Notes: generated by a model from the sequence alone, not told the origin. Positions 1-63,928 are shown, counted from the whole stretch's first letter. The stretch: 63,928 nucleotides of DNA, filler included, from Hyphochytrium catenoides (GCA_900088475.1; 6 parts of 6 records of this genome joined end to end with filler, not necessarily neighbours in it); one strand, 5' to 3'. Numbers and translations: made by a program.

Positions 1-41
1 TCTCTCTCTCTCTCTCTCTCCATCTATATATATATATATAT
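1..41. repeat. (TC)n followed by (TA)n microsatellite
   Basis: Read directly from the sequence. Confidence 0.95.
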
Positions 42-1509
42 GTATGTTCGTTTGTCTCCTTCAGTGCACTCCACCACTCCTTCTTTCATTTGCTCCCTCA
101 TAATCTTGCACTCCTCCTGGTGACCTCTTGTTGGTGCCTCTAAGTTCAATCTCCCTTGGTGTCTCTATCCCTTGGGGTCTGATAAGTTTTCTGTAAGCTG
201 TTGCATGTTCCACTTGTTCTGGATAGGCCCTCCATGTCCCACTTGCCTTACTTCTTAGGGTTGTAACACTTGCTCTTTTTGTTGTCTTCCGTGTCTGCAT
301 TCTTTGGGTGGTTCTCTCAGCTTGATCTCCGTCTTGGCTCATTCTTACTCGGCTCTTCTCCGTATATATTGGTTCATTCAGGCCGGATCCCATCTCCTTC
401 ATTTCGCCCTCTTGGCTACCCTTCCTTGTCCTAGTGAATGGCTCACCATTCTTCGCTTTCTTGTAAGCCTTTCCTACATCCGACTGCCCCCTTGAGCTTC
501 GCTTTTTCTTCTTGCGTTATATTGCTTAGCTTTGATTGCTGTCCTAGCTGTCCGTACTCTTACAATCTATTCAGCCCTCCTTCCCTTCCACGCTGCTGCT
601 TTGCGGATCATAAATACTGAACAAAACCAATATCCCTCCGACCTCCGACCTCAGTGTCTCTTTTCACTTGAGGCCCTCCGCCTCCCTCTGTCTCTTTTGT
701 GCTTTGTGCTCTCTGTCTCGTCGAAGTTGACTCATGCTTTCCTTCCTCTCCGTCCGCTTGCTCCTACTTGACATTTCCTACCTGTTGCCCTGAATTTTCT
801 CTACCTCGTCGTCTTCTTCTTTGCGTTCGCATTGACACGATATTCTTTTAGCCCTACACATGCCCCTAATACGTTGTATAGGGTGAGCTTTCAATAGCTA
901 TCCGGGTACTTCTTTCTCTCGCTGCTTCTGACAATTTTTCTTTGATATCGAGCTCCCCATCACCTCCCTTGAGTGTATGCCCCCTCTCATCCCGGGCATT
1001 CTTCTGTCTCTAGAATCACCCTAAGGTATAGATGGCGGGCATTGCTTTTTCTTGCTGCCTCTGAATTATTACTCCAGAAAAAGGAAGGAGATATAAAAAG
1101 GATAGAAGCAAGCAGAACAAAAGGAGAAGCCCGCTAAGACGTTTTGGGCTGTCTAGTTCCCGGTGCGCCATCAAGATAGGAAAGGAGTCATCATAGCTGA
1201 TTTCCTCAACACTTACAATTGGAGAGAGAGGAGGGGAAGAAAGGGCACACAAGACCATCATAACTGTCGAGTAGGCGAGCAAGAGAAAGAGTACTGTTGA
1301 AGAGGATGCTTCAATGATTATATCAATAATTATATCACGCATTTGTTCTGGCACGCGGTGGCTGGCCTGCCAATAAACGCTTAGCGTTGGGGTCAATAAC
1401 CTCCGCTCGCTTCTGAATGCTGCGGCACTACTTGTTGGTGCTGACGCCTCAGCGGACTTCTGCGTTCATCCTGCATAAAAATAGGGTCAAATCGTCAATG
1501 TTGGTACGT

Positions 1510-3589
1510 GATATCAGGCCGGCCTAAGCCTTGAACTGATGGCACCTATTTCGGCAACTAGGCCTAAGCAGTCGGTTGAGGCTGGCATTTAGACTGGCAG
1601 CTAAGCTGGCGCTGCTTACGGACTATGGTCAATCACGAATGGTTGGGACCAAGCTACCGCGGTAAGTCGGCTGCCACTGGGACTGACACCTAGGTTGCCA
1701 TCTAGGCAGGCAATTAGATTTAGGCGAAATATCAAAAAATGTTGGGTCTTCCTGGCGGTGTTATAGGATGGGGGTGACCTCGCTCCTCAGTCTCAGATTT
1801 GCTCGGTCAGCCTCCGCCTTTGGCGCCTGCCAGAACCTAGACATAGTGGCAATAGAGAGGGCAAGCACAGCTGACTACACCCATGCAGCGCAGTAGAAAT
1901 ATTGAGCACGTTCGCGCTTTCGCTGCTTACTGCAGAGGATATGGTTCCAACGTGATGCCCAGGACGGCAACACAAAGGCCACCACCCTTTGGAAGCTCAG
2001 CGCAGTTCTCTGGCTTCAACGCTTCTTCCACGCGCGGGACATTCTTCTCACTAGGGCTCTGAGAGATGCCCTAGCCGAATCCGCTCCCACTACTGAGAAG
2101 CAGCCCGTAGCCCTGCCAATCCTGCTGCGCTTCTCGAATTCTATTTCTTGGTACACACCTCACCACCGACTCGTATGGAGCCTCACTATTCTGGCCTACT
2201 TTTTCCTCCTCAGAAGGTCGGAGTACTGCCTCATGGGGGCCGAGACCCAGACACTTCGGCGAGAATGGTAGGGCCCAACCAGGCAGGAGGCTCTCCAACT
2301 ACTACTCCCGAACATTCGCTAGGCCAAGCGCCCACACAACCCACTGCTACGACGGCCTAATCTCTGTCCCCCAAGAGCCTCCTCCAGTTTGACCCAGCTA
2401 TGCGGCAAGGAGAGCTCCCAGGCTAGGTTTGTCAAGCGCCAGTGTGATGTCCCCAGCCAGAGGCATGTCATACATTGCATGCTCCGTCACGTCATCCAGG
2501 TGAGCAGAAGGAAATCCACTAATCTGGTAATAATCTTTGCTGAAGACTACGCCGGATACAGCTAGCCTGACAAGTAGACTGGAACATACGCGGGCACGTA
2601 GGCGTCGACACCAAGAGCAAGAACCAAGTGGTCTCCGAAGCCTGTACCTAAGGGTGGCATTTAGGCTGGCCCTAAGGCTGGGAATTGGCACACACCTAGC
2701 AGGTTAGCACCAGATGTGGCCCTACTGCCAGCCTGGACGACAAATTACGCTGACAACTAAAGCTGGTAGTGAGTATGACAGGTAGTTGGCTTCCACATAA
2801 TACTGCTATGAGGCTTGGCATGGTCTAAGCTGCTACATGCCGCTTAGTATTAGGCTTTAAAACCTAATTAAGCAAGATAGCAACTAAGGGTGGTCTTAAG
2901 GGTGGCACCTGGGCCGACAGCGAGGCAAGTTGGCGCCGATAAACTGAGGGCAGAAGATCAGCAAATGCTGGACTTAACTATTACGTTGGCCCAAAGGCCG
3001 GAGCTAAGAACAGACTGGCACCTACAATGTTTATTTAGGCATCCACCTATCCTGGCACCGGGGCTGACACCAAGGAGGTCAATTAAGCTATATCTGCGAC
3101 TCCCGGTGATCTGAGGTGCTGGACACCGTGGGATGGTAACTAAGCGGGCAATAACTGGTGGCCCACGCCATGCAATCAAGTGGCCTCCTAGGCCAATACC
3201 TATTTGCCCTAGTACCGAGGTTGAGACGTACGCTGCAAGTTTCGACTACTAGTACTTACTAAGGCGGGCCGCAAGACTGGCATCAAACCCAACACCAAAG
3301 CGTATACATCTTGACACGGGCAATGGTCTTTTCTGGCCTTCAGCGTCGTAGGCTGGCATCAAGAGTGGTACCTAGGCTGCACCACCTCCACTGGCCACCA
3401 TGACTTGCGCTAAGTAGGAGGCCTATAGCAACTAGACCAACACGTAAGAATTCGCACCTAATCTGGAAGCGTAGGCTAGTAGTATCGAGGCTGGTATCTA
3501 GGCTCCACCTCACGGTTACCACCATGACTGGCGCTAAGGAGGAGGCCTCTGACAACTAGACCAACACGCAGGAGTTTGCACCTCACCTG
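1510..3589. repeat. Highly decayed ~12-bp periodic repeat (consensus near CTGGCACCTAGG) in two blocks (~1510-1730 and ~2395-3589), ending in a ~124-bp higher-order duplication
   Basis: ctggca/cctagg/ctaagg words recur at about 12-nt spacing. CCACCATGACT occurs at 3395 and 3519, and CAACTAGACCAACACG at 3429 and 3553 (period 124). Confidence 0.6.
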
Positions 3590-3689
3590 NNNNNNNNNNN
3601 NNNNNNNNNNNNNNNNNNNNNNNNNNNNNNNNNTTAATTAATTAANNNNNNNNNNNNNNNNNNNNNNNNNNNNNNNNNNNNNNNNNNNN
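3590..3689. other. Artificial contig-join spacer N44-TTAATTAATTAA-N44 (also 31801-31900, 33587-33686, 50008-50107, 58742-58841)
   Basis: The same 100-nt construct occurs five times. The 12-mer gives stop codons in all six frames, as expected of a concatenation linker. Confidence 0.95.
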
Positions 3690-5189
3690 CACTACCGACG
3701 ACCGCCAATAGCAGTAGCGATGTCAGGAGCAGCCGAGCCATGGCACTGATGAGTTTCCTGCGGCGCTCAGGTTATGGGCTCATCAGCTGAAGTTCTCGGG
3801 TTTAAAGATGTTACGTAATGCGGATGTGGGGACGAAGGAGACCTAAAGCGACGGTAAGAAAATCTAGTCCGCCAGAGGCCGACAAAATTTTCTCGATAGA
3901 TGGAAGAGTTAATCGATGCAGTCCTAGTCAACCGTAGTCAACCGTAGTCAGAGACTCTCTGCCGTTCTCCGCACCTCCGACTTCTAGAGAGCAGAGTACA
4001 AGCTTCTCAAACTGTAGATGTAGAAGCTCCGCGGTTAAGTTCTCCTGCTAAAGATCAATGAGTCTCCTATGATGCACCTTGAAGCTCATAGCCACTGCCT
4101 ACGGCATATGTCCTTGTGCACCTCTGCCACGTCGCATCATCATGATGGCCCTGTCATAATCTCTATAGGACGAGAAAGAGCATGATCTTGGAGCAGCTGA
4201 GGCCTCTCTGAGCCCTTGGACCTTGGACACATCTCAGAAAATCTTCAAAACCAAAAGCCAACAGGGAAAGTGGCGAAGGCAGGCAAGGACGGAGGAGGGA
4301 ATCTCTAAAAGAATCAATATGAATATTTTCGCTCTAGTAATCATTATGAGCAGATCTTTGTATCTTTTGGACAGACAAGTTATCCCTTGACGTTCAGCTG
4401 CTTCCAGCGAGGCTCATCAACAGCTGCATAAGCGGCGGCTGCAAGCGGCCGCAGTCTCAGCCATCGGCAACAGCTCGCTACTGGGAGCAGCGGCAATATT
4501 ATAGGCAGTACGGGCAATCAGCCCAGCAGGCAGCAGTGGCAATAGGCAGCAGCGCCAGCAGCAAGCAGCAGCGGCAACAACGGCAGGAGGCAGCAGTGGC
4601 GGTAGGCGACAGGCAGCTTAGGATGGCTCACCGACCGCCTCGACGCTGCAAACAGAAGTCCCAATGACGCTAGCTCTTGACAACAAGAGACATCCATGCT
4701 ATCGTACCTAGATGTCTAGATTTCAATAGAAACCTGTCGTCAATAAAGTCCAAAGGCTGGTTAATATGGATAGCTCAGGTGCTCGTAAGGATCAATCGTC
4801 AGCGCAAAAAGGTGGCAACTAATCCTTCATTGTCTAGACTCCTTCCACTTGCCGAAAGAGTCACCTCTAACTAACTATGCCGAGCCACCTTCCCCAGTAG
4901 TCGCTGTGCCGGAATGAAAGGCCTGTCGCAAACAACCGTTCCTTCAAAACGAGAGACACAAAGTTTCCCATCATCGACGAGATGATGATGGGTACCAGCT
5001 GCAGATCCCAGGTTATTTAGGGTGGGAAGGAAATAACAGGAGTAGCATTAAGAGGAAGTACTTTGGTCAGCACTGCTCTCACGTCTGCTTCTGACTCTGC
5101 ACATAACCTCCAAAAAGGTAGTCGTCCAAGCCTTAGCCATCATAAGCACAACGGGACTCCGAAGAAAGAGAAGCTTACCAGTCTGGGGC

Positions 5190-5560
5190 ATGACAGAATC
5201 TTGGAAAGAGAGGCTGCAGCGAGAGCGGCACAGTCTCTGCCGCAATGCACCCAGAGCGGTGACATGGGTCACAAGGAATCCCTGCAGCTCTATCGATACT
5301 AAGTCGTATAAGGAAGAGGGATACGAAGAGAAAAAGAAGGGAGGGATGGGAGAAAATGCCCAGACTGGTATCTATCTTTAACCACGATGGCAGGCAAGCA
5401 AACGCTGTGGATTCATTGTGGGGAGATGCGACCAGGGCGGGCCCTGATTAAGTCACCTATTGGAACTTGGCGTTATCAGTCCTCGATGTGCAGTCTTTCA
5501 TCGGATGTCAACTGAGCCATTGCCGTGTTCCTGTGCTCAGAGTTGTTTGCCGAGTGTAAA
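5190..5560 (+). mobile_element. Possible very old retroelement gag relic (decayed zinc-knuckle-like QCTQSGDMGHKESL)
   Basis: Only a partial C-x2-C-x4-H pattern in a stop-rich region; no intact ORF. Confidence 0.2.
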
Positions 5561-6248
5561 GCCTTGGTACCTACTCACCCGCTGGCCTCCACACCTAACT
5601 AGAGCTAACGCATCCCTCCATCTCTCACCGACCTCATAGATGAAAATGCACTGGTTCGGACATAGAAAGGCTTCCTATCCTTTCAGAGGCTTTGTCGATG
5701 CAGATATGATAACAGGGATTATAAGGAACCGAGCGGTACCTTCGGCACAGTCCTCAGGGCTCAGGAGGTGAGGCCAGATTGAGAGCTAGTGATGAGGAAG
5801 GCTTAACATTTAAGAACACCAATGAGATGAGAGAGTTGGCGCTTGTGATGGTATGGATGATGGTTGGAACATGGATAATGACCTGCCGGACCTTAGTCGG
5901 TCGATAAGGGCTTTGAATCAGGCCCTCTGACTGTGAGAGAGGCACTTCAAGAGTTGCAAGAGAGGCCTGGAAACAAGGCTTGAGCCTTGTCCGGTGGACT
6001 GCTTGCCTCCAAGCCTTGGCCAGCTTTATTCAAGGAAGTTACTTATGCTTTACCCAGCAGATTGCTGTCCTGGAGCCTCTAATAGGGTGCCACCATTCCT
6101 CTCGGATGAACTTTGCCAATGACTCATCAGCTTTTTCATAGCATTCTGCTCGTACTCTCTCTTTTTGTGTCTCCTGGTGGGATGTGGAGGAGGCTCTCTC
6201 TACAGAGCTGTCAACAGAGTCTTTCTACTCCTTCGTATTCTTCTTCCT

Positions 6249-8755
6249 CTAGTTCCTTCCGGACGACTGCTCCCGAGGAGTTGGAATAACGCTGGCACCC
6301 CTTTTTCCCTTATGGACCAAGACGCCACTGTGCGTCTTCTTGTTGGCACATTTCTCGCCATAGCGGATTAGTGTGGGCAGCAGGAGGGCGCAGACCTCAT
6401 CCGCGGTACTCTCCTGCAAGATAGACGGAAAGGAGGTTTACTGCTAGCTGAACGATATGACCTTGACCGAAGAGGCAGGAAAGGTTGAAGACAACCAACT
6501 AGAGGGAAGAAGTGCTAACTGAGGACAGGTAAACGAGAGAAAGAAAAGAGAAAGGTGGACGAGAAGAAGGTAACGCCGATGGCAGAGGCCTTAACTAACT
6601 ACTACTGCTCAACACTAAGCTTACCCAGAAGTCTGCACTGCCTCCTTCCCCGTCAGCCACTCTCTTGGCTAAAATTTGCTTTGCCTTGGCACTAATGTTA
6701 ATCTCCAGGGTAGATCCCGAATTGATGTGCGTGTGGATGATATGGAGAGAGAGCTTCTCTCTTTCTCTGCTGGTCTTAAGAAGCTTGAACTTTCTCAGGG
6801 TCATCATGAAGACCATCAGCTCGGCACAGAACTCAGATGCAGCGTATCCTAGTAGAAGATTGACAGTAATCAGCGGCAAAGAACATCAAAGAAAGCGCGA
6901 GATGGAAGGATAGACGACTAGATCGTTAGATGACAAGCTTGAGGAGGTCAGTGGTGGGACCCATGATAGTGAGGAAGGGAGGGAACCCTCAAAGCGAGAG
7001 AGAGACGTCGGTAAGCAGAAAGGTAAGCAACTGAGTAGACATTAGTAAGTTCTTCTTCAGAGCGTCCGCAGCGGAGAGAGAAGACTATTAGAGGGCCAAC
7101 AAATAGTAGCCACAGAGGGAGGCAGGGCTACTAAGAAGCCCTACAACCTGGCTCTGAGCAGCGCCAGGGGAGAAGAGAGATCATCCTTCTCTCCGTCTTT
7201 GCTCTTACCCTGAAAGTCTACGAGGATTTCCTGGCTGGATTCCTCTCCATGCAAGAGCCTTTTTACGTCCTCTCTCTTTTGGACAAACGGCTTCCTTGCT
7301 AATGCTCCTTCTCCGGCACCTCCTCCTCCTCCTGTCTTTCCATCACCTTGTCCTGTTTCTACTGGTGTCCCTCCTGTCCTTGCAGCTTGGATTCTCTCGT
7401 TGTCATAGGACGCACGTAGAGCAGAGAAAGGGACGAACACAGTGTACAGATGGAGAGAGAGAGAGCAAAAGGAAGTCGAGAAGCCGGAGAGGACAAAGTA
7501 GGTGTACTGAACCGAAGGAGAAGCCTCAGCGAAGTACGGCGCGGCAGTGGCCCAGAGATAGTAGAAAGCTATGCCGATGAACTGAACAATGCAAGCCATC
7601 ATAAACCTCTTCTTCATGCTGAAGCCCTCACGGACAGTCCTCAGTAAGAAGATGGAGAGAAGCACCGCCACAGGGTCCCAAACAGAGTAGTTTACCAAGT
7701 CAAAGTTGTTCTGGCAACAAAGGGACAAAACGAAGTGAGCAAGAAGGGTGAGACAAGGAGGCAGCAGCAGGTGTGTTTAGTGAACTCCTAATCGTGCGGA
7801 GTGGGAGAGAAAAAAGAAAAAAGAGAGAGAGAGGAGAGAGAGAGAAAGAGAAAGAGAAAGAGAGAGACGAAGTCACTGCAGGCAGAGAGGTGCACAAGCC
7901 ATCAGAGAGAAGAGAGAAAGAGATCAGTGATGGGAAAGAGGAATAGAGATCTCATCATCCTTTTCTTCTATCCTCTTTCTTCCCTCACTCAGCTGGTTCT
8001 CCTCCTTATCTAACAAAAGCACTTACATCAAGCGCTTGATAGTCTGCACAGCCGGACTTCGTGGCACTCTCGTCCCAGTACGGCAGTACTCTCACTCCAC
8101 GAGCTATGGCAGAGCCCCAAGCCTCCAGCCAGAGACACAAACCGAGAGGGACCAATAGCTTAGGACTGGTAAGCAGTGGATAATACTCTACGACCCAGCT
8201 CCTCCTCTTTATGTTCTCTCTCTTCTCTTCTTCCATCGCTCCTCCCGTAGGAGCAGAAGCCATCGATGTTTCATTTACGCCATCGTTGTTGCCGCTAGGA
8301 AGAGGTGAGGGCACAAGCGTCGGGGCGACTACTCTGATGCTGGGCGGACCCGATACATGCTGAAGTTTCTCTAGATGATACCGCGCGTCCAGCCAGAGCT
8401 TAATCACTGAGAAAATGAGAGTGAAGGTGGTCGGAAAGAGTCCAGAGTCCCAGAAGAGCAGGTTGAACCAGCAAGGAGCATCAGGAGTGATGACGTTCAG
8501 TGACCAGGACCACACAGTGAACGGGACAAACAGCTCATTGGCGATGATGAGAGGCACGTGCAGGGCGTAGATGGGGTACAAGTGTCTTCGCTTGTAGAGA
8601 AGAAAGATGCAGGAGAATGAGAGAGTGAAGGAGGACAGAACGATGATCCACGTTCCATAGTACAGCCATGATATACTGGAGGCATCAGGACTTTGAACGA
8701 CTAACGATGCAGCAGTGGTAGGAGCGGAAGCTGAAGAAGACGCAGAGTCACTCAT
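6249..8755 (-). CDS. Seven-transmembrane RGS-domain protein (7TM-RGS), 4 exons
   Basis: Exons ~8755-8027, 7710-7209, ~6849-6625 and ~6413-6249 join by GT-AG. Multiple hydrophobic helices and an LRTVREGFSMKKRF loop are followed by an RGS box: DFQGYAASEFCAELMVF...IIHTHINSGSTLEINISAK...FWESTADEVCALL. Stop TAG at 6249. The start could lie further upstream. Confidence 0.8.
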
Positions 8756-10867
8756 CGTCAGGAGGCCATCGGCCTCCTCCTCGTACGGCTGTTGTCCGGC
8801 TGTCTCTTCCTTTCTGCGCTCAGAGCTTGAGGCTTCGCACTGAGAGGAGTCCTTCAGACCAAACAGAAAGGAGGCGGAAAAGAAAAGGAGCGTGATGACT
8901 AGGAAGAGAGACTTGGCGCATATTGGCTGTTGTCCTCTTCTGGAAGGGTAGAAGAAGCTCGGAGGAAAAGGCTTCATCACTAAAGGACAAACACTTCCCG
9001 TCCTACGATAGGGCTGTTGCTCTCTTCCTACTTAGACCTTTATGCGGCGAGGAGGTAGAGACTAAGCTAGGGCAGACACGAATGGATCACCAGGAGATGA
9101 GAAATGCAGTAGGAAAGCGATCAAGAGCCACGGAGGACTGCTTGGCATCGGCAACAAGCGGCCGTAGTAGATAGATAGGCAAAAGATCTTATAACGTTGT
9201 ATGAGCGGGAAGAACCTGCTTGCGACTGTCAGAGGCAAAGAAAGAGAGAAGAATGCAAGATGCTCGGGGTGCGGGCTCGTGATGGCTAGGAGGACAAGTG
9301 CAGAAGCGGAGGAGAAGAACCCTGGGAACAATGGCGAGAGTCTTTATATCGGTATATAACCCTTGTTCATCCCAGGGGACACTTGATGAGTGCGGAAGTC
9401 CAAATGTCTTCACCGCAAAACCCTCTCTTCTTCTGAGAGTCCAAACTAGAGAGACAGAAAGGCAAGACCGAGGATGTAGAGAGAGAGAAGAGAGAGGAGA
9501 CAAGACGGAGGATGTAGAGAGAGAGAGACAGAGAGACGACAAGAGAGAGACAGAGAGACTTCGGCAGAGTAAGATAAAGGGACGAGGCAAGCAGCTCAGG
9601 GCTGCTTTCATCCTTACAGTCCGTCTTTTGCTGCACTTATCCTCAGTCCTGAGAACCATGATAGGGCGAAAGAGGAGTTGGATACCTAGGACTCTCTGCA
9701 TTTCAGAACCATAATTCTTAGCAGTAATGAAAAACCGAACACGAAGTCAACCCAGTGCAGAGCCTTCCATCATCTCCGCCACTCTTTTCTATTAGCCACA
9801 TCGCTGCTGCGGTTTCATCTTCTTCCTACTACTTTTCACCATTCTTCATGGATAGATGGGGCTGTGGATCTGCTGCATGTCCTTAACCTATTATGTCCTC
9901 CTACAGCTCTACTTACTAGCTGTTATGCCATCACCTTGATGTTCCTTCAGACGATGTTCCTCTTCTTCCTCTCCTTATTCATATTAGCTAGGCCCTCACA
10001 CCCCTTTCTCTTGCCCTTCTCTGCTCTAGGGTTCCCGTTTTTTTGGGAGAATCACGACCGATCGTTAGCTCTCCCTTCTTCCCCCATCATGGGCCTCGTC
10101 CTTGATCTCCAATCCTTTCTCTTCTGGCTCTTCCCAACTCGCTGGCGACAGGGTTCAACCAAGAAGCGTTGCTTGTACGATGTGGGGGTTACAGATTGAA
10201 AAATAGAGCAGGGATAAAGACGTGATCCTCCACACTTCCCTCTTGTCTTTTACTTTTCCTTCTCATAACCTCGCTGGCTTCCCACCAGGAGGTGATTCCA
10301 AGTTTGTCCCTCACTCATCATAAGAGTACGACTACGCTGCCAAGGCCGCTGTCTTTTTCTCCTGCAGGACAGCAATGACATCATAGCAGGATGGGGAGCT
10401 GTCTCTACTAACACATGTGAGGCAAATAACAATCAACGTAAAGAAACGGCAAGTGAGTGTGTGATAGGGCTACTACGGATGCCCTCTTCTTCTAGCTAAG
10501 CAAACGGTGGAGAAGGGGTGTTAAAAGATCAAGGACCTTTGAGCAGGGGGTAACCAGGTGGACCAGGCTATGGATGTGGCCTAGGAGAGGACAAGGTTCG
10601 CCTTTCCAGGCTCCCTTCTTTCTCCTTCCTAACATCTCCTCCTCCGTCTACTCCTCCTCATATTCAACTTATCGTGCGCTAGCGGCGGGAATGTCTTCAT
10701 AGTAGCTCATCCCAGCTCCTCCTCCCTTCATTATCTGTCCCCACCATCGTTGGTTGAGGCAGCAGAGAGGGAGTGCCAGTTCCAAGCGTTAGTCCGTCGG
10801 TCGCCCAGGCTTTATGTTGAGCCTAAGAAAGGTGGGAAAGATGAGTGCACTGCGAATCTTTTGCACT

Positions 10868-10922
10868 AGGAAAGGGGCTTTGTAACGGCCTGGGCACCAT
10901 GTCCGTTACAAGAAGTGGTAGC
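10868..10922 (+). mobile_element. PPT - 30-bp collapsed LTR (TGTAACGG...CCGTTACA) - PBS-like junction of an LTR retrotransposon
   Basis: AGGAAAGGGG at 10868-10877; an 8-bp perfect inverted repeat with TG...CA ends at 10881-10910; TGGTAGC at 10916. Confidence 0.55.
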
Positions 10923-11019
10923 TACCAGTCTTACAGCTTTTAAAAACCATCGCTAAATGGTAAATACCTTGTATGATGACAGTCAGAAAGAAGTATAAAC
11001 CAGCTACACTTTCACCTCA

Positions 11020-12021
11020 TGATCCACCATCATCATCAACTACTTTCACCTCCTGATCCGGCGGAAGGCTTTGGTCCGCTATTTATACGCTTCCCCTTCT
11101 CGTACTGATGGCAATATTTAGCAATGTGGCCCTCCTACTAATTGCAATCGTGGCACACGAGAGGCTCTGTCCTATCCTTGCCTCTCTGCCTTTTCCACGG
11201 CTTCCCCTTTTCTCTCTTCTTATCATTCCGAGGTCGAGCAGGGTTCTCTGTTGCGGACGTCTGCCGACCCAGAGCCTCCCCGCTTGAACCCGCTGTGAAC
11301 TCTCTGGTGCGTAGGATAACCTTATACAGCTCATTCCACTCCGTCCATGAACTTGGCTTCCTGACCTTCTCATCAATGGCTCGTTGCTCATCAGTGACGG
11401 ATAGAGCATTCTCCATTAATTCGTCTGCCATTTTCTCAAAGCTTAAAGTCCTTTATACACCTCGTCATAGGCTTTCGCATACTGCTCCACTTGCTTGACC
11501 TTCTTGGAATACTATTCTCCCATGCCTCCTGTGACATCTCCGTGGGAAACTCCATGGCGGTAATGCCAGCCTCCATTAGACGAAGCTCCTTCATGACTTG
11601 CCATCCCTCGAGAGAGCGTAGACGTCGAATTAATGGAGAATGCTCTATCCGTCACCGAGCAACGAGCCATTGATGAGAAGGTCAGGAAGCCAAGTTCATG
11701 GACGGAGTGGAATGAGCTGTATAAGGCTATCCTACGCACCAGAGAGTCCACAGCGGGTTCAAGCGGGAAGGCTCTGGGTCGGCAGACGTCCGCAACAGAG
11801 AACCCTACTCGACCTCGGAATGATAAGAAGAGAGAAAAGGGGAAGCTGTGGAAAAGACAGAGAGGCAAGGATAGGACAGAGCCTCTCCTGTGCCACGATT
11901 GCAATTATGAGGGCCACATTGCTAAGTATTGCCATCAATAGGAGAAGGGGAAGCGTATAAATAGCGGACCAAAGCCTTCCGGATCAGGAGGTGAAAGTAA
12001 GTTGATGATGATGGTGGATCA
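11020..12021. repeat. ~400-bp inverted duplication of a retrotransposon gag fragment with a CCHC zinc knuckle; arms ~11020-11422 and ~11626-12021, ~200-bp spacer
   Basis: ORFs 11138-11431(-) and 11633-11941(+) are near-identical. CHDCNYEGHIAKYC fits C-x2-C-x4-H-x4-C. Confidence 0.9.
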
Positions 12022-12049
12022 GCTGGTGCTGGGTGTGTGCTGTTGCTGA

Positions 12050-12275
12050 TTTCTAGCAGCACCGGGTGTAGTAGTCGTCGCAGCAGCCGTGACCGTCGTC
12101 GCAGCAGCCGTCGTCGTGGCCGTAGTAGTAATGGTAGCAGTAGTAGTAGCACTACTGCTGACGAAAGCAGCACCAGTTATAATAGTAGTGGTGGTACAAG
12201 GTTGGGAGGCGATAGTAGAAAATCAGGAAGCAGCAGCAGTGTCGGCAGCACTGTCACGACCATCACCATCACACC
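12050..12275. repeat. Mixed trinucleotide low-complexity tract (GTA/GTC/CAG)
   Basis: Read directly from the sequence. Confidence 0.8.
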
Positions 12276-14131
12276 GTCCTTCTTCTGCCGTCCTCTCCCT
12301 TGCTGCACTCGGACGTAAAGAGGAAGAAGAAGAGTTGGCCCTCTTCTGCAATGCATCCAGAAACCCTTTGTAAGAAGGTGCCTTGTGTGATAGTAAAAAC
12401 TACAGCCAAGTCAGCAGCTTTACAGCTGATCTTAGATATACCCCCCAGCAACCGTATTTGCACGGATGTCAGTGACCTCAGCCTCGAAATCTGATAGACT
12501 GTTCATCATTTCCCTAAGAGTTTTTGGTGATGCACAAGCGCTTGAACCTCCTCGGTTCGTGAAAATGGAAGAGTGTTGAGACGACAGTGTGATCTTTGCC
12601 AGCGGCAAACCAGTGACTAACAAGCGGGACCAGCAGATGAAAGGAGGCTAAAGATTGCGTGAGGGAGGGCTAACCTTCCCAGGGGACCACTACTCACATC
12701 AATTCTCATTGAGTCCTGAGGTGCTTCTCCAGCACAGGTCTTTGGATCTTTGGTACCGCCCATGCAACAGTGAAAGATCGTTCAGGATCTCAATCGACAA
12801 CGCGCCTTGTAGTGTTCAAATACGCGTACAACGCACAGGAGCACATCCAACATTCACGCCCCACAACCCACCATAGCGATGGACAGGCTGTTCATCATCG
12901 TCGTGCACATACGACAACGACGAACAGTCAAAAATAGTGGAAATATACAGTTTCGGCAGCTCGCTGCCATTATGATCCATCACCACTCGTCATCTGGCCG
13001 TGAACCCTACACGGACAGCAACAATCGACCGAAAGATTTCAATAGCTTTCGTCTATTGTTTCATGAAACGTTGATAGTGGTTTTAGAATACAGTGAAATA
13101 ATGAGGGAGGTTGATTGCACAAAAGGTTCTTATGAAGCGTTGGGAATGAAAGGAAACGAAGAGTGATTGGTCAATGGGTAGGACAGGAGAGANNNNNNNN
13201 NNNNNNNNNNNNNNNNNNNNNNNNNNNNNNNNNNNNNNNNNNNNNNNNNNNNNNNNNNNNNNNNNNNNNNNNNNNAGAGATATTGAAGAGAAGAGAGAGC
13301 AAGTAAGAGAGAGAAAGGAAGAGGACGAAAAAGAGAGGAAAGAATTGTAGAGGAGAGAGGAGCGGAGCCCAGCAGCATGAATGATGATGAACAAAAGGTG
13401 AGCAAGAGAGAAGAGAGATAAAGAGACGTTCTTCGATCATTTGAAGGCGTGAGAGAAGAGAGAGATCACCCCCGCAGCTCTCTTCTCGTACCTTCAGATC
13501 CATCTCCAGGAACCGGAGGAGATATCCTAGCGCTTCCCTACGGCCAGTGGGCCATGAGCTATGACCAACCCTGAAGGGTAACGAGACGCGACCTATCTTT
13601 CCTCTTCCCTTACTCAAAAGCAGGCTCTTCTCCGTCCGCTGCTTCCCTGCCGTTCTCTCTTTCTCTCCTGCGGTAAGGACTGAGTGGATTGTCTATCAAA
13701 GACAGGAACTGCTTCAAGGACTGACGAGGAGCTTTGCTAGCGCTCCGCCGTCAGAGTCCAGGAGATGTCTATTCAGGCAGGCGATTCTCCTTTGTTAGCA
13801 TGCAAGATGGCGGAAAAGTTAGAAGGACGCCAGCGTCGTTTACACTGAGCAGCGAGGCAGCAGCGGAAAAGAAGCATCGGCTACCTCTAAGCTAGCCTTC
13901 GAGAGATCGCTCATAGCCCTCTTTACAAGCTGGACAACTGAGTTGCCCTCCGCAAGTTCATTTGAACGGCGGTGGGCCATCCAAGAAAGCGCTCCAATCT
14001 TGTCGCTGTGCCACTCTTTCATCCTAGCAGTGACCCTGAACTCGTGACGCTGTCAGACACCCGAAAGCTCCGCCTGGTCATCTCTCTCTTCAAGCATCAC
14101 CTAGTTAAGGAAGCTGCAGGGTTAGCCCGCC

Positions 14132-16694
14132 ATGGCCACCGGAGACTTGAATAACAACCTGCGCAGGCTGAGACGAGAGCTGTCCTATCTAAATTTCCAG
14201 GATGAGCTAGTCACAGATGAAGAGTAAGGCCTTTCGCCGCATCTTCTTCTGCCAGAAGCTCTCATGTTTCCCAGTTGATGACTGTATGCTCTAACCGTCT
14301 CCATCTCCCACTCCTTGGCATGCTTTGTAGGCTAGCAAGTGGCTCCCCTCATGCATTCCTTGCCATTCTACACTGGGTTCTGTTTGACTTCTCTCAGTAT
14401 GTCTCAAAGTTCCTTGTCTCCAAGAACTACGATCTGTACGGGAAGACAGATCTGCGCTTTATACAGGGAGTGTTTCGTCTGATGCGTGACGAGTTCAACA
14501 CTCGACCACCTCTCACTCCTTCACAGGTATTTCAGTACCACATTACTGCTGACAAAGTCTATCTTCCGCATTCGACATCCATCGTCCGCCACCCGGCTTC
14601 CTCGATCTGTCTATGTGTTCTTACGGTGGTTGCCGCTCTTTTTGTCCCTCTCCAGTTTCTTTCTCAGGGCTTTGCAGAGGTCAAGCTGATATTCACCTAT
14701 GGTGTCGTCACGGCGGTACGGCGGCAACATGAAGAGATCACGAGAAAGGCAGAGAGACGGAAGGCTTCCGCCAAATCGAGGTAAGCAGTAGCAGTGGGAG
14801 ACGGAGCCACGCATCAATAGCAGAAAGCTGCGTTGTAGGGAAATAGAGAAGATAAAGAACAAAGTGTTCCATAACTAGCAGGAGAGAGGCCAGACGCGCG
14901 CCGGCCAATGAAAACAAACAGACAATAAGTGTCCCTATCCTCTACCAGTTCTGTAGGAGAACAGAGTGCTCCAAGCTGGAAACACTATGACTCTGCTGCC
15001 TCAATTTCAAGGCATAGTAAAGATATCCAACTATCAGGAGGAGGAGCTGGAGGAAGAATAGGACTTGAAAATACTTGCAGACAGAACCGTAGACAGACGC
15101 ACCCGCAGACAGGAAAGCGAGCGTCTGCGGACAATGGCCAGGCAACTGTTCTATCTCTCAAGAGCAGAGCTTCTTCCAGCAGTTTGGACACACAGACGAG
15201 CTCCATTGCCTTTCCCTACGGGAGAGAGAGTAATCAGATTGGCTCTGCCGCCTCTTCCCCTAAACCTTGGGGTTCTGTGGCTGGAGATGAGGACGATCAG
15301 AACTGGAGAAGTGAACACTCACCTAATCAGGGACTAGAGGGGGTAAGACGCAGCTCTAACATTGGATCTACACAGTGACGCTACTTGGAGCTCCCGTTCT
15401 ACTTACTGCCTCTACTCGCTCTTGGCCACCATCGCACGCTCCTCGTACAGCCCTTGCCCTTTGGCCCTTCAGGCTATTTTAAACTGTGTACAGGGTTAAG
15501 CTTTACCTTTTTGTCTGATTTCTGTCCTTCATAAGATACCCAGCGCACCAGCAAGCAAGGGTGTTTCCGAAGTGGAGCAGCAGGAGGCCATTCTTCAGCA
15601 CATTCAAAGATTAAGGGTTGACCCATCCGGCCCACCGCTCGTTCGGACAAGACAGCAATCGGGCAGTTCCTCTAAAAGTTCCAGGCACTGGAATGACTTC
15701 GAAGAGAACGCCTCCCTGGCCTCCTGTGCCTCCTCAGACTTTGACAGGCTACTGGCTACTCAGCCGTATTCTCGTTCGACTTCTTCCTATCCGGAACCTA
15801 TATATAACAAGGACCATGCAGATAGGCGAGATGAGCAATATGAAAAAGTGATTGAAGTAAGACCGGGTAGAGATGGTCTGTTTTTTCGGTCTGCCACGCT
15901 GCTTTCAGGCAATTTGGTGATGCTACACTTCAACTTTTACCCCTTCCTGCCATCTTTTCCTGCTCGCTCTATGTGGTCCGCTAGTGTCCGCAGAACTCTC
16001 CACCATTCTCCCACTCCCACATCCCCGTACTCATAGAGCTCACAGTGTTCTGCTACCCTCTCCTTTGCTCAGCTGCTCGGAAAGCTTGACAAAAAGTTAG
16101 ATACAGTTACGGATAACCTTTCGGCCCGACTTTTGCTATTAGAGACGAGGATGAAGATTTTGGAGGGTAGAAGAGAGGAGGAGAGAAAGGAAACTCAAAG
16201 AAGCTCCGCAACAGCTTCGGTCGCCAGAGAACTTCGGGATGGGGACAATATAGGAGCAATCAGGTGAGAATAGACTGTGTATTTTGCCCGCTTTTCTTCA
16301 GTGCTACCTCTATTGTTCAGACGATCAAGCTTTGTCTCATCTTGGTGATTCACTCCATATCTCTATTGACGTCAGCCCCTTTTTGGTATGTTATAGAAGC
16401 TCCTCGGACACTCGAAGCGTTCAGATCAGAGACAGCAGCCATATACGTGGTACAGGGGCTAATGCTGGTGACACAAGAGCTACCACTGAAAGGGTAAGCT
16501 CTATGCTTGGTTATTCTTGCTCTTATAAGCTACCTCAGCGGTGTCTTTCTTTATATATATCTCATCACTCTTCCCCTTTCTTTGACCACAAAATGCAGCC
16601 TCAGTCCCGCTTCACCGACGAGACCATTCAGCAAATTACCCAGAGGTTCAGAGAGGTTGAGCACCTCTTAGGAGCCCCTTCGGCAGCTGAATAA
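14132..16694 (+). CDS. CEP44: Centrosomal protein 44, multi-exon
   Basis: MATGDLNNNLRRLRREL | LASGSPHAFLAILHWVLFDFS...YDLYGKTDLRFIQGVFRLMRDEF...FLSQGFAEVK matches the CEP44 domain. C-terminal coiled coil LSARLLLLETRMKILE. Canonical introns (first 14224-14330). Central exons are less certain. Confidence 0.9.
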
Positions 16695-17195
16695 TATTAG
16701 GGTTATTGGTAGGTAGCGTACGAGAGCAAGGTGCAGCTCTGCATGAGAAGAAGATTGGTGCTGTGTACGATATGGCTGATTGCAGGAGTTAGAACGTAGA
16801 GTAGAAAGCTACATACGATGCCTTGTACTCTATTACTCATAGAAGAGCTGGTTGCCTACAGCTCTTACCGGCCAGGCACCAGACAAAACAAGAAGGATGG
16901 GAGATCAATGTCAGTGAATGGCATCGAACCCTGACAGATATCCGTCAATTAGCTTGAAAGACTGTTAATGATAGATAACCTTTTCACGGCTACAGCTTCT
17001 AATGGGCCCTTCTCTGCCCGAGGCTCTCGCTTCGAAAAGGAGACTGCTGCTGGCTTCCCTTTTGAAGCTGGAAGAGAACTTTCTATATAGGCAACAAGGG
17101 ACCTTTGCCACCAGCGGATACCCTCTAGATGTCGACTGATAAAACAAAGATATGGAGGAATAATAAATAAGTAGAGACGGCGACAACAAGGAAAA

Positions 17196-17631
17196 TCAGT
17201 TATGTCGGAAGAACTTCATGCCAACCCAGCCAGTGTAGATAGAGACGACAGTCACAGGTAGCGTCAGAGGGACAAGGTAACAATAGTAAACGTCGTTAGA
17301 GATCAGGTCCAAGAACTTGTTTCCTGTCCGCGGAAGGAACTTAGAGAAAACCATACTGTACCTGAGGATGCAGGGAAGGATATTAGTTGCTGTCGAGGAG
17401 AAAGAGGTAGATAATGGAGCGCGATACGTACATAGTAAGCACAAAGAATAGGGCTGAGAACACAAGGGTCACATGGGCCCAGAAGACAACGGGGAATCTG
17501 TCGTTGCTTCTGACGGAGGGAAATATGTATGGCCGATCCGTTGGATGTTCTGGGCTGACGTTCCACCTAGGTCCCAAACTAGATGCTCCGGTGCGGCTCA
17601 TTTGCGTGCTTTGAGCCGCCGAAGCGTCCAT
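17196..17631 (-). CDS. PIGY: PIG-Y family subunit of GPI-GlcNAc transferase, 2 exons (intron 17362-17431)
   Basis: Spliced product ends FWAHVTLVFSALFFVLTM|YSMVFSKFLPRTGNKFLDLISNDVYYCYLVPLTLPVTVVSIYTGWVGMKFFRHN, the PIG-Y signature with two TM helices. Confidence 0.8.
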
Positions 17632-18653
17632 GAAGCCCTAAAGCGACAACTTCTAAACCGCTTGCGTTTGCGTAGGGTCTCTTAAGCCCTCAGAGATTTG
17701 CCTGCTTCGTATCTTTTTTATGCTGCCAAGCTCCAAGGCCTCAGATCGTCTACACGTTGAACACTCTCAAAGTGTCCCTACCAACACTGAGCTAAGCGAA
17801 TCGCCACTTCTTTACATGGCCAAGACTTCAGAAGTTCAGGGTGAATACCGATGACCTTCCTCTCTGCAGAGTGCTGGAACGTTTGGATGGATGGTTTCGT
17901 TGTTTTTACTCTGGTCCCAGACTCAACTTCTTACTACGGTCATTTATGCTTGCTCCACGCTCATCACAGGTTAGCTGTTGAGATCTTCACCTCTGCTCAG
18001 TAGTAGTAGGACAACAAGATATCTACTTCTTGTTGCCTGCAACCCTTGAGCTCCTCAAGGCAAGACGATCTTCTGAAGATGGCGCCTGGGGACGGCACAG
18101 CATGGACGTGCACGCTCTGCTCTCATCAGAGTCTCGGACTCTCCTCTTCTCCTCTGGCCCCCCTTTCACCTTCAAGGATGATCTTTCAAAAAGCAAAAGA
18201 TCTCCTAACTCTTGAGTGTAAACAGTCAACAAAAGGGAGTCTTCACATTATAGTTCACTCTCAGCCAAACGGTGGCTTTTTCACAGTAATGGCTCTCCCT
18301 TACAAATGTTCTGACCTGCGTTTCTTCACTTGAGAAAACTGTCAAGATGGGACGATAATTGACATCTTCAGCAAGGTGTTTCTGCCAACTTCCTACTCAA
18401 TTCGATTACTAAGAGTGTTAATCTTGAGATGATTGATTCTTACGAAGGGCAGGACGATGGATTGTCCATCAGCGCCTCGCTTCGGCATCTGAGACCGTGC
18501 CATCAGAAGCACTCAGAAAGTCAGAAGCTTCCTTGCTGCTGTCTCGAGGCGGCACAGCAGGAGAAGAAGGGCTGTTCCAGCTTATAGCCCGCTCCCACAG
18601 ACCTCAAGAAGAGACTAAGCTGCTTTTCCGGCTGGCAGCTCGTGAGGGCAAGG

Positions 18654-21600
18654 ATGACGGGCCGCCTGGATATTGACGAGTTCTTTGACGAGCTTGAAAA
18701 GTTGGATCAGTCGGAGGTTCTCGCCCGACTCAAAGAGAAAGAGGAGAAGCAGCGTACGTAATTGCAGGACCATTGATTGCTTTCATGATAATGTCATAAG
18801 GGCACTATATGGATATAGGTGAAAGCGGTGGCGAGCTCAAGTGGCGCCTTCTGTCTTCCGGCTATCCAGGACATGCCAAGCTGCTTCTGGATGAAGATGG
18901 CCAGGAGAGGTATGCCGGTTCACTCTCTTTTGTTGGCCACAAGTGACTGACCCTTATCTCACATGTAGTCCAACCTCTCCGTACGACAACTATTTGGCCT
19001 TGCCGCCCGTGCCCCTACAATCAGCAAGTCTAGACACCCTGCTAGAAGAGTTTGAGGAGGTAGCTCTCTCGCTAAACAAGGGGCCTTCAGTGTTTGACTG
19101 TATTACATCTCTAGCTGCTAATCTCTTACATCCCGCACTAGCGTAGCCATAGTCCGGCTACTTACCGGCTTGCTCCTTTAACCTCGTACAGGATATGCTC
19201 AACCCCTCCCAATACTTCCCAACGCGACTATGGCCACGAGGCTTCCATCACATGCTCTATACCGCGCCCATGACCCAGCCTAGGACCACACTGCGACGAA
19301 AAGACCCATCTCTTCTTAATGGAGTGTTATCTTTGGAAGAGGTGGAAGTGGAACACTTAGAAGAGGATGATCTGGCCTCTGGTGGAATGTCCATGTCCCT
19401 CCGTCGGCAACCCGGCAAGATCAGCGACCACGTTAGGGGAAAGATAGGAAATATGCCCTTTGCGCCTGGAGGACTAGAACGGAATGCAGGTGAACTAAGC
19501 TCTCCACTTGCTGACTCTTACTTATTTAACTTCTTATTTGTCCCCTCTCTCGATGATACATTCTGATGCCACAACGAGCGCACCCATGACCCTTTTAAAT
19601 CGCTTCTGACTGTACTTCTGGCACTAGAGTTGGAGGCTGAGGCAAAGGAGGATCACAGCGCCAAGTATAGGGATCAGGAATCGATTCGGTCAAGCTTGCT
19701 GCCTCTCCAGCCTGGCTTTGACGCCACTCAGGTAATTAGCGCTCATGGTCTTTGTCTATCTTTCGCCTTCCTCTCTTCCATCACGGGGTCTTCTTCCAAT
19801 GGCGCTTACTTATGACTTTTTTTTTACCGGATAGAACTTCGACAAGTTACGGAGTCGGGCTCCCGGTCTTCCCGGAGGTCTTACACTGAGCGACTTCGAA
19901 CGACAGGAAAAGACGCAGATCATCGTGGACCTTGAGGCAAAGGTAAGCGCCTACCATCCTCCTTCGTCCTCTTCCGGAAGTTCCTTATGTTCCTATTTGC
20001 GTAAGATTTCATGGTCAACTTCTTTGAAGCGCCTAATGGACTCTCTGCCTCTACTACTCCCAAATGATATAAATCACGCTAGGACATCGACCATCCTCAA
20101 GCCATAGGATCAAACCCACCAGAGCTTATCTCTAAGTATGCTGAGGCTGCGCAGGATGACGAATATATGCGGTCCGTGAAGGCCAACTGGAGAGACAGAA
20201 GAGCAGCAGATTCTGTTGCCCTAAGGTAAAGAGGAGTCAACCAGTAACGGAAACAGAGACCCGCGCAGTGAATAGGTTCAGATGCTGCCAGAGCTTTCTA
20301 ATCTTGCGTAGTCGACTCAGAGCTAGTCAGACTAACAGAAGATCAGCTCAGGGGCACCGAACAAACTGTCCTATGGAGGATTCTCGTTTGATGAGAGTGA
20401 TGAGGAGAGCCTTTTGGGCAGTGATGATGAAGAAGAGGAAGAAGAAGAGGAAAGTGAAGAGGAAGAAAGTCACGAGGAAGAGAACAGTGCGGAAGCAGAT
20501 AACGCTGATGGATCCACAGCCGAAGAAGAGCTGCAGAGGTAAAGCCTTTTAATGTGTCCATTTTAGAATCGCAGCCGCGATTCACCTTCGTTCGACCTTT
20601 CCACAGATCTTTCAAAGCTCTTGCAGCCGGTACGGGAGTGGAGACAGGGAAACAGCACGCAGGGAAGCTAGAAGACGGGGAGCAGGATGCAGATGATGAG
20701 ATGCTTGAGGCAATACTTCAAGGAGCGGACGTAGAACTGTAAGTGCTTGTAAAATGGCTTGCATTCACTTTCTTTCTCTCTTCCGCCTTAGCTTCCTCAG
20801 TAGAGTCCATCTCACTGGTAATCTCTAGGACGTTGACCTCAAAGCGTGCTGTGGCTCCTGCAAAACAGCAGCACAAGACGGAGTGGGCGGTCATGGAGAC
20901 GAGCTCTGTCGCGAACTTTAGGGAGCTAGTTCCGAAGCCAGCTATTACTTATCCCTTTGAGGTAAGAGGTTGTTTTTACTAGTTGAGAGGTTGAGGAGTT
21001 ATTATGATGTGGGACGATTCAAGGCAGCGAGTTTTGAAAGTTTTGAGGAGAGGCTAGCGGAGCCAAGGATATGGGTAGTGTCATACATTCAGCAGCACGC
21101 TTGTGGAAGGGTCGCATCTCCCATTTAACCTGTATGTTTTCCTGCATCTCTGCAGCTGGACACTTTCCAGAAGCAGGCAATCATTCACTTGGAGCGTAAT
21201 GAGTGCGTCTTTGTGGCAGCTCACACCTCTGCAGGAAAGACTGTAGTGGCAGAGTACGCGATCGCAATGGCCATAAGGTAAAGGAGAAGAACGCTTGGTT
21301 ACTCTTCCCTGTCTCAATCCCGCCCTAACGTAACGTCTATGTGTGTTTCTTCCCATGTCTCTTTCTCTTTCTTGCTCTTCGTCTCTACAGTCATATGACA
21401 AGGGCAATCTATACCTCTCCTATCAAAGCGTTGTCTAACCAGAAGTATCGAGACTTCAAGCAACGCTTCGGCTCGGACATCGGGCTGATCACAGGGGATG
21501 TGTCTGTTAACCCAGAGGCGTCGTGCCTGATTATGACCACAGAGATCCTGCGATCGATGCTATACAGGTAAGGGGCCAGTCCAGCGAAGAACAGGGTCAC

Positions 21601-24600
21601 TGTGCATGGTGAGGTTGAGTTGCGTGGAAATCAGTCATTAGATACCTAGGAGCAGTGATGGATGCAAGGAGAGAGGGATGGCGTGGCTGAACAACGTGAA
21701 AGAAAGAGAAGTAACGAAGATGACTGCTTGGCCAGCAACATCACCTAGAGGTAAAGAAAGAGGGATAATGTTCAGTCTACGAGGCGGATGTGCTCCAAGA
21801 CATAACACTACTCAAAGGTCGGAGAAACGAGAAAAGTTATTGCACAGATCTCCTTCTTTCTGTGCTCTTCCATATTCTCACTCGACCGCTCGTCTCTCTT
21901 ACTCCTCCAACTTTCTCTCCGTATTATCTCTCCGTGTGCCATCAATCAGAGGCGCAGACCTCATTCGTGATATCGAGTGGGTCATCTTTGATGAGGTCCA
22001 CTATGTTAATAACCCGGAGCGAGGAGTGGTCTGGGAGGAAGTTATTATCATGCTGCCCGAACATGCCAACATGATCTTCCTCTCCGCCACTACACCGAAT
22101 ACCTTTGACTTCTCTGACTGGATTGGAAGGACAAAGAAGAAGAAGGTCTATGTTATCAATACTGAGAAGAGGCCGGTGCCATTGCAGCACTTTTTATATG
22201 CAGAAGGGGAGCTGTGCAAGGTACGAGAAGAGAATTCTGTTACCCCTTGTCATTCTTCCTTGTGTTAGCTGCTTGCCTTCGTCCTTACCTCCTTGTTCGC
22301 CTCTCTTCTGTTCGTCGGCTGACTGGTCCGTCCTCACTCATAGGAAAGACTTGAGACCACTGCTGCTTTTTAGCTTTTCTTTTTGCAACATCTATCCGCC
22401 TGTGGAGTCAGAGTCGCTTTAGTGAGTTCGTTTAAGCCACTCACCCACTTGCTTGTCTCGTATGAGAGCCACTGTTCATCTTCCAGTGCTTTGATATGGG
22501 TTTCTGGCCACTTTCAATACTGTCTTCTCCTGATAGCTTGGTCTAAACTTCGCTGTGCTTCTTGGGATTTAGATAATGGACGAAAAGAATACCTTTTTAG
22601 AGACTGGTCACCGGAAGGCCACCAAGCTCCGAAGAGAGAAAGAAGAGAAGAACTCGGCTAAAGCGGGAGGAGGAAGAGGGGGCCCCAGTCGAGGGAGTGG
22701 AGGGCGAGGAGGAGGAGGTCGAGGTGGAGGAGACAGGGGTCAATGGTCTCAGCTGATCAAGCTGCTCGAGAAAGAGAAGCTTCTTCCAGTCGTTGTCTTT
22801 GCGTTTAGTAAGCGTCTTTGTGAAGAATGTGCCAACGGGCTCACCTCGGTAGACCTGACAACCGGAAAGGTAGGACAGTGTACTGCATCCATATCACTCT
22901 CTGCCTACAAACATGTTTCAACGTCAAGTCCATATCTATCTCCTGCTCTGGCAAGTCTCTCTCATGATAAGTCCCTGAAGAATTTTTGCCGGTCCATACT
23001 CCCTCCTTGATGGTACTGAAATCAGCCGCTTGACCTGCCCTGCGGAACAGGAGAAAAGCGAGATCCACATCTTTTGTGAGGCTTCGTTTAGCCGGCTACA
23101 GGGATCCGATAGACATTTACCACAGGTAAACAAGGGGAACCAAAGGAGAAGAGCGAGCCCCACAAGCAGTGATATGTGCTGAGCCAACAACGATGCAATT
23201 ATAGGTCCTTAACATTAAGGAACTGCTGAAGAAGGGCGTAGGAGTGCATCATGGTGGTCTGCTCCCTATAGTTAAAGAAGTGGTGGAGATCTTGTTCTCC
23301 AGAGGTCTCGTGAAGGTGGTGCCCAGCTGTTACTTCATCAATCATCACTTCCACTGCCCTTCCTTCTTTGGTTCACTGTTCGTTAGACGTCCCGTGGTAT
23401 CCTTATCACGTCTTCATTTGCTCACTACTCTACGTTAGGTCACCTACCACTGGGCCATATTTTAGTCATTGCGCTCCTCTCCTCCCCTAGCTTCTTTTCC
23501 GTTAATCGCACTTTCCTTGCCTGTGACTTCGCCTGTGACTTCGCAGCCCGTGGCGATACACGTCACTTTTCTAATCTATCTGCTGAACCTATAAGCTCTA
23601 TCTCGGGCTCACGTCCTCCTACTACTCAGGTTCTCTTTGCTACCGAGACCTTTGCTATGGGTGTGAATATGCCTGCGCGAACAGTGGTCTTTAATGGCTA
23701 TAGGAAGCACGATGGAAAAGACTTCCGGGACCTTCTGCCTTCAGAATATACCCAGGTTAGCAGACTATTCACTTTTCTGGTTCTGGCCTCCTGTTCTATC
23801 CTCTGTATAGTCTACACATCTCTCTTCCTGTATCTATTACCTCGAATGATATTTTTAGGGGATCTTATCTTGCGCTCTTCCTTCCCCGCCCCGCATCCTC
23901 TTGCACTCGCTTGTTGTCTAGATGGCTGGCCGAGCCGGACGACGAGGATTGGATACATTTGGCACCGTTATCACGTAGGTCTATGCCTCTACGTATCCCT
24001 TCTTTGAACCCCTATCTGGCTTGTTGCAGACTTGCTCTCTGGCATTCATCAGAGTATCCTCACCTACCGCGCGGCAGCGCACCACCTTGCAATTATTCGA
24101 GTGTGTCTCAGTATACTATCCGCTTTGAGAGACTGATGTCTTTTTCATTTCTCCACCTCTCTCACTGTGTGACCTCTATTGATATTTAGGACCTGCTTCG
24201 GTCCCATCCCTGACATTCAGAGCCTTCAGCAAATGATGGTCGGCTCCCACACCAAGCTGGAGAGCCAGTTCAGGCTGACCTATAATATGATTCTCAACTT
24301 GCTCAGAGGTAAGCAAGGAGGCAAGAATCTTCGTTGTCTTTGTCTAACTTAAAACTGTCTTTCTCGTACTACATCTCCGTTGCAGTTGAGGATATGAGTG
24401 TGGAAGACATGATCAAACGCTCCTTCTCCGAGTTCCACACCCAGCGGCTTTTGACCACACACAATTTGCCCTCGGTCATTGTTAGAGCCAAAAAACGGGT
24501 AAACAAGCCACTATAGAATCTCTGCTGACCCTAGGCGGCAGGGAATGGGCAATTGCTCAGTACATGGGCGAGCTTCTCAGCACAGCCGCCTCGTGTGTTG

Positions 24601-27596
24601 GTCTTTCTCTCCTTAGACCTCGTTCTCCCTTAATCACGCTTGGTGGTCTATGAGAGCTTGAATTCCCTTTTCGATTACTAACGATATTATCGTTCAGTTG
24701 GATCGTCTTATAGCCTCGCCGCCGCCGTGCATCAAGGGAGGAGACCGTGCCATCCCTGAGTTCTATGAAGTTTCTAAGGAGGTTGAGGAGCTCAGTCTGA
24801 CGGTCAACAGCCAGATGCTCCGTTCCCAATACGCTTCCAGCATTATGTGCCCAACGAGGACTCTGGTCATTACAGCCAAGTAAGTGAGATGGCTGCAGTT
24901 GGGACGGAAATCATGACCGTAGGCATCTTTTGGCTTGTTTGTTTTTTTGGGTGTATTGTGCTTTACCCGTCTGACCGTTATGCCATTGCTAGAGGCTTGT
25001 TTAAATGCTTCGCTATGATCCTGAGGAGCAACTTTCCCGCGGGCTCCAGCTCTGATATGAGCCAGTTCTCGTTTACTGCGCTCATACTGGCACCCGATCA
25101 CTATTCCCCCTCTCCAGCCATCCTGAAAGCTCAACAACAGAAAGCAGCGGCTGCGGTATGTACTCAATCCCATCACGGCGGACTGTATTTTGCTAGAGAG
25201 TCAGACCTTCTCCCCTTCCTTTGTGGGCATTGCTTACTCTCCCTTCTAGTGCAGTTATTTGTCTGGTGCAGTATATCTGACCCAACACCCAGGCAAAACC
25301 CTCGCTTCAAGACAGTTTCCTCCGTAATCGGAGGACACAGGAGGGGCCACGCCTTGGTCCAGGCTCCGTTGGTTCAGTACTCGGTCGCAATTATATCGTT
25401 CTGCAGCTACCCATGAGCGCAGTAGTTACCATCTGCAAGTAAGACAANNNNNNNNNNNNNNNNNNNNNNNNNNNNNNNNNATCTGGCTGTTGTGCCTGTC
25501 CGTTGTTGCCGTAGGAAGAAGCTAAAGGCTGACGCGAAGGCTATCACAGAAGACGGAGACAACAGTGCGCTGGTACCGCTTTTCCCTTTCCCCGTTTATC
25601 TTAGTTCATTTCCTGACTCATCTGATTCTTCTCTAGGCGGCCGCCATCCGACAGCTAGCAGAGATGCGGGAGCAGACGCCATTTGGCAACGGAGTTGCTG
25701 GTGCGCATACTTTGAATCTCTCACTCAAACTTAGGCCCGCATCAACTTCTATATTCTGTGTGCATATATATATAAGTCCGTAGCTTTTCTCAAAGTGTAC
25801 AGTCTGTGCCTGGTGTGCCAGTTACGGTATCCACACCTCCACCTGCGGTACTACCTCTCTTACCTTATGGCGGATCTACTAACCCTAGCCTCAATCTCTG
25901 CACTTCCAGCTCTGGATCTGTTGAAGGAGTTCAAACTCAATGATTTGGACTTCGTAGAGCTCTATCGGGGAAGAGGCAACCTGGAGCAGCTACAGGCAGC
26001 CTCAAAGTGCGCAGATTGTCCTAAACTACAGGAACAGGTAAGGTGCTGCTGCTGTATGTAAAAGGTAGACAGAAGTTGGCCATCTACATGGGGTGAGAGA
26101 CAAGAGCGACGCAACCCCGGATGGCATCAGGTGTTGGGCGACTGACGCAGATAAGAGCATATTGCCTCACTCTTTCGAAAGAAGCCTCTATAGACTAGTA
26201 GAACGGGAAAGGAAACAGAGGTAATAAGACAAGAGTGAGAGAGAAGGACGCGGCCAGACAGAAGAACTGGGAGTACAAGAGATCGCCGTGGCGGATAAGG
26301 AGCGAAAGGCAATAATTATCTAGATACCTAACGCTAAGATGTGCATTCACCTAGTTTTCTTACGAAGAGAAGATTGACCGACTCCACACCAAGATTCGAG
26401 AGATCCGACACATCATGAGCAATGAGAGTCTCGCTCTCTTCCCTGACTTCAGGCAGCGTAAGGACGTATTGCAGACTTTAGGATATATAGACGAGCATGG
26501 CGCAGTGCAACTCAAGGGCAGAGTAGCCTGTGAGGTGAGTCACTATCCCCACGTCCTCTTGCCCCTGCTCTCATTTGACTGTGGTCATCCGGAGGCATTA
26601 GTTGGTGGCTCCCTCTCCTTAAAAATCTGTCATTCATCGCTCGCTTATACTTGGCGCGGGCCTTTGGCTTTTCTTTATTGTCTAGTAGAGAGAAATTCAG
26701 CTGCTATCAGCTCTTACCCTACTTCTCCTCATGCAGATCTTCACCTGTGAAGAGTTGATATTGACAGAGATGATCTTTGAGAACATTTTGGCCAACCTTG
26801 AGCCGGAGGAGGTAGTGGCGGTGTTATCGGCCCTTGTATTTCAGGTTGGCCACGCAGCCGCTAGGCTAACAGCGATACCTCATATGGCGCTCTCTGTAGC
26901 TCTCTCTACTTTCTGGCTCTTGCTGTTTAGGTGCTCTCCTGTCTTCTCTCTCTCTTACCCTAACTCACGCCTACATCAGCCCTTCCCATAAACTTAGGAC
27001 AATAGCCTTTTCCGCTTTCTTCCTTCCGACCCCTTTAGCCCTTCAAGTTCAGGGAAGTCCTCATACTCTCCATACTCTCTCTCTTTCACGGCGTCCATTG
27101 TGGTCGACGATCAGGAGTCAACTCAGGATGAGCCCACACTCACAAAGAGGTTGGAGGCAGCGAAAGGCTCTATGCTACAGATTGTACAAGGGCTCGCCGC
27201 AGTGCAGATAGAGTGCGGTCTAGACCTGGACCCAGAAAGCTATGCCAAACTGCTAAACTTCAAGCTGATGGAGGTAAAGTAGTCGTCCCTAGCATACTTC
27301 TACTTGATGTCTTATCTCCTCTTTCTGAAACTGGCATGGCCTCCGCATTCTCGCCATGTCTTCTGCAGGTTGTCTATGAATGGGCCAGGGGCATGCCCTT
27401 CAAGGACATCTGCAACCTCACGTTAGTGCCTGAGGGCTCCATCGTCAGATGTATTACGCGGCTGGATGAGACATGCAGGGAAGTCAGAAATGCAGCACGC
27501 GTGATTGGAGATCCTCGGCTTTATAGGAAGATGGAGGTGGCTTCCGAGCTTATCAAGAGGGATGTGGTCTTTGCAAGCAGTTTATATGTGGCCTAG
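18654..27596 (+). CDS. SKI2: SKI2/SKIV2L DExH RNA helicase (cytoplasmic exosome cofactor), more than 20 exons
   Basis: Motifs: Ski2 N-terminal SMSLRRQPG...[14 protein letters not shown]; [12 protein letters not shown]; AAHTSAGKT; [12 protein letters not shown]; DEVH; LSAT; HHGGLLP; [12 protein letters not shown]; [10 protein letters not shown]; C-terminal [12 protein letters not shown]. All introns I checked are GT-AG. Confidence 0.97.
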
Positions 27597-28410
27597 CAAG
27601 GTTAGGTACATTAGAGAGCAGGGAAGAGAACAGATGGAAAATGAGATACCGGGGCCCGCCTTTGTGTCTACAGCGTGACATCGGCTAACCTGTCTCATTA
27701 ACGATTACAGTCGGGCACTGTCAGTGCTAAGGCTCACACTATTGGTCCCAGGAACTTTCTGTCACCTAAGGAGATGGCGCCTTATCTCCAATCCTCCTTC
27801 TATAACCCAGAAAGTGGTCTCTTTCCGTATCCAAATTGGGCAGGGAAGGGAGAATACCCCTCGTGTTTGAAGAAGTGAAGAGAGAGAGAGGAATTGTCTT
27901 GGACGTGACCGCAAGAGCCAGGATGTCATCCTAGAGATTGGCCTTCAGAATCTCTCTCTAAGGCGTGGAGAGCTACTTCTGGCTTCTTGATCCACTGCTC
28001 ATCTGCTGTATAGCAACGGGCAAGTAGCTACTTTTTTTAATAGCGGACATCTGCTACGGCTTGTTAGTCCAAATGGCGGCCTCGACATTCCGACATCCAG
28101 CCAATGGCTCAGCTCCTCCAACCGATAATTTAGAGAGCAACAAGATGAAGGGCATAGAGTACCGGAGCACCCTGTCGTAGCTGTGACGGGGGAAGAGAGG
28201 AGAAGAAAGCTGAGTCGCAAATCCGGCTGAGGAGCGAAATAACGCCAACCAGGAAAAATTCTTCTGGATAAAGTCGGTGAGACACAGGGAAAACGCAAAG
28301 CAGCCCAAGAGGACACGATATTATCCCGGTGGCTCGACCCCTATCCTCGCATGCTGGCAGCAGGAGGCGTACGGGAAGATAGATAGAGTAAGAACGGCTG
28401 TCAGGCAATG

Positions 28411-29253
28411 CTACTTCGATCTAAACTCAAAGATCCCACAAACTCCTTCCTCATCGATGACTAGCGGACGACCTCTGGCATCCCGCGCTTCAGCAACCGC
28501 TACATTGCTTTGTATTGGACAAGAGAATATCCTCTGCGCTCTGAAGCCTTGGGAAGCCATGGCGGTGCGGAAGTGAGATGCAGCACAGCGACTCGAGGTA
28601 CAAAGCCCCATACACTCTGCACTACAGATATCCATTGCGATCATGACGATAATCTCTGAGGCGTCCGTAGGAGGTATTGAGACGTCGAAAGCAGAGACAG
28701 AGTTAGGAAGGGAAGGGTTACGAACGGCAGAGCATTGGCCATCAATTGCTGAGCGGATGGCGCCCGCTAGCTCTGCATGGAGAGAGCGGCCAAGTTGCGT
28801 GATGTCACTTCCTAGAATATAGTGCAGTCCAACAACATCTTGGTCATTGCTGAACACCGAAGACGACCAAGCTGCCTCCTTGCAGAGTATGCGAGGGCTA
28901 GAAAGGAAAGGGGTCTCCAACAGAGGTCGGTTGAGCTCTGCGTTGACTTCTAAAAGGTCTGGAAACTCATCGGTAAGCATGACGAAAGAGGCACCGCGTG
29001 CAGCACAAGTTAGTCCTACAAGTCCGCAGCCCGCGCCAAGCTCTAGGACTCTCTTTCCCCTTAAGTCAACGTTCTGTTCCAGATACCGTGCTAAAATGTA
29101 GCTAGAGCTCCATATCTCTCCGCCTAGACCGTCAACCATTGCCGTGTCTTGCCTAATCTTCAGAGTCAGATCTCTGGCCGGAGCCACATCTCCAGGAAGC
29201 CGGACGACAAATTCCAGCAGCGCTACGCCATTCTTTCGCATCTCTTCCCCCAT
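28411..29253 (-). CDS. Protein-lysine methyltransferase, METTL21/Methyltransf_16 family, intronless
   Basis: GLGGEIWSSSYILARYL; motif I VLELGAGCGLVG; post-I MLTD; ILGSDIT (DxxY-like). Confidence 0.88.
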   Translation of the reverse strand: MGEEMRKNGVALLEFVVRLPGDVAPARDLTLKIRQDTAMVDGLGGEIWSSSYILARYLEQNVDLRGKRVLELGAGCGLVGLTCAARGASFVMLTDEFPDLLEVNAELNRPLLETPFLSSPRILCKEAAWSSSVFSNDQDVVGLHYILGSDITQLGRSLHAELAGAIRSAIDGQCSAVRNPSLPNSVSAFDVSIPPTDASEIIVMIAMDICSAECMGLCTSSRCAASHFRTAMASQGFRAQRIFSCPIQSNVAVAEARDARGRPLVIDEEGVCGIFEFRSK

Positions 29254-30102
29254 CGTAGCCCTGACGCCGCACTGCTGCACTGCCGCACAGCCAATCTTTA
29301 GCTCAACACCTCACAGAATGGTCGCATTGGCTCTCCTCGACAAAGCCCGTCAGAATGAAGATCGTTGGACTCTGTGGCTCGGTGGAGCTCTGTAAAGGCC
29401 GTTACTCCGTAGATTGGCAATGATCTCTTCCACCAAAACTCATGGTGGTAGCCGGTGATATGGTAGCTGAGCATTCACCATAGCGAAGAAAGCTTAATTG
29501 ACATAAAGCAAACTATGCTGTTCTGCTCATGAGCAAGCTCTTAGCTCTGTTTAGTCTCTGGTCACTCCAAGCTAAATCATTGTCAAATATAATATAAGTT
29601 TACGTGTGGAAAAATCAAATATGTGTCATTTACGTTATATTTCTCGTCCTGCAAGTCATGTCCCACCATCATTTTAATCCCGTCTCAGCTCTTCTTGCCT
29701 CACAGATCTCTGTCTCGCTGTCGCTCTGTCTCAATCCTCTTCTGTTACCTACGGTGTCTTGAGGCTCCGCTATCACTCACTCTGTCTCAATCCTCTGCTG
29801 TCACCTCGAGCTCTGTCTGATTCACTCTCTTGCACGAGGAGAATCTGTGGAATTAGAGCTCAACCGTCATTGGAAAACTGAGCTTCATAATAAATCTCTA
29901 GGTCAGACAACATCGGCCCCAAGCAGTGGTTATAACGGCAGATATCAGGATCCGAAATTGAACTGTTGCCACTTCTGTGCACCAACTCATAGTCTCCCCA
30001 CGCGGCATACACACCACGTCGCTGGGGAAGAGGCGAGAGTGAGAATTAGACTGAGACAAAAGATCAAGTGAATTAAAAAGAAGCCCTTCAAAGAGAGACA
30101 AC

Positions 30103-31144
30103 ATGTCTCGCGCGTCTGAGGAAGGGCTCAATCTCCGAGTAGTCGGCGTGAAAGAAGAGCTTGCAGATCATCATGAGTCTGATGTGGAGCCCACCTCCGA
30201 CAGAAAGTCCCCTAAACAAGGGGGTGACTCACGTCCTAAGGGAAAGACTCGGAAGCTGTGTCCTCTGTTATACATTGCCGCAGAAAGGAAACTACGAGTT
30301 GTCATGCTCTGCAACTTGCTGTTCCTGTTGGTCATCACGGCTTTTATGACCATCTCCTCGTTGCTAAGCCCTAAACTGGAGGTAGGTCTCCCGTCCTTTC
30401 ATAGGACCCTTTCATCATCCCTTCTTCCTTCTCTTTCTCTCTCTCTCTGTCTCTCTCTCTCTCTACATACATGTCTATTCTGTCTCTCAGTCTCCTCCTT
30501 GCGGTTATATCACTTATGCCTCTGAACTCTCCAACCTTCCCTCTTTGGGCTGATAGCTCTCTAAGGTTCTGTTACCTCACGCCACTCTGTCTAAGCGGCA
30601 TACGACACCCTCCCTCCTTCTCTCACTCTTTGTGTACCCGCTTTGGTCCTGTAAGATGCTTACTTCCTTTGCGATACCTCCTGTATGTCCTTTTGTTTTG
30701 CCGGTGTAGGAGCTCTCAAGCAAGAACAAGGACCTGCAGAAGACCATCGCCGAACTTGAGAAGCAAGTGCAGAACCTCACGCTTGTCTCTCACAGCCGGA
30801 AGAGGACGATTGAGAGCTTGCAGAAGCAGCTAGAGATCCAGAGCATTGACGACTTGGACCTGCCTTCTGTGCCTACGGGAGACTTCTTTTCCGTCCTTTT
30901 CTATACTGGCATTTGCATGATAGTGCTGGGTACCTTTGTCTACTTCAAAATACAAGGATTTCTCAAGGAGGAGAAGCAGAAAGAGCTAGCGGCTCTGGGC
31001 CGAATGGCGCAGCAGGCGTCTGTTGCAAGTTCTCTCTCATCCCTCAACACTGTTGACAATCAGGCATACCCAGCTTATGGCTCAGAGTACACGGACTCTA
31101 CCTCCGTGCCTATGGGCACAGTGTACACCAGCCGCAGGATGTAA
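30103..31144 (+). CDS. Hypothetical membrane protein with TM - coiled coil - TM layout, 2 exons (intron 30382-30709)
   Basis: An in-frame GT-AG join links TM1 (VVMLCNLLFLLVITAFMTISSLL) to heptads (LQKTIAELEKQVQNL) and TM2 (FFSVLFYTGICMIVLGTFVYF). Confidence 0.7.
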
Positions 31145-32467
31145 GGCTCTTTGGCGCCATGCCTCCTCGTTCTGGCGATTGGGGACGTCAGGTTGGACAT
31201 AGGAAAGGTTAACTGAGGGAAGCTACTTATTTATTGCTAAGAGAGGGGAGTCTCTGTTCAAGAGAGTCACAACGACTGTGAGAAGTCGTCTATGTATATT
31301 TTCCGCCCTACTAGCCGCAATGGGCTAATGGGCCTGCTGCTAGCGAGTAATGCTATGAATAACTTTTAGGGTATACCGTTGTACATCAAAAGGGCTCTGC
31401 TAAATCGGCCTCTTAGCTCTGATAGGGCGGCTGGGCTACTGCTGCTGTGAAGGTACGGAGCTAGCCTCTACTCAAACCTGAACCACGCCGCTATTTACTC
31501 TTCTACTATGTCCTCAGCAGGTCCGCAGTCCTACTGCTTGATCTCTAGTATAGAGACTTTGGCTCCAGCTCAATTTTTTTATAAAAGGTGCCAAAGAACG
31601 TAGATGATTGACAGGATCATAGGCTTGTGCGATAATCAGTGTAACACCTTCTTGTCCTGGGGGAGCTGTGGATTGTCCTGGAGATAGTCTGAGGTGATGG
31701 TGGCGTTACATGCTCTTCTTGGTCAGCCTCAGAGCCCTTCCTGTTGCGCTGTAGGGGAAGGGACGAGAACAGAGAGAGAGAGAGAGAGAGGAGAGAGAGA
31801 NNNNNNNNNNNNNNNNNNNNNNNNNNNNNNNNNNNNNNNNNNNNTTAATTAATTAANNNNNNNNNNNNNNNNNNNNNNNNNNNNNNNNNNNNNNNNNNNN
31901 AGGTCGTCGCATCTCTAAAGTGAAACAGTTTATTAAACGCCGTCCCCAGCTTGTGCCGACACATCCCACGCTTGCCCAGTGATCCACCGTCACGATAGTA
32001 CAATGGCTCTGCCTTTATTGTTGGAGTCGATTAGTGCAAGAGCTTTCTCCTCTTCACTCTTCTTCTTGTCGCTCTGGGAAGATGTGGACCGGTGTGAACC
32101 TTATGTCTCCTCGTTTGGTGACGGAGCTAAAAGTCTTCCTTCCCGAGATCGATAGACCCAGATGAGGATATGGAGAGGGCAGCTGCCTTCATTGTCATTC
32201 GTACTGGCTTCGCATCATGTCCTTGAAGGGAAAGGATACTTCACATAGCTCCGTGAGATCTGCATCATCTTTGACAATGCCTGTTTTCCTTGTTTCTCCC
32301 TTTCGGGAGCCACATGGCAGATAGCATCCGGGAATCTTCTGCCGTATCTAAAGTATCTTTGCGTATATCCGAAGAAAGTAATCTCTTGCCTTACCGGTCT
32401 CAGCTTTTCCAGCAGTCTGCCTCAGCTCCCCTTCCCTTCCTGTGCCATCACGGCGCAGCTCTCTTCA

Positions 32468-32947
32468 TCACCCCATGGGAACGCCACTCAGGTCGAGCAA
32501 GAAGTTCAATTCCTCTTTCTTCCGCTGAACACCATCTGGCCCATTCGGGGTTTTGGTCGTGCCTCTTTCTCCTGGCCTGCTGACGGCCTTCGAAGGTAAC
32601 TGAGGAGCTTTAAGCGCTTTCTCAAGGTCTAACGGTAGTCTATAATGACTTCTTTTAGAGGGCGGAAGGTCCTTGAAAGCTTTCCACCCTGCTGGATGAT
32701 GGGAATGGCTTACACTGCTGGGTGGTTGCTTTCGAGAGAAGATACCGAGCAGCAGATCTCTCTTCGATTTCCTCGCTTCATCTTGTTCTTCTCTTGCCCC
32801 GGGGGGTGCCCCTCCCAGTGAATGAGAAGTACCAGCGGTATAACCTCGAACAGCCGGGGAGGACGCGGCTTCTGTTAGGGTTGTACTCACATAACAGTAC
32901 AGCATCCAAAGAGCGATCACGGCCAGTCTCGATAACGGCAACGCCAT
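32468..32947 (-). CDS. Possible secreted protein (signal-peptide-like N-terminus), possibly partial
   Basis: ATG-initiated 159-aa ORF beginning MALPLSRLAVIALWMLYCYVSTTLTEA; no family recognised. Confidence 0.35.
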   Translation of the reverse strand: MALPLSRLAVIALWMLYCYVSTTLTEAASSPAVRGYTAGTSHSLGGAPPGAREEQDEARKSKRDLLLGIFSRKQPPSSVSHSHHPAGWKAFKDLPPSKRSHYRLPLDLEKALKAPQLPSKAVSRPGERGTTKTPNGPDGVQRKKEELNFLLDLSGVPMG

Positions 32948-33793
32948 TGCTCTGTCTCCAGCTTTCCCACACTTCTTTCCTTCGCTGCTAGTGATAAATG
33001 GATGGCAGAGCTAACCAGTCGAGCGGCTTGATATCTAGACCGACAGGAGCAATGATCGGACCAATATCAGCAGCTTCTTGTAGGGCTGGTCCAAAAAAGA
33101 AGTGATAGCCTGGTGGTTTCTGATCGAAGCGAGAAGGAGCAGGGAGAAGCACCATCCAAAAGAGCCGCGACAATGCGGGCGGGTCAAGGCTGACGCAGTC
33201 TCAACAATGGACTGGCTTCTTTGCCCACCAAACTTTGCCCACCAGAGGTTAGGGCGAAGTAACAGGAAGAGCCAGGCCGAAAGAAGAAGATGAGAGCAGA
33301 ACGAGATGATGGATGGTTGGAACGGAACCACGATAGAGCCGGGAAGCCAAGAGACAGGGACGACGGAGCGAAGAACGCTGAAGGGGAAAACGCGAGGACG
33401 TTCTCGAAAAGACCAATAAATTTTTCGGAGAGTGACGGAGAAAATAATGTTCAAGAAAAGGAGAAAGGATAGAGCCGCACCACAGCGTCTCCAACAACAG
33501 CTGCTAGTCTCTCTTGGACTGGCATAAAGTGAAGACAAGCAAAGAGAAGTGAAGCTATGGAACACGGAAAGCGGCAGCAACAGCTGNNNNNNNNNNNNNN
33601 NNNNNNNNNNNNNNNNNNNNNNNNNNNNNNTTAATTAATTAANNNNNNNNNNNNNNNNNNNNNNNNNNNNNNNNNNNNNNNNNNNNGCCTAGGATCGTTT
33701 CCTTTCTCTACACAGATCTTTGTGAGAGAGAGAGAGAGAGGGAGAGAGAGAGAGAGAGAGAGAGAGAAAGTCAGAGAGAAGAGAGAGAGCGAA

Positions 33794-33827
<34 letters not shown>

Positions 33828-33980
33828 GGGAGGTAAGGGAGATAAGAGAGGGACCCAGAGAGATTAATCGTAGAGAGCACAGGGGCAGAGCCGGAGAAGA
33901 AAGAGGAAAGGAGGAAAGGCGCCGTTGGGAGCTTTCTCTCGTCTTCAGTGCTTGACTTGACCTCTTGCTCTGTTTTGACC

Positions 33981-34026
<46 letters not shown>

Positions 34027-34115
34027 ACCATCCTATGGGAGACCGGCTCTTGGGAGCTCTACCGTGTCACAAAAGGAGAGAGAGAGAAGAGAGGGAGAGA
34101 GAGAGGGAGAGAGAG

Positions 34116-35354
34116 ATGGATGTGGACCTAACGGAGGGGACGGAGAAGGTGGAGAGGGAGGTGGAGACAGAGGCTGAGGTTCTGGTCCATGGCCCCACGG
34201 TCGCTGCGCTGCTCAGAGATGTGCCAGTGCACTCAGAGAAGCAGCAGCAGGCATTCTCAGGTCTTCTCTTTGGCTCCTACGAGCACAGGGAAGAGAAGGT
34301 ATATCACCTCTGCCTCCTCCCCTATCGCAGGCGCAGTCTCTCTCTCTTTTCTTCCTGTCTTTCTCTCTCGCTCTCTCTCTCATTTCTCGCTCTCCTACCC
34401 TCCTCTCATCCCGGCTTTGTGTCATTTACACATTTACTTTACCCATTATCGGCGTCAANNNGTCTAACCCGGGCAAACCTGCTGCTTTTTCTCAGATCAT
34501 CAATGACTCGTCGGAGGGCCTGGCTTCACGCTCAATAGAACGTTTCGGTCGGTAGATTCTTGTCTCTTCAAGCCCTGGACGTGCATCTTTTCACCTTGTT
34601 CTCTCTCTCTTTTTAGATCTCTCTCTCTCGCTCTCTCTCTCTTTTTTACCTTTCTTCTTTCTTTTTATCTCTCTCTCCCTCTCTCTCTTTTTCTTTCTTC
34701 TTTTCTCTCTCTCTCTCTCTCTCTCTCTTTTTCGTTCTCTCTCTCCTTCTCCTTCTTTCACATTCTCTTGTGTCTCTCATTATCCGCTGTAGCTCTTGCC
34801 ACGTGTATCTTCCCTTCACCTGCTGGGGCTCCGACATGGACAGTTCTAATGGTGCTGACTTCTGTGAGTGGCCCTGTGTGTGTCTCTCTCTCTTCTCTCT
34901 CTCTCTTCCCTTCTCTCTCAGCCTCTCAAACTCCTGTTTCTCTGCCTGTCTCCTGCTCACTCTAACGCTCTCTCCTGTACGTGCCTGATTCTGACAGTCA
35001 TTCAGGGCTGCCACTGGCCTGCAAGGGAGAGAGAAAGAGAGAGAGTTGACGGGGAAATGGAGGAGGAAGAGGAGGAGACTATCTGCCCCGCTCATAGAGA
35101 ACTTTTTCGAGCCTTTCGCGCTCTAAAGACCAACTGTGCGAAGGTGGAACACGCTTGCTTCGATCTCTCTTTCCCTGTGCTTTCTCTCTCGGACTCTCTC
35201 TCTCTTTCTCTCTCTCCCCATTCCCTTCGTTTACTCCTTCGGCTCTTGCACTCTCTCTTTCATGTTACTCTGTCGTAGTTGTCTTTCCCCTCATTCCTCT
35301 TTCAAATTGTGTCTCTCTGTCTGTCTGTCTCTCTCTGTAGCTCCATTTCTACTT

Positions 35355-35387
<33 letters not shown>

Positions 35388-35542
35388 GCCCTGACGCAGT
35401 GGATGCGTGCAGGAGGAAGAAGAGCGGAGAGTGATTGGCTGGTTTGTCTGCAGGAAGAATAGCCCTTCGAAGCCGGTAAGAAACCGTGCTCTTTTATTAA
35501 CTTCTTTGCGTAGAGAGAGACGTTTCTCTCACTCTTGTCATG

Positions 35543-35576
<34 letters not shown>

Positions 35577-36856
35577 TAACGTCTTTTCTCGAATCCTGGG
35601 TCAGTTCTTCCCTGCTCTTTAGCCAATGCCTTACAGCCGTTTTCCTCTCTTTCTTCCAGTCTATTAGCGACTTCTACGTCCAGCGATGGCTGGAGAGGAA
35701 GCTACAATCCTCCATCTCTCCTCCTTCTAGTCTCTCTCTCTCTCCCGTTCTTCTCCTTGTCTCCTACTCTCTCACCCCAGGGCAGAGCCAGCATCATGTC
35801 AACCTCAGGGCTTTGCAGCTGGCCAGCAGCGATGGAAGAAGATCTGCGTAAGTCGCGCATCGATTCCACTGCCTTACCCCTTCTCTCTCTCTCTCTCTTT
35901 GCTCTCTCTCTCTCTCTTTTTTCTCTCTCTCTCTCTCTTTTCCTTCCCTCCTCTTCTGTTGTCCTGGTGGAATTAGGACATCTACCTCTCTCCGTTCTGT
36001 TTCTTTCTCTCAGTCGCGTTCTTCCGTTGTCCCTCAGCTTCCGCGAGTTGCCTCTTCGCATTCTGAGCTACCAGGGCGGGGTCGCCGCTGAGTATCAGAC
36101 ACAAGCCATTGGAAGATCCATAGGAGGGAGCATGTACGGTCTCTCTCTTCTCCTTCCTTCATCCATCCCTCTCGTTCTCTCTCACTCTCTCTCTCTCTCT
36201 CTCGGTCTAGCATCGTAATCCCTCTCCTCTCTCTTCTGTCTCTATCTCTTGCCGTCTTTCTCTTTCCGCTGTCCTTTTTCCCCTCTTACTCGTCCAGCAT
36301 GTGCGGCGTCTCTTCTTCTTCGGTTTTTTAGTAAGATACGTCTCTCTCTCTTTCTCTCTCTCTAGCATCTCTCTTTCTCTCTCTCTAGCATCTCTCTCTC
36401 TCTCTTCTATCTTTTCTCTTGCCGTCTCTCTTCCCTTCTGAACTCATAACATTTATCGAGGAAGCTAACGTCTGACAACACTTTTTGTCTTCTCCACTCG
36501 CTCGAACACTAGCTCCTCAGCCTCTTCAGCACTCTCTTCCGTCCTCTCTTCTGCCCGCGCGATGGAGCAGATGCTAGAGGAAGCACTGGACAGTTGCCAG
36601 GTGAGCGAAAAGTTCAGGCGAATGAGCCCGAGTGTCTCTTTCTTTCTTTCTCTCTTTTTCTCTCTCTCTCTCGCTCTTCCTCGTTGACACCACATTGACG
36701 GATCTCTCCTATGTTCGCACTGGTGTTTCTCTTTTCTTGTCTCTCCAGCATTATCGTTTGCAGTTGTCTGCAGCTGAGGAGGAGCTGAGCCGCGTTTTGG
36801 AGGGTCAGAAGTTTCTGCGAGAGCTGCTGCAGGAGAAAAGTGGAGAGAGAGTCTAA
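34116..36856 (+). CDS. Abraxas/FAM175-like inactive MPN-domain scaffold (BRCA1-A/BRISC subunit family), multi-exon
   Basis: Exon peptides VHGPTVAALL...FSGLLFG, IINDS, VIGWFVCRKNSPSKP|SISD, LLLVSYS...HHVNLRAL, LPLRILSYQG..AEY and a C-terminal coiled coil resemble the Abraxas MPN- pattern. CT-rich GT-AG introns. Confidence 0.65.
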
Positions 36857-37187
36857 AAGGACTGTCGAGGAGTGTCTTCGAGCTACCTCTTTCCAGTACA
36901 TCGTCTTCTCTCCTCTTTCTCTCTCTTTCTCTCTCTCCATACCTCTCCCTTTCCTCCCTCGCGCTAGTCGGTCGCTGAGCCGAGATGCGTGCCGGGCGGC
37001 CATACGTTTGGCTCGGTCTATGCGGAGAGAGTACCTCATCCTTCTCTCCTTCCTTCTCTTTGTGTGTGTGTGTCTCTCTCTCTCTTCGATCACGGCAGTC
37101 GTGTCTCGCTGTCTCTCTCTTCGATCACGCGAGTCAAAGGTGTGGCGCGCAAGAGTACAATCTGGTCTCTCTCTCTCGGGCTTAAAG

Positions 37188-37550
37188 GTACCTTTCTGAT
37201 CGGCCCTGGGCACCCGGTGGCTCTGTAGCTAGCCCTCGATGGGCATGCTTCTCTCTCTTTTTTCCCTCTCTCTCTCTCTCTCTGACACTCCCGCGTACCC
37301 CATCGGCCCTGCTCACGCTGTGGCACTGTAGCTAGCCCTCGATGGGCATGCTTTTCTCTCTCTTTTCCCTCTCTCTCTCCCTGACACTCCCGCGTACCTT
37401 TCTCATCGGCCCTGGTCACCCTGTAGCACTGTAGCTAGCCCTTGATGGGCATGCTTTTCTCTCTCTCTGTTTCTCTTTCTCTCTTCCTGACACTCCTGCT
37501 TTCTTAAGGGAACCTCTCTCTTCCTGACACTCCTGCTTTCTTAAGAGATC
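37188..37550. repeat. Three ~103-bp tandem units followed by two ~37-bp units
   Basis: ATCGGCCCTG...CTGTAGCTAGCCCTYGATGGGCATGCTT...CTGACACTCC recurs at ~37199, 37302 and 37405. Confidence 0.9.
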
Positions 37551-37606
37551 CTCTCTTCATTATTATGCGCTACTCCTTCGCTATCATCTTCTCATCTTTC
37601 TCTCGG

Positions 37607-38247
37607 TCAGTTCTCCATGCTTATCTTTATGCTCTCGCTGACTGTTCCCTTGTTCTTGCAGTGTCTCTCCAGCCACGTGAGTGTCTCCCAGTGGGCGTGC
37701 AGCACGCTCTCTCTGGCTCTATAGCCATGACCCTCTCGAGGGAGAAGGACCAGACGTGAGGGACAGCTGCCAAGACCTTTGAGAGCCGCGTAGAAGCGCT
37801 CAGACTGCTCAGGATATGTCCCTGCACGAAGAGAAAGGTAGTCGCAGCGGCGATCAGAGTTAGAAAGAAAAAGAGAAGTCAGGATTTCCAAGAGGAGAAA
37901 GAGAAGGAGTTTCCGTCCTCTCCAAAGATTCACTCGCAGGAGAGAGAAGATAAGAGAATGTAGAAAGATAGAAGAGGAGAAGAGAAGGAGTGCAACTCTT
38001 TCTCACCAGAGTTTTCATCCTCTGCGCCATGGATGAGCAGCAGAGGGGCGCTTATTTTATCAGCATGGGCGAAGGGAGACATGTCCAGATATACAGAGCG
38101 AGCGTCCCAGAAAGTTCTTTCCTCTGCAGACAATAAAGAAACGAGTTGGACAACAGATGAGAGTCATCGAGAGAAAAGGACGCAAAGCTCAATGAGAGAG
38201 AGAGAGGAGAGAGACAAAACCACTTGTTAGATGGGGATAGGGACAGC

Positions 38248-38283
<36 letters not shown>

Positions 38284-39195
38284 CGAGACAGAGAGAGAGA
38301 GAGAGAGCAAGGACAGTGGAAGCCCCTACCAAGCTGGAAGCCGAAGGGAGTAAGCGTCCGGTTGTACGCCCCACTGCGTGCGACTCCGCAACAGAAGAGA
38401 GAGGAATGCGCCATGAGATTGGCTGTCATGAAAGCGCCTGGAAAAAGGGAAGAGAGACATGAACTGTTAGACAGAGATAAAGGAGGAGCATTGGACATGT
38501 GGTGTGCTTATAGAGAGAGAGAGAGAGAGAGAGAGAGCGACCGTAATCTACAAGCTAGACTGAGACGCAGGCGCAGACTCAGCGTCGGACTGTCTCCAAA
38601 GAGAGAGACACAGCAACGGATCAATATCACCGAGAGAGAAGTCCCTGTCCTTCTTCCTCGGACTACGTCTCACCATAGCTGTGACCTGCGGCGGCCACTC
38701 TGGTCCGGTCGGTTATTCCTCTCTCCACCGCGTAGTCAATGGCCGCGGCGGCGCTGGCCACCAGCTGCTGAATGAAAGAATCATTGGGCTCGGCATCTCC
38801 CTCACCTGAGGAGAGAGAAAAATAAGCGGGTGAAGACCGTTGCTCTCCCTTCTCTCTCACCTTGTTTTCTCCCCCTTTTTTCTCTCTCTCTCTCCGTCTC
38901 TCTCCGACTTGATTGTTTTTTGTCTCTCGTACACTGTCTCTCTCCCTCTCTCTTCCATCTCTTTGCTGTCTGTTGTCCATCTCTAGGGATCTTTCGTTCT
39001 CTTTTTCCTTTCTTTCACTCTCCTATTCTCTCTCAGGAGGGGTGCTTCTGACGCTTTTGGTTCTTTCTAGATTTACACTTTGAGCTTACCGACGATCGGC
39101 ATCGCGGGTCCAAAGATCACAGCGTAGCCCTCAGCCAGGAGGACAAGAGGAGAGAGAGCCGTGATGCCAATAAACCGATGAGGAGACTCCCGCAC
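37607..39195 (-). CDS. S9 family serine peptidase (glutamyl-endopeptidase/GEP-like) catalytic domain; 5' part not found
   Basis: Exons give VRESPHRFIGI...GPAMPIVG|EGDAEPNDSFIQQLVASA...AGHSYG|AFMTANL...ARSGAYNRTLTPFGFQ|...LLLIHGAEDENSG|TYPEQSERFY...LPREGHGYRARES. The Ser-Asp-His triad is intact. Confidence 0.85.
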
Positions 39196-39751
39196 CTAGG
39201 AGTCCAAAGAGAGAGAGAGAGGAAGAGAGATATATATTAGTAGCGACAGCTTTCGGAAAGGCCGTGGCTCGCATCAGACAGAGCTTGTCCCTGCTCTCCT
39301 CCTCTCCCTCCTTGGCCTCCGTCTCTATGTCTTTCCTCATCATGCACCAGCTTGACTTGCTATCTCTCGCTCTTTTTTCTACGGGCACACAGGTGCTTCC
39401 TCGCTCACTCTGTATCCTCCAGCTCTCATCTGATGAAGGACAGAGCCCACAGGCCGCACTCTCCGTAATCTGACGACGCTCTGAAGTCTGAAGTGCACTG
39501 AAAGCTCTCCGCTGTGAAGGCTAAGGACTGACTGCGAAGCCGAAGCTTGGACTAACTCACTCTGACGCGTGAAGTCACCGTCACTCCGGTGAGTCGAAGC
39601 AGTCATTTCACCAGCAACGAGAGTTAGCCGGCGCTGAGAACAGCCTGAAACTGGTCTTTGCCAAGTACGTGGAAGGCTGCGAGTGATCAGAAGAAGAGGA
39701 CTGACTACCTGTTGCTATCTAGGGACTTCGGTTATAACCTAAGAAAAAACC

Positions 39752-40126
39752 ATGGCCAATGCTCCCTCATCATCCGCTGGCGGCGTGGTCAACCCAAAGT
39801 ATAAGAGAATCCCTCTTTCCGCCACTGGCTACACCTCCTTCGAAGACTTCTATCCCTTCTACCTAGGCGAGCATGCCAACATCATCTGCAGACGTCTGCA
39901 CGTCGTCGGGACCACTCTCTGCGCCGGGCTTCTATCTTATGCCCTTGCGTCTCAGCGACCCTCCCTGATGCTCTATTTGCCCCTGATTGGGTATGGGTTT
40001 GCATGGGTGGGACACTTCTTCTTCGAGAAGAACAAGCCTGCGACCTTCAAGCACCCTCTGTACTCTCTGCGTGGAGACGTGCGCATGTGGTGGGAGATTG
40101 TGGTCACTCGCCAGCGGGCATTCTAA
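39752..40126 (+). CDS. DUF962 / Mpo1-like small membrane protein, intronless
   Basis: SFEDFYPFYLGEH..CRRLHVVGT and GYGFAWVGHFFFEKNKPATFKHPLYSLRGD are family signatures. Confidence 0.9.
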   Translation: MANAPSSSAGGVVNPKYKRIPLSATGYTSFEDFYPFYLGEHANIICRRLHVVGTTLCAGLLSYALASQRPSLMLYLPLIGYGFAWVGHFFFEKNKPATFKHPLYSLRGDVRMWWEIVVTRQRAF

Positions 40127-40460
40127 GCAGGGCACCATGAAGGCGGGAACTGGCACTACGGGAGGAGTCCGGCACAGGAGAAAGACGTTTAATGTCGGCC
40201 AGTGAGGTCAGGTGTAATGTGTATAGCTGTAAATAATTGTGTCTGAGCGTAAGGCCGGCCGCTATAAGCTCTAAATATCAGCTCATTTTGCGCTCGTTTT
40301 GCTGGCATCAGTTGTCTCCCGATCCTATCCTAAAGAATTGATCATGTCTTCACGCAGTAAGAACAGGCAAACTTCCTTCTCTATCGCTTCCAGTGGTCAA
40401 TCGGCTATTCTGGTCTCGCATGCCGCTCCACCAAGTGCACTGATCCGCCGCTGAGCGTCT

Positions 40461-43400
40461 TTAACAGTGCATTCCGTTTAGCTCCAATTTCTCCAGATAG
40501 AGCTCCTTCCGATTGATTAGGGTCAAACCCCCAGCATCGAAGACCTGCCGCACAGCTACGGTCGCTGTGAAAGTTTCCTTAAGGCCAGTGGAAGCTACAT
40601 CTAGGAGAAGCGAGCTCAAGCCCTGGATAAGGTACGACGAGGAGAGTGATGAGGGAAAGGACCTCTCTCCTCCTCTTCTACAGCTGAGTTCAGCTGCATC
40701 TCTCATGAGAGCCTCTGCTGAAGTATCAAAGAAGAATGCCGAAGAAGCATCGTTGTTGGACACTATGAGATCACAGAGCTCGCCCACCTAATGCACAAGC
40801 GAAGGACATTAGAGAGAGTGGCAACCAACACTTATATCTACTTCTCAAACATAGAAGACTTCCTCTAAGAAGGTAAACGCCAGAAATCCCATAGAGTCTG
40901 TAGGTGAAAACCTTCCAGGTTCACTTCGAAGAGAGGTACAGATACCGACACTTTGGTGTCTAGCAGTACACTTCTCGCCGTCGGTAATGAAGGCACGGCA
41001 GCCCGCAAAAGAAAAGTCATGAGAAGTGGCTGGTTGCAGGAGAAGTGTCAAAACTATGATGGCCCGTACCTCATCCTTGAACTTCAGCACGAAAGGTCGG
41101 TACATCCAGCGGTGATTTGAAGCTTGGGCTCGTTGCAGGGCTCCCACTGTGGAGATATCAAAAACTATGTGGCAGAAAGGACACCGAAAGAGAGTCCTCT
41201 CTGCTTGGTCTCCTCCTAACTTTTCCTGTTGGCCAGGTAGATGTCGCTGATCTTCAGTTGCCTTGCCTAACTGTAAGCGCGGTTGTCTCTCTTCTCGAGA
41301 GCAGGAAGGTATCACTAGCGAAAGAATCAGTCCCGAGGCTCCCCAAAGGCTTCTGCACAGCAGAGCCAAGAACTTTAGTCGAGAAGAGAGCGTTGTCGGA
41401 GAAGAACGTTCCCAAATTGAGAACCGGAAGATAGGAAGGGCCGCCGTTCATACCTGCACTGCTTCCTCTCCTAACACTCCTACCATCCTTCAAGTTATCT
41501 GTATCTCTCTCTCTCTCACGAAGTCAACACGAATTACCTAGAATGGGGTAAGACCAGGCCTATTATGTGGCCTTTCACTTGGGCCGCGCCAGCCCATCGT
41601 CTGGTTTCCGTGCGAAGTGAACGAAGTGGCCGTGGGGAGGACTTGCGCCAGTTCTGCAGAAAGGCCTGCCCAGCTTCTGAGTGTCCATCCAATGGCTGAA
41701 AGGAGGAATGCTTCGTAGTATTCAACACGAGGCAGTCAAGATGAGGGCTATACCTATACACGCGATAGACATCAAGACACACACAAAATTGTTTAGCAAA
41801 TCCCGTCAAGGGGACTGTAGACAATGAACAAGGCGAGAAGAAGATAAACAAGAAAGATCAAGACAGGGAACTCGCTGAGGGAGGAACACGCCGACCATTA
41901 CTTAGTGGGAACACAGTGCTCTTATAGTTTTCATAGAGTTCAAGACACAGGCAGGAAACTGGACAAACAGAAAATCACGGCTTTAGACTCTAGACACTTC
42001 TTGTTAGCACCAGGGAGGAAGAAGTAAGTTGGGACGCAATATCACACGACGACTTCGGTGGATTTTGGGGGACAACCGAGGGTGTATGAAGGATACAAGA
42101 TCCCATGACCAAGCGATTGCGCCTAATACTAAGGGCAATCGAAGACATGGAGAAGAGTGGGAGGGAGTTTAGAGCACTGAACTCACCTAGCCATGACATT
42201 TCGAACCTCAAAGACAGTAGTTCCACTCCCATTCATTAGCCCGTCAAGGAAGGACGGCATTGCGAAGTGATCCCAAAGCTGCAGCACCAATGAAATTGCT
42301 CTTTCGTCGGAGAGGATAGCATACGCCGTTGGCTGGTTGTCTGCAAGGGATAGTCCATGACGAAGGGAAAAGTCATCAAACGGTAAGTTCATTAGGTTCG
42401 CTAGCCCTAAAAGGGCGAAATGAGGCATTCTGGGATGTAAGAAGGGATTCAGAGCTAAGAGTAATCCGCCATAGCCAACAAAATCAGGAGAGCGCAGGCC
42501 GCCAGGCTAATGCGGCAGAAAGTGTTTCCCCTAAGAAGTCGTGGAGGCCTAGGCAAGGGAGTTGTCCCGCCAGCCATAAATGTTATCTTACTGCGGTACT
42601 TCAGCTTCCTTCCAGGAAAGATGGACATCAACTTCGCTTTGATGTTCACGAACGAGAAGTCCGTCACTTCCCTTAGCCTTACAAACTCCTTCCGTTCCAG
42701 TTCCGAGCGGTGCTGTCTCACCTGATTGAGAACAGCTGCCGAAGAAAGGAGGGAGGAATGTTCTCGACGGACCCAAAGTATAAAGGCCTCAAGTTGGGCT
42801 TGAAGGGAGAAAAGTGCTGCAGGAAGGGAATAGAGAAGGGTGTTCTCTCTCCACATAGGGAAAACGTGGGACGAGGAAGTGGTGGATGCGCCTTGTCTTC
42901 CGTTATATGCGCTAGGGGCGACCCTACCACATGAGATAGATGAGACTTCAGATCGAGGAACTTTGAGATAGAAAGGGCAACTAAAGAGGGAAAGTTGGAG
43001 ACAGAAGAGACCGATCATTCATCTCTAGATAGAAAGGTGATACGGTGGTGGCGCCATAGGGTAGAGCACAGACGCAAAGGGAGGGGCGATGGGAAGAAGC
43101 CTAAGGATACCTGGTCAGGAGGACGACATCCGCAAATTGAACTTTTCTGCCTGCAATCCACTGACAGCGTTCGTCCCACAGGGAGACCGGGAAGAACGAG
43201 TAAGACTGGTCTGCAATCAGAATATCACAGACCTGGCTTGTGTTGCCATCCTTTCGTTGGACCTGCGGACAGCCGCAGCAACGCCGGAGTGCAACATGAT
43301 CAATACTCCTCTCTGAGTTCATGACAACGACCAACAGTTCAGCCGTAAAAGCAGGCAGAGCGGACTTTGGAGGCATTGAAGACGGCAGGTAGGTGGGCAT

Positions 43401-44120
43401 GGACAGGAAGAGAGAGCGCCGATGAAGGGTGCCGATCGCGAGAGCTTAAAAATCGTCTCGGGAGTTGCACCTGGCTTGGTGGCAGAGTATGGGAAAGAAG
43501 AGAGGCGGAATGGAGAAGAGCGAGAGAGCGGCTCAGGAGGGCTGATCTTACACCTTTCTGACGCCTAGGATATCCTGGACGAGACAGAGAACGTCGAAGA
43601 GCTTCTTTGCCGGAGCTTTCCCTCCTCCAGAACTTGAAGCTCCCGCAACTTCAGCGAGTGAGGAGACTGCTTGAAGGGAAGTTAGGACTGAAGGAGGGAC
43701 AGGTTGTGGCTGGTGCTTTTTGGCGTCTTGGTTCAGAGCGTCAGTACTCAGAGGTCCCACTTTTCCAGGCTGAGTTGATGAATCTTCTGATAATGCATGC
43801 CACGGAGTCTCATTTTGACCCCAGAAGACCTGGCTCATAGAGTGGTTGCCCTCATACTCGAGCGCGATGGCCTCATCTAGCCGCTCACTTTTATCATAAG
43901 ACGAAGCGAGAGGCGCGGAAAAGGAGCTTGCCAAGGGAGGGTGCGCCTTCTGCTTCCCATGTCCAGTCTCGGGAGTCATCCTTTGGGATCGCTGATGTGC
44001 GAGATCGCCTCTGAAAGAAGAGGCAGAGACGGACAGGGTGTTAGCGGCCACGTTTAATATGAAGCCCAGCGCTGAACGAGAGAACATGGGATACCGTTGC
44101 CAGCGCTGATCATGGGCTTG
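40461..44120 (-). CDS. Multi-OB-fold ssDNA-binding protein resembling shieldin subunit SHLD2 (RPA1-like architecture); 5' end uncertain
   Basis: Disordered N-terminus, then OB1 FDVLCLVQDILGVRK|VQRKDGNTSQVCDILIADQS..FPVSLWDE...FADVVLLT; OB2 ...LVLQLWD...VFEVRNV...LDCLVLNTTKHSSFQPL; OB3 with CPFC and WMYRPFVLKFKD. Confidence 0.55.
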
Positions 44121-47100
44121 CTAGGAGTGGACAGGGACGGCCGACCTTGTGATACCTGCCGCCAGAGAACACAGAACACAACGAGAAGAAGATTGGCATT
44201 GAGGCTAAGGGCACAGCAAATGCTAAGAAAGAGACATGAGGCAAGGCCAATCCTGTCAGACTGCTAGACAGTGTGGACCTTGGAGGACGAGGGCAAGCGG
44301 AGGATGCAATCACGCTTCTCATAACCGCGACGGTAGGCCTTGTACGAGTAATAAGGCCCTAGAACCGAGATCATCAAGCGACGATCAACATCATCAGAAA
44401 AGCTGTTCCCATCTCTTCCATCGCATCCCTCTTCAGAGAGCCGGTACCCGCTACCTCTTCGTCCTAACGTCGCGGTGAGCCTCCTTCTGATGCTTCTTCA
44501 TCCAAGAGTCAGTGCTTACTAAGGAGCAAGGCAACGCCAAGCACTGGGAATGAGACTAAGCGCAAGGACAGCGCAGCCATGCCCGCACCACTAGCCGTAC
44601 GTGAATCTCAGTTGGAATCTAGACGTGCTGTTGCGGTCCATGAGAGCGACATCTAATGCTTTTAGGGAGGAGGAAGAGCAGTCAGCGGGCAGCCGGCAGA
44701 TATTGCCTCTCAGGAAGACCGCCCATCTTCGTCATAAGCACTCCCGACTCCTGCACCTGCCTCAGAAGATTGCTCAGCCAAGCCTGTACTTTGCCAAGGG
44801 AAGGAGCTGCTTTCATCAGCTACTATTCTGATGATGGTCCTACTCCTAGCGAGCCTACCACTAATTATGATTCTAGAGCAACTTGCTTGGCAAGTGCCAC
44901 GATGGATAAGATTGGCTAACAATGCTCACCGAGTCCGTCAGCTTATTCTATTCGAAGCTTTGAAGAGACCTTGCTATGTATGTAGACGCTATCTGATAGC
45001 TTTGCCAAGGCTGTCAAGGGAAAGCTTGATGTCTAAGGCAGAAGTCTCTCATTCAGTCCTCTCAGACTCTCGCCCATCCACCGTTAACAATACATCCGCT
45101 TTCTCAGCCTCCTTGATCTCCATGTGCCTCCTCCCGTCTCCTTTAAGCAGCGGGAGTCCTTTTATGAAGAACATCCTAAGGCAAGACCGCCTAATGCCGC
45201 TTCCTTTCACAAAGCAAGTAGGACCCGTCACCCCAACGCTGAGGGATCGATGGCAGCACTATGAAGCTTGTCCTCCCAAAGGCAGGAGCAAGTCCCTCAC
45301 GCCATCGGTTTGACGATAAAGGAGGAAGATTAAGCCATGAGTGGCTCTCCTCCATGTCCCCGACATGCGGCGTGAAGCATAAATAGTATCGTCTCAAGGA
45401 CAGCAGGTGATAGCAGCCCTTGTAAAGAACAAGAAGAAAGACGAAGGCGGATCAGTTGAGCCGGAACATCAGCACACCACTATAGATCCTCTCAAAATAC
45501 GGAGCACACCCTCAACAGACTATCAAGTACACTGGAGGTCTGGCCAGGTTTCTTTGCTTTGGCGTCGTTCTTCTGGCGGCAACCAGCAGTACGGATAGAA
45601 GGCATGCAAGTAGATCGAAGAAGATCCATGCTGCAGAAGCTCTCACTAAACAGAAGAAGACAGGGCTCCAGAAGTCCGTGGAAGATGATAAAGATAGTGG
45701 GTAAGGGGTAAGGGACACTGACGACGAACTTTCTTTTTTGTCAACCAAAGAGAGAGAGATAGTTCTGCAGTTGCGGCGGGGTGAAGTCTTCAGGACCTGA
45801 TACTTCGAAACGTCTCTCTAGCCTGTCCAAGCTGTCTTACTTAGAAGCACAGCATCGTCGCCCGGTTTGGGGAGAAGAGGTCGAAGCTGAGATTGATAAT
45901 CTCTCATAGCAGTTCAACTTTTCTCAAAAAACTCTGTCTGACGAAGATGTCCTTCAGCTTCGAAGAGGAGTAGATAGGGGAGAGGAGAGAGAACAATCTT
46001 GCGACAGCCTAGAGAGTTCTATCTCTTTTGCTGGGAACAACGCGCCCTCCCTTCTTCTCCTCTTGCGAGCTTCTTCTTCATGACCTTCTTCCTCGCTAAG
46101 GTGTCTGGCCTTGGTCTTTCCCCTTCATCAGAAGATCTACACTCTCCTCTCTCTTTCCCCTTGTTCTGAAGGTCTGGTACACTCTTCTTCCTTCTCTTTC
46201 TCTTGTGCTTGGAGACACATTCTTCTCTCTCTTCCTGTCATTCCCATCACCCCGTCTTCTCTTCTATGAAGTGGGTCTTCCTTCCTTCCTTCCTTGCTTG
46301 GTCTAAGATGACTAACTCTCTGGCTCTTTCTCGTCCTCCACTTTCGCTTATGGCTGATGGTGTATGGGTCCACAGCGAAGCCTAACCTAGCACTAGATAC
46401 CTAAATTAGGGTAAGTGGACCGAGAATACTAACCTTGTCTTGAACTTTAATTAACCAGNNNNNNNNNNNNNNNNNNNNNNNNNNNNNNNNNNNNNNNNNN
46501 NNNNNNNNNNNNTCTCTCTCTCTCTCTCTCTCTCTCTCCCTCTCTCTCTGCAAAACAAAGGAAACGAAGCCAGTGATCGCGAAGCGCAGCAGGAGGCGGT
46601 CACAAGAATAGCAGCCGCAGGAGAAGAAGATTGCGACATCTCGATGCTTATAATATCTCAACGTTTCCATTCCAAGTGACAGCGTAAAAGCTTAGCCTCA
46701 TTAGTCGTGTCAGTCGACTGCTTCCCTCGGTCTTAGATCGCGGGCGCTTTGAGAGAAAGAGAAGCAGAGATATCTTCTTCCATCCCACGATCCTTGAATA
46801 TAAGAACTAGCATCACCACCACGTCGTGACCTGTGAGTGCCGACTGAAGTTGGCTCATGGCAGTCTGACTGGTCGTCTACATTCCGTTTCTAAGGCCGTC
46901 TATGGCCTTAGTAAGTACTAACACGACGGTAAAAAGCCAAGGGAGGGCACCATCCGCAAAGCACCTCGCTTTCTTCTTCCCATTTATCAAAAGTTAGAGA
47001 AAGTGCCACGGCATCTAATAGCAGTACTTCAGTCGTCTTCCTCTAGCTTGCTATTTTGGCAGCTTTCATTCTCGACCGCCACTGAACCGAGAGTGCACCA

Positions 47101-47302
47101 TTGATGACATCTACGCCTCCGTAGAGGGTTAACTCTAAGCATATTCGCCTGCATTTATCATTCAGCTCTATCAGCATCCGTCACATTTGTGAATGTGACA
47201 GTACGCCGTGGCTAATCTCTGTTGCTCTAGACAAGCCTAGCAGTCTGTCTCTAAGCTCTTTATCATCCTTGTCTCTAAGCCCTCTATCGCCCATAGAGAA
47301 CG

Positions 47303-47983
47303 ATGATAGGACAACTGGGCACCACTCTCTTCTCAGTACTAATTGGCTCAATTATTCTCTTTGGCGAGGGAGGAACTGCCCGTCGACTGTTCGGATCTGA
47401 GAGCGACGGCTTCGAACCCCACACAACCGAACCTGGCACTGTGCATGTGTTACGCCGCGCAATAGAGTACCACGGGTTGCTCAGGATACCACGAGATATC
47501 CTTATCCAGGAGTATAGCATCACGCTGAGTGGCAGTGACTACGGGACCTTCCAGCAGTACTATGGGAAGTGTATTGACCTTCTGCCGCCGAAGGGCCCAC
47601 CTTCTCCAGAAGGCACATGCAAGGAGCACTCAGAGCTCCCAAGAAGACGACCAGGAGGTGGAGCGGAGGGGGATTATCGAGTGTCCTTCGACTTGCCATT
47701 TGCCAAGGAAGGTGACCGCATTACATTCTACGAGCGACATCATTGTCAGCACGATTCATTGGCGCTATTGGCCCAGCCGCCGATGAATAGGGAGGCGCAG
47801 ATAACAGAGAAACAGGATTTTAGCGAGTTCCGATCAATTAGCTCCTTCAGGATAATGCCCTCCGCCTCTACGAATGAAGAGGAGGAGGCGACCATTCTGA
47901 CAACGTCTCCACGAGCGTGTGAAGGGGACGTAACATGTTCTTCTATGTCTGGCTACACTGCCATGAACGTGAAGTCTTGCTAG
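47303..47983 (+). CDS. Hypothetical secreted protein, 226 aa, possible beta/gamma-crystallin-like motif
   Basis: Long non-repetitive ATG ORF with a hydrophobic leader and several Cys; RITFYERHHC...DFSEFRSISSFRI resembles a crystallin Greek-key pattern. Confidence 0.5.
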   Translation: MIGQLGTTLFSVLIGSIILFGEGGTARRLFGSESDGFEPHTTEPGTVHVLRRAIEYHGLLRIPRDILIQEYSITLSGSDYGTFQQYYGKCIDLLPPKGPPSPEGTCKEHSELPRRRPGGGAEGDYRVSFDLPFAKEGDRITFYERHHCQHDSLALLAQPPMNREAQITEKQDFSEFRSISSFRIMPSASTNEEEEATILTTSPRACEGDVTCSSMSGYTAMNVKSC

Positions 47984-48549
47984 TGAGCCTCATCTTCTTG
48001 GCTGCTAGCTCTCTGCGCTGTAACTGTCCCGCACTCCCTCTGCACAGCGGTGACAATGGCTCTGCGGCCGTGGTCGCCGCAACGTCTTCTAAACAGGGAC
48101 TATAGAGTTCACAGGATTAATAGAGTATTTAAGATAATAGATAAACCACGTACATGCAGCGATAAAGAAATGCGATGAGGTCGCGTTCCTCTTCTTCTTA
48201 TCCATTTTTGACGTGCCTATGGCTTCCGCCTCGTCTCCAATTGTGAGTTGCATTGCGCTATCTATCTTTTGCCTGAGTGAACGTAGGTCCCGTCTCGCTG
48301 TGTGAAGTTCCACTACCTTTGCGTGTGCTATCGCTCAGACCAAAGATATTGAGAGAATGATGAATGGCGGGGGAACGTAGGGCAAACGTTCCTGAAGAAA
48401 ATGAGCTAACGGCTCACTTGCATCGGCCACACCATTGATAGAGCGGCGGGTATAGCCTACTTGCCAATAGTGGTCGAATGTAGCAGCGCTTCCTCCCGCC
48501 AACCAACTAAAGAAGACTAAGCACCGAGAAGTGATCAGAAAATGTCTTC

Positions 48550-48645
48550 CATCGTGGCTTGTACTGACCTCGTACCATGGAAGGCTCTGTGGAGCAGTAC
48601 TGCCGTCGTGGCTAGTACTGACCGCGTACCATGGGAGGCTCTGCT
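48550..48645. repeat. 54-bp period tandem duplication
   Basis: TCGTGGCT.GTACTGACC.CGTACCATGG.AGGCTCTG occurs twice, 54 nt apart. Confidence 0.85.
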
Positions 48646-51098
48646 GTTGTGGGATCTCGGCATGGATGAAGAAGTGGCTCAACCGGTAGCTTTGGTCACC
48701 AATGTACCTGACCAAAAGACGGGCACTGCTGACGCCTTTGAGGCACTAGTCATACGTGAACAGCTGCATCTTCGGACTTACTTTTCCTTCTTCCTTCAGC
48801 GGTAGGAAGTTTCTCGTGCCGTTCTCTCCCGCTGTATCTCTTGTGCATGCTGTACTTTCTTTTGAACGAGTCCATTATTATCGGTCTGCTTAGAGGATGT
48901 CTCTTATTAGCCTGACCGTTCTGCCTACCCTTTCACTCTCTCTTGTTGGCAGGTTGCGATGATGTGACTTGTAGCCTTAGGCTCGGGCGGCCTTCTTGCA
49001 ACGCATGTCCGGCCATCTTTATGTAGGTAAGGAGCAACTGGTTGGCGGCTGGCGCGCTCAGGGTTACAGCAGAAGGGTACAAGCAACCGCTGCAGAGGAG
49101 TCCAGGAAGAGAATGCAAAGAGGAAGAGGACAACAAGAAATGATAGCAAGACGCACAGAGCCACAAGATGTTCTCTCTCTCTCTCTCTCTATTCTTTCCC
49201 TCCCGTCCATCTCATGCTCTTTCGCTTTTCTCTTTCCTATTATCTCTTCTTGGCCCTCGGCTGGGCTTTATGCTACTTTGGTCGGACGATAGCTCTCTCT
49301 TCTATATATCATAGTAGACACTATGACTCGTGTTCGTCGTCTTCTAATTCATCACTTAATGTAAGAAGAGTTATCAGCCCAACAGAGCGCGAGGAGCTCT
49401 TAGTAGGAAAGATCTGGGGCTTGTCTGCTGACGGTCAGGCTAAGCTGTTGCCGCCGCTTCTCTACTATATATAGACTTCTATGCACGTAGTAATGAGACC
49501 TCTGCAGTCTCCAAAGCAAGCGCAAAACGAGATGTAGGTGACCGCATAAGAGGAAGTCACCACGACAAGAGTGTCCTGCAAGAGTGAGAGAAACTCTTTG
49601 ACAGCGATGTATCCTCCAAAGGTCACACTAATGTCTTTGAGAGTTACCGCTGGGCATGCGGATGTGGAGCTTTCCCTTACAACCGCTCTCTCCACTCCTA
49701 ACCCTGACCTGTAGAAAGGGGAGGAGCTTACTCCAGTCAGTTGCCTTTGCTGCTTATCGATCACGCTCTGCCTCTGTCCTTTCAGGATGCCCGTTATTTA
49801 AGATAGCGCTCCGAGAGATCCATCGCTATCTTTGCCTTGGTGATCCATTCTACCATCGCCATAAGAGATGCCCTTTCTGGCTCCGACCACTTCCTCGAAG
49901 AGTACGCACTTTCCGAGAAACGTTGAGCGAACTGCATAGCCACGGGGCGGGAACCGGCCGCTTGGAAGGTCCTGTCAATGTGCATCTGTGTCTGCGGGAC
50001 GGCATCANNNNNNNNNNNNNNNNNNNNNNNNNNNNNNNNNNNNNNNNNNNNTTAATTAATTAANNNNNNNNNNNNNNNNNNNNNNNNNNNNNNNNNNNNN
50101 NNNNNNNTAGCCCCTTCGACCACTGCACAATCATTGTACAGCGCAGTACAACCGCGAACATATCACAGTTCTCAACAATATCATGTACTTTTCGCACAAG
50201 AGGGTGGCGTCTATGACCTAGATCCAACAAAAAAAAGAACGTACCACACCTAGCTACAAGACAAGGTGCGCTATCTCTCGGCACACGCGTCGGTACGTTG
50301 TTCTCCTCAAACGGAACAGGCCAGAAGCCCTCAATAATACGTACACACCACATCGAAAGCAACATGGATGAGCCACCAATACACAACCACCAACCAAAGG
50401 TCAGGTACCATTTGGCATCGCCGCCTGCCTGGGGCACCTCAACATTCCAGACATTAGGAAACTAGCCAAAGTCGCTGAAGGTATTATTCAGATCAACCAT
50501 GATGACGCTCAATTCTGCTCCGGATGCCTCTAGGCAAACTCACACGCCCCGCTGTAGGTTCCACAAGAAAGCGACTCCCAGTGCTTCAAGACCCCTGGAG
50601 CTAGTTCACTCCGATGTGGGAGTTGTCAAATCCCTTAGCATAGGAGGGCACCGCTACTATGTTGTCTTCGTAGATGATCACACCCGGCGGACTTTTCTCT
50701 ACTTGATTATGAGTCTGAAGATGAAGTGATTACTCACCTGGACACGTTTGTGCGACAAGCGGAACGACAAACTGGACGTAAAATCACCACATAGCTTGCC
50801 CTCAGACTCCAACACCTCCCCGCAGCTCGAACTCCCTATTATGAAGGGTCAAAGCTGAACCTTCAACAAAATCCAGAAAATTCGAAGAAGCGATCGAGGA
50901 GGAAAATACTGCCCAGAAGCCATAAAGGAGTACTGCAAAGCACGTGGAATGAACTCACAGCGCCGTACTCACCAGCACAGAATGGCGTCGCTGAACGTAG
51001 TGTTGAACTGTGATCGACGTTGAAATCAAAAGTGTACAGCGGACGACGCAGAGGGGAAGAAGCCCTGGTATATAAACAAAAACGGAGATTAGTCAAGC

Positions 51099-51179
51099 GT
51101 ACGTTTGGTGTATGGTGCATACTGGTTAGGGTGTCGGCATCAAAGACAGAGGTCCTGGGTTCGAATCCTGGAGCATATA
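51099..51179 (+). ncRNA. tRNA-like Pol III unit in the 5' LTR of TRIM 1
   Basis: TATATAAA at 51069 (-30); acceptor 5' strand GTACGTT; A-box-like TGGTGTATGG; B box GGTTCGAATCC; TTTT downstream; abnormal anticodon arm. Confidence 0.75.
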
Positions 51180-51528
51180 AAACTTTTCTCCGGTATATCC
51201 AGACACCCCCCAATATTAATTAAAGTGCCCCTCCATCCAATGATAAAATCTAACATGGTGTGGTAGCTTTGTTAAGTGCTCACCATCCAATGATAAAATC
51301 TAACGTGGTGTACGCTCAGAGCGATTTAGCTCGGGCAATATAGTGAGCCATTCGGTTCTGTGACCACGGATGACCATCACAGTTCCATTTAAATCTAGAG
51401 CTTACAGAGTTCCCTAGATTCCGGGGGAGTGTTGAACTGTGATCGACGTTGAAACCAAAAAGTGTACAGCGGACGACGTAGAGGGGAAGAACCCCTGGTA
51501 TATAAACAAGAACGAAGATTAGTCAAGG

Positions 51529-51609
51529 GTACGTTTAGTGTATCGTGCATACTGGTTAGGGTGTCGGCATCAAAGACAGAGGTCCTGGGTTCGAATCCCG
51601 GAGCTTACG
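51529..51609 (+). ncRNA. tRNA-like Pol III unit in the 3' LTR of TRIM 1
   Basis: Same unit with T arm CTGGG-TTCGAAT-CCCGG. Confidence 0.75.
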
Positions 51610-52344
51610 AAACTTTTCTCCGGTATATCCAGACAATCACAATATTTCTGATTTAAGTGCTTACCATCCAATGATGATAACTCTAACACGTAGTCTACAG
51701 CGCAGTCTTGTGGAGTCCGCTCGCTGCCTGCTCCGCGCTGCAAAACTTCCCTTATCGTTTCGTCGAGAAGCCGTTAAAACAGCAGCTCACCTTGGAAGCA
51801 TGTATCCCACCCCAGCACTTACAAGGACAACACACCCTATAAAATGTGGGAGGGTAAAAACCCTGGCTTGAGTCATCTGCGTGCTTTGGTTTTCAAGCTT
51901 ATGGTCTCATCCCTGACCAGGAACAGACCAAGATGGATGCTAAGGCTAAGTGGGTTATGCAGATCATTCAAAGGCGTATCGCTTATATGATCCACAGAAA
52001 AAGAGAATCATTGAAATATGATGTCGCATTGAACGAGAACCAGACTGGATACGTGGAAACATCACCTCCACCAGAGGATGTCGACATACTCTTTGAGATA
52101 CTAAATGAAGAAGCCCACGACGCGACTCCAGCTCTAGTCGAAGATCCAGAAACCTAATTAATAGATGGCCCCGGCGTCGCGGTAACAATTGACGTATCTG
52201 ACCCAGCCAACCTTGACAACACCGAGGGGTGTACGGAAGACGACACCAAGATGAAGAAGATGTTGAACTCTACAGAGCTAGATGGCAATGCCAGAAGCTT
52301 CCGTATGAGCACAATCTAGATTACACGATACAAAGGGACCGACT

Positions 52345-52591
52345 GGGTCTTGATAAATGATTGAGATTTCTCTGAATGACTGAGTCATGAGTCTGTCTGG
52401 TCTGCTTTCAAAATCTTTTGCTCGGCCCAGCTTCCCTCGTCTTCTCTCTCTCCTGTGCTGCTCCAGCGTTCTTCTGGAACTCTTCTCACATCTCTCTTTC
52501 CCATAACACAGGTGTACCCGTAACATCTATGTCCCTGAGAGCTTGGTGTGTATAGAGAGTGACTACTGTACTACTGACAACGAACATTGTA
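52345..52591 (-). mobile_element. LTR-like repeat (family A) after the RNase H end of copia element 2; inverted homologue at 57869-58440
   Basis: Shares GTAGTCACTCTCTATACACAC...GTTACGGGTACACCTGTGTTATGGGAA...GGCCGAGCAAAAGAT with 57869-58440. A purine tract GAAGGGGA precedes it on the minus strand. Confidence 0.7.
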
Positions 52592-53326
52592 TCCCCTTCA
52601 TACCTAGCTTCTCTGGATCATCAGGGTGGCGGTCGAATTAACTTACCTAATTGTCGGTCTCACTCACTCTCTCCTCCTCAGACGAAGCTAGGTGGTTAGT
52701 GGCAAGAGTACTGATACTAGGCGGGAGCACTCCAAGGTGAGGACGACGCAGTCCGAAAGAGAGGAGCAGGTAAAGGCTTGGTGAGGCAATCGGCCACCAT
52801 AGCTGCACAGGGAGTATAGACCAGCTTAATTCTCCCAATGATTACCTTCTCTTGCACGACACAGTGCTTTTGACATCCAAAGTCTTTGAGCTTTCGTCGT
52901 GAAGGAGCAGAGGACAATCGCGCTCTGCTTGTCCTGGTTAATAGGAATGGGCAGCTGGTTGAAGAGTAGCCGAGCTAGCCCAGGAACACACTGAAGTGCT
53001 CTGCGACCTGGCATCCGGACCAAAGAGAGACGCACTCCGCTTCCGTTGTTGACGACGCTCTGAGAGATTGTTTCTTTGACTTCCATGCAAAAGCACCGCC
53101 GTTGAGGCGCAATAAATAGCCTGTGATAGACTTGCGGTCAGCTGGGTGACTAGCCCAATCAGCATCAGCCTGGACAAAGAGTTGAATAGGGGAGGGTATC
53201 TCCCCCCAGACACAAGAAGTAGTCTTGGGTGGCCTTCAGGTAGGTGAAGATACGTTTGACAGCCTCGCAGTGTACGTGGCGGAAGGTAGTGACGTGTTGG
53301 CTCACAGCTTATACCGCATAAGATAT

Positions 53327-54166
53327 ACAATACAGCAGGCAAGCCTGAGGGCTCACCCTTTTAGATAGGGTTAATCCAGCCTTGACCAGCAGGATTATTT
53401 GTACGAGTACATTGTACTTGCTCAAGCAGGATTAGACCAGTGTACTCCGTTATTATTAGATTAGAGCATCTTTTAGAGACTATTATTCGCAGCAAATCGA
53501 GATTTGATGAATAATAACCGATTATAGTTGTTTTTATTTGGAATAGTAACCGGGTATATTTGTTTTATAGCAATAGCCGGTAGGTCTAATAACAGCTATA
53601 TAAATACAACTACAACAGGGAGGAGTTGGAGCGGATTTGGTTCCTCAGTATAGTATGGGGAATAGAGAGAAGCGGAAACGACTACAGAGTACAGCGTCAA
53701 AAAGAACTGAGAGTACGATTAGACTATACAGTACCGGAACCTGCCCCCTTTCGTGCAACAGATACACCCTTTGGCTTGTTTTGAGAGTGAACTAACCCAA
53801 AGACGAACAATATGCTTTTGATAAATCGGTTATTTGGTGATTACAAAAACTGACCAATCACAGAATTAACGACATTTTGCATTTGTTTTCAAAGTCCTTT
53901 TGGCTTCTTTTCGCCTCCCTTTCATGTTCCTATTAACGTAAGCACTTACATTTATTCGAACCGAGAAAGCTTATCTAAATGGTGATTGGAAGCAAATCAT
54001 GAATTTACGTCAACCTCAGAATTGTGCTGGTCCCGGGGTACGGTTTACTACCTGTGAACAGACAGACAGACAGACAGACAGACAGACGCGGACGACAAAT
54101 CGGAAAAATTCTGCACCGCCTGACGCAAAAACCTAAACAAAAAAGCTTCGCCCTTCGGGCTCGCCA
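53327..54166. mobile_element. ~840-bp non-autonomous insertion without TSD; Helitron/Helentron-like
   Basis: Removing it restores copia CCT GAT|ATA TCT TAT (PD|ISY). Imperfect palindromic subterminal inverted repeats at 53338-53352 and 54150-54165; (ACAG)n at ~54058-54087. Confidence 0.65.
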
Positions 54167-55823
54167 ATCAGGCCGCGTGCACACCATGACGTACAGCAAG
54201 GAACCCACTGCTTGACGATAAGGGTGCGAGCCAGCCGGTCAACAGCGTCATCATCAGAAAGAGGAATGCGTAGAAGCTTTGGGCAAGTACGTCTTAGGCA
54301 CCGCCCGAATAGGATTGGGGTAGGCATCAAGTAGGTTGAAGCACTCCAAGATCTCGTTATTATACTTTGACTGTCGAAGGTATATCTTCCTAGCAGCTCG
54401 ATCCCGCTTTACTTGAATGCCCAAGTACTACTCTAACTCCCCCAGATCGGTGATGGAGAAACGAGCAGACAGCATAGTCTTGAGACCTGCAATTTGCTCG
54501 GTGGTGTGGGAGCAAAGAGGCGCATGTCGTCAACGAAGGCGCCGACGATCTCAAGGTGGTCCTCAGGTCTCGAAGAGTGGCGCTTGACGTATACCCCAAA
54601 GTCACAAACGCTGCGCTGGAACCCTTGCTCAATCAGATAATGGTGCATCGTGTCATTCCACATCTTGGGGCTCTGGCGGAGACCATATATCGACTTCTTC
54701 AGCTTCCAGAGGTGATCTTCCTTCCTTCCTGTCCAGGGGTTGCAACAAAGCCCAATGGCTGACGCATGTACACCTGCTCGTCAAGATTGCCGTTCAGGAA
54801 GGTGGTCTTGATATCGACGTGATCACTTCTAGATTCAGTGTGGCGGCGAGCGAGAGAAGGCAGCGCACAGTGTCATGCCCTATTACTGGAGCAAAGACCT
54901 CGCTAAAGTCAATACCTTGCTTCTGTCGATTGCCAAGAGCGTCTAGACGTGCCTTGTACTTGTCCGCTGAGCCATCGCTATGCAACTTGACCCTAAAGAC
55001 TCATTGAGAGCCGATGACATGAGCGCCGGGGGTGGGGGGCACTAGATCGTAAACCTCATGGACTGCGTTGATGTAAGCTCTGAGGTAATGGCGGCTAGCC
55101 ATTCTGTGGCATGAGGTCTAGAGAGTGCCTCGCGGACTGTTTTCGGTTCAGAGCATGCAGAAGATTAGCCTGGCCTATTGGAAAAGAGAGAGAGTCTTCC
55201 CGTAGCAGTCTATCACGACCACGAGTGAGGGACCGAGTGGAGAAGTGATTGTGGTCGGAGAGGAAGGAGAAGAAGAAGCTGCCGGATGATCTTCATCTTC
55301 GCCAAGCTCGCTCGTCTCCGTTCCACCAGCAACGCTGCTCTCTGGCTCCGGCCCCAGAAAGTCGTCGGTGGGCTCCTCTGGACTTGCTTCGTCAGCAGAA
55401 GGTGCATTTTCTTTTTCTGCTTGTCTCGCTGCACTCGGTTCCCCACCTAGTTGCCCTGCTTCAGCGGCAGTTGCTTCCTCGTTCCCTATGTTGGGAAACA
55501 AAGAGACATAGTCATAATGTTGGTGCCTTTTTGCCTGTTTGAGTAGAAAGGTTCCAGAGCGAGACTCGTCGATAACCACATCACGCCGCACAGANNNNNN
55601 NNNNNNNNNNNNNNNNNNNNNAAGACGCGTAGGTGACCAACATCAGGCGGCTTGCCGTACCACTTCTCATAGGGGGTAGCGCCATCGAGTGAAGCAGTAG
55701 TAGGACAGCGATTGATCACATGAACTGCGGAGGCCAATGCATCTGCCCAAAAGAGGCTAGGCGGGTCAGTAGCAATGAGAAGGCATCTCGTCGCCTGCAT
55801 GACAGTTTAGTATGCACCATATC

Positions 55824-55841
55824 AAACAGGTTATGGGCCCA
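55824..55841 (+). mobile_element. LTR end (AACA) plus half-tRNA-iMet-type PBS GGTTATGGGCCCA from another copia-type insertion remnant
   Basis: The sequence is complementary to the tRNA-iMet anticodon arm, the PBS type used by Drosophila copia. Confidence 0.6.
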
Positions 55842-55996
55842 CGCGTCCCCCGGGACTCGGAAACTTGTTCTGAGGCCTCTGAACCAACTACTGGACCATT
55901 GCGATCCCGACCGACACCAAGATCAAGTAGTAGTCATTATCGCATCCACCACTGCTAAGTCCGGCCACTTGGATGCCAGGACAACGCTGGAGATGG

Positions 55997-56317
55997 TGTT
56001 GGAGTCTGAGGCACAGCTATGTGGACTACAAGCTGCCAAGCTTAACTACCCAAGTTTCAGCTCCAAACTCCCAGTAGAAGCCGAGATATGAAGCAAACGA
56101 AATATCCCTGTTTATATCTATGGCTTATGGTCATTACCCCGGAATACCTTCAGGACTGACTATTCCAGACAGTTATATCTCTATAACTCCATATCTTAGA
56201 CTTTATTAGGAATAGTTGGAATAGTCAGAATAGCTCTAGATTATGGGACCCCAGTTGGGCTTAAGTTGAGCACTCTCATCTAATGACATTGTCCAATCAT
56301 CCCATACAAATCCAACA
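55997..56317 (-). mobile_element. LTR family B copy (TGTTGG...TCCAACA); homologue at 58061-58382 and end fragment at ~50787-50813
   Basis: ~320-bp inverted near-identity with 58061-58382; TG...CA termini. Confidence 0.85.
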
Positions 56318-56595
56318 TTCTCATCCAGCCTTCACGGCACTCGTTGCTAGAGGGGGAATAAGCAGGTATAGGAGAGTGCAGGACCCCCCGGCGAGAACAC
56401 ACTCTGCGAGCCCAGCACTGTTAACGAACTCCCCCCGCGATCGGAGCGTATCTCCCTCACGCGCTCACCCCTCGGGTTCTCCATGAAAGAATGGGCTCCT
56501 TCAACTTAGCTTCTGCTTCTCCTTTGCTCCGAAGAAATTGCACAAAGCACCTCCGAGAGTAATCATCCACCACGAGCAGAAGATGTACTAGCCTT

Positions 56596-57197
56596 TGNNN
56601 NNNNNNNNNNNNNNNNNNNNNNNNNNNNNNNNNNNNNNNNNNNNNNNNNNNNNNNNNNNNNNNNNNNNNNNNNNNNNNNNNNNNNNNNNNNNNNNNNNNN
56701 NNNNNNNNNNACACCAAACGCACCCTTGACTAATCTCCGTTTTTGTTTATATACCAGGGACTTTCCCCTCTGCGTCGTCCGCTTTACACTGTTTGTTTCA
56801 ACGTCAATCACAGTTCAACACTCCCCCAGATTTTGGAGACCTCTGTAAGCTCTAGATCCAAATGGAACTGTGATGGTCATCCGTGGTCACAGAACCGAAT
56901 GGCTCACTATATTGCCCGTGTTAAATCGCTCGAAGCGTACACCATGTTAGATTTTATCATTTGGTGGTGGGCACTTTGAATTAATATTGGGAGGTGTCTG
57001 GATATACCAGACAAAAGTTTTGTACGCTCCGGATTCAAACCCAGGACCTCTGTCTTTGATGCCGACACCCTAACCAGTATGCACGATACACCAAACGTAC
57101 ACTTGACCAATCTCCGTTTTGATTATATACCAGGGGTTCTTCCCCTCTGCGTCGTCCGCTGTACACTTTTGGTTTCAACGTCGATCAGAGTTCAACA
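56596..57197 (-). mobile_element. TRIM copy 2 (5' LTR 57197-56945, PBS 56944-56934, PPT 56827-56821, 3' LTR 56820-56596 partly in a gap)
   Basis: Same family as 51001-51688; TSD GCCTT at 56591-56595 and 57198-57202. Confidence 0.9.
57021..57100 (-). ncRNA. tRNA-like unit in the TRIM 2 5' LTR with intact acceptor stem GTACGTT/AGCGTAC and discriminator A
   Basis: 7-bp acceptor pairing, T arm, AAACTTTT trailer and upstream TATATAA. Confidence 0.75.
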
Positions 57198-57299
57198 GCC
57201 TTGATAGGTACGAGTATTGACAATGCCAACGTCGGCGTGCAGAAGTTCCAGCAAGCTTGTTGTCTTACGGGACTGAGCGTGGTAAGGCTTACGAGTTAG

Positions 57300-57622
57300 C
57301 CTCTAGATTCAAATCGAACTGTGATGGTCAACCGTGGTCCCAGAACCGAGTGGCTCAGTTAAATCGCTCAGAGCCTACACCATGGTCTATTTACTATCAT
57401 GTGGTTGGTGGTGTGCACTGTGGATTGATACTGGGGGGTTGTTTGAATATATCGGAGAAAAGGTTTGTACTACGCTCCGGGATTCGAATCCAGGACCTCT
57501 ATTTGATGCCGACACCTTAACCAGCAGTATGTACCCATACACCAGACGTACCCTTTAACTAATCTCCATTTTGTTCATATACTGGGGCTTTTTCACCTCG
57601 GCGTCGTCCGCTGTACACTTTT
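57300..57622 (-). mobile_element. Older truncated TRIM copy 3 (partial LTR with tRNA-like unit, PBS TGGTGTAGGCTC, internal region)
   Basis: Diverged homology to copies 1 and 2. Confidence 0.85.
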
Positions 57623-57868
57623 GCTATCTTAGCTCTTGAGACCCGAGGGTGACTTAAGATGCTCTCAGTTCCAGACTCTGCCTCGCAAGAGGGAGAATGC
57701 GCAAAAACAAGTGTTTTAGAGGTCTGATAAGCAGGTAATAATCAGAGGGAAGTCATCATGGGAACTGCAAAACAGTAACTAGATCTTGTAGACTTCAAGA
57801 CACACTTACTATTAGATCCTAGAAGGAGTTTATAGGGTTACTGTACCGTATGGTATAAGAAGTATCTG

Positions 57869-58440
57869 ATGTTGAGTGCTACAATGTTCAATGTAGTCAC
57901 TCTCTATACACACCTAGCTCTCCAGGACATAGACGTTACGGGTACACCTGTGTTATGGGAATGAGGGATATGAGAAAAATACCCAGAACACAGGAACAGC
58001 ACAGCAGAGAGAGATAATGAGGGAAACTGGGGCCGAGCAAAAGATCTCGAGACCGAGACTTTTTGGATATATGGGATGATTGGACAATGTCATTAGATGA
58101 GAGTGCTCGACTTATAAGCCCAACTGGGGTCCCATAAACTAGAGCTATTCTGACTATGCCAACTATTCCTAATAAACCCGAAGATATTCAGTCATAGAGA
58201 AATCCCTGTCTAGAACAGTCAGTCCTGAAGGTATTCCGGGGTACTGACCATAAGCCATAGATATAAACAGGGACATTTCGTTTGCTTCATATCTCGGCTT
58301 CTACTGGGAGTTTAGAGCTGAAACTTGGGTAGTTAAGCTTGCCAGCTTGTAGTCCACATAGCTGTGCCCTCAGACTCCAACAGACTCTCAGCACTCAGCC
58401 ATCATTCAGTGAAATCTCAATCACATAAATACCAAATACA
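57869..58440 (+). mobile_element. Family A LTR interrupted by a solo family B LTR (58061-58382, GACT duplicated at the flanks)
   Basis: Family A homology resumes after 58382; GACT is present on both sides. Confidence 0.75.
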
Positions 58441-59126
58441 GACATCAATGCCCAGTCTTAAGGGTAAGGGTACCAATTCTGAACCGGGTACCAATTGCGA
58501 AACACTGGATGTTGCATAAGCTCATTTAGCCCATAGAAATACGGTACTAACCGTTGATTGACGCGGCGAGTATGAAATGGAAGCGATTCGTCCGTTATCA
58601 TCGTCGTTCTGATCTCCCCGCTGCTCTTTCGTTCTCCTTTTCATCACCTTATTCCCGATGACTAATCTCCTTCCCTCGCTCCTTCCTCGTCCTGTCCTCT
58701 ACCTTCTTCTCCTTCGTCGTTATTATGCAATTGATCATCTTNNNNNNNNNNNNNNNNNNNNNNNNNNNNNNNNNNNNNNNNNNNNTTAATTAATTAANNN
58801 NNNNNNNNNNNNNNNNNNNNNNNNNNNNNNNNNNNNNNNNNAGAGAGAGAAAGAGAGAGAGGTGAGGCAAAGAGAACGAGAACGAGAACAAGACGCAAAG
58901 AACAATGACCGGCAGTGCTTCATAGAACAGAAAGCGAGAGACAAAGTATATAGAGAGAATAGAGAGGAGAGAGGAAGAGAAGAAGAGAAAGAGAGCGACA
59001 GAGGAAGGAAAGAGAGGAAAGGGAATGGAAGAAAGGAAACCAGAAAGAGAGAGCGTAAGAGAGAGAGAGAGAGAAAGAAAGAGAGAGAGAGCAGCAAAGC
59101 TGGCTCCCAGATGGAAAAGGCTCCTC

Positions 59127-59771
59127 ACCTGACCGACTGTTCCACGACTAGCGAGGGATCTTTGATCCACACGGCGGCGAGGCTGCTGAGCGTCATCGCG
59201 AGCGTGACAGGCAGGACCACAGCGGCGAAGGAGCCAACAGAGTGGAAGAGCTCCGCCAGAGGCCCATCGTCCTCTCTCTCGCCTCTCTCTCTTTCTCTCT
59301 CTCTGTCTAGAGGAGCAGTGACTGTGATGGGAGGAGGAAGGAGAGGCACTCTGCAGTATCCGAAGAGAGTTATCGTCGATGCCGGAGAGAGACGCGCGCG
59401 AGAGAGACAGAGAGAGTGAGAGCGGAGAGAGAGCGAGAGAAAGAGAGAGAGAGAGGAGAGAGAGAGAGAGAAAGAGTGAGACAAGAGAGAAATGGGAGAG
59501 AGGACAAGAGGAGAGACCAACGCACGTTAGAGAACATCTGAGGGAGGGAGTGCTCAAGAGAGAAAATGGCAAGGTGCCGAGACAGCGAAGCAGAGTTAAC
59601 AAGAGAACAAGAGAGAGAGAGAGGACAGGAGAAAGTGGGGAGAGAAAGAGAGAGAAGACGAGAGAGAGAGAGAAGAGGAGAGCGAGAGGAGAGAGAGGGA
59701 AAACACCTAGAATGGAGGAAGGGTAAGTACTAGTTAGTCTCTTACCTCTCATCGGTGTCGTCCATCTCCAT
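59127..59771 (-). CDS. 5' exons of a presenilin-like gene (rest lost at the contig join)
   Basis: MEMDDTDER|VPLL...ELFHSVGSFAAVVLPVTLAMTLSSLAAVWIKD resembles presenilin TM1 (PVTLCM motif); GT-AG intron ~59745-59352. Confidence 0.5.
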
Positions 59772-60486
59772 GAGAAAGCCAAGACTTTGCTACGGAAGAC
59801 GGCTCTCCTCAGAGCTGAAGTCTCTCCTGAGCCTTTCTTCGTCAGCTGCGGCTCTCTCTCTCTCTCTCCCTCGCCTCTAAGCTTAGCTCTTCGTGGATCT
59901 CTTTCTCCTTCACGGGTGTAAATGGCGCGCGTTGAAAGCGAAGAGAGAGAGAGAGAGTGAGACTCAGAAGAGAGACTCAGATGATGAGAATCTGCACCAC
60001 TCTCTCCTTCTTGCGAGTCTGTCTTCTCCGCTTCCTCCTTTCCCTTGTCCTTACACTTCTGTCTGATTGGGCGGGTCTTACTCTCATGAGAGTCTTCTGC
60101 ATCTGCCGGCCTTTCTCTCTCTCTCTCTCTCTCTCTCCGTCTCTCTTCTCTCTCTCTCTCTCTCCGTCTCTCTTCTCTCTCTCTCTCTCCCTCTCTCCTC
60201 TCTCGATCTCCCTCTTCTCTCGGTCTCTCTCTCTTCTCTCTCTCTCTCTGTCTGATCTCTCCAGTTGAAGCTCCACAAGCAACAAATCTCAGCAGGAGCA
60301 TGTGGAGTCTGATTTGTTTCATTTGCCCGAAGCATTATAATAAGTTTCGGTAGTATAAAAGAATTAGATGGAAACTTTGCAGTTGAAGTCTATCCTGAAA
60401 CATTTCCTCTGGGAGAGATGTAGAGAGAAGGTTCTTGACAATCAAATCTTCCTTTTGGGGCTGCTTCTGATCTTCAGGCACACGCT

Positions 60487-60523
<37 letters not shown>

Positions 60524-60845
60524 TCTGTCTCTCTGTCTCTCTCTCTGTCTCTCTCTCTCTCTCCTTTCTCTCTTTCTCCTCTCTTGTCCGTGGACGCACG
60601 CAGGAGGTATCTTTGTGTTTCCTCTTCCTCTCTGTCTCACCTTCAGCCGTCGCAGTTTTCTCCTGCTTGCTATCTTCGCTCCAACAGGGCAGTGTTCTCT
60701 CCCCGCACCCAATTCTCCCTCTACGCGTGATCTCTTCGAATCGCCTCTCAGGCGAGGACCTAAGACGTAAGAGAGAAACAACTTGGGGAAGTCGGGAGAG
60801 AGAGAGAGAGAGAAAGAGAAAGACAGGAGAGAGAGAGAGGAGAGG

Positions 60846-62303
60846 ATGTTCATTCTAGCTGTCTTCGCAGATGGTGGGGAGGATGGCCTCAGTACCTTGG
60901 CTTCTGCGCAGCGCCAGCACCTTGACCAGTTCGTCGCGTCTGGATGGTGCGGCACTCTATGGCTGCGAGAGGAAGCACAAAGAGAGAGAGAAGAGACGGA
61001 GAAGAGAGAAGAGAAAGGAGAAGAGAGATGGCTCCCAGCTTTGCTTGGTATGAAGTGCATTAGCACCACCACAGCTCTGGACTATAAGCATGAGAAGGGC
61101 GTGGACTTGGACCAGCTGAACTTCTCTGACAGGTGCTGAGTCTCCCTCTCTCTCTCTCTCTCGCTCCTTCGGTCTCCCGCTCTCTGTCGCTCTCTCTTTT
61201 ATTCTCTCTCTCTCTCTGGACCTTTCCTCCTGGGTTACCTCCTCTTTCCTTCTCCCTTATTATTTTACCTTAGGATGGTCCCATGTCTTGCCTGATTTCT
61301 CTCTGTTCCTGTCTTCCGTTCTGCCTTTATCATCGTCCTTCTTTGTATGACAGGTCTTGCTTACTCGTCGGCCTCTATTTTCTTTCTAGCTCTCCTTTCT
61401 CTCGTCTCTCTTTCTCTTTGGTACTCTCTCTCTCTCGCTGTTTGGCACTTTTTCTCTGTCTAGACTCCCTTTGTCTTTCGCTATCTTCCTGTCTCACTCT
61501 CTATTTCTCCCCTCCCCCGCTCCGCCTTCTCTTTGTCTTACTCGCATTTCTTCTCTCTCTCCATCCACATCTCCATCTCTCTCTCTCGTCTCTTTCTTCC
61601 CTGCGGCGGCAGACATAATGGCCTCCGTGCGAAGATGCTCTCGAACGCCGCTCAAACGATAAAGTTCTCCTCTTCCATCGGCTTCACCGAGAGTCAGAGG
61701 ATCGACAGCCTTCAGTCTGCAGTCTGGGTGGAAGCGGTGAGACAAGCTGTTCAGGAAGAGAAGGAAAGGAAAGAGTCAGCACGCGTTCTCTTCTGTCATC
61801 TTAAAGCCGAAACTGAAGAAGAATCGGCCAAAGGTAAACTTCATGCGCCATCTCTCTCTCTCTCTCTCTTTCCCTTCCCTTTCTCTCTTTCCCTTCCCTT
61901 TCTTCCTCTATTTGTCTCTACAATTTTCCTCTCTCTCTCTCTCTGTTATCTCTCGGTCTCTTCTTCTCTCTTTTATGAGGGTCTACTTGCAAGCTGGGCC
62001 TTAGAAGGGACTCGTTGTCACCGATCTGATCCTCTCTCTCTCTCCCTCTCTCGCTTCTCTCTCCCCTTTTTCTCTCTATTTGTGGTCCATAGTGGCCGCT
62101 GTAGCTGAGTCGATTATTGGCAATGACTTTCAAGCTCCGAGCTTGATGAAGATCTTGGTTATTGGGAAGAGAGAAGACGCGCTGCAGGAGAGAGAAAGAG
62201 AACTGGAGAGAGCGGCATTGGACAACTCAGATCCTTGGGTTACTTTGAGGCCCAGACAGAGCTATCAATGTCTCAACGGCCAGCCAGTTGCCGTCTCTTC
62301 AAG
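60846..62303 (+). CDS. Conserved uncharacterised protein resembling the plant At5g11810-like family; last exon probably in the gap at 62444-62564
   Basis: Three spliced exons with VFADG...HLDQFVASGWCGTLWL, RHNGLRAKMLSN and LRPRQSY motifs. Confidence 0.5.
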
Positions 62304-62391
62304 GTGCTTTGACATGCGTTTCTCTCTCTTTCCTGCCTCCATACCTCTCACCACCTAGCCTTCCGCCGACACTATCTTCTAACCAGCCTTG

Positions 62392-62443
<52 letters not shown>

Positions 62444-62859
62444 NNNNNNNNNNNNNNNNNNNNNNNNNNNNNNNNNNNNNNNNNNNNNNNNNNNNNNNNN
62501 NNNNNNNNNNNNNNNNNNNNNNNNNNNNNNNNNNNNNNNNNNNNNNNNNNNNNNNNNNNNNNNNTAGCTTAAGAAAATCTCTCTTTCTCTGTTCGCTTTT
62601 TGCCAAGTTGTCGGCTTTTTTCTGTTGAAGCAGCTTTGCTGAGATCGGTGCACTTTTTGGTCCTTTGTCTCCTTCTTCTCCTCCTCAGTTCTTTCTCTTT
62701 CTCTTCCCGGTGAACGGACTTCCATGTTAATATGAGAAATTTTGAGAGAAGAAGGAGATATTCTGATGAGGGCGCACTTCCGCAGAGAAAAGAGAGAAAG
62801 TACTTGCTCACCCGCTCTGTTAGAGCACCCTCTTCTTTCTTGTCTCTCTCTCTCTGTCT

Positions 62860-62939
<80 letters not shown>

Positions 62940-63077
62940 TTGTGTGTGTGATGCTCGCCCGTCAGCTTTTACCGCGCTTTCTCGGGAACGAAGTCTATTT
63001 CCTCTTTCTCTCTCTTCTCTCTCTTTCTTCTGGAGTCGACTGTCTCTAGCCCTCTCAACCGCGTCTCTCTCTGCCCG

Positions 63078-63258
63078 CTAACGCTTTGGCGTGATGGCAG
63101 CGAGGTAGACCCAGACGGACAGCACATCGCTCGGATAGGGATGGATATAGACAGCCACGGCAAACTGGACGCCTTCAGTCTCGATCATGTGCATGCCCTA
63201 CCGCGTCAACGTGGATGATGAGAAGAAGAAAGCTAGACGGTGCAGGAGAGAGCAAGAG

Positions 63259-63293
<35 letters not shown>

Positions 63294-63644
63294 CAAAAGA
63301 GTGTCTCCCTACCAGGTTCTTGACGTCTTTCACGACTCTGTCAATGTCCGTGAAGGGCACGTTTAGAGGGACGCCACGCACTTCTCTGTTGGCAAGGATA
63401 CTCTCGAGCTCCTGAAAACACGTGGGAGAGAGACGAGAAAGAGACGCGTAAGAGAGAGGTTTAGAGCCATTGACAAGCGTGAAAGTCCTTGTCTCTTTCA
63501 GCTCAAGGCTGGCGCCAAATGCTCTATCTCCGTCCTGTCAGGGACTGCTCTGCTCATAAACAATGGATCTCGTTCTCCTGTTCCTTCTACTCCCTTAATA
63601 TCTCTCTCTCTCTCTCTCTCTGTCGATCTCGGTTTTCTCCCTGT

Positions 63645-63724
<80 letters not shown>

Positions 63725-63928
63725 CCTGTGTCTTTTCTTTTTCTTTCTGACGTGCCTGTGGCTGCCTCTCCCTTTCGGCCCCAGCTCCATCGTATACCTA
63801 CTTCTATGTGTTCTTCCTGATTCATTTCTTTCTCTCCCAGACGATGTCTCTCCAGTGCTACGAGGCTCTCTCGGAGTCGAGCAGAGGCCTCGAAGTTAAA
63901 GGAAGTAGCGAACCTCCTCGCCCTCCAC
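63078..63928 (-). CDS. CC2D2A: 3' exons of CC2D2A/MKS6 ciliary transition-zone protein (partial)
   Basis: WRARRFATSFN...LVALE...|ELESILANREVRGVPLNVPFTD...|GMHMIETEGVQFAVAVYIHPYPSDVLSVWVYLAAI matches the CC2D2A C-terminus. Confidence 0.85.

What the first reader, a model, noticed from the sequence alone, without database searches (positions are those of the whole stretch)
51001..57622. Miniature LTR retrotransposon that may encode its own reverse-transcription primer tRNA
Seen: each LTR of this TRIM family holds an ~81-nt tRNA-like unit. In the best copy (57100-57021, minus) it ends ...CCGGAGCGTAC-A followed by AAACTTTT. Trimming and CCA addition would give ...GAGCGTACACCA. The PBS immediately after the 5' LTR is TGGTGTACGCTC (51306-51317), an exact 12-nt complement; copy 2 has an 11-nt match at 56944-56934 and copy 3 has one mismatch. 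Established: LTR elements normally borrow a host tRNA as primer, and TRIMs with Pol III RNA-derived LTRs exist (5S in Cassandra, tRNA-like in Helenus). Inference: the LTR unit keeps its acceptor and T arms but has a degenerate anticodon arm, as expected for a dedicated non-translating primer supplied in cis. I do not know whether this self-complementarity has already been reported.
Basis: partly seen in the sequence, partly recalled or inferred. Interest (0 to 1): 0.92.

Follow-up and report, generated by a model that had tools for sequence, protein, structure and literature searches.

The report
TRIM whose PBS matches its own LTR
A tiny, very abundant non-coding retrotransposon carries a tRNA-like gene in each repeat, and its reverse-transcription start site is an exact complement of that RNA's matured end, so it may supply its own primer; this could not be told apart from use of a matching host tRNA.

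Summary
The piece holds two complete TRIM insertions with 5-bp target duplications and one fragment. Each LTR (about 254 bp) has a TATA box, an 81-nt tRNA-like unit (7-bp acceptor stem, canonical T arm and B box, degenerate middle) and a TTTT run.

The site just after the 5' LTR, TGGTGTACGCTC, complements the unit's last 9 bases plus CCA. Contigs from public runs of the same organism show hundreds of family pieces. In the family consensus the match is 14 nt (11 templated plus CCA), with no variant at 5% or more on either side.

The element meets every structural criterion of Helenus (Kojima 2024), but its strings are absent from that paper's consensus set. That paper looked for exactly this complementarity and reported none.

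The functional reading is untested. I could not reach the host genome's tRNA set, a partner Copia PBS, diverged subfamilies or RNA data. The invariant family gives no covariation.

My odds are about 0.42 that an LTR-type tRNA-like RNA is the primer and about 0.40 that a host tRNA with the same 3' end primes it. Other readings share the rest. It is a new variant of a known kind and a clear, testable lead.

The parts
50996..51000 (+). Copy 1 target-site duplication, left (CGTAG)
   Evidence: Direct reading and script. The same pentamer stands at 51689-51693, and the flanks join into one Copia integrase reading frame.
51001..51255 (+). Copy 1 5' LTR (TGTTGAAC...ATCTAACA), about 96% identical to the family consensus (measured over 51001-51305)
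51069..51076 (+). TATATAAA box, 23 nt upstream of the first base of the unit; kept or nearly kept in all five LTR copies
   Evidence: direct reading
51099..51179 (+). tRNA-like unit in the copy 1 5' LTR (3' strand decayed to GAGCATATA); TTTT at 51184-51187
51256..51305 (+). Copy-specific partial duplication: TGGTGT, then 10 nt, then a repeat of the last 34 nt of the LTR
51306..51317 (+). Copy 1 primer-binding site TGGTGTACGCTC
51306..51429 (+). Copy 1 internal region (124 nt, no ORF); polypurine tract GGGGGAG at 51423-51429
51430..51688 (+). Copy 1 3' LTR (unit 51529-51609, TTTT 51614-51617)
51689..51693 (+). Copy 1 target-site duplication, right (CGTAG)
56591..56595 (-). Copy 2 target-site duplication (GCCTT), 3' side of the element
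   Evidence: loose ends show the uninterrupted host sequence in other copies.
56596..56820 (-). Copy 2 3' LTR; bases 56598-56710 are an assembly gap (N)
   Evidence: (I9, I12, I14)
56821..56944 (-). Copy 2 internal region; polypurine tract at 56821-56827; PBS at 56933-56944 (TGGTGTACGCTT here, ...CTC in the family; the 14-nt match spans 56931-56944)
56945..57197 (-). Copy 2 5' LTR, 96.4% identical to the family consensus
57021..57100 (-). Best-kept tRNA-like unit: acceptor GTACGTT/AGCGTAC, T loop, discriminator A at 57021, trailer AAAC, TTTT at 57013-57016
57198..57202 (-). Copy 2 target-site duplication (GCCTT), 5' side of the element
57301..57622 (-). Copy 3, a truncated fragment: part of the internal region, PBS 57371-57382 (TGGTGTAGGCTC), and an LTR 57383-57622 lacking its first ~25 nt; unit 57466-57551. 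87.6% identical to the consensus.

Best explanation
This is a high-copy, non-coding Helenus-type TRIM: a Copia-mobilised miniature LTR retrotransposon with a Pol III tRNA-like unit in each LTR.

Most likely working model; every step in it is inferred, none was observed:
1. Transcription starts about 23-30 nt downstream of the LTR's TATA box, at the first base of the unit.
2. Transcripts that stop at the weak TTTT, or that RNase Z cuts after discriminator A, give an 81-nt tRNA-like RNA.
3. That RNA's intact acceptor/T-arm minihelix lets the CCA-adding enzyme extend it to ...CGGAGCGUACACCA.
4. Transcripts that read through to the TTTT of the 3' LTR are the genomic RNA, so the repeated (R) region would be the unit itself.
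5. The CCA-tailed RNA anneals to the 14-nt site directly after the 5' LTR and primes minus-strand synthesis by the reverse transcriptase of a Copia partner.

What is shown: the element's anatomy, its target duplications, its abundance, and the exact family-wide complementarity.
For: - Anatomy and 5-bp target duplications.
- B box GGTTCGAATCC present in all four units (exact in two, one mismatch in two) against 0.13 hits expected by chance.
- ARAGORN calls a tRNA-like fold with an 8-bp acceptor stem and a T arm on the family-corrected copy.
- The PBS complements the unit's 3' end plus CCA over 12 nt in copy 1 and 14 nt in the family consensus. The duplex energy is -28.3 kcal/mol.
- The match includes the discriminator base, and the PBS starts with TGG, the mark of a CCA-ended primer.
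- The only RNA gene seen with this 3' end is the LTR unit itself. It stands in hundreds of copies, each with a TATA box, a B box and a terminator.
- A survey of Helenus families in fungi, animals and a plant found no case where the unit and the PBS match by accident of origin (PMC10886601), so a coincidence of source tRNA and primer tRNA is rare.
- From established knowledge: RNase Z and the CCA-adding enzyme act on acceptor/T-arm minihelices of non-tRNAs such as mascRNA. The T arm here even gives a local match to the Rfam mascRNA model.
Against: - There is no RNA evidence of any kind.
- The host tRNA set, and the PBS of any autonomous partner, could not be examined. A host tRNA ending CGGAGCGTACA is therefore not excluded, and it needs no new mechanism.
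- Complementarity stops after 14 nt although the unit could offer 18 or more.
- The raw copies are not called tRNA by ARAGORN or Rfam.
- The unit's fold is not better than that of shuffled sequences.
- There is no covariation.
- Other Helenus units also keep their acceptor and T arms without matching their PBS, so that conservation is not specific evidence.
- T-run depletion on the sense strand is not significant.
Confidence: 0.42

Rival explanations
1. Ordinary host-tRNA priming. A canonical host tRNA ending ...CGGAGCGUACA-CCA primes both the TRIM and its Copia partner. The LTR unit is a decayed copy of that same tRNA. One route is template switching onto the primer tRNA packaged in the particle, which would insert it in sense orientation. 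So the PBS and the unit match only through common descent.
For: - This is the known mechanism for LTR elements.
- Helenus PBSs normally match host tRNAs and resemble those of Copia or Gypsy partners (PMC10886601).
- A PBS starting with TGG fits any CCA-ended tRNA.
- Helenus units in general keep their acceptor stems.
- Some contigs match only the unit and diverge at both of its borders (loose ends at 57104 and 57013). These could be stand-alone genes.
Against: - No such tRNA was seen. It is hypothetical here.
- The unit is too diverged from tRNAs to be found by the Rfam tRNA model, yet its last 11 bases would have to be untouched.
- The LTR has AAAC, not CCA, after the discriminator, so it is not a simple copy of a mature tRNA.
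- The Helenus survey reported no such coincidence in any family.
Confidence: 0.4
2. Pairing in cis, without a separate primer. The unit's 3' strand in the 5' part of the genomic RNA pairs with the PBS. This would act either as Tf1-type self-priming after a cut, or as a structure that masks or regulates the PBS.
For: - There are 11 templated complementary bases about 125 nt apart on the same RNA.
- Self-priming with an 11-nt 5' segment is established for the Tf1/sushi elements of fungi (established knowledge).
Against: - The TGG directly after the LTR is unexplained, because the LTR has AAA where CCA would be needed.
- The complementary segment is not at the predicted 5' end of the transcript.
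- Known self-primers are Gypsy-type elements, whereas this element has Copia-type 5-bp duplications.
Confidence: 0.06
3. The LTR-derived RNA binds the PBS but does not prime. For example, 3' fragments of the tRNA-like RNA could act like the 3'-tRFs that block PBS use. Alternatively, the match is a leftover of a rearrangement between PBS-like and LTR sequences and has no present function.
For: - 3'-tRFs that target the PBS are known in mammals (papers listed).
- A PBS-like string (9 of 11 bases) also sits at positions 8-18 of the unit, and copy 1 carries a PBS/LTR-end duplication. Rearrangements around the PBS therefore do occur.
Against: - Self-inhibition would not favour a family that reached hundreds of copies.
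- The match sits exactly at the processed 3' end, including the discriminator.
Confidence: 0.07

Closest known systems
Helenus (TRIMp3) of Pucciniales and other fungi, Kojima 2024, PMC10886601
   Same: - Two LTRs of about 254 bp and a 124-bp non-coding interior.
- A tRNA-like unit with a B box and a T-run terminator in each LTR.
- PBS and polypurine tract, 5-bp target duplication, and a Copia context.
- LTR ends TGTTGAA...TCTAACA, like several Puccinia families.
   Different: - Its strings are absent from the published consensus set.
- The PBS pairs with a 3' CCA end rather than the usual anticodon-loop type.
- The PBS complements the element's own LTR unit, which the paper states it never found.
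Cassandra (plant TRIM with 5S rRNA in its LTRs)
   Same: A TRIM with a Pol III gene copy in each LTR, high copy number, and a non-coding interior.
   Different: - The unit here is tRNA-like, not 5S; there is no 5S match in Rfam.
- From memory, Cassandra's PBS matches host initiator tRNA-Met. This was not tested here.
Tf1/sushi-type self-primed LTR elements
   Same: The element's own RNA carries about 11 nt complementary to the PBS, so no host tRNA would be needed.
   Different: - Tf1 uses the first 11 nt of its own mRNA after an RNase H cut, needs no CCA, and is a Gypsy-type coding element.
- Here the match needs added CCA, lies at the end of a tRNA-like unit, and the element is a non-coding Copia-type TRIM.
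mascRNA and other tRNA-like small RNAs that are cut by RNase P/Z and CCA-tailed
   Same: An acceptor/T-arm minihelix with a degenerate remainder. There is a local T-arm match to Rfam RF01684.
   Different: There is no overall similarity to the family (12.4 bits against a gathering score of 42.5), and processing is untested here.

Membership tests
Helenus / TRIMp3 | TRIM architecture: two short LTRs, total length under about 1.3 kb, no coding capacity | tested here: met
   Copy 1 is 688 bp (about 632 bp without its duplication). The LTRs are 254-259 bp and the interior is 124 bp, with only chance ORFs.
Helenus / TRIMp3 | tRNA-derived sequence with box A and box B in the LTR | tested here: met
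   - The B box is exact.
- A 7-bp acceptor stem and a T arm are present, and ARAGORN calls a tRNA-? on the family-corrected copy.
- Box A is only approximate (GTGCATACTGG).
- The Rfam tRNA model does not hit.
Helenus / TRIMp3 | PBS directly after the 5' LTR and a polypurine tract before the 3' LTR | tested here: met
   TGGTGTACGCTC follows ...CTAACA, and GGGGGAG precedes TGTTGAAC in copies 1 and 2.
Helenus / TRIMp3 | 5-bp target duplication (fungal/plant type) | tested here: met
   CGTAG for copy 1 and GCCTT for copy 2.
Helenus / TRIMp3 | Identity with a published family consensus (Data S1) | tested here: not met
   Eight element-specific strings of 8-14 nt (PBS start, LTR start, unit body and unit 3' end) gave no hit. 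Shorter strings hit only unrelated places or other families. The text search can miss strings broken by line wraps.
Canonical tRNA gene | Full cloverleaf with a 7-nt anticodon loop, recognised by tRNA models | tested here: not met
   - ARAGORN finds 0 genes in the raw sequence.
- The Rfam tRNA model gives no hit at E<=10, even on 120-nt stretches.
- ARAGORN on the corrected copy gives an 8-nt loop and the type '?'.
Tf1-type self-priming elements | PBS complementary to the first ~11 nt of the element's transcript | tested here: inconclusive
   The transcription start was not measured. The complementary segment lies about 70 nt downstream of the start predicted from the TATA box.
   No listed holder is on record as RNA; only DNA contigs could be laid.
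The scans and look-ups brought no further DNA of this organism.

The most novel reading that the evidence does not exclude
An LTR retrotransposon family that supplies its own reverse-transcription primer. One promoter in the LTR yields two products: a CCA-tailed tRNA-like RNA, and a read-through genomic RNA whose PBS that RNA anneals to. The element would then be independent of the host's tRNA pool.
Probability: 0.42. Interest if true: 0.85.

Novelty: new variant of a known kind. Interest (0 to 1): 0.62.

Why it matters
LTR retroelements and retroviruses are taken to borrow a host tRNA as primer; Tf1-type self-priming is the only established exception I know of.

The one paper on tRNA-bearing TRIMs raised the idea of an LTR-encoded primer and dismissed it, because no family showed the required complementarity. 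This family shows it exactly, across hundreds of copies.

If the LTR RNA is the primer, three things would follow:
- It would be a new priming strategy.
- It would explain why a TRIM might keep a Pol III unit in its LTR.
- It would bear on how PBS-directed host defences (3'-tRFs) could be evaded or mimicked.

If a host tRNA with the same end exists, the case is still useful. It would be the first Helenus family whose LTR unit can be traced to its own primer tRNA.

Tried and rejected
- Metagenome scan with CA plus the PBS: 120 loci. None resembles the TRIM and none has an LTR context; these are chance 14-mer hits. The scan is now spent.
- Scans of genome contigs and viral contigs with T arm plus acceptor end: no hits.
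- Trick of searching ORFs that run through the LTR, sense and antisense: no homologues.
- Copia RT fragment: no close relatives of similar length. The HMMER library gave only metagenome contigs (P0001 at 73%, P0005 at 58% amino-acid identity). Their loci L121 and L122 hold no TRIM or PBS and are about 70% identical in DNA.
- Exact look-up of a window ORF: not on record.
- The organism therefore stays unidentified (coded 'organism A'). The LTR termini suggest a rust-like basidiomycete.
- Full-text search for the PBS and primer strings found only unrelated PCR primers.
- No paper reporting an element-encoded tRNA primer was found.
- RNAalifold on the four units: no covariation and no cloverleaf consensus.
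- Single-sequence folds are no better than shuffles.
- T-run depletion on the sense strand, tested as a sign of Pol III read-through, is not significant.
- Rejected origin: capture of the primer tRNA by read-through of plus-strand strong-stop synthesis. That would place the tRNA antisense to the PBS, whereas here it is in sense.
- Rejected PBS look-alike at 54188 (- strand): it is the coding sequence for the Copia RT motif MVCTRPD.
- Depth differences along the LTR were not used, as the tool itself warns against doing so.


Full report
**What is there**

The piece 50108-58741 is a nest of retrotransposon remnants. Repeat finding and alignment define one small family present three times.

Copy 1 (+ strand, 51001-51688) is complete.
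- It is flanked by the duplication CGTAG. It splits a Copia integrase frame, which reads through cleanly once the element is removed.
- Its 5' LTR ends at 51255. A copy-specific 50-nt duplication follows (TGGTGT, 10 nt, then the last 34 nt of the LTR again), and then the primer-binding site at 51306-51317.
- The 124-nt interior has no meaningful ORF and ends in GGGGGAG. The 3' LTR is 51430-51688.

Copy 2 (- strand, 57197-56596) is also a complete insertion, flanked by GCCTT on both sides. Contigs from other genomic copies of the host element show the uninterrupted target (loose ends at 57197).

Copy 3 (- strand, 57622-57301) is a fragment: an LTR lacking its first ~25 nt, a PBS and two thirds of the interior.

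**The gaps, tested first**

Gap 56598-56710 lies inside the 3' LTR of copy 2.
- The two bases left of it are the LTR's terminal TG.
- The sequence right of it aligns to LTR positions about 1-110 in the same orientation.
- The target duplication brackets the whole element, so the two sides are very probably continuous.
- A full LTR needs about 142 missing bases, not 113.

Gap 55595-55621 lies in a Copia pol remnant on the minus strand, outside the TRIMs. The open frames on its two sides are in different phases. Relative P0001 aligns only to the right of it. Continuity there is therefore not shown, and it does not bear on the finding.

**The LTR unit**

Each LTR contains, in this order:
- a TATATAAA box (51069-51076 in copy 1);
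- 23 nt later, an 81-nt unit;
- then AAAC and TTTT.

In the best copy (window:57021-57100:-) bases 1-7 pair with bases 74-80 (GTACGTT/AGCGTAC, one G-U pair). A 5-bp stem closes a canonical TTCGAAT loop, and the discriminator is A. The B box GGTTCGAATCC is exact in two copies and has one mismatch in the other two, against 0.13 hits expected by chance.

The middle of the unit is not a normal D arm and anticodon arm.
- ARAGORN calls nothing in the raw sequence.
- The Rfam tRNA model gives nothing at E<=10, even on 120-nt stretches. Only local T-arm matches to the mascRNA and tmRNA models appear.
- Single-sequence folds are no better than shuffles.
- I corrected copy 2 to the family consensus by script, using the substitutions seen in all contigs. 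ARAGORN then calls an 83-nt tRNA-? with an 8-bp acceptor stem, a T arm, an 8-nt loop and a long extra arm.

So 'tRNA-like with an intact top half and a degenerate bottom half' is a fair description.

**The complementarity**

The PBS TGGTGTACGCTC is the exact complement of GAGCGTACA plus CCA.
- Copy 2 has one mismatch at the last base.
- Copy 3 has one mismatch in the PBS and a 3-nt insertion in the unit.
- The two LTR units of copy 1 have each lost the match through point changes.

What matters is the family, not these decayed copies.
- One public-run search found three DNA runs of the same, coded organism and two rhizosphere metagenomes with a small share.
- I laid their Logan contigs on 56826-57260 at 80% likeness. 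This gave 412, 175, 72 and 3 pieces, so the family is very abundant.
- Every contig reads G at 56933, which restores ...GCTC.
- The following CG is also complementary, so the family match is 14 nt: 11 templated bases plus CCA. The duplex energy is -28.3 kcal/mol.
- No variant reaching 5% was listed in 57018-57029 (the unit's 3' strand, discriminator and trailer) or in 56931-56944.
- A 411-nt rhizosphere contig, 90-95% alike, carries the same unit end and PBS.

A fixed-position 9- to 11-nt match has a chance probability of 4e-6 to 2e-7, so it is not accidental. Because both sides are invariant, covariation cannot be tested with this material.

**What is known**

Kojima 2024 (PMC10886601) defined Helenus.
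- These are TRIMs with a tRNA-derived unit in the LTRs, a PBS and a polypurine tract.
- Fungal and plant families have 5-bp duplications and fungal ones are linked to Copia partners. There are 113 families in rust fungi.
- Our element meets every structural criterion. Its LTR ends (TGTTGAA...TCTAACA) and its dimensions (254/124 bp) resemble several Puccinia families.
- Eight element-specific strings of 8-14 nt from our PBS, LTR start and unit are absent from the paper's consensus file. Shorter strings hit only unrelated places or other families. It is a family not described there.
- Most fungal Helenus PBSs pair with a tRNA anticodon loop. Ours begins with TGG, that is, it pairs with a CCA end.

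[quoted passage not shown] The present family is thus a counter-example at the level of sequence. Further text searches found no report of an element-encoded tRNA primer.

**How it most likely works (inferred)**

1. The TATA box predicts a transcript start at or near the first base of the unit.
2. A T4 run is a weak Pol III terminator in fungi (established knowledge). Some transcripts would end there and others would run on. There is no further T4 run on the sense strand until the one in the 3' LTR. That absence is not statistically significant.
3. Read-through transcripts would have the unit as their terminal repeat.
4. Short transcripts, or RNase Z cuts after the discriminator, would give a minihelix substrate for the CCA-adding enzyme, as for mascRNA.
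5. The product ends in exactly the 14 bases that pair with the PBS.

A single mispriming event would be enough to fix such a PBS. The plus-strand copy of the PBS is templated by the primer, and Kojima infers at least five primer switches among fungal Helenus.

**Why I cannot go further**

The rival needs no new mechanism: a host tRNA with the same 3' end, from which the unit descends.

Against the rival:
- The tRNA is hypothetical.
- The unit is otherwise too decayed for the Rfam tRNA model, yet its last 11 bases would have to be intact.
- The LTR has AAAC rather than CCA after the discriminator.
- No such coincidence was reported in any Helenus family.

For the rival:
- Parsimony.
- Helenus units in general keep their acceptor stems.
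- The match stops at 14 nt.
- A few contigs match only the unit and diverge at both of its borders. These might be stand-alone genes.

All attempts to reach the source genome, a partner element's PBS or diverged relatives failed. No listed holder is on record as RNA.

My odds are:
- 0.42 for an LTR-type tRNA-like RNA as primer;
- 0.40 for a host tRNA;
- about 0.06 for cis pairing or Tf1-like self-priming, which leaves the TGG unexplained;
- about 0.07 for binding without priming, or a rearrangement relic.

**Verdict**

It goes against the only published statement on the matter. The mechanism is plausible but unproven.

It is a new variant of a known kind (Helenus/TRIMp3). A simple genome-wide tRNA and PBS census would settle most of the question.

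Noticed in passing
51106-51116 (copy 1); same position in every LTR unit: Positions 8-18 of the unit (TGGTGTATGGT) repeat the PBS at 9 of 11 bases. The CCA-tailed 3' end could therefore pair with unit bases 8-16 instead of 1-7. The two folds are nearly isoenergetic (-26.5 against -25.9 kcal/mol). The origin and meaning are unknown.
   Followed up: partly
51256-51305: Copy 1 has a 50-nt duplication between the LTR end and the PBS. Its junction reads TGGTAGC, the first 7 nt of the initiator-tRNA 3'-end PBS of a Puccinia Helenus family (Data S1). This could be a trace of exchange with an element that uses that PBS, or it could be chance.
   Followed up: partly
55993-56306 (+), 58385-58070 (-), 52330-52566 (+), 57983-57893 (-), 50795-50822: A second, unrelated LTR family (starting TGTTGGAGTCTGAGG) is present as several fragments in both orientations (I1, I5, I15). 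Its ends and PBS could not be fixed.
   Followed up: partly
52650-56597 (-) and 50108-52157 (+): Two decayed Copia pol remnants with frameshifts and stops. The minus-strand one is 41-71% identical in protein to P0001 from a JGI metagenome. TRIM copies 1 and 2 both sit inside Copia integrase sequence.
   Followed up: partly
about 54058-54088: A (CAGA)n microsatellite lies inside an insertion of about 0.9 kb that separates the RT and RNase H parts of the minus-strand Copia remnant.
   Followed up: no
runs X4/X5: Two rhizosphere metagenome runs hold contigs 90-95% identical to the TRIM, including the unit end and the PBS. The host or a close relative therefore occurs in such samples.
   Followed up: no
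56917-56933 (- strand; family consensus): The PBS's 3' part CCGAG can pair with CTCGG 8 nt downstream. This small hairpin overlaps PBS positions 12-16 and may explain why complementarity to the unit stops at 14 nt.
   Followed up: no
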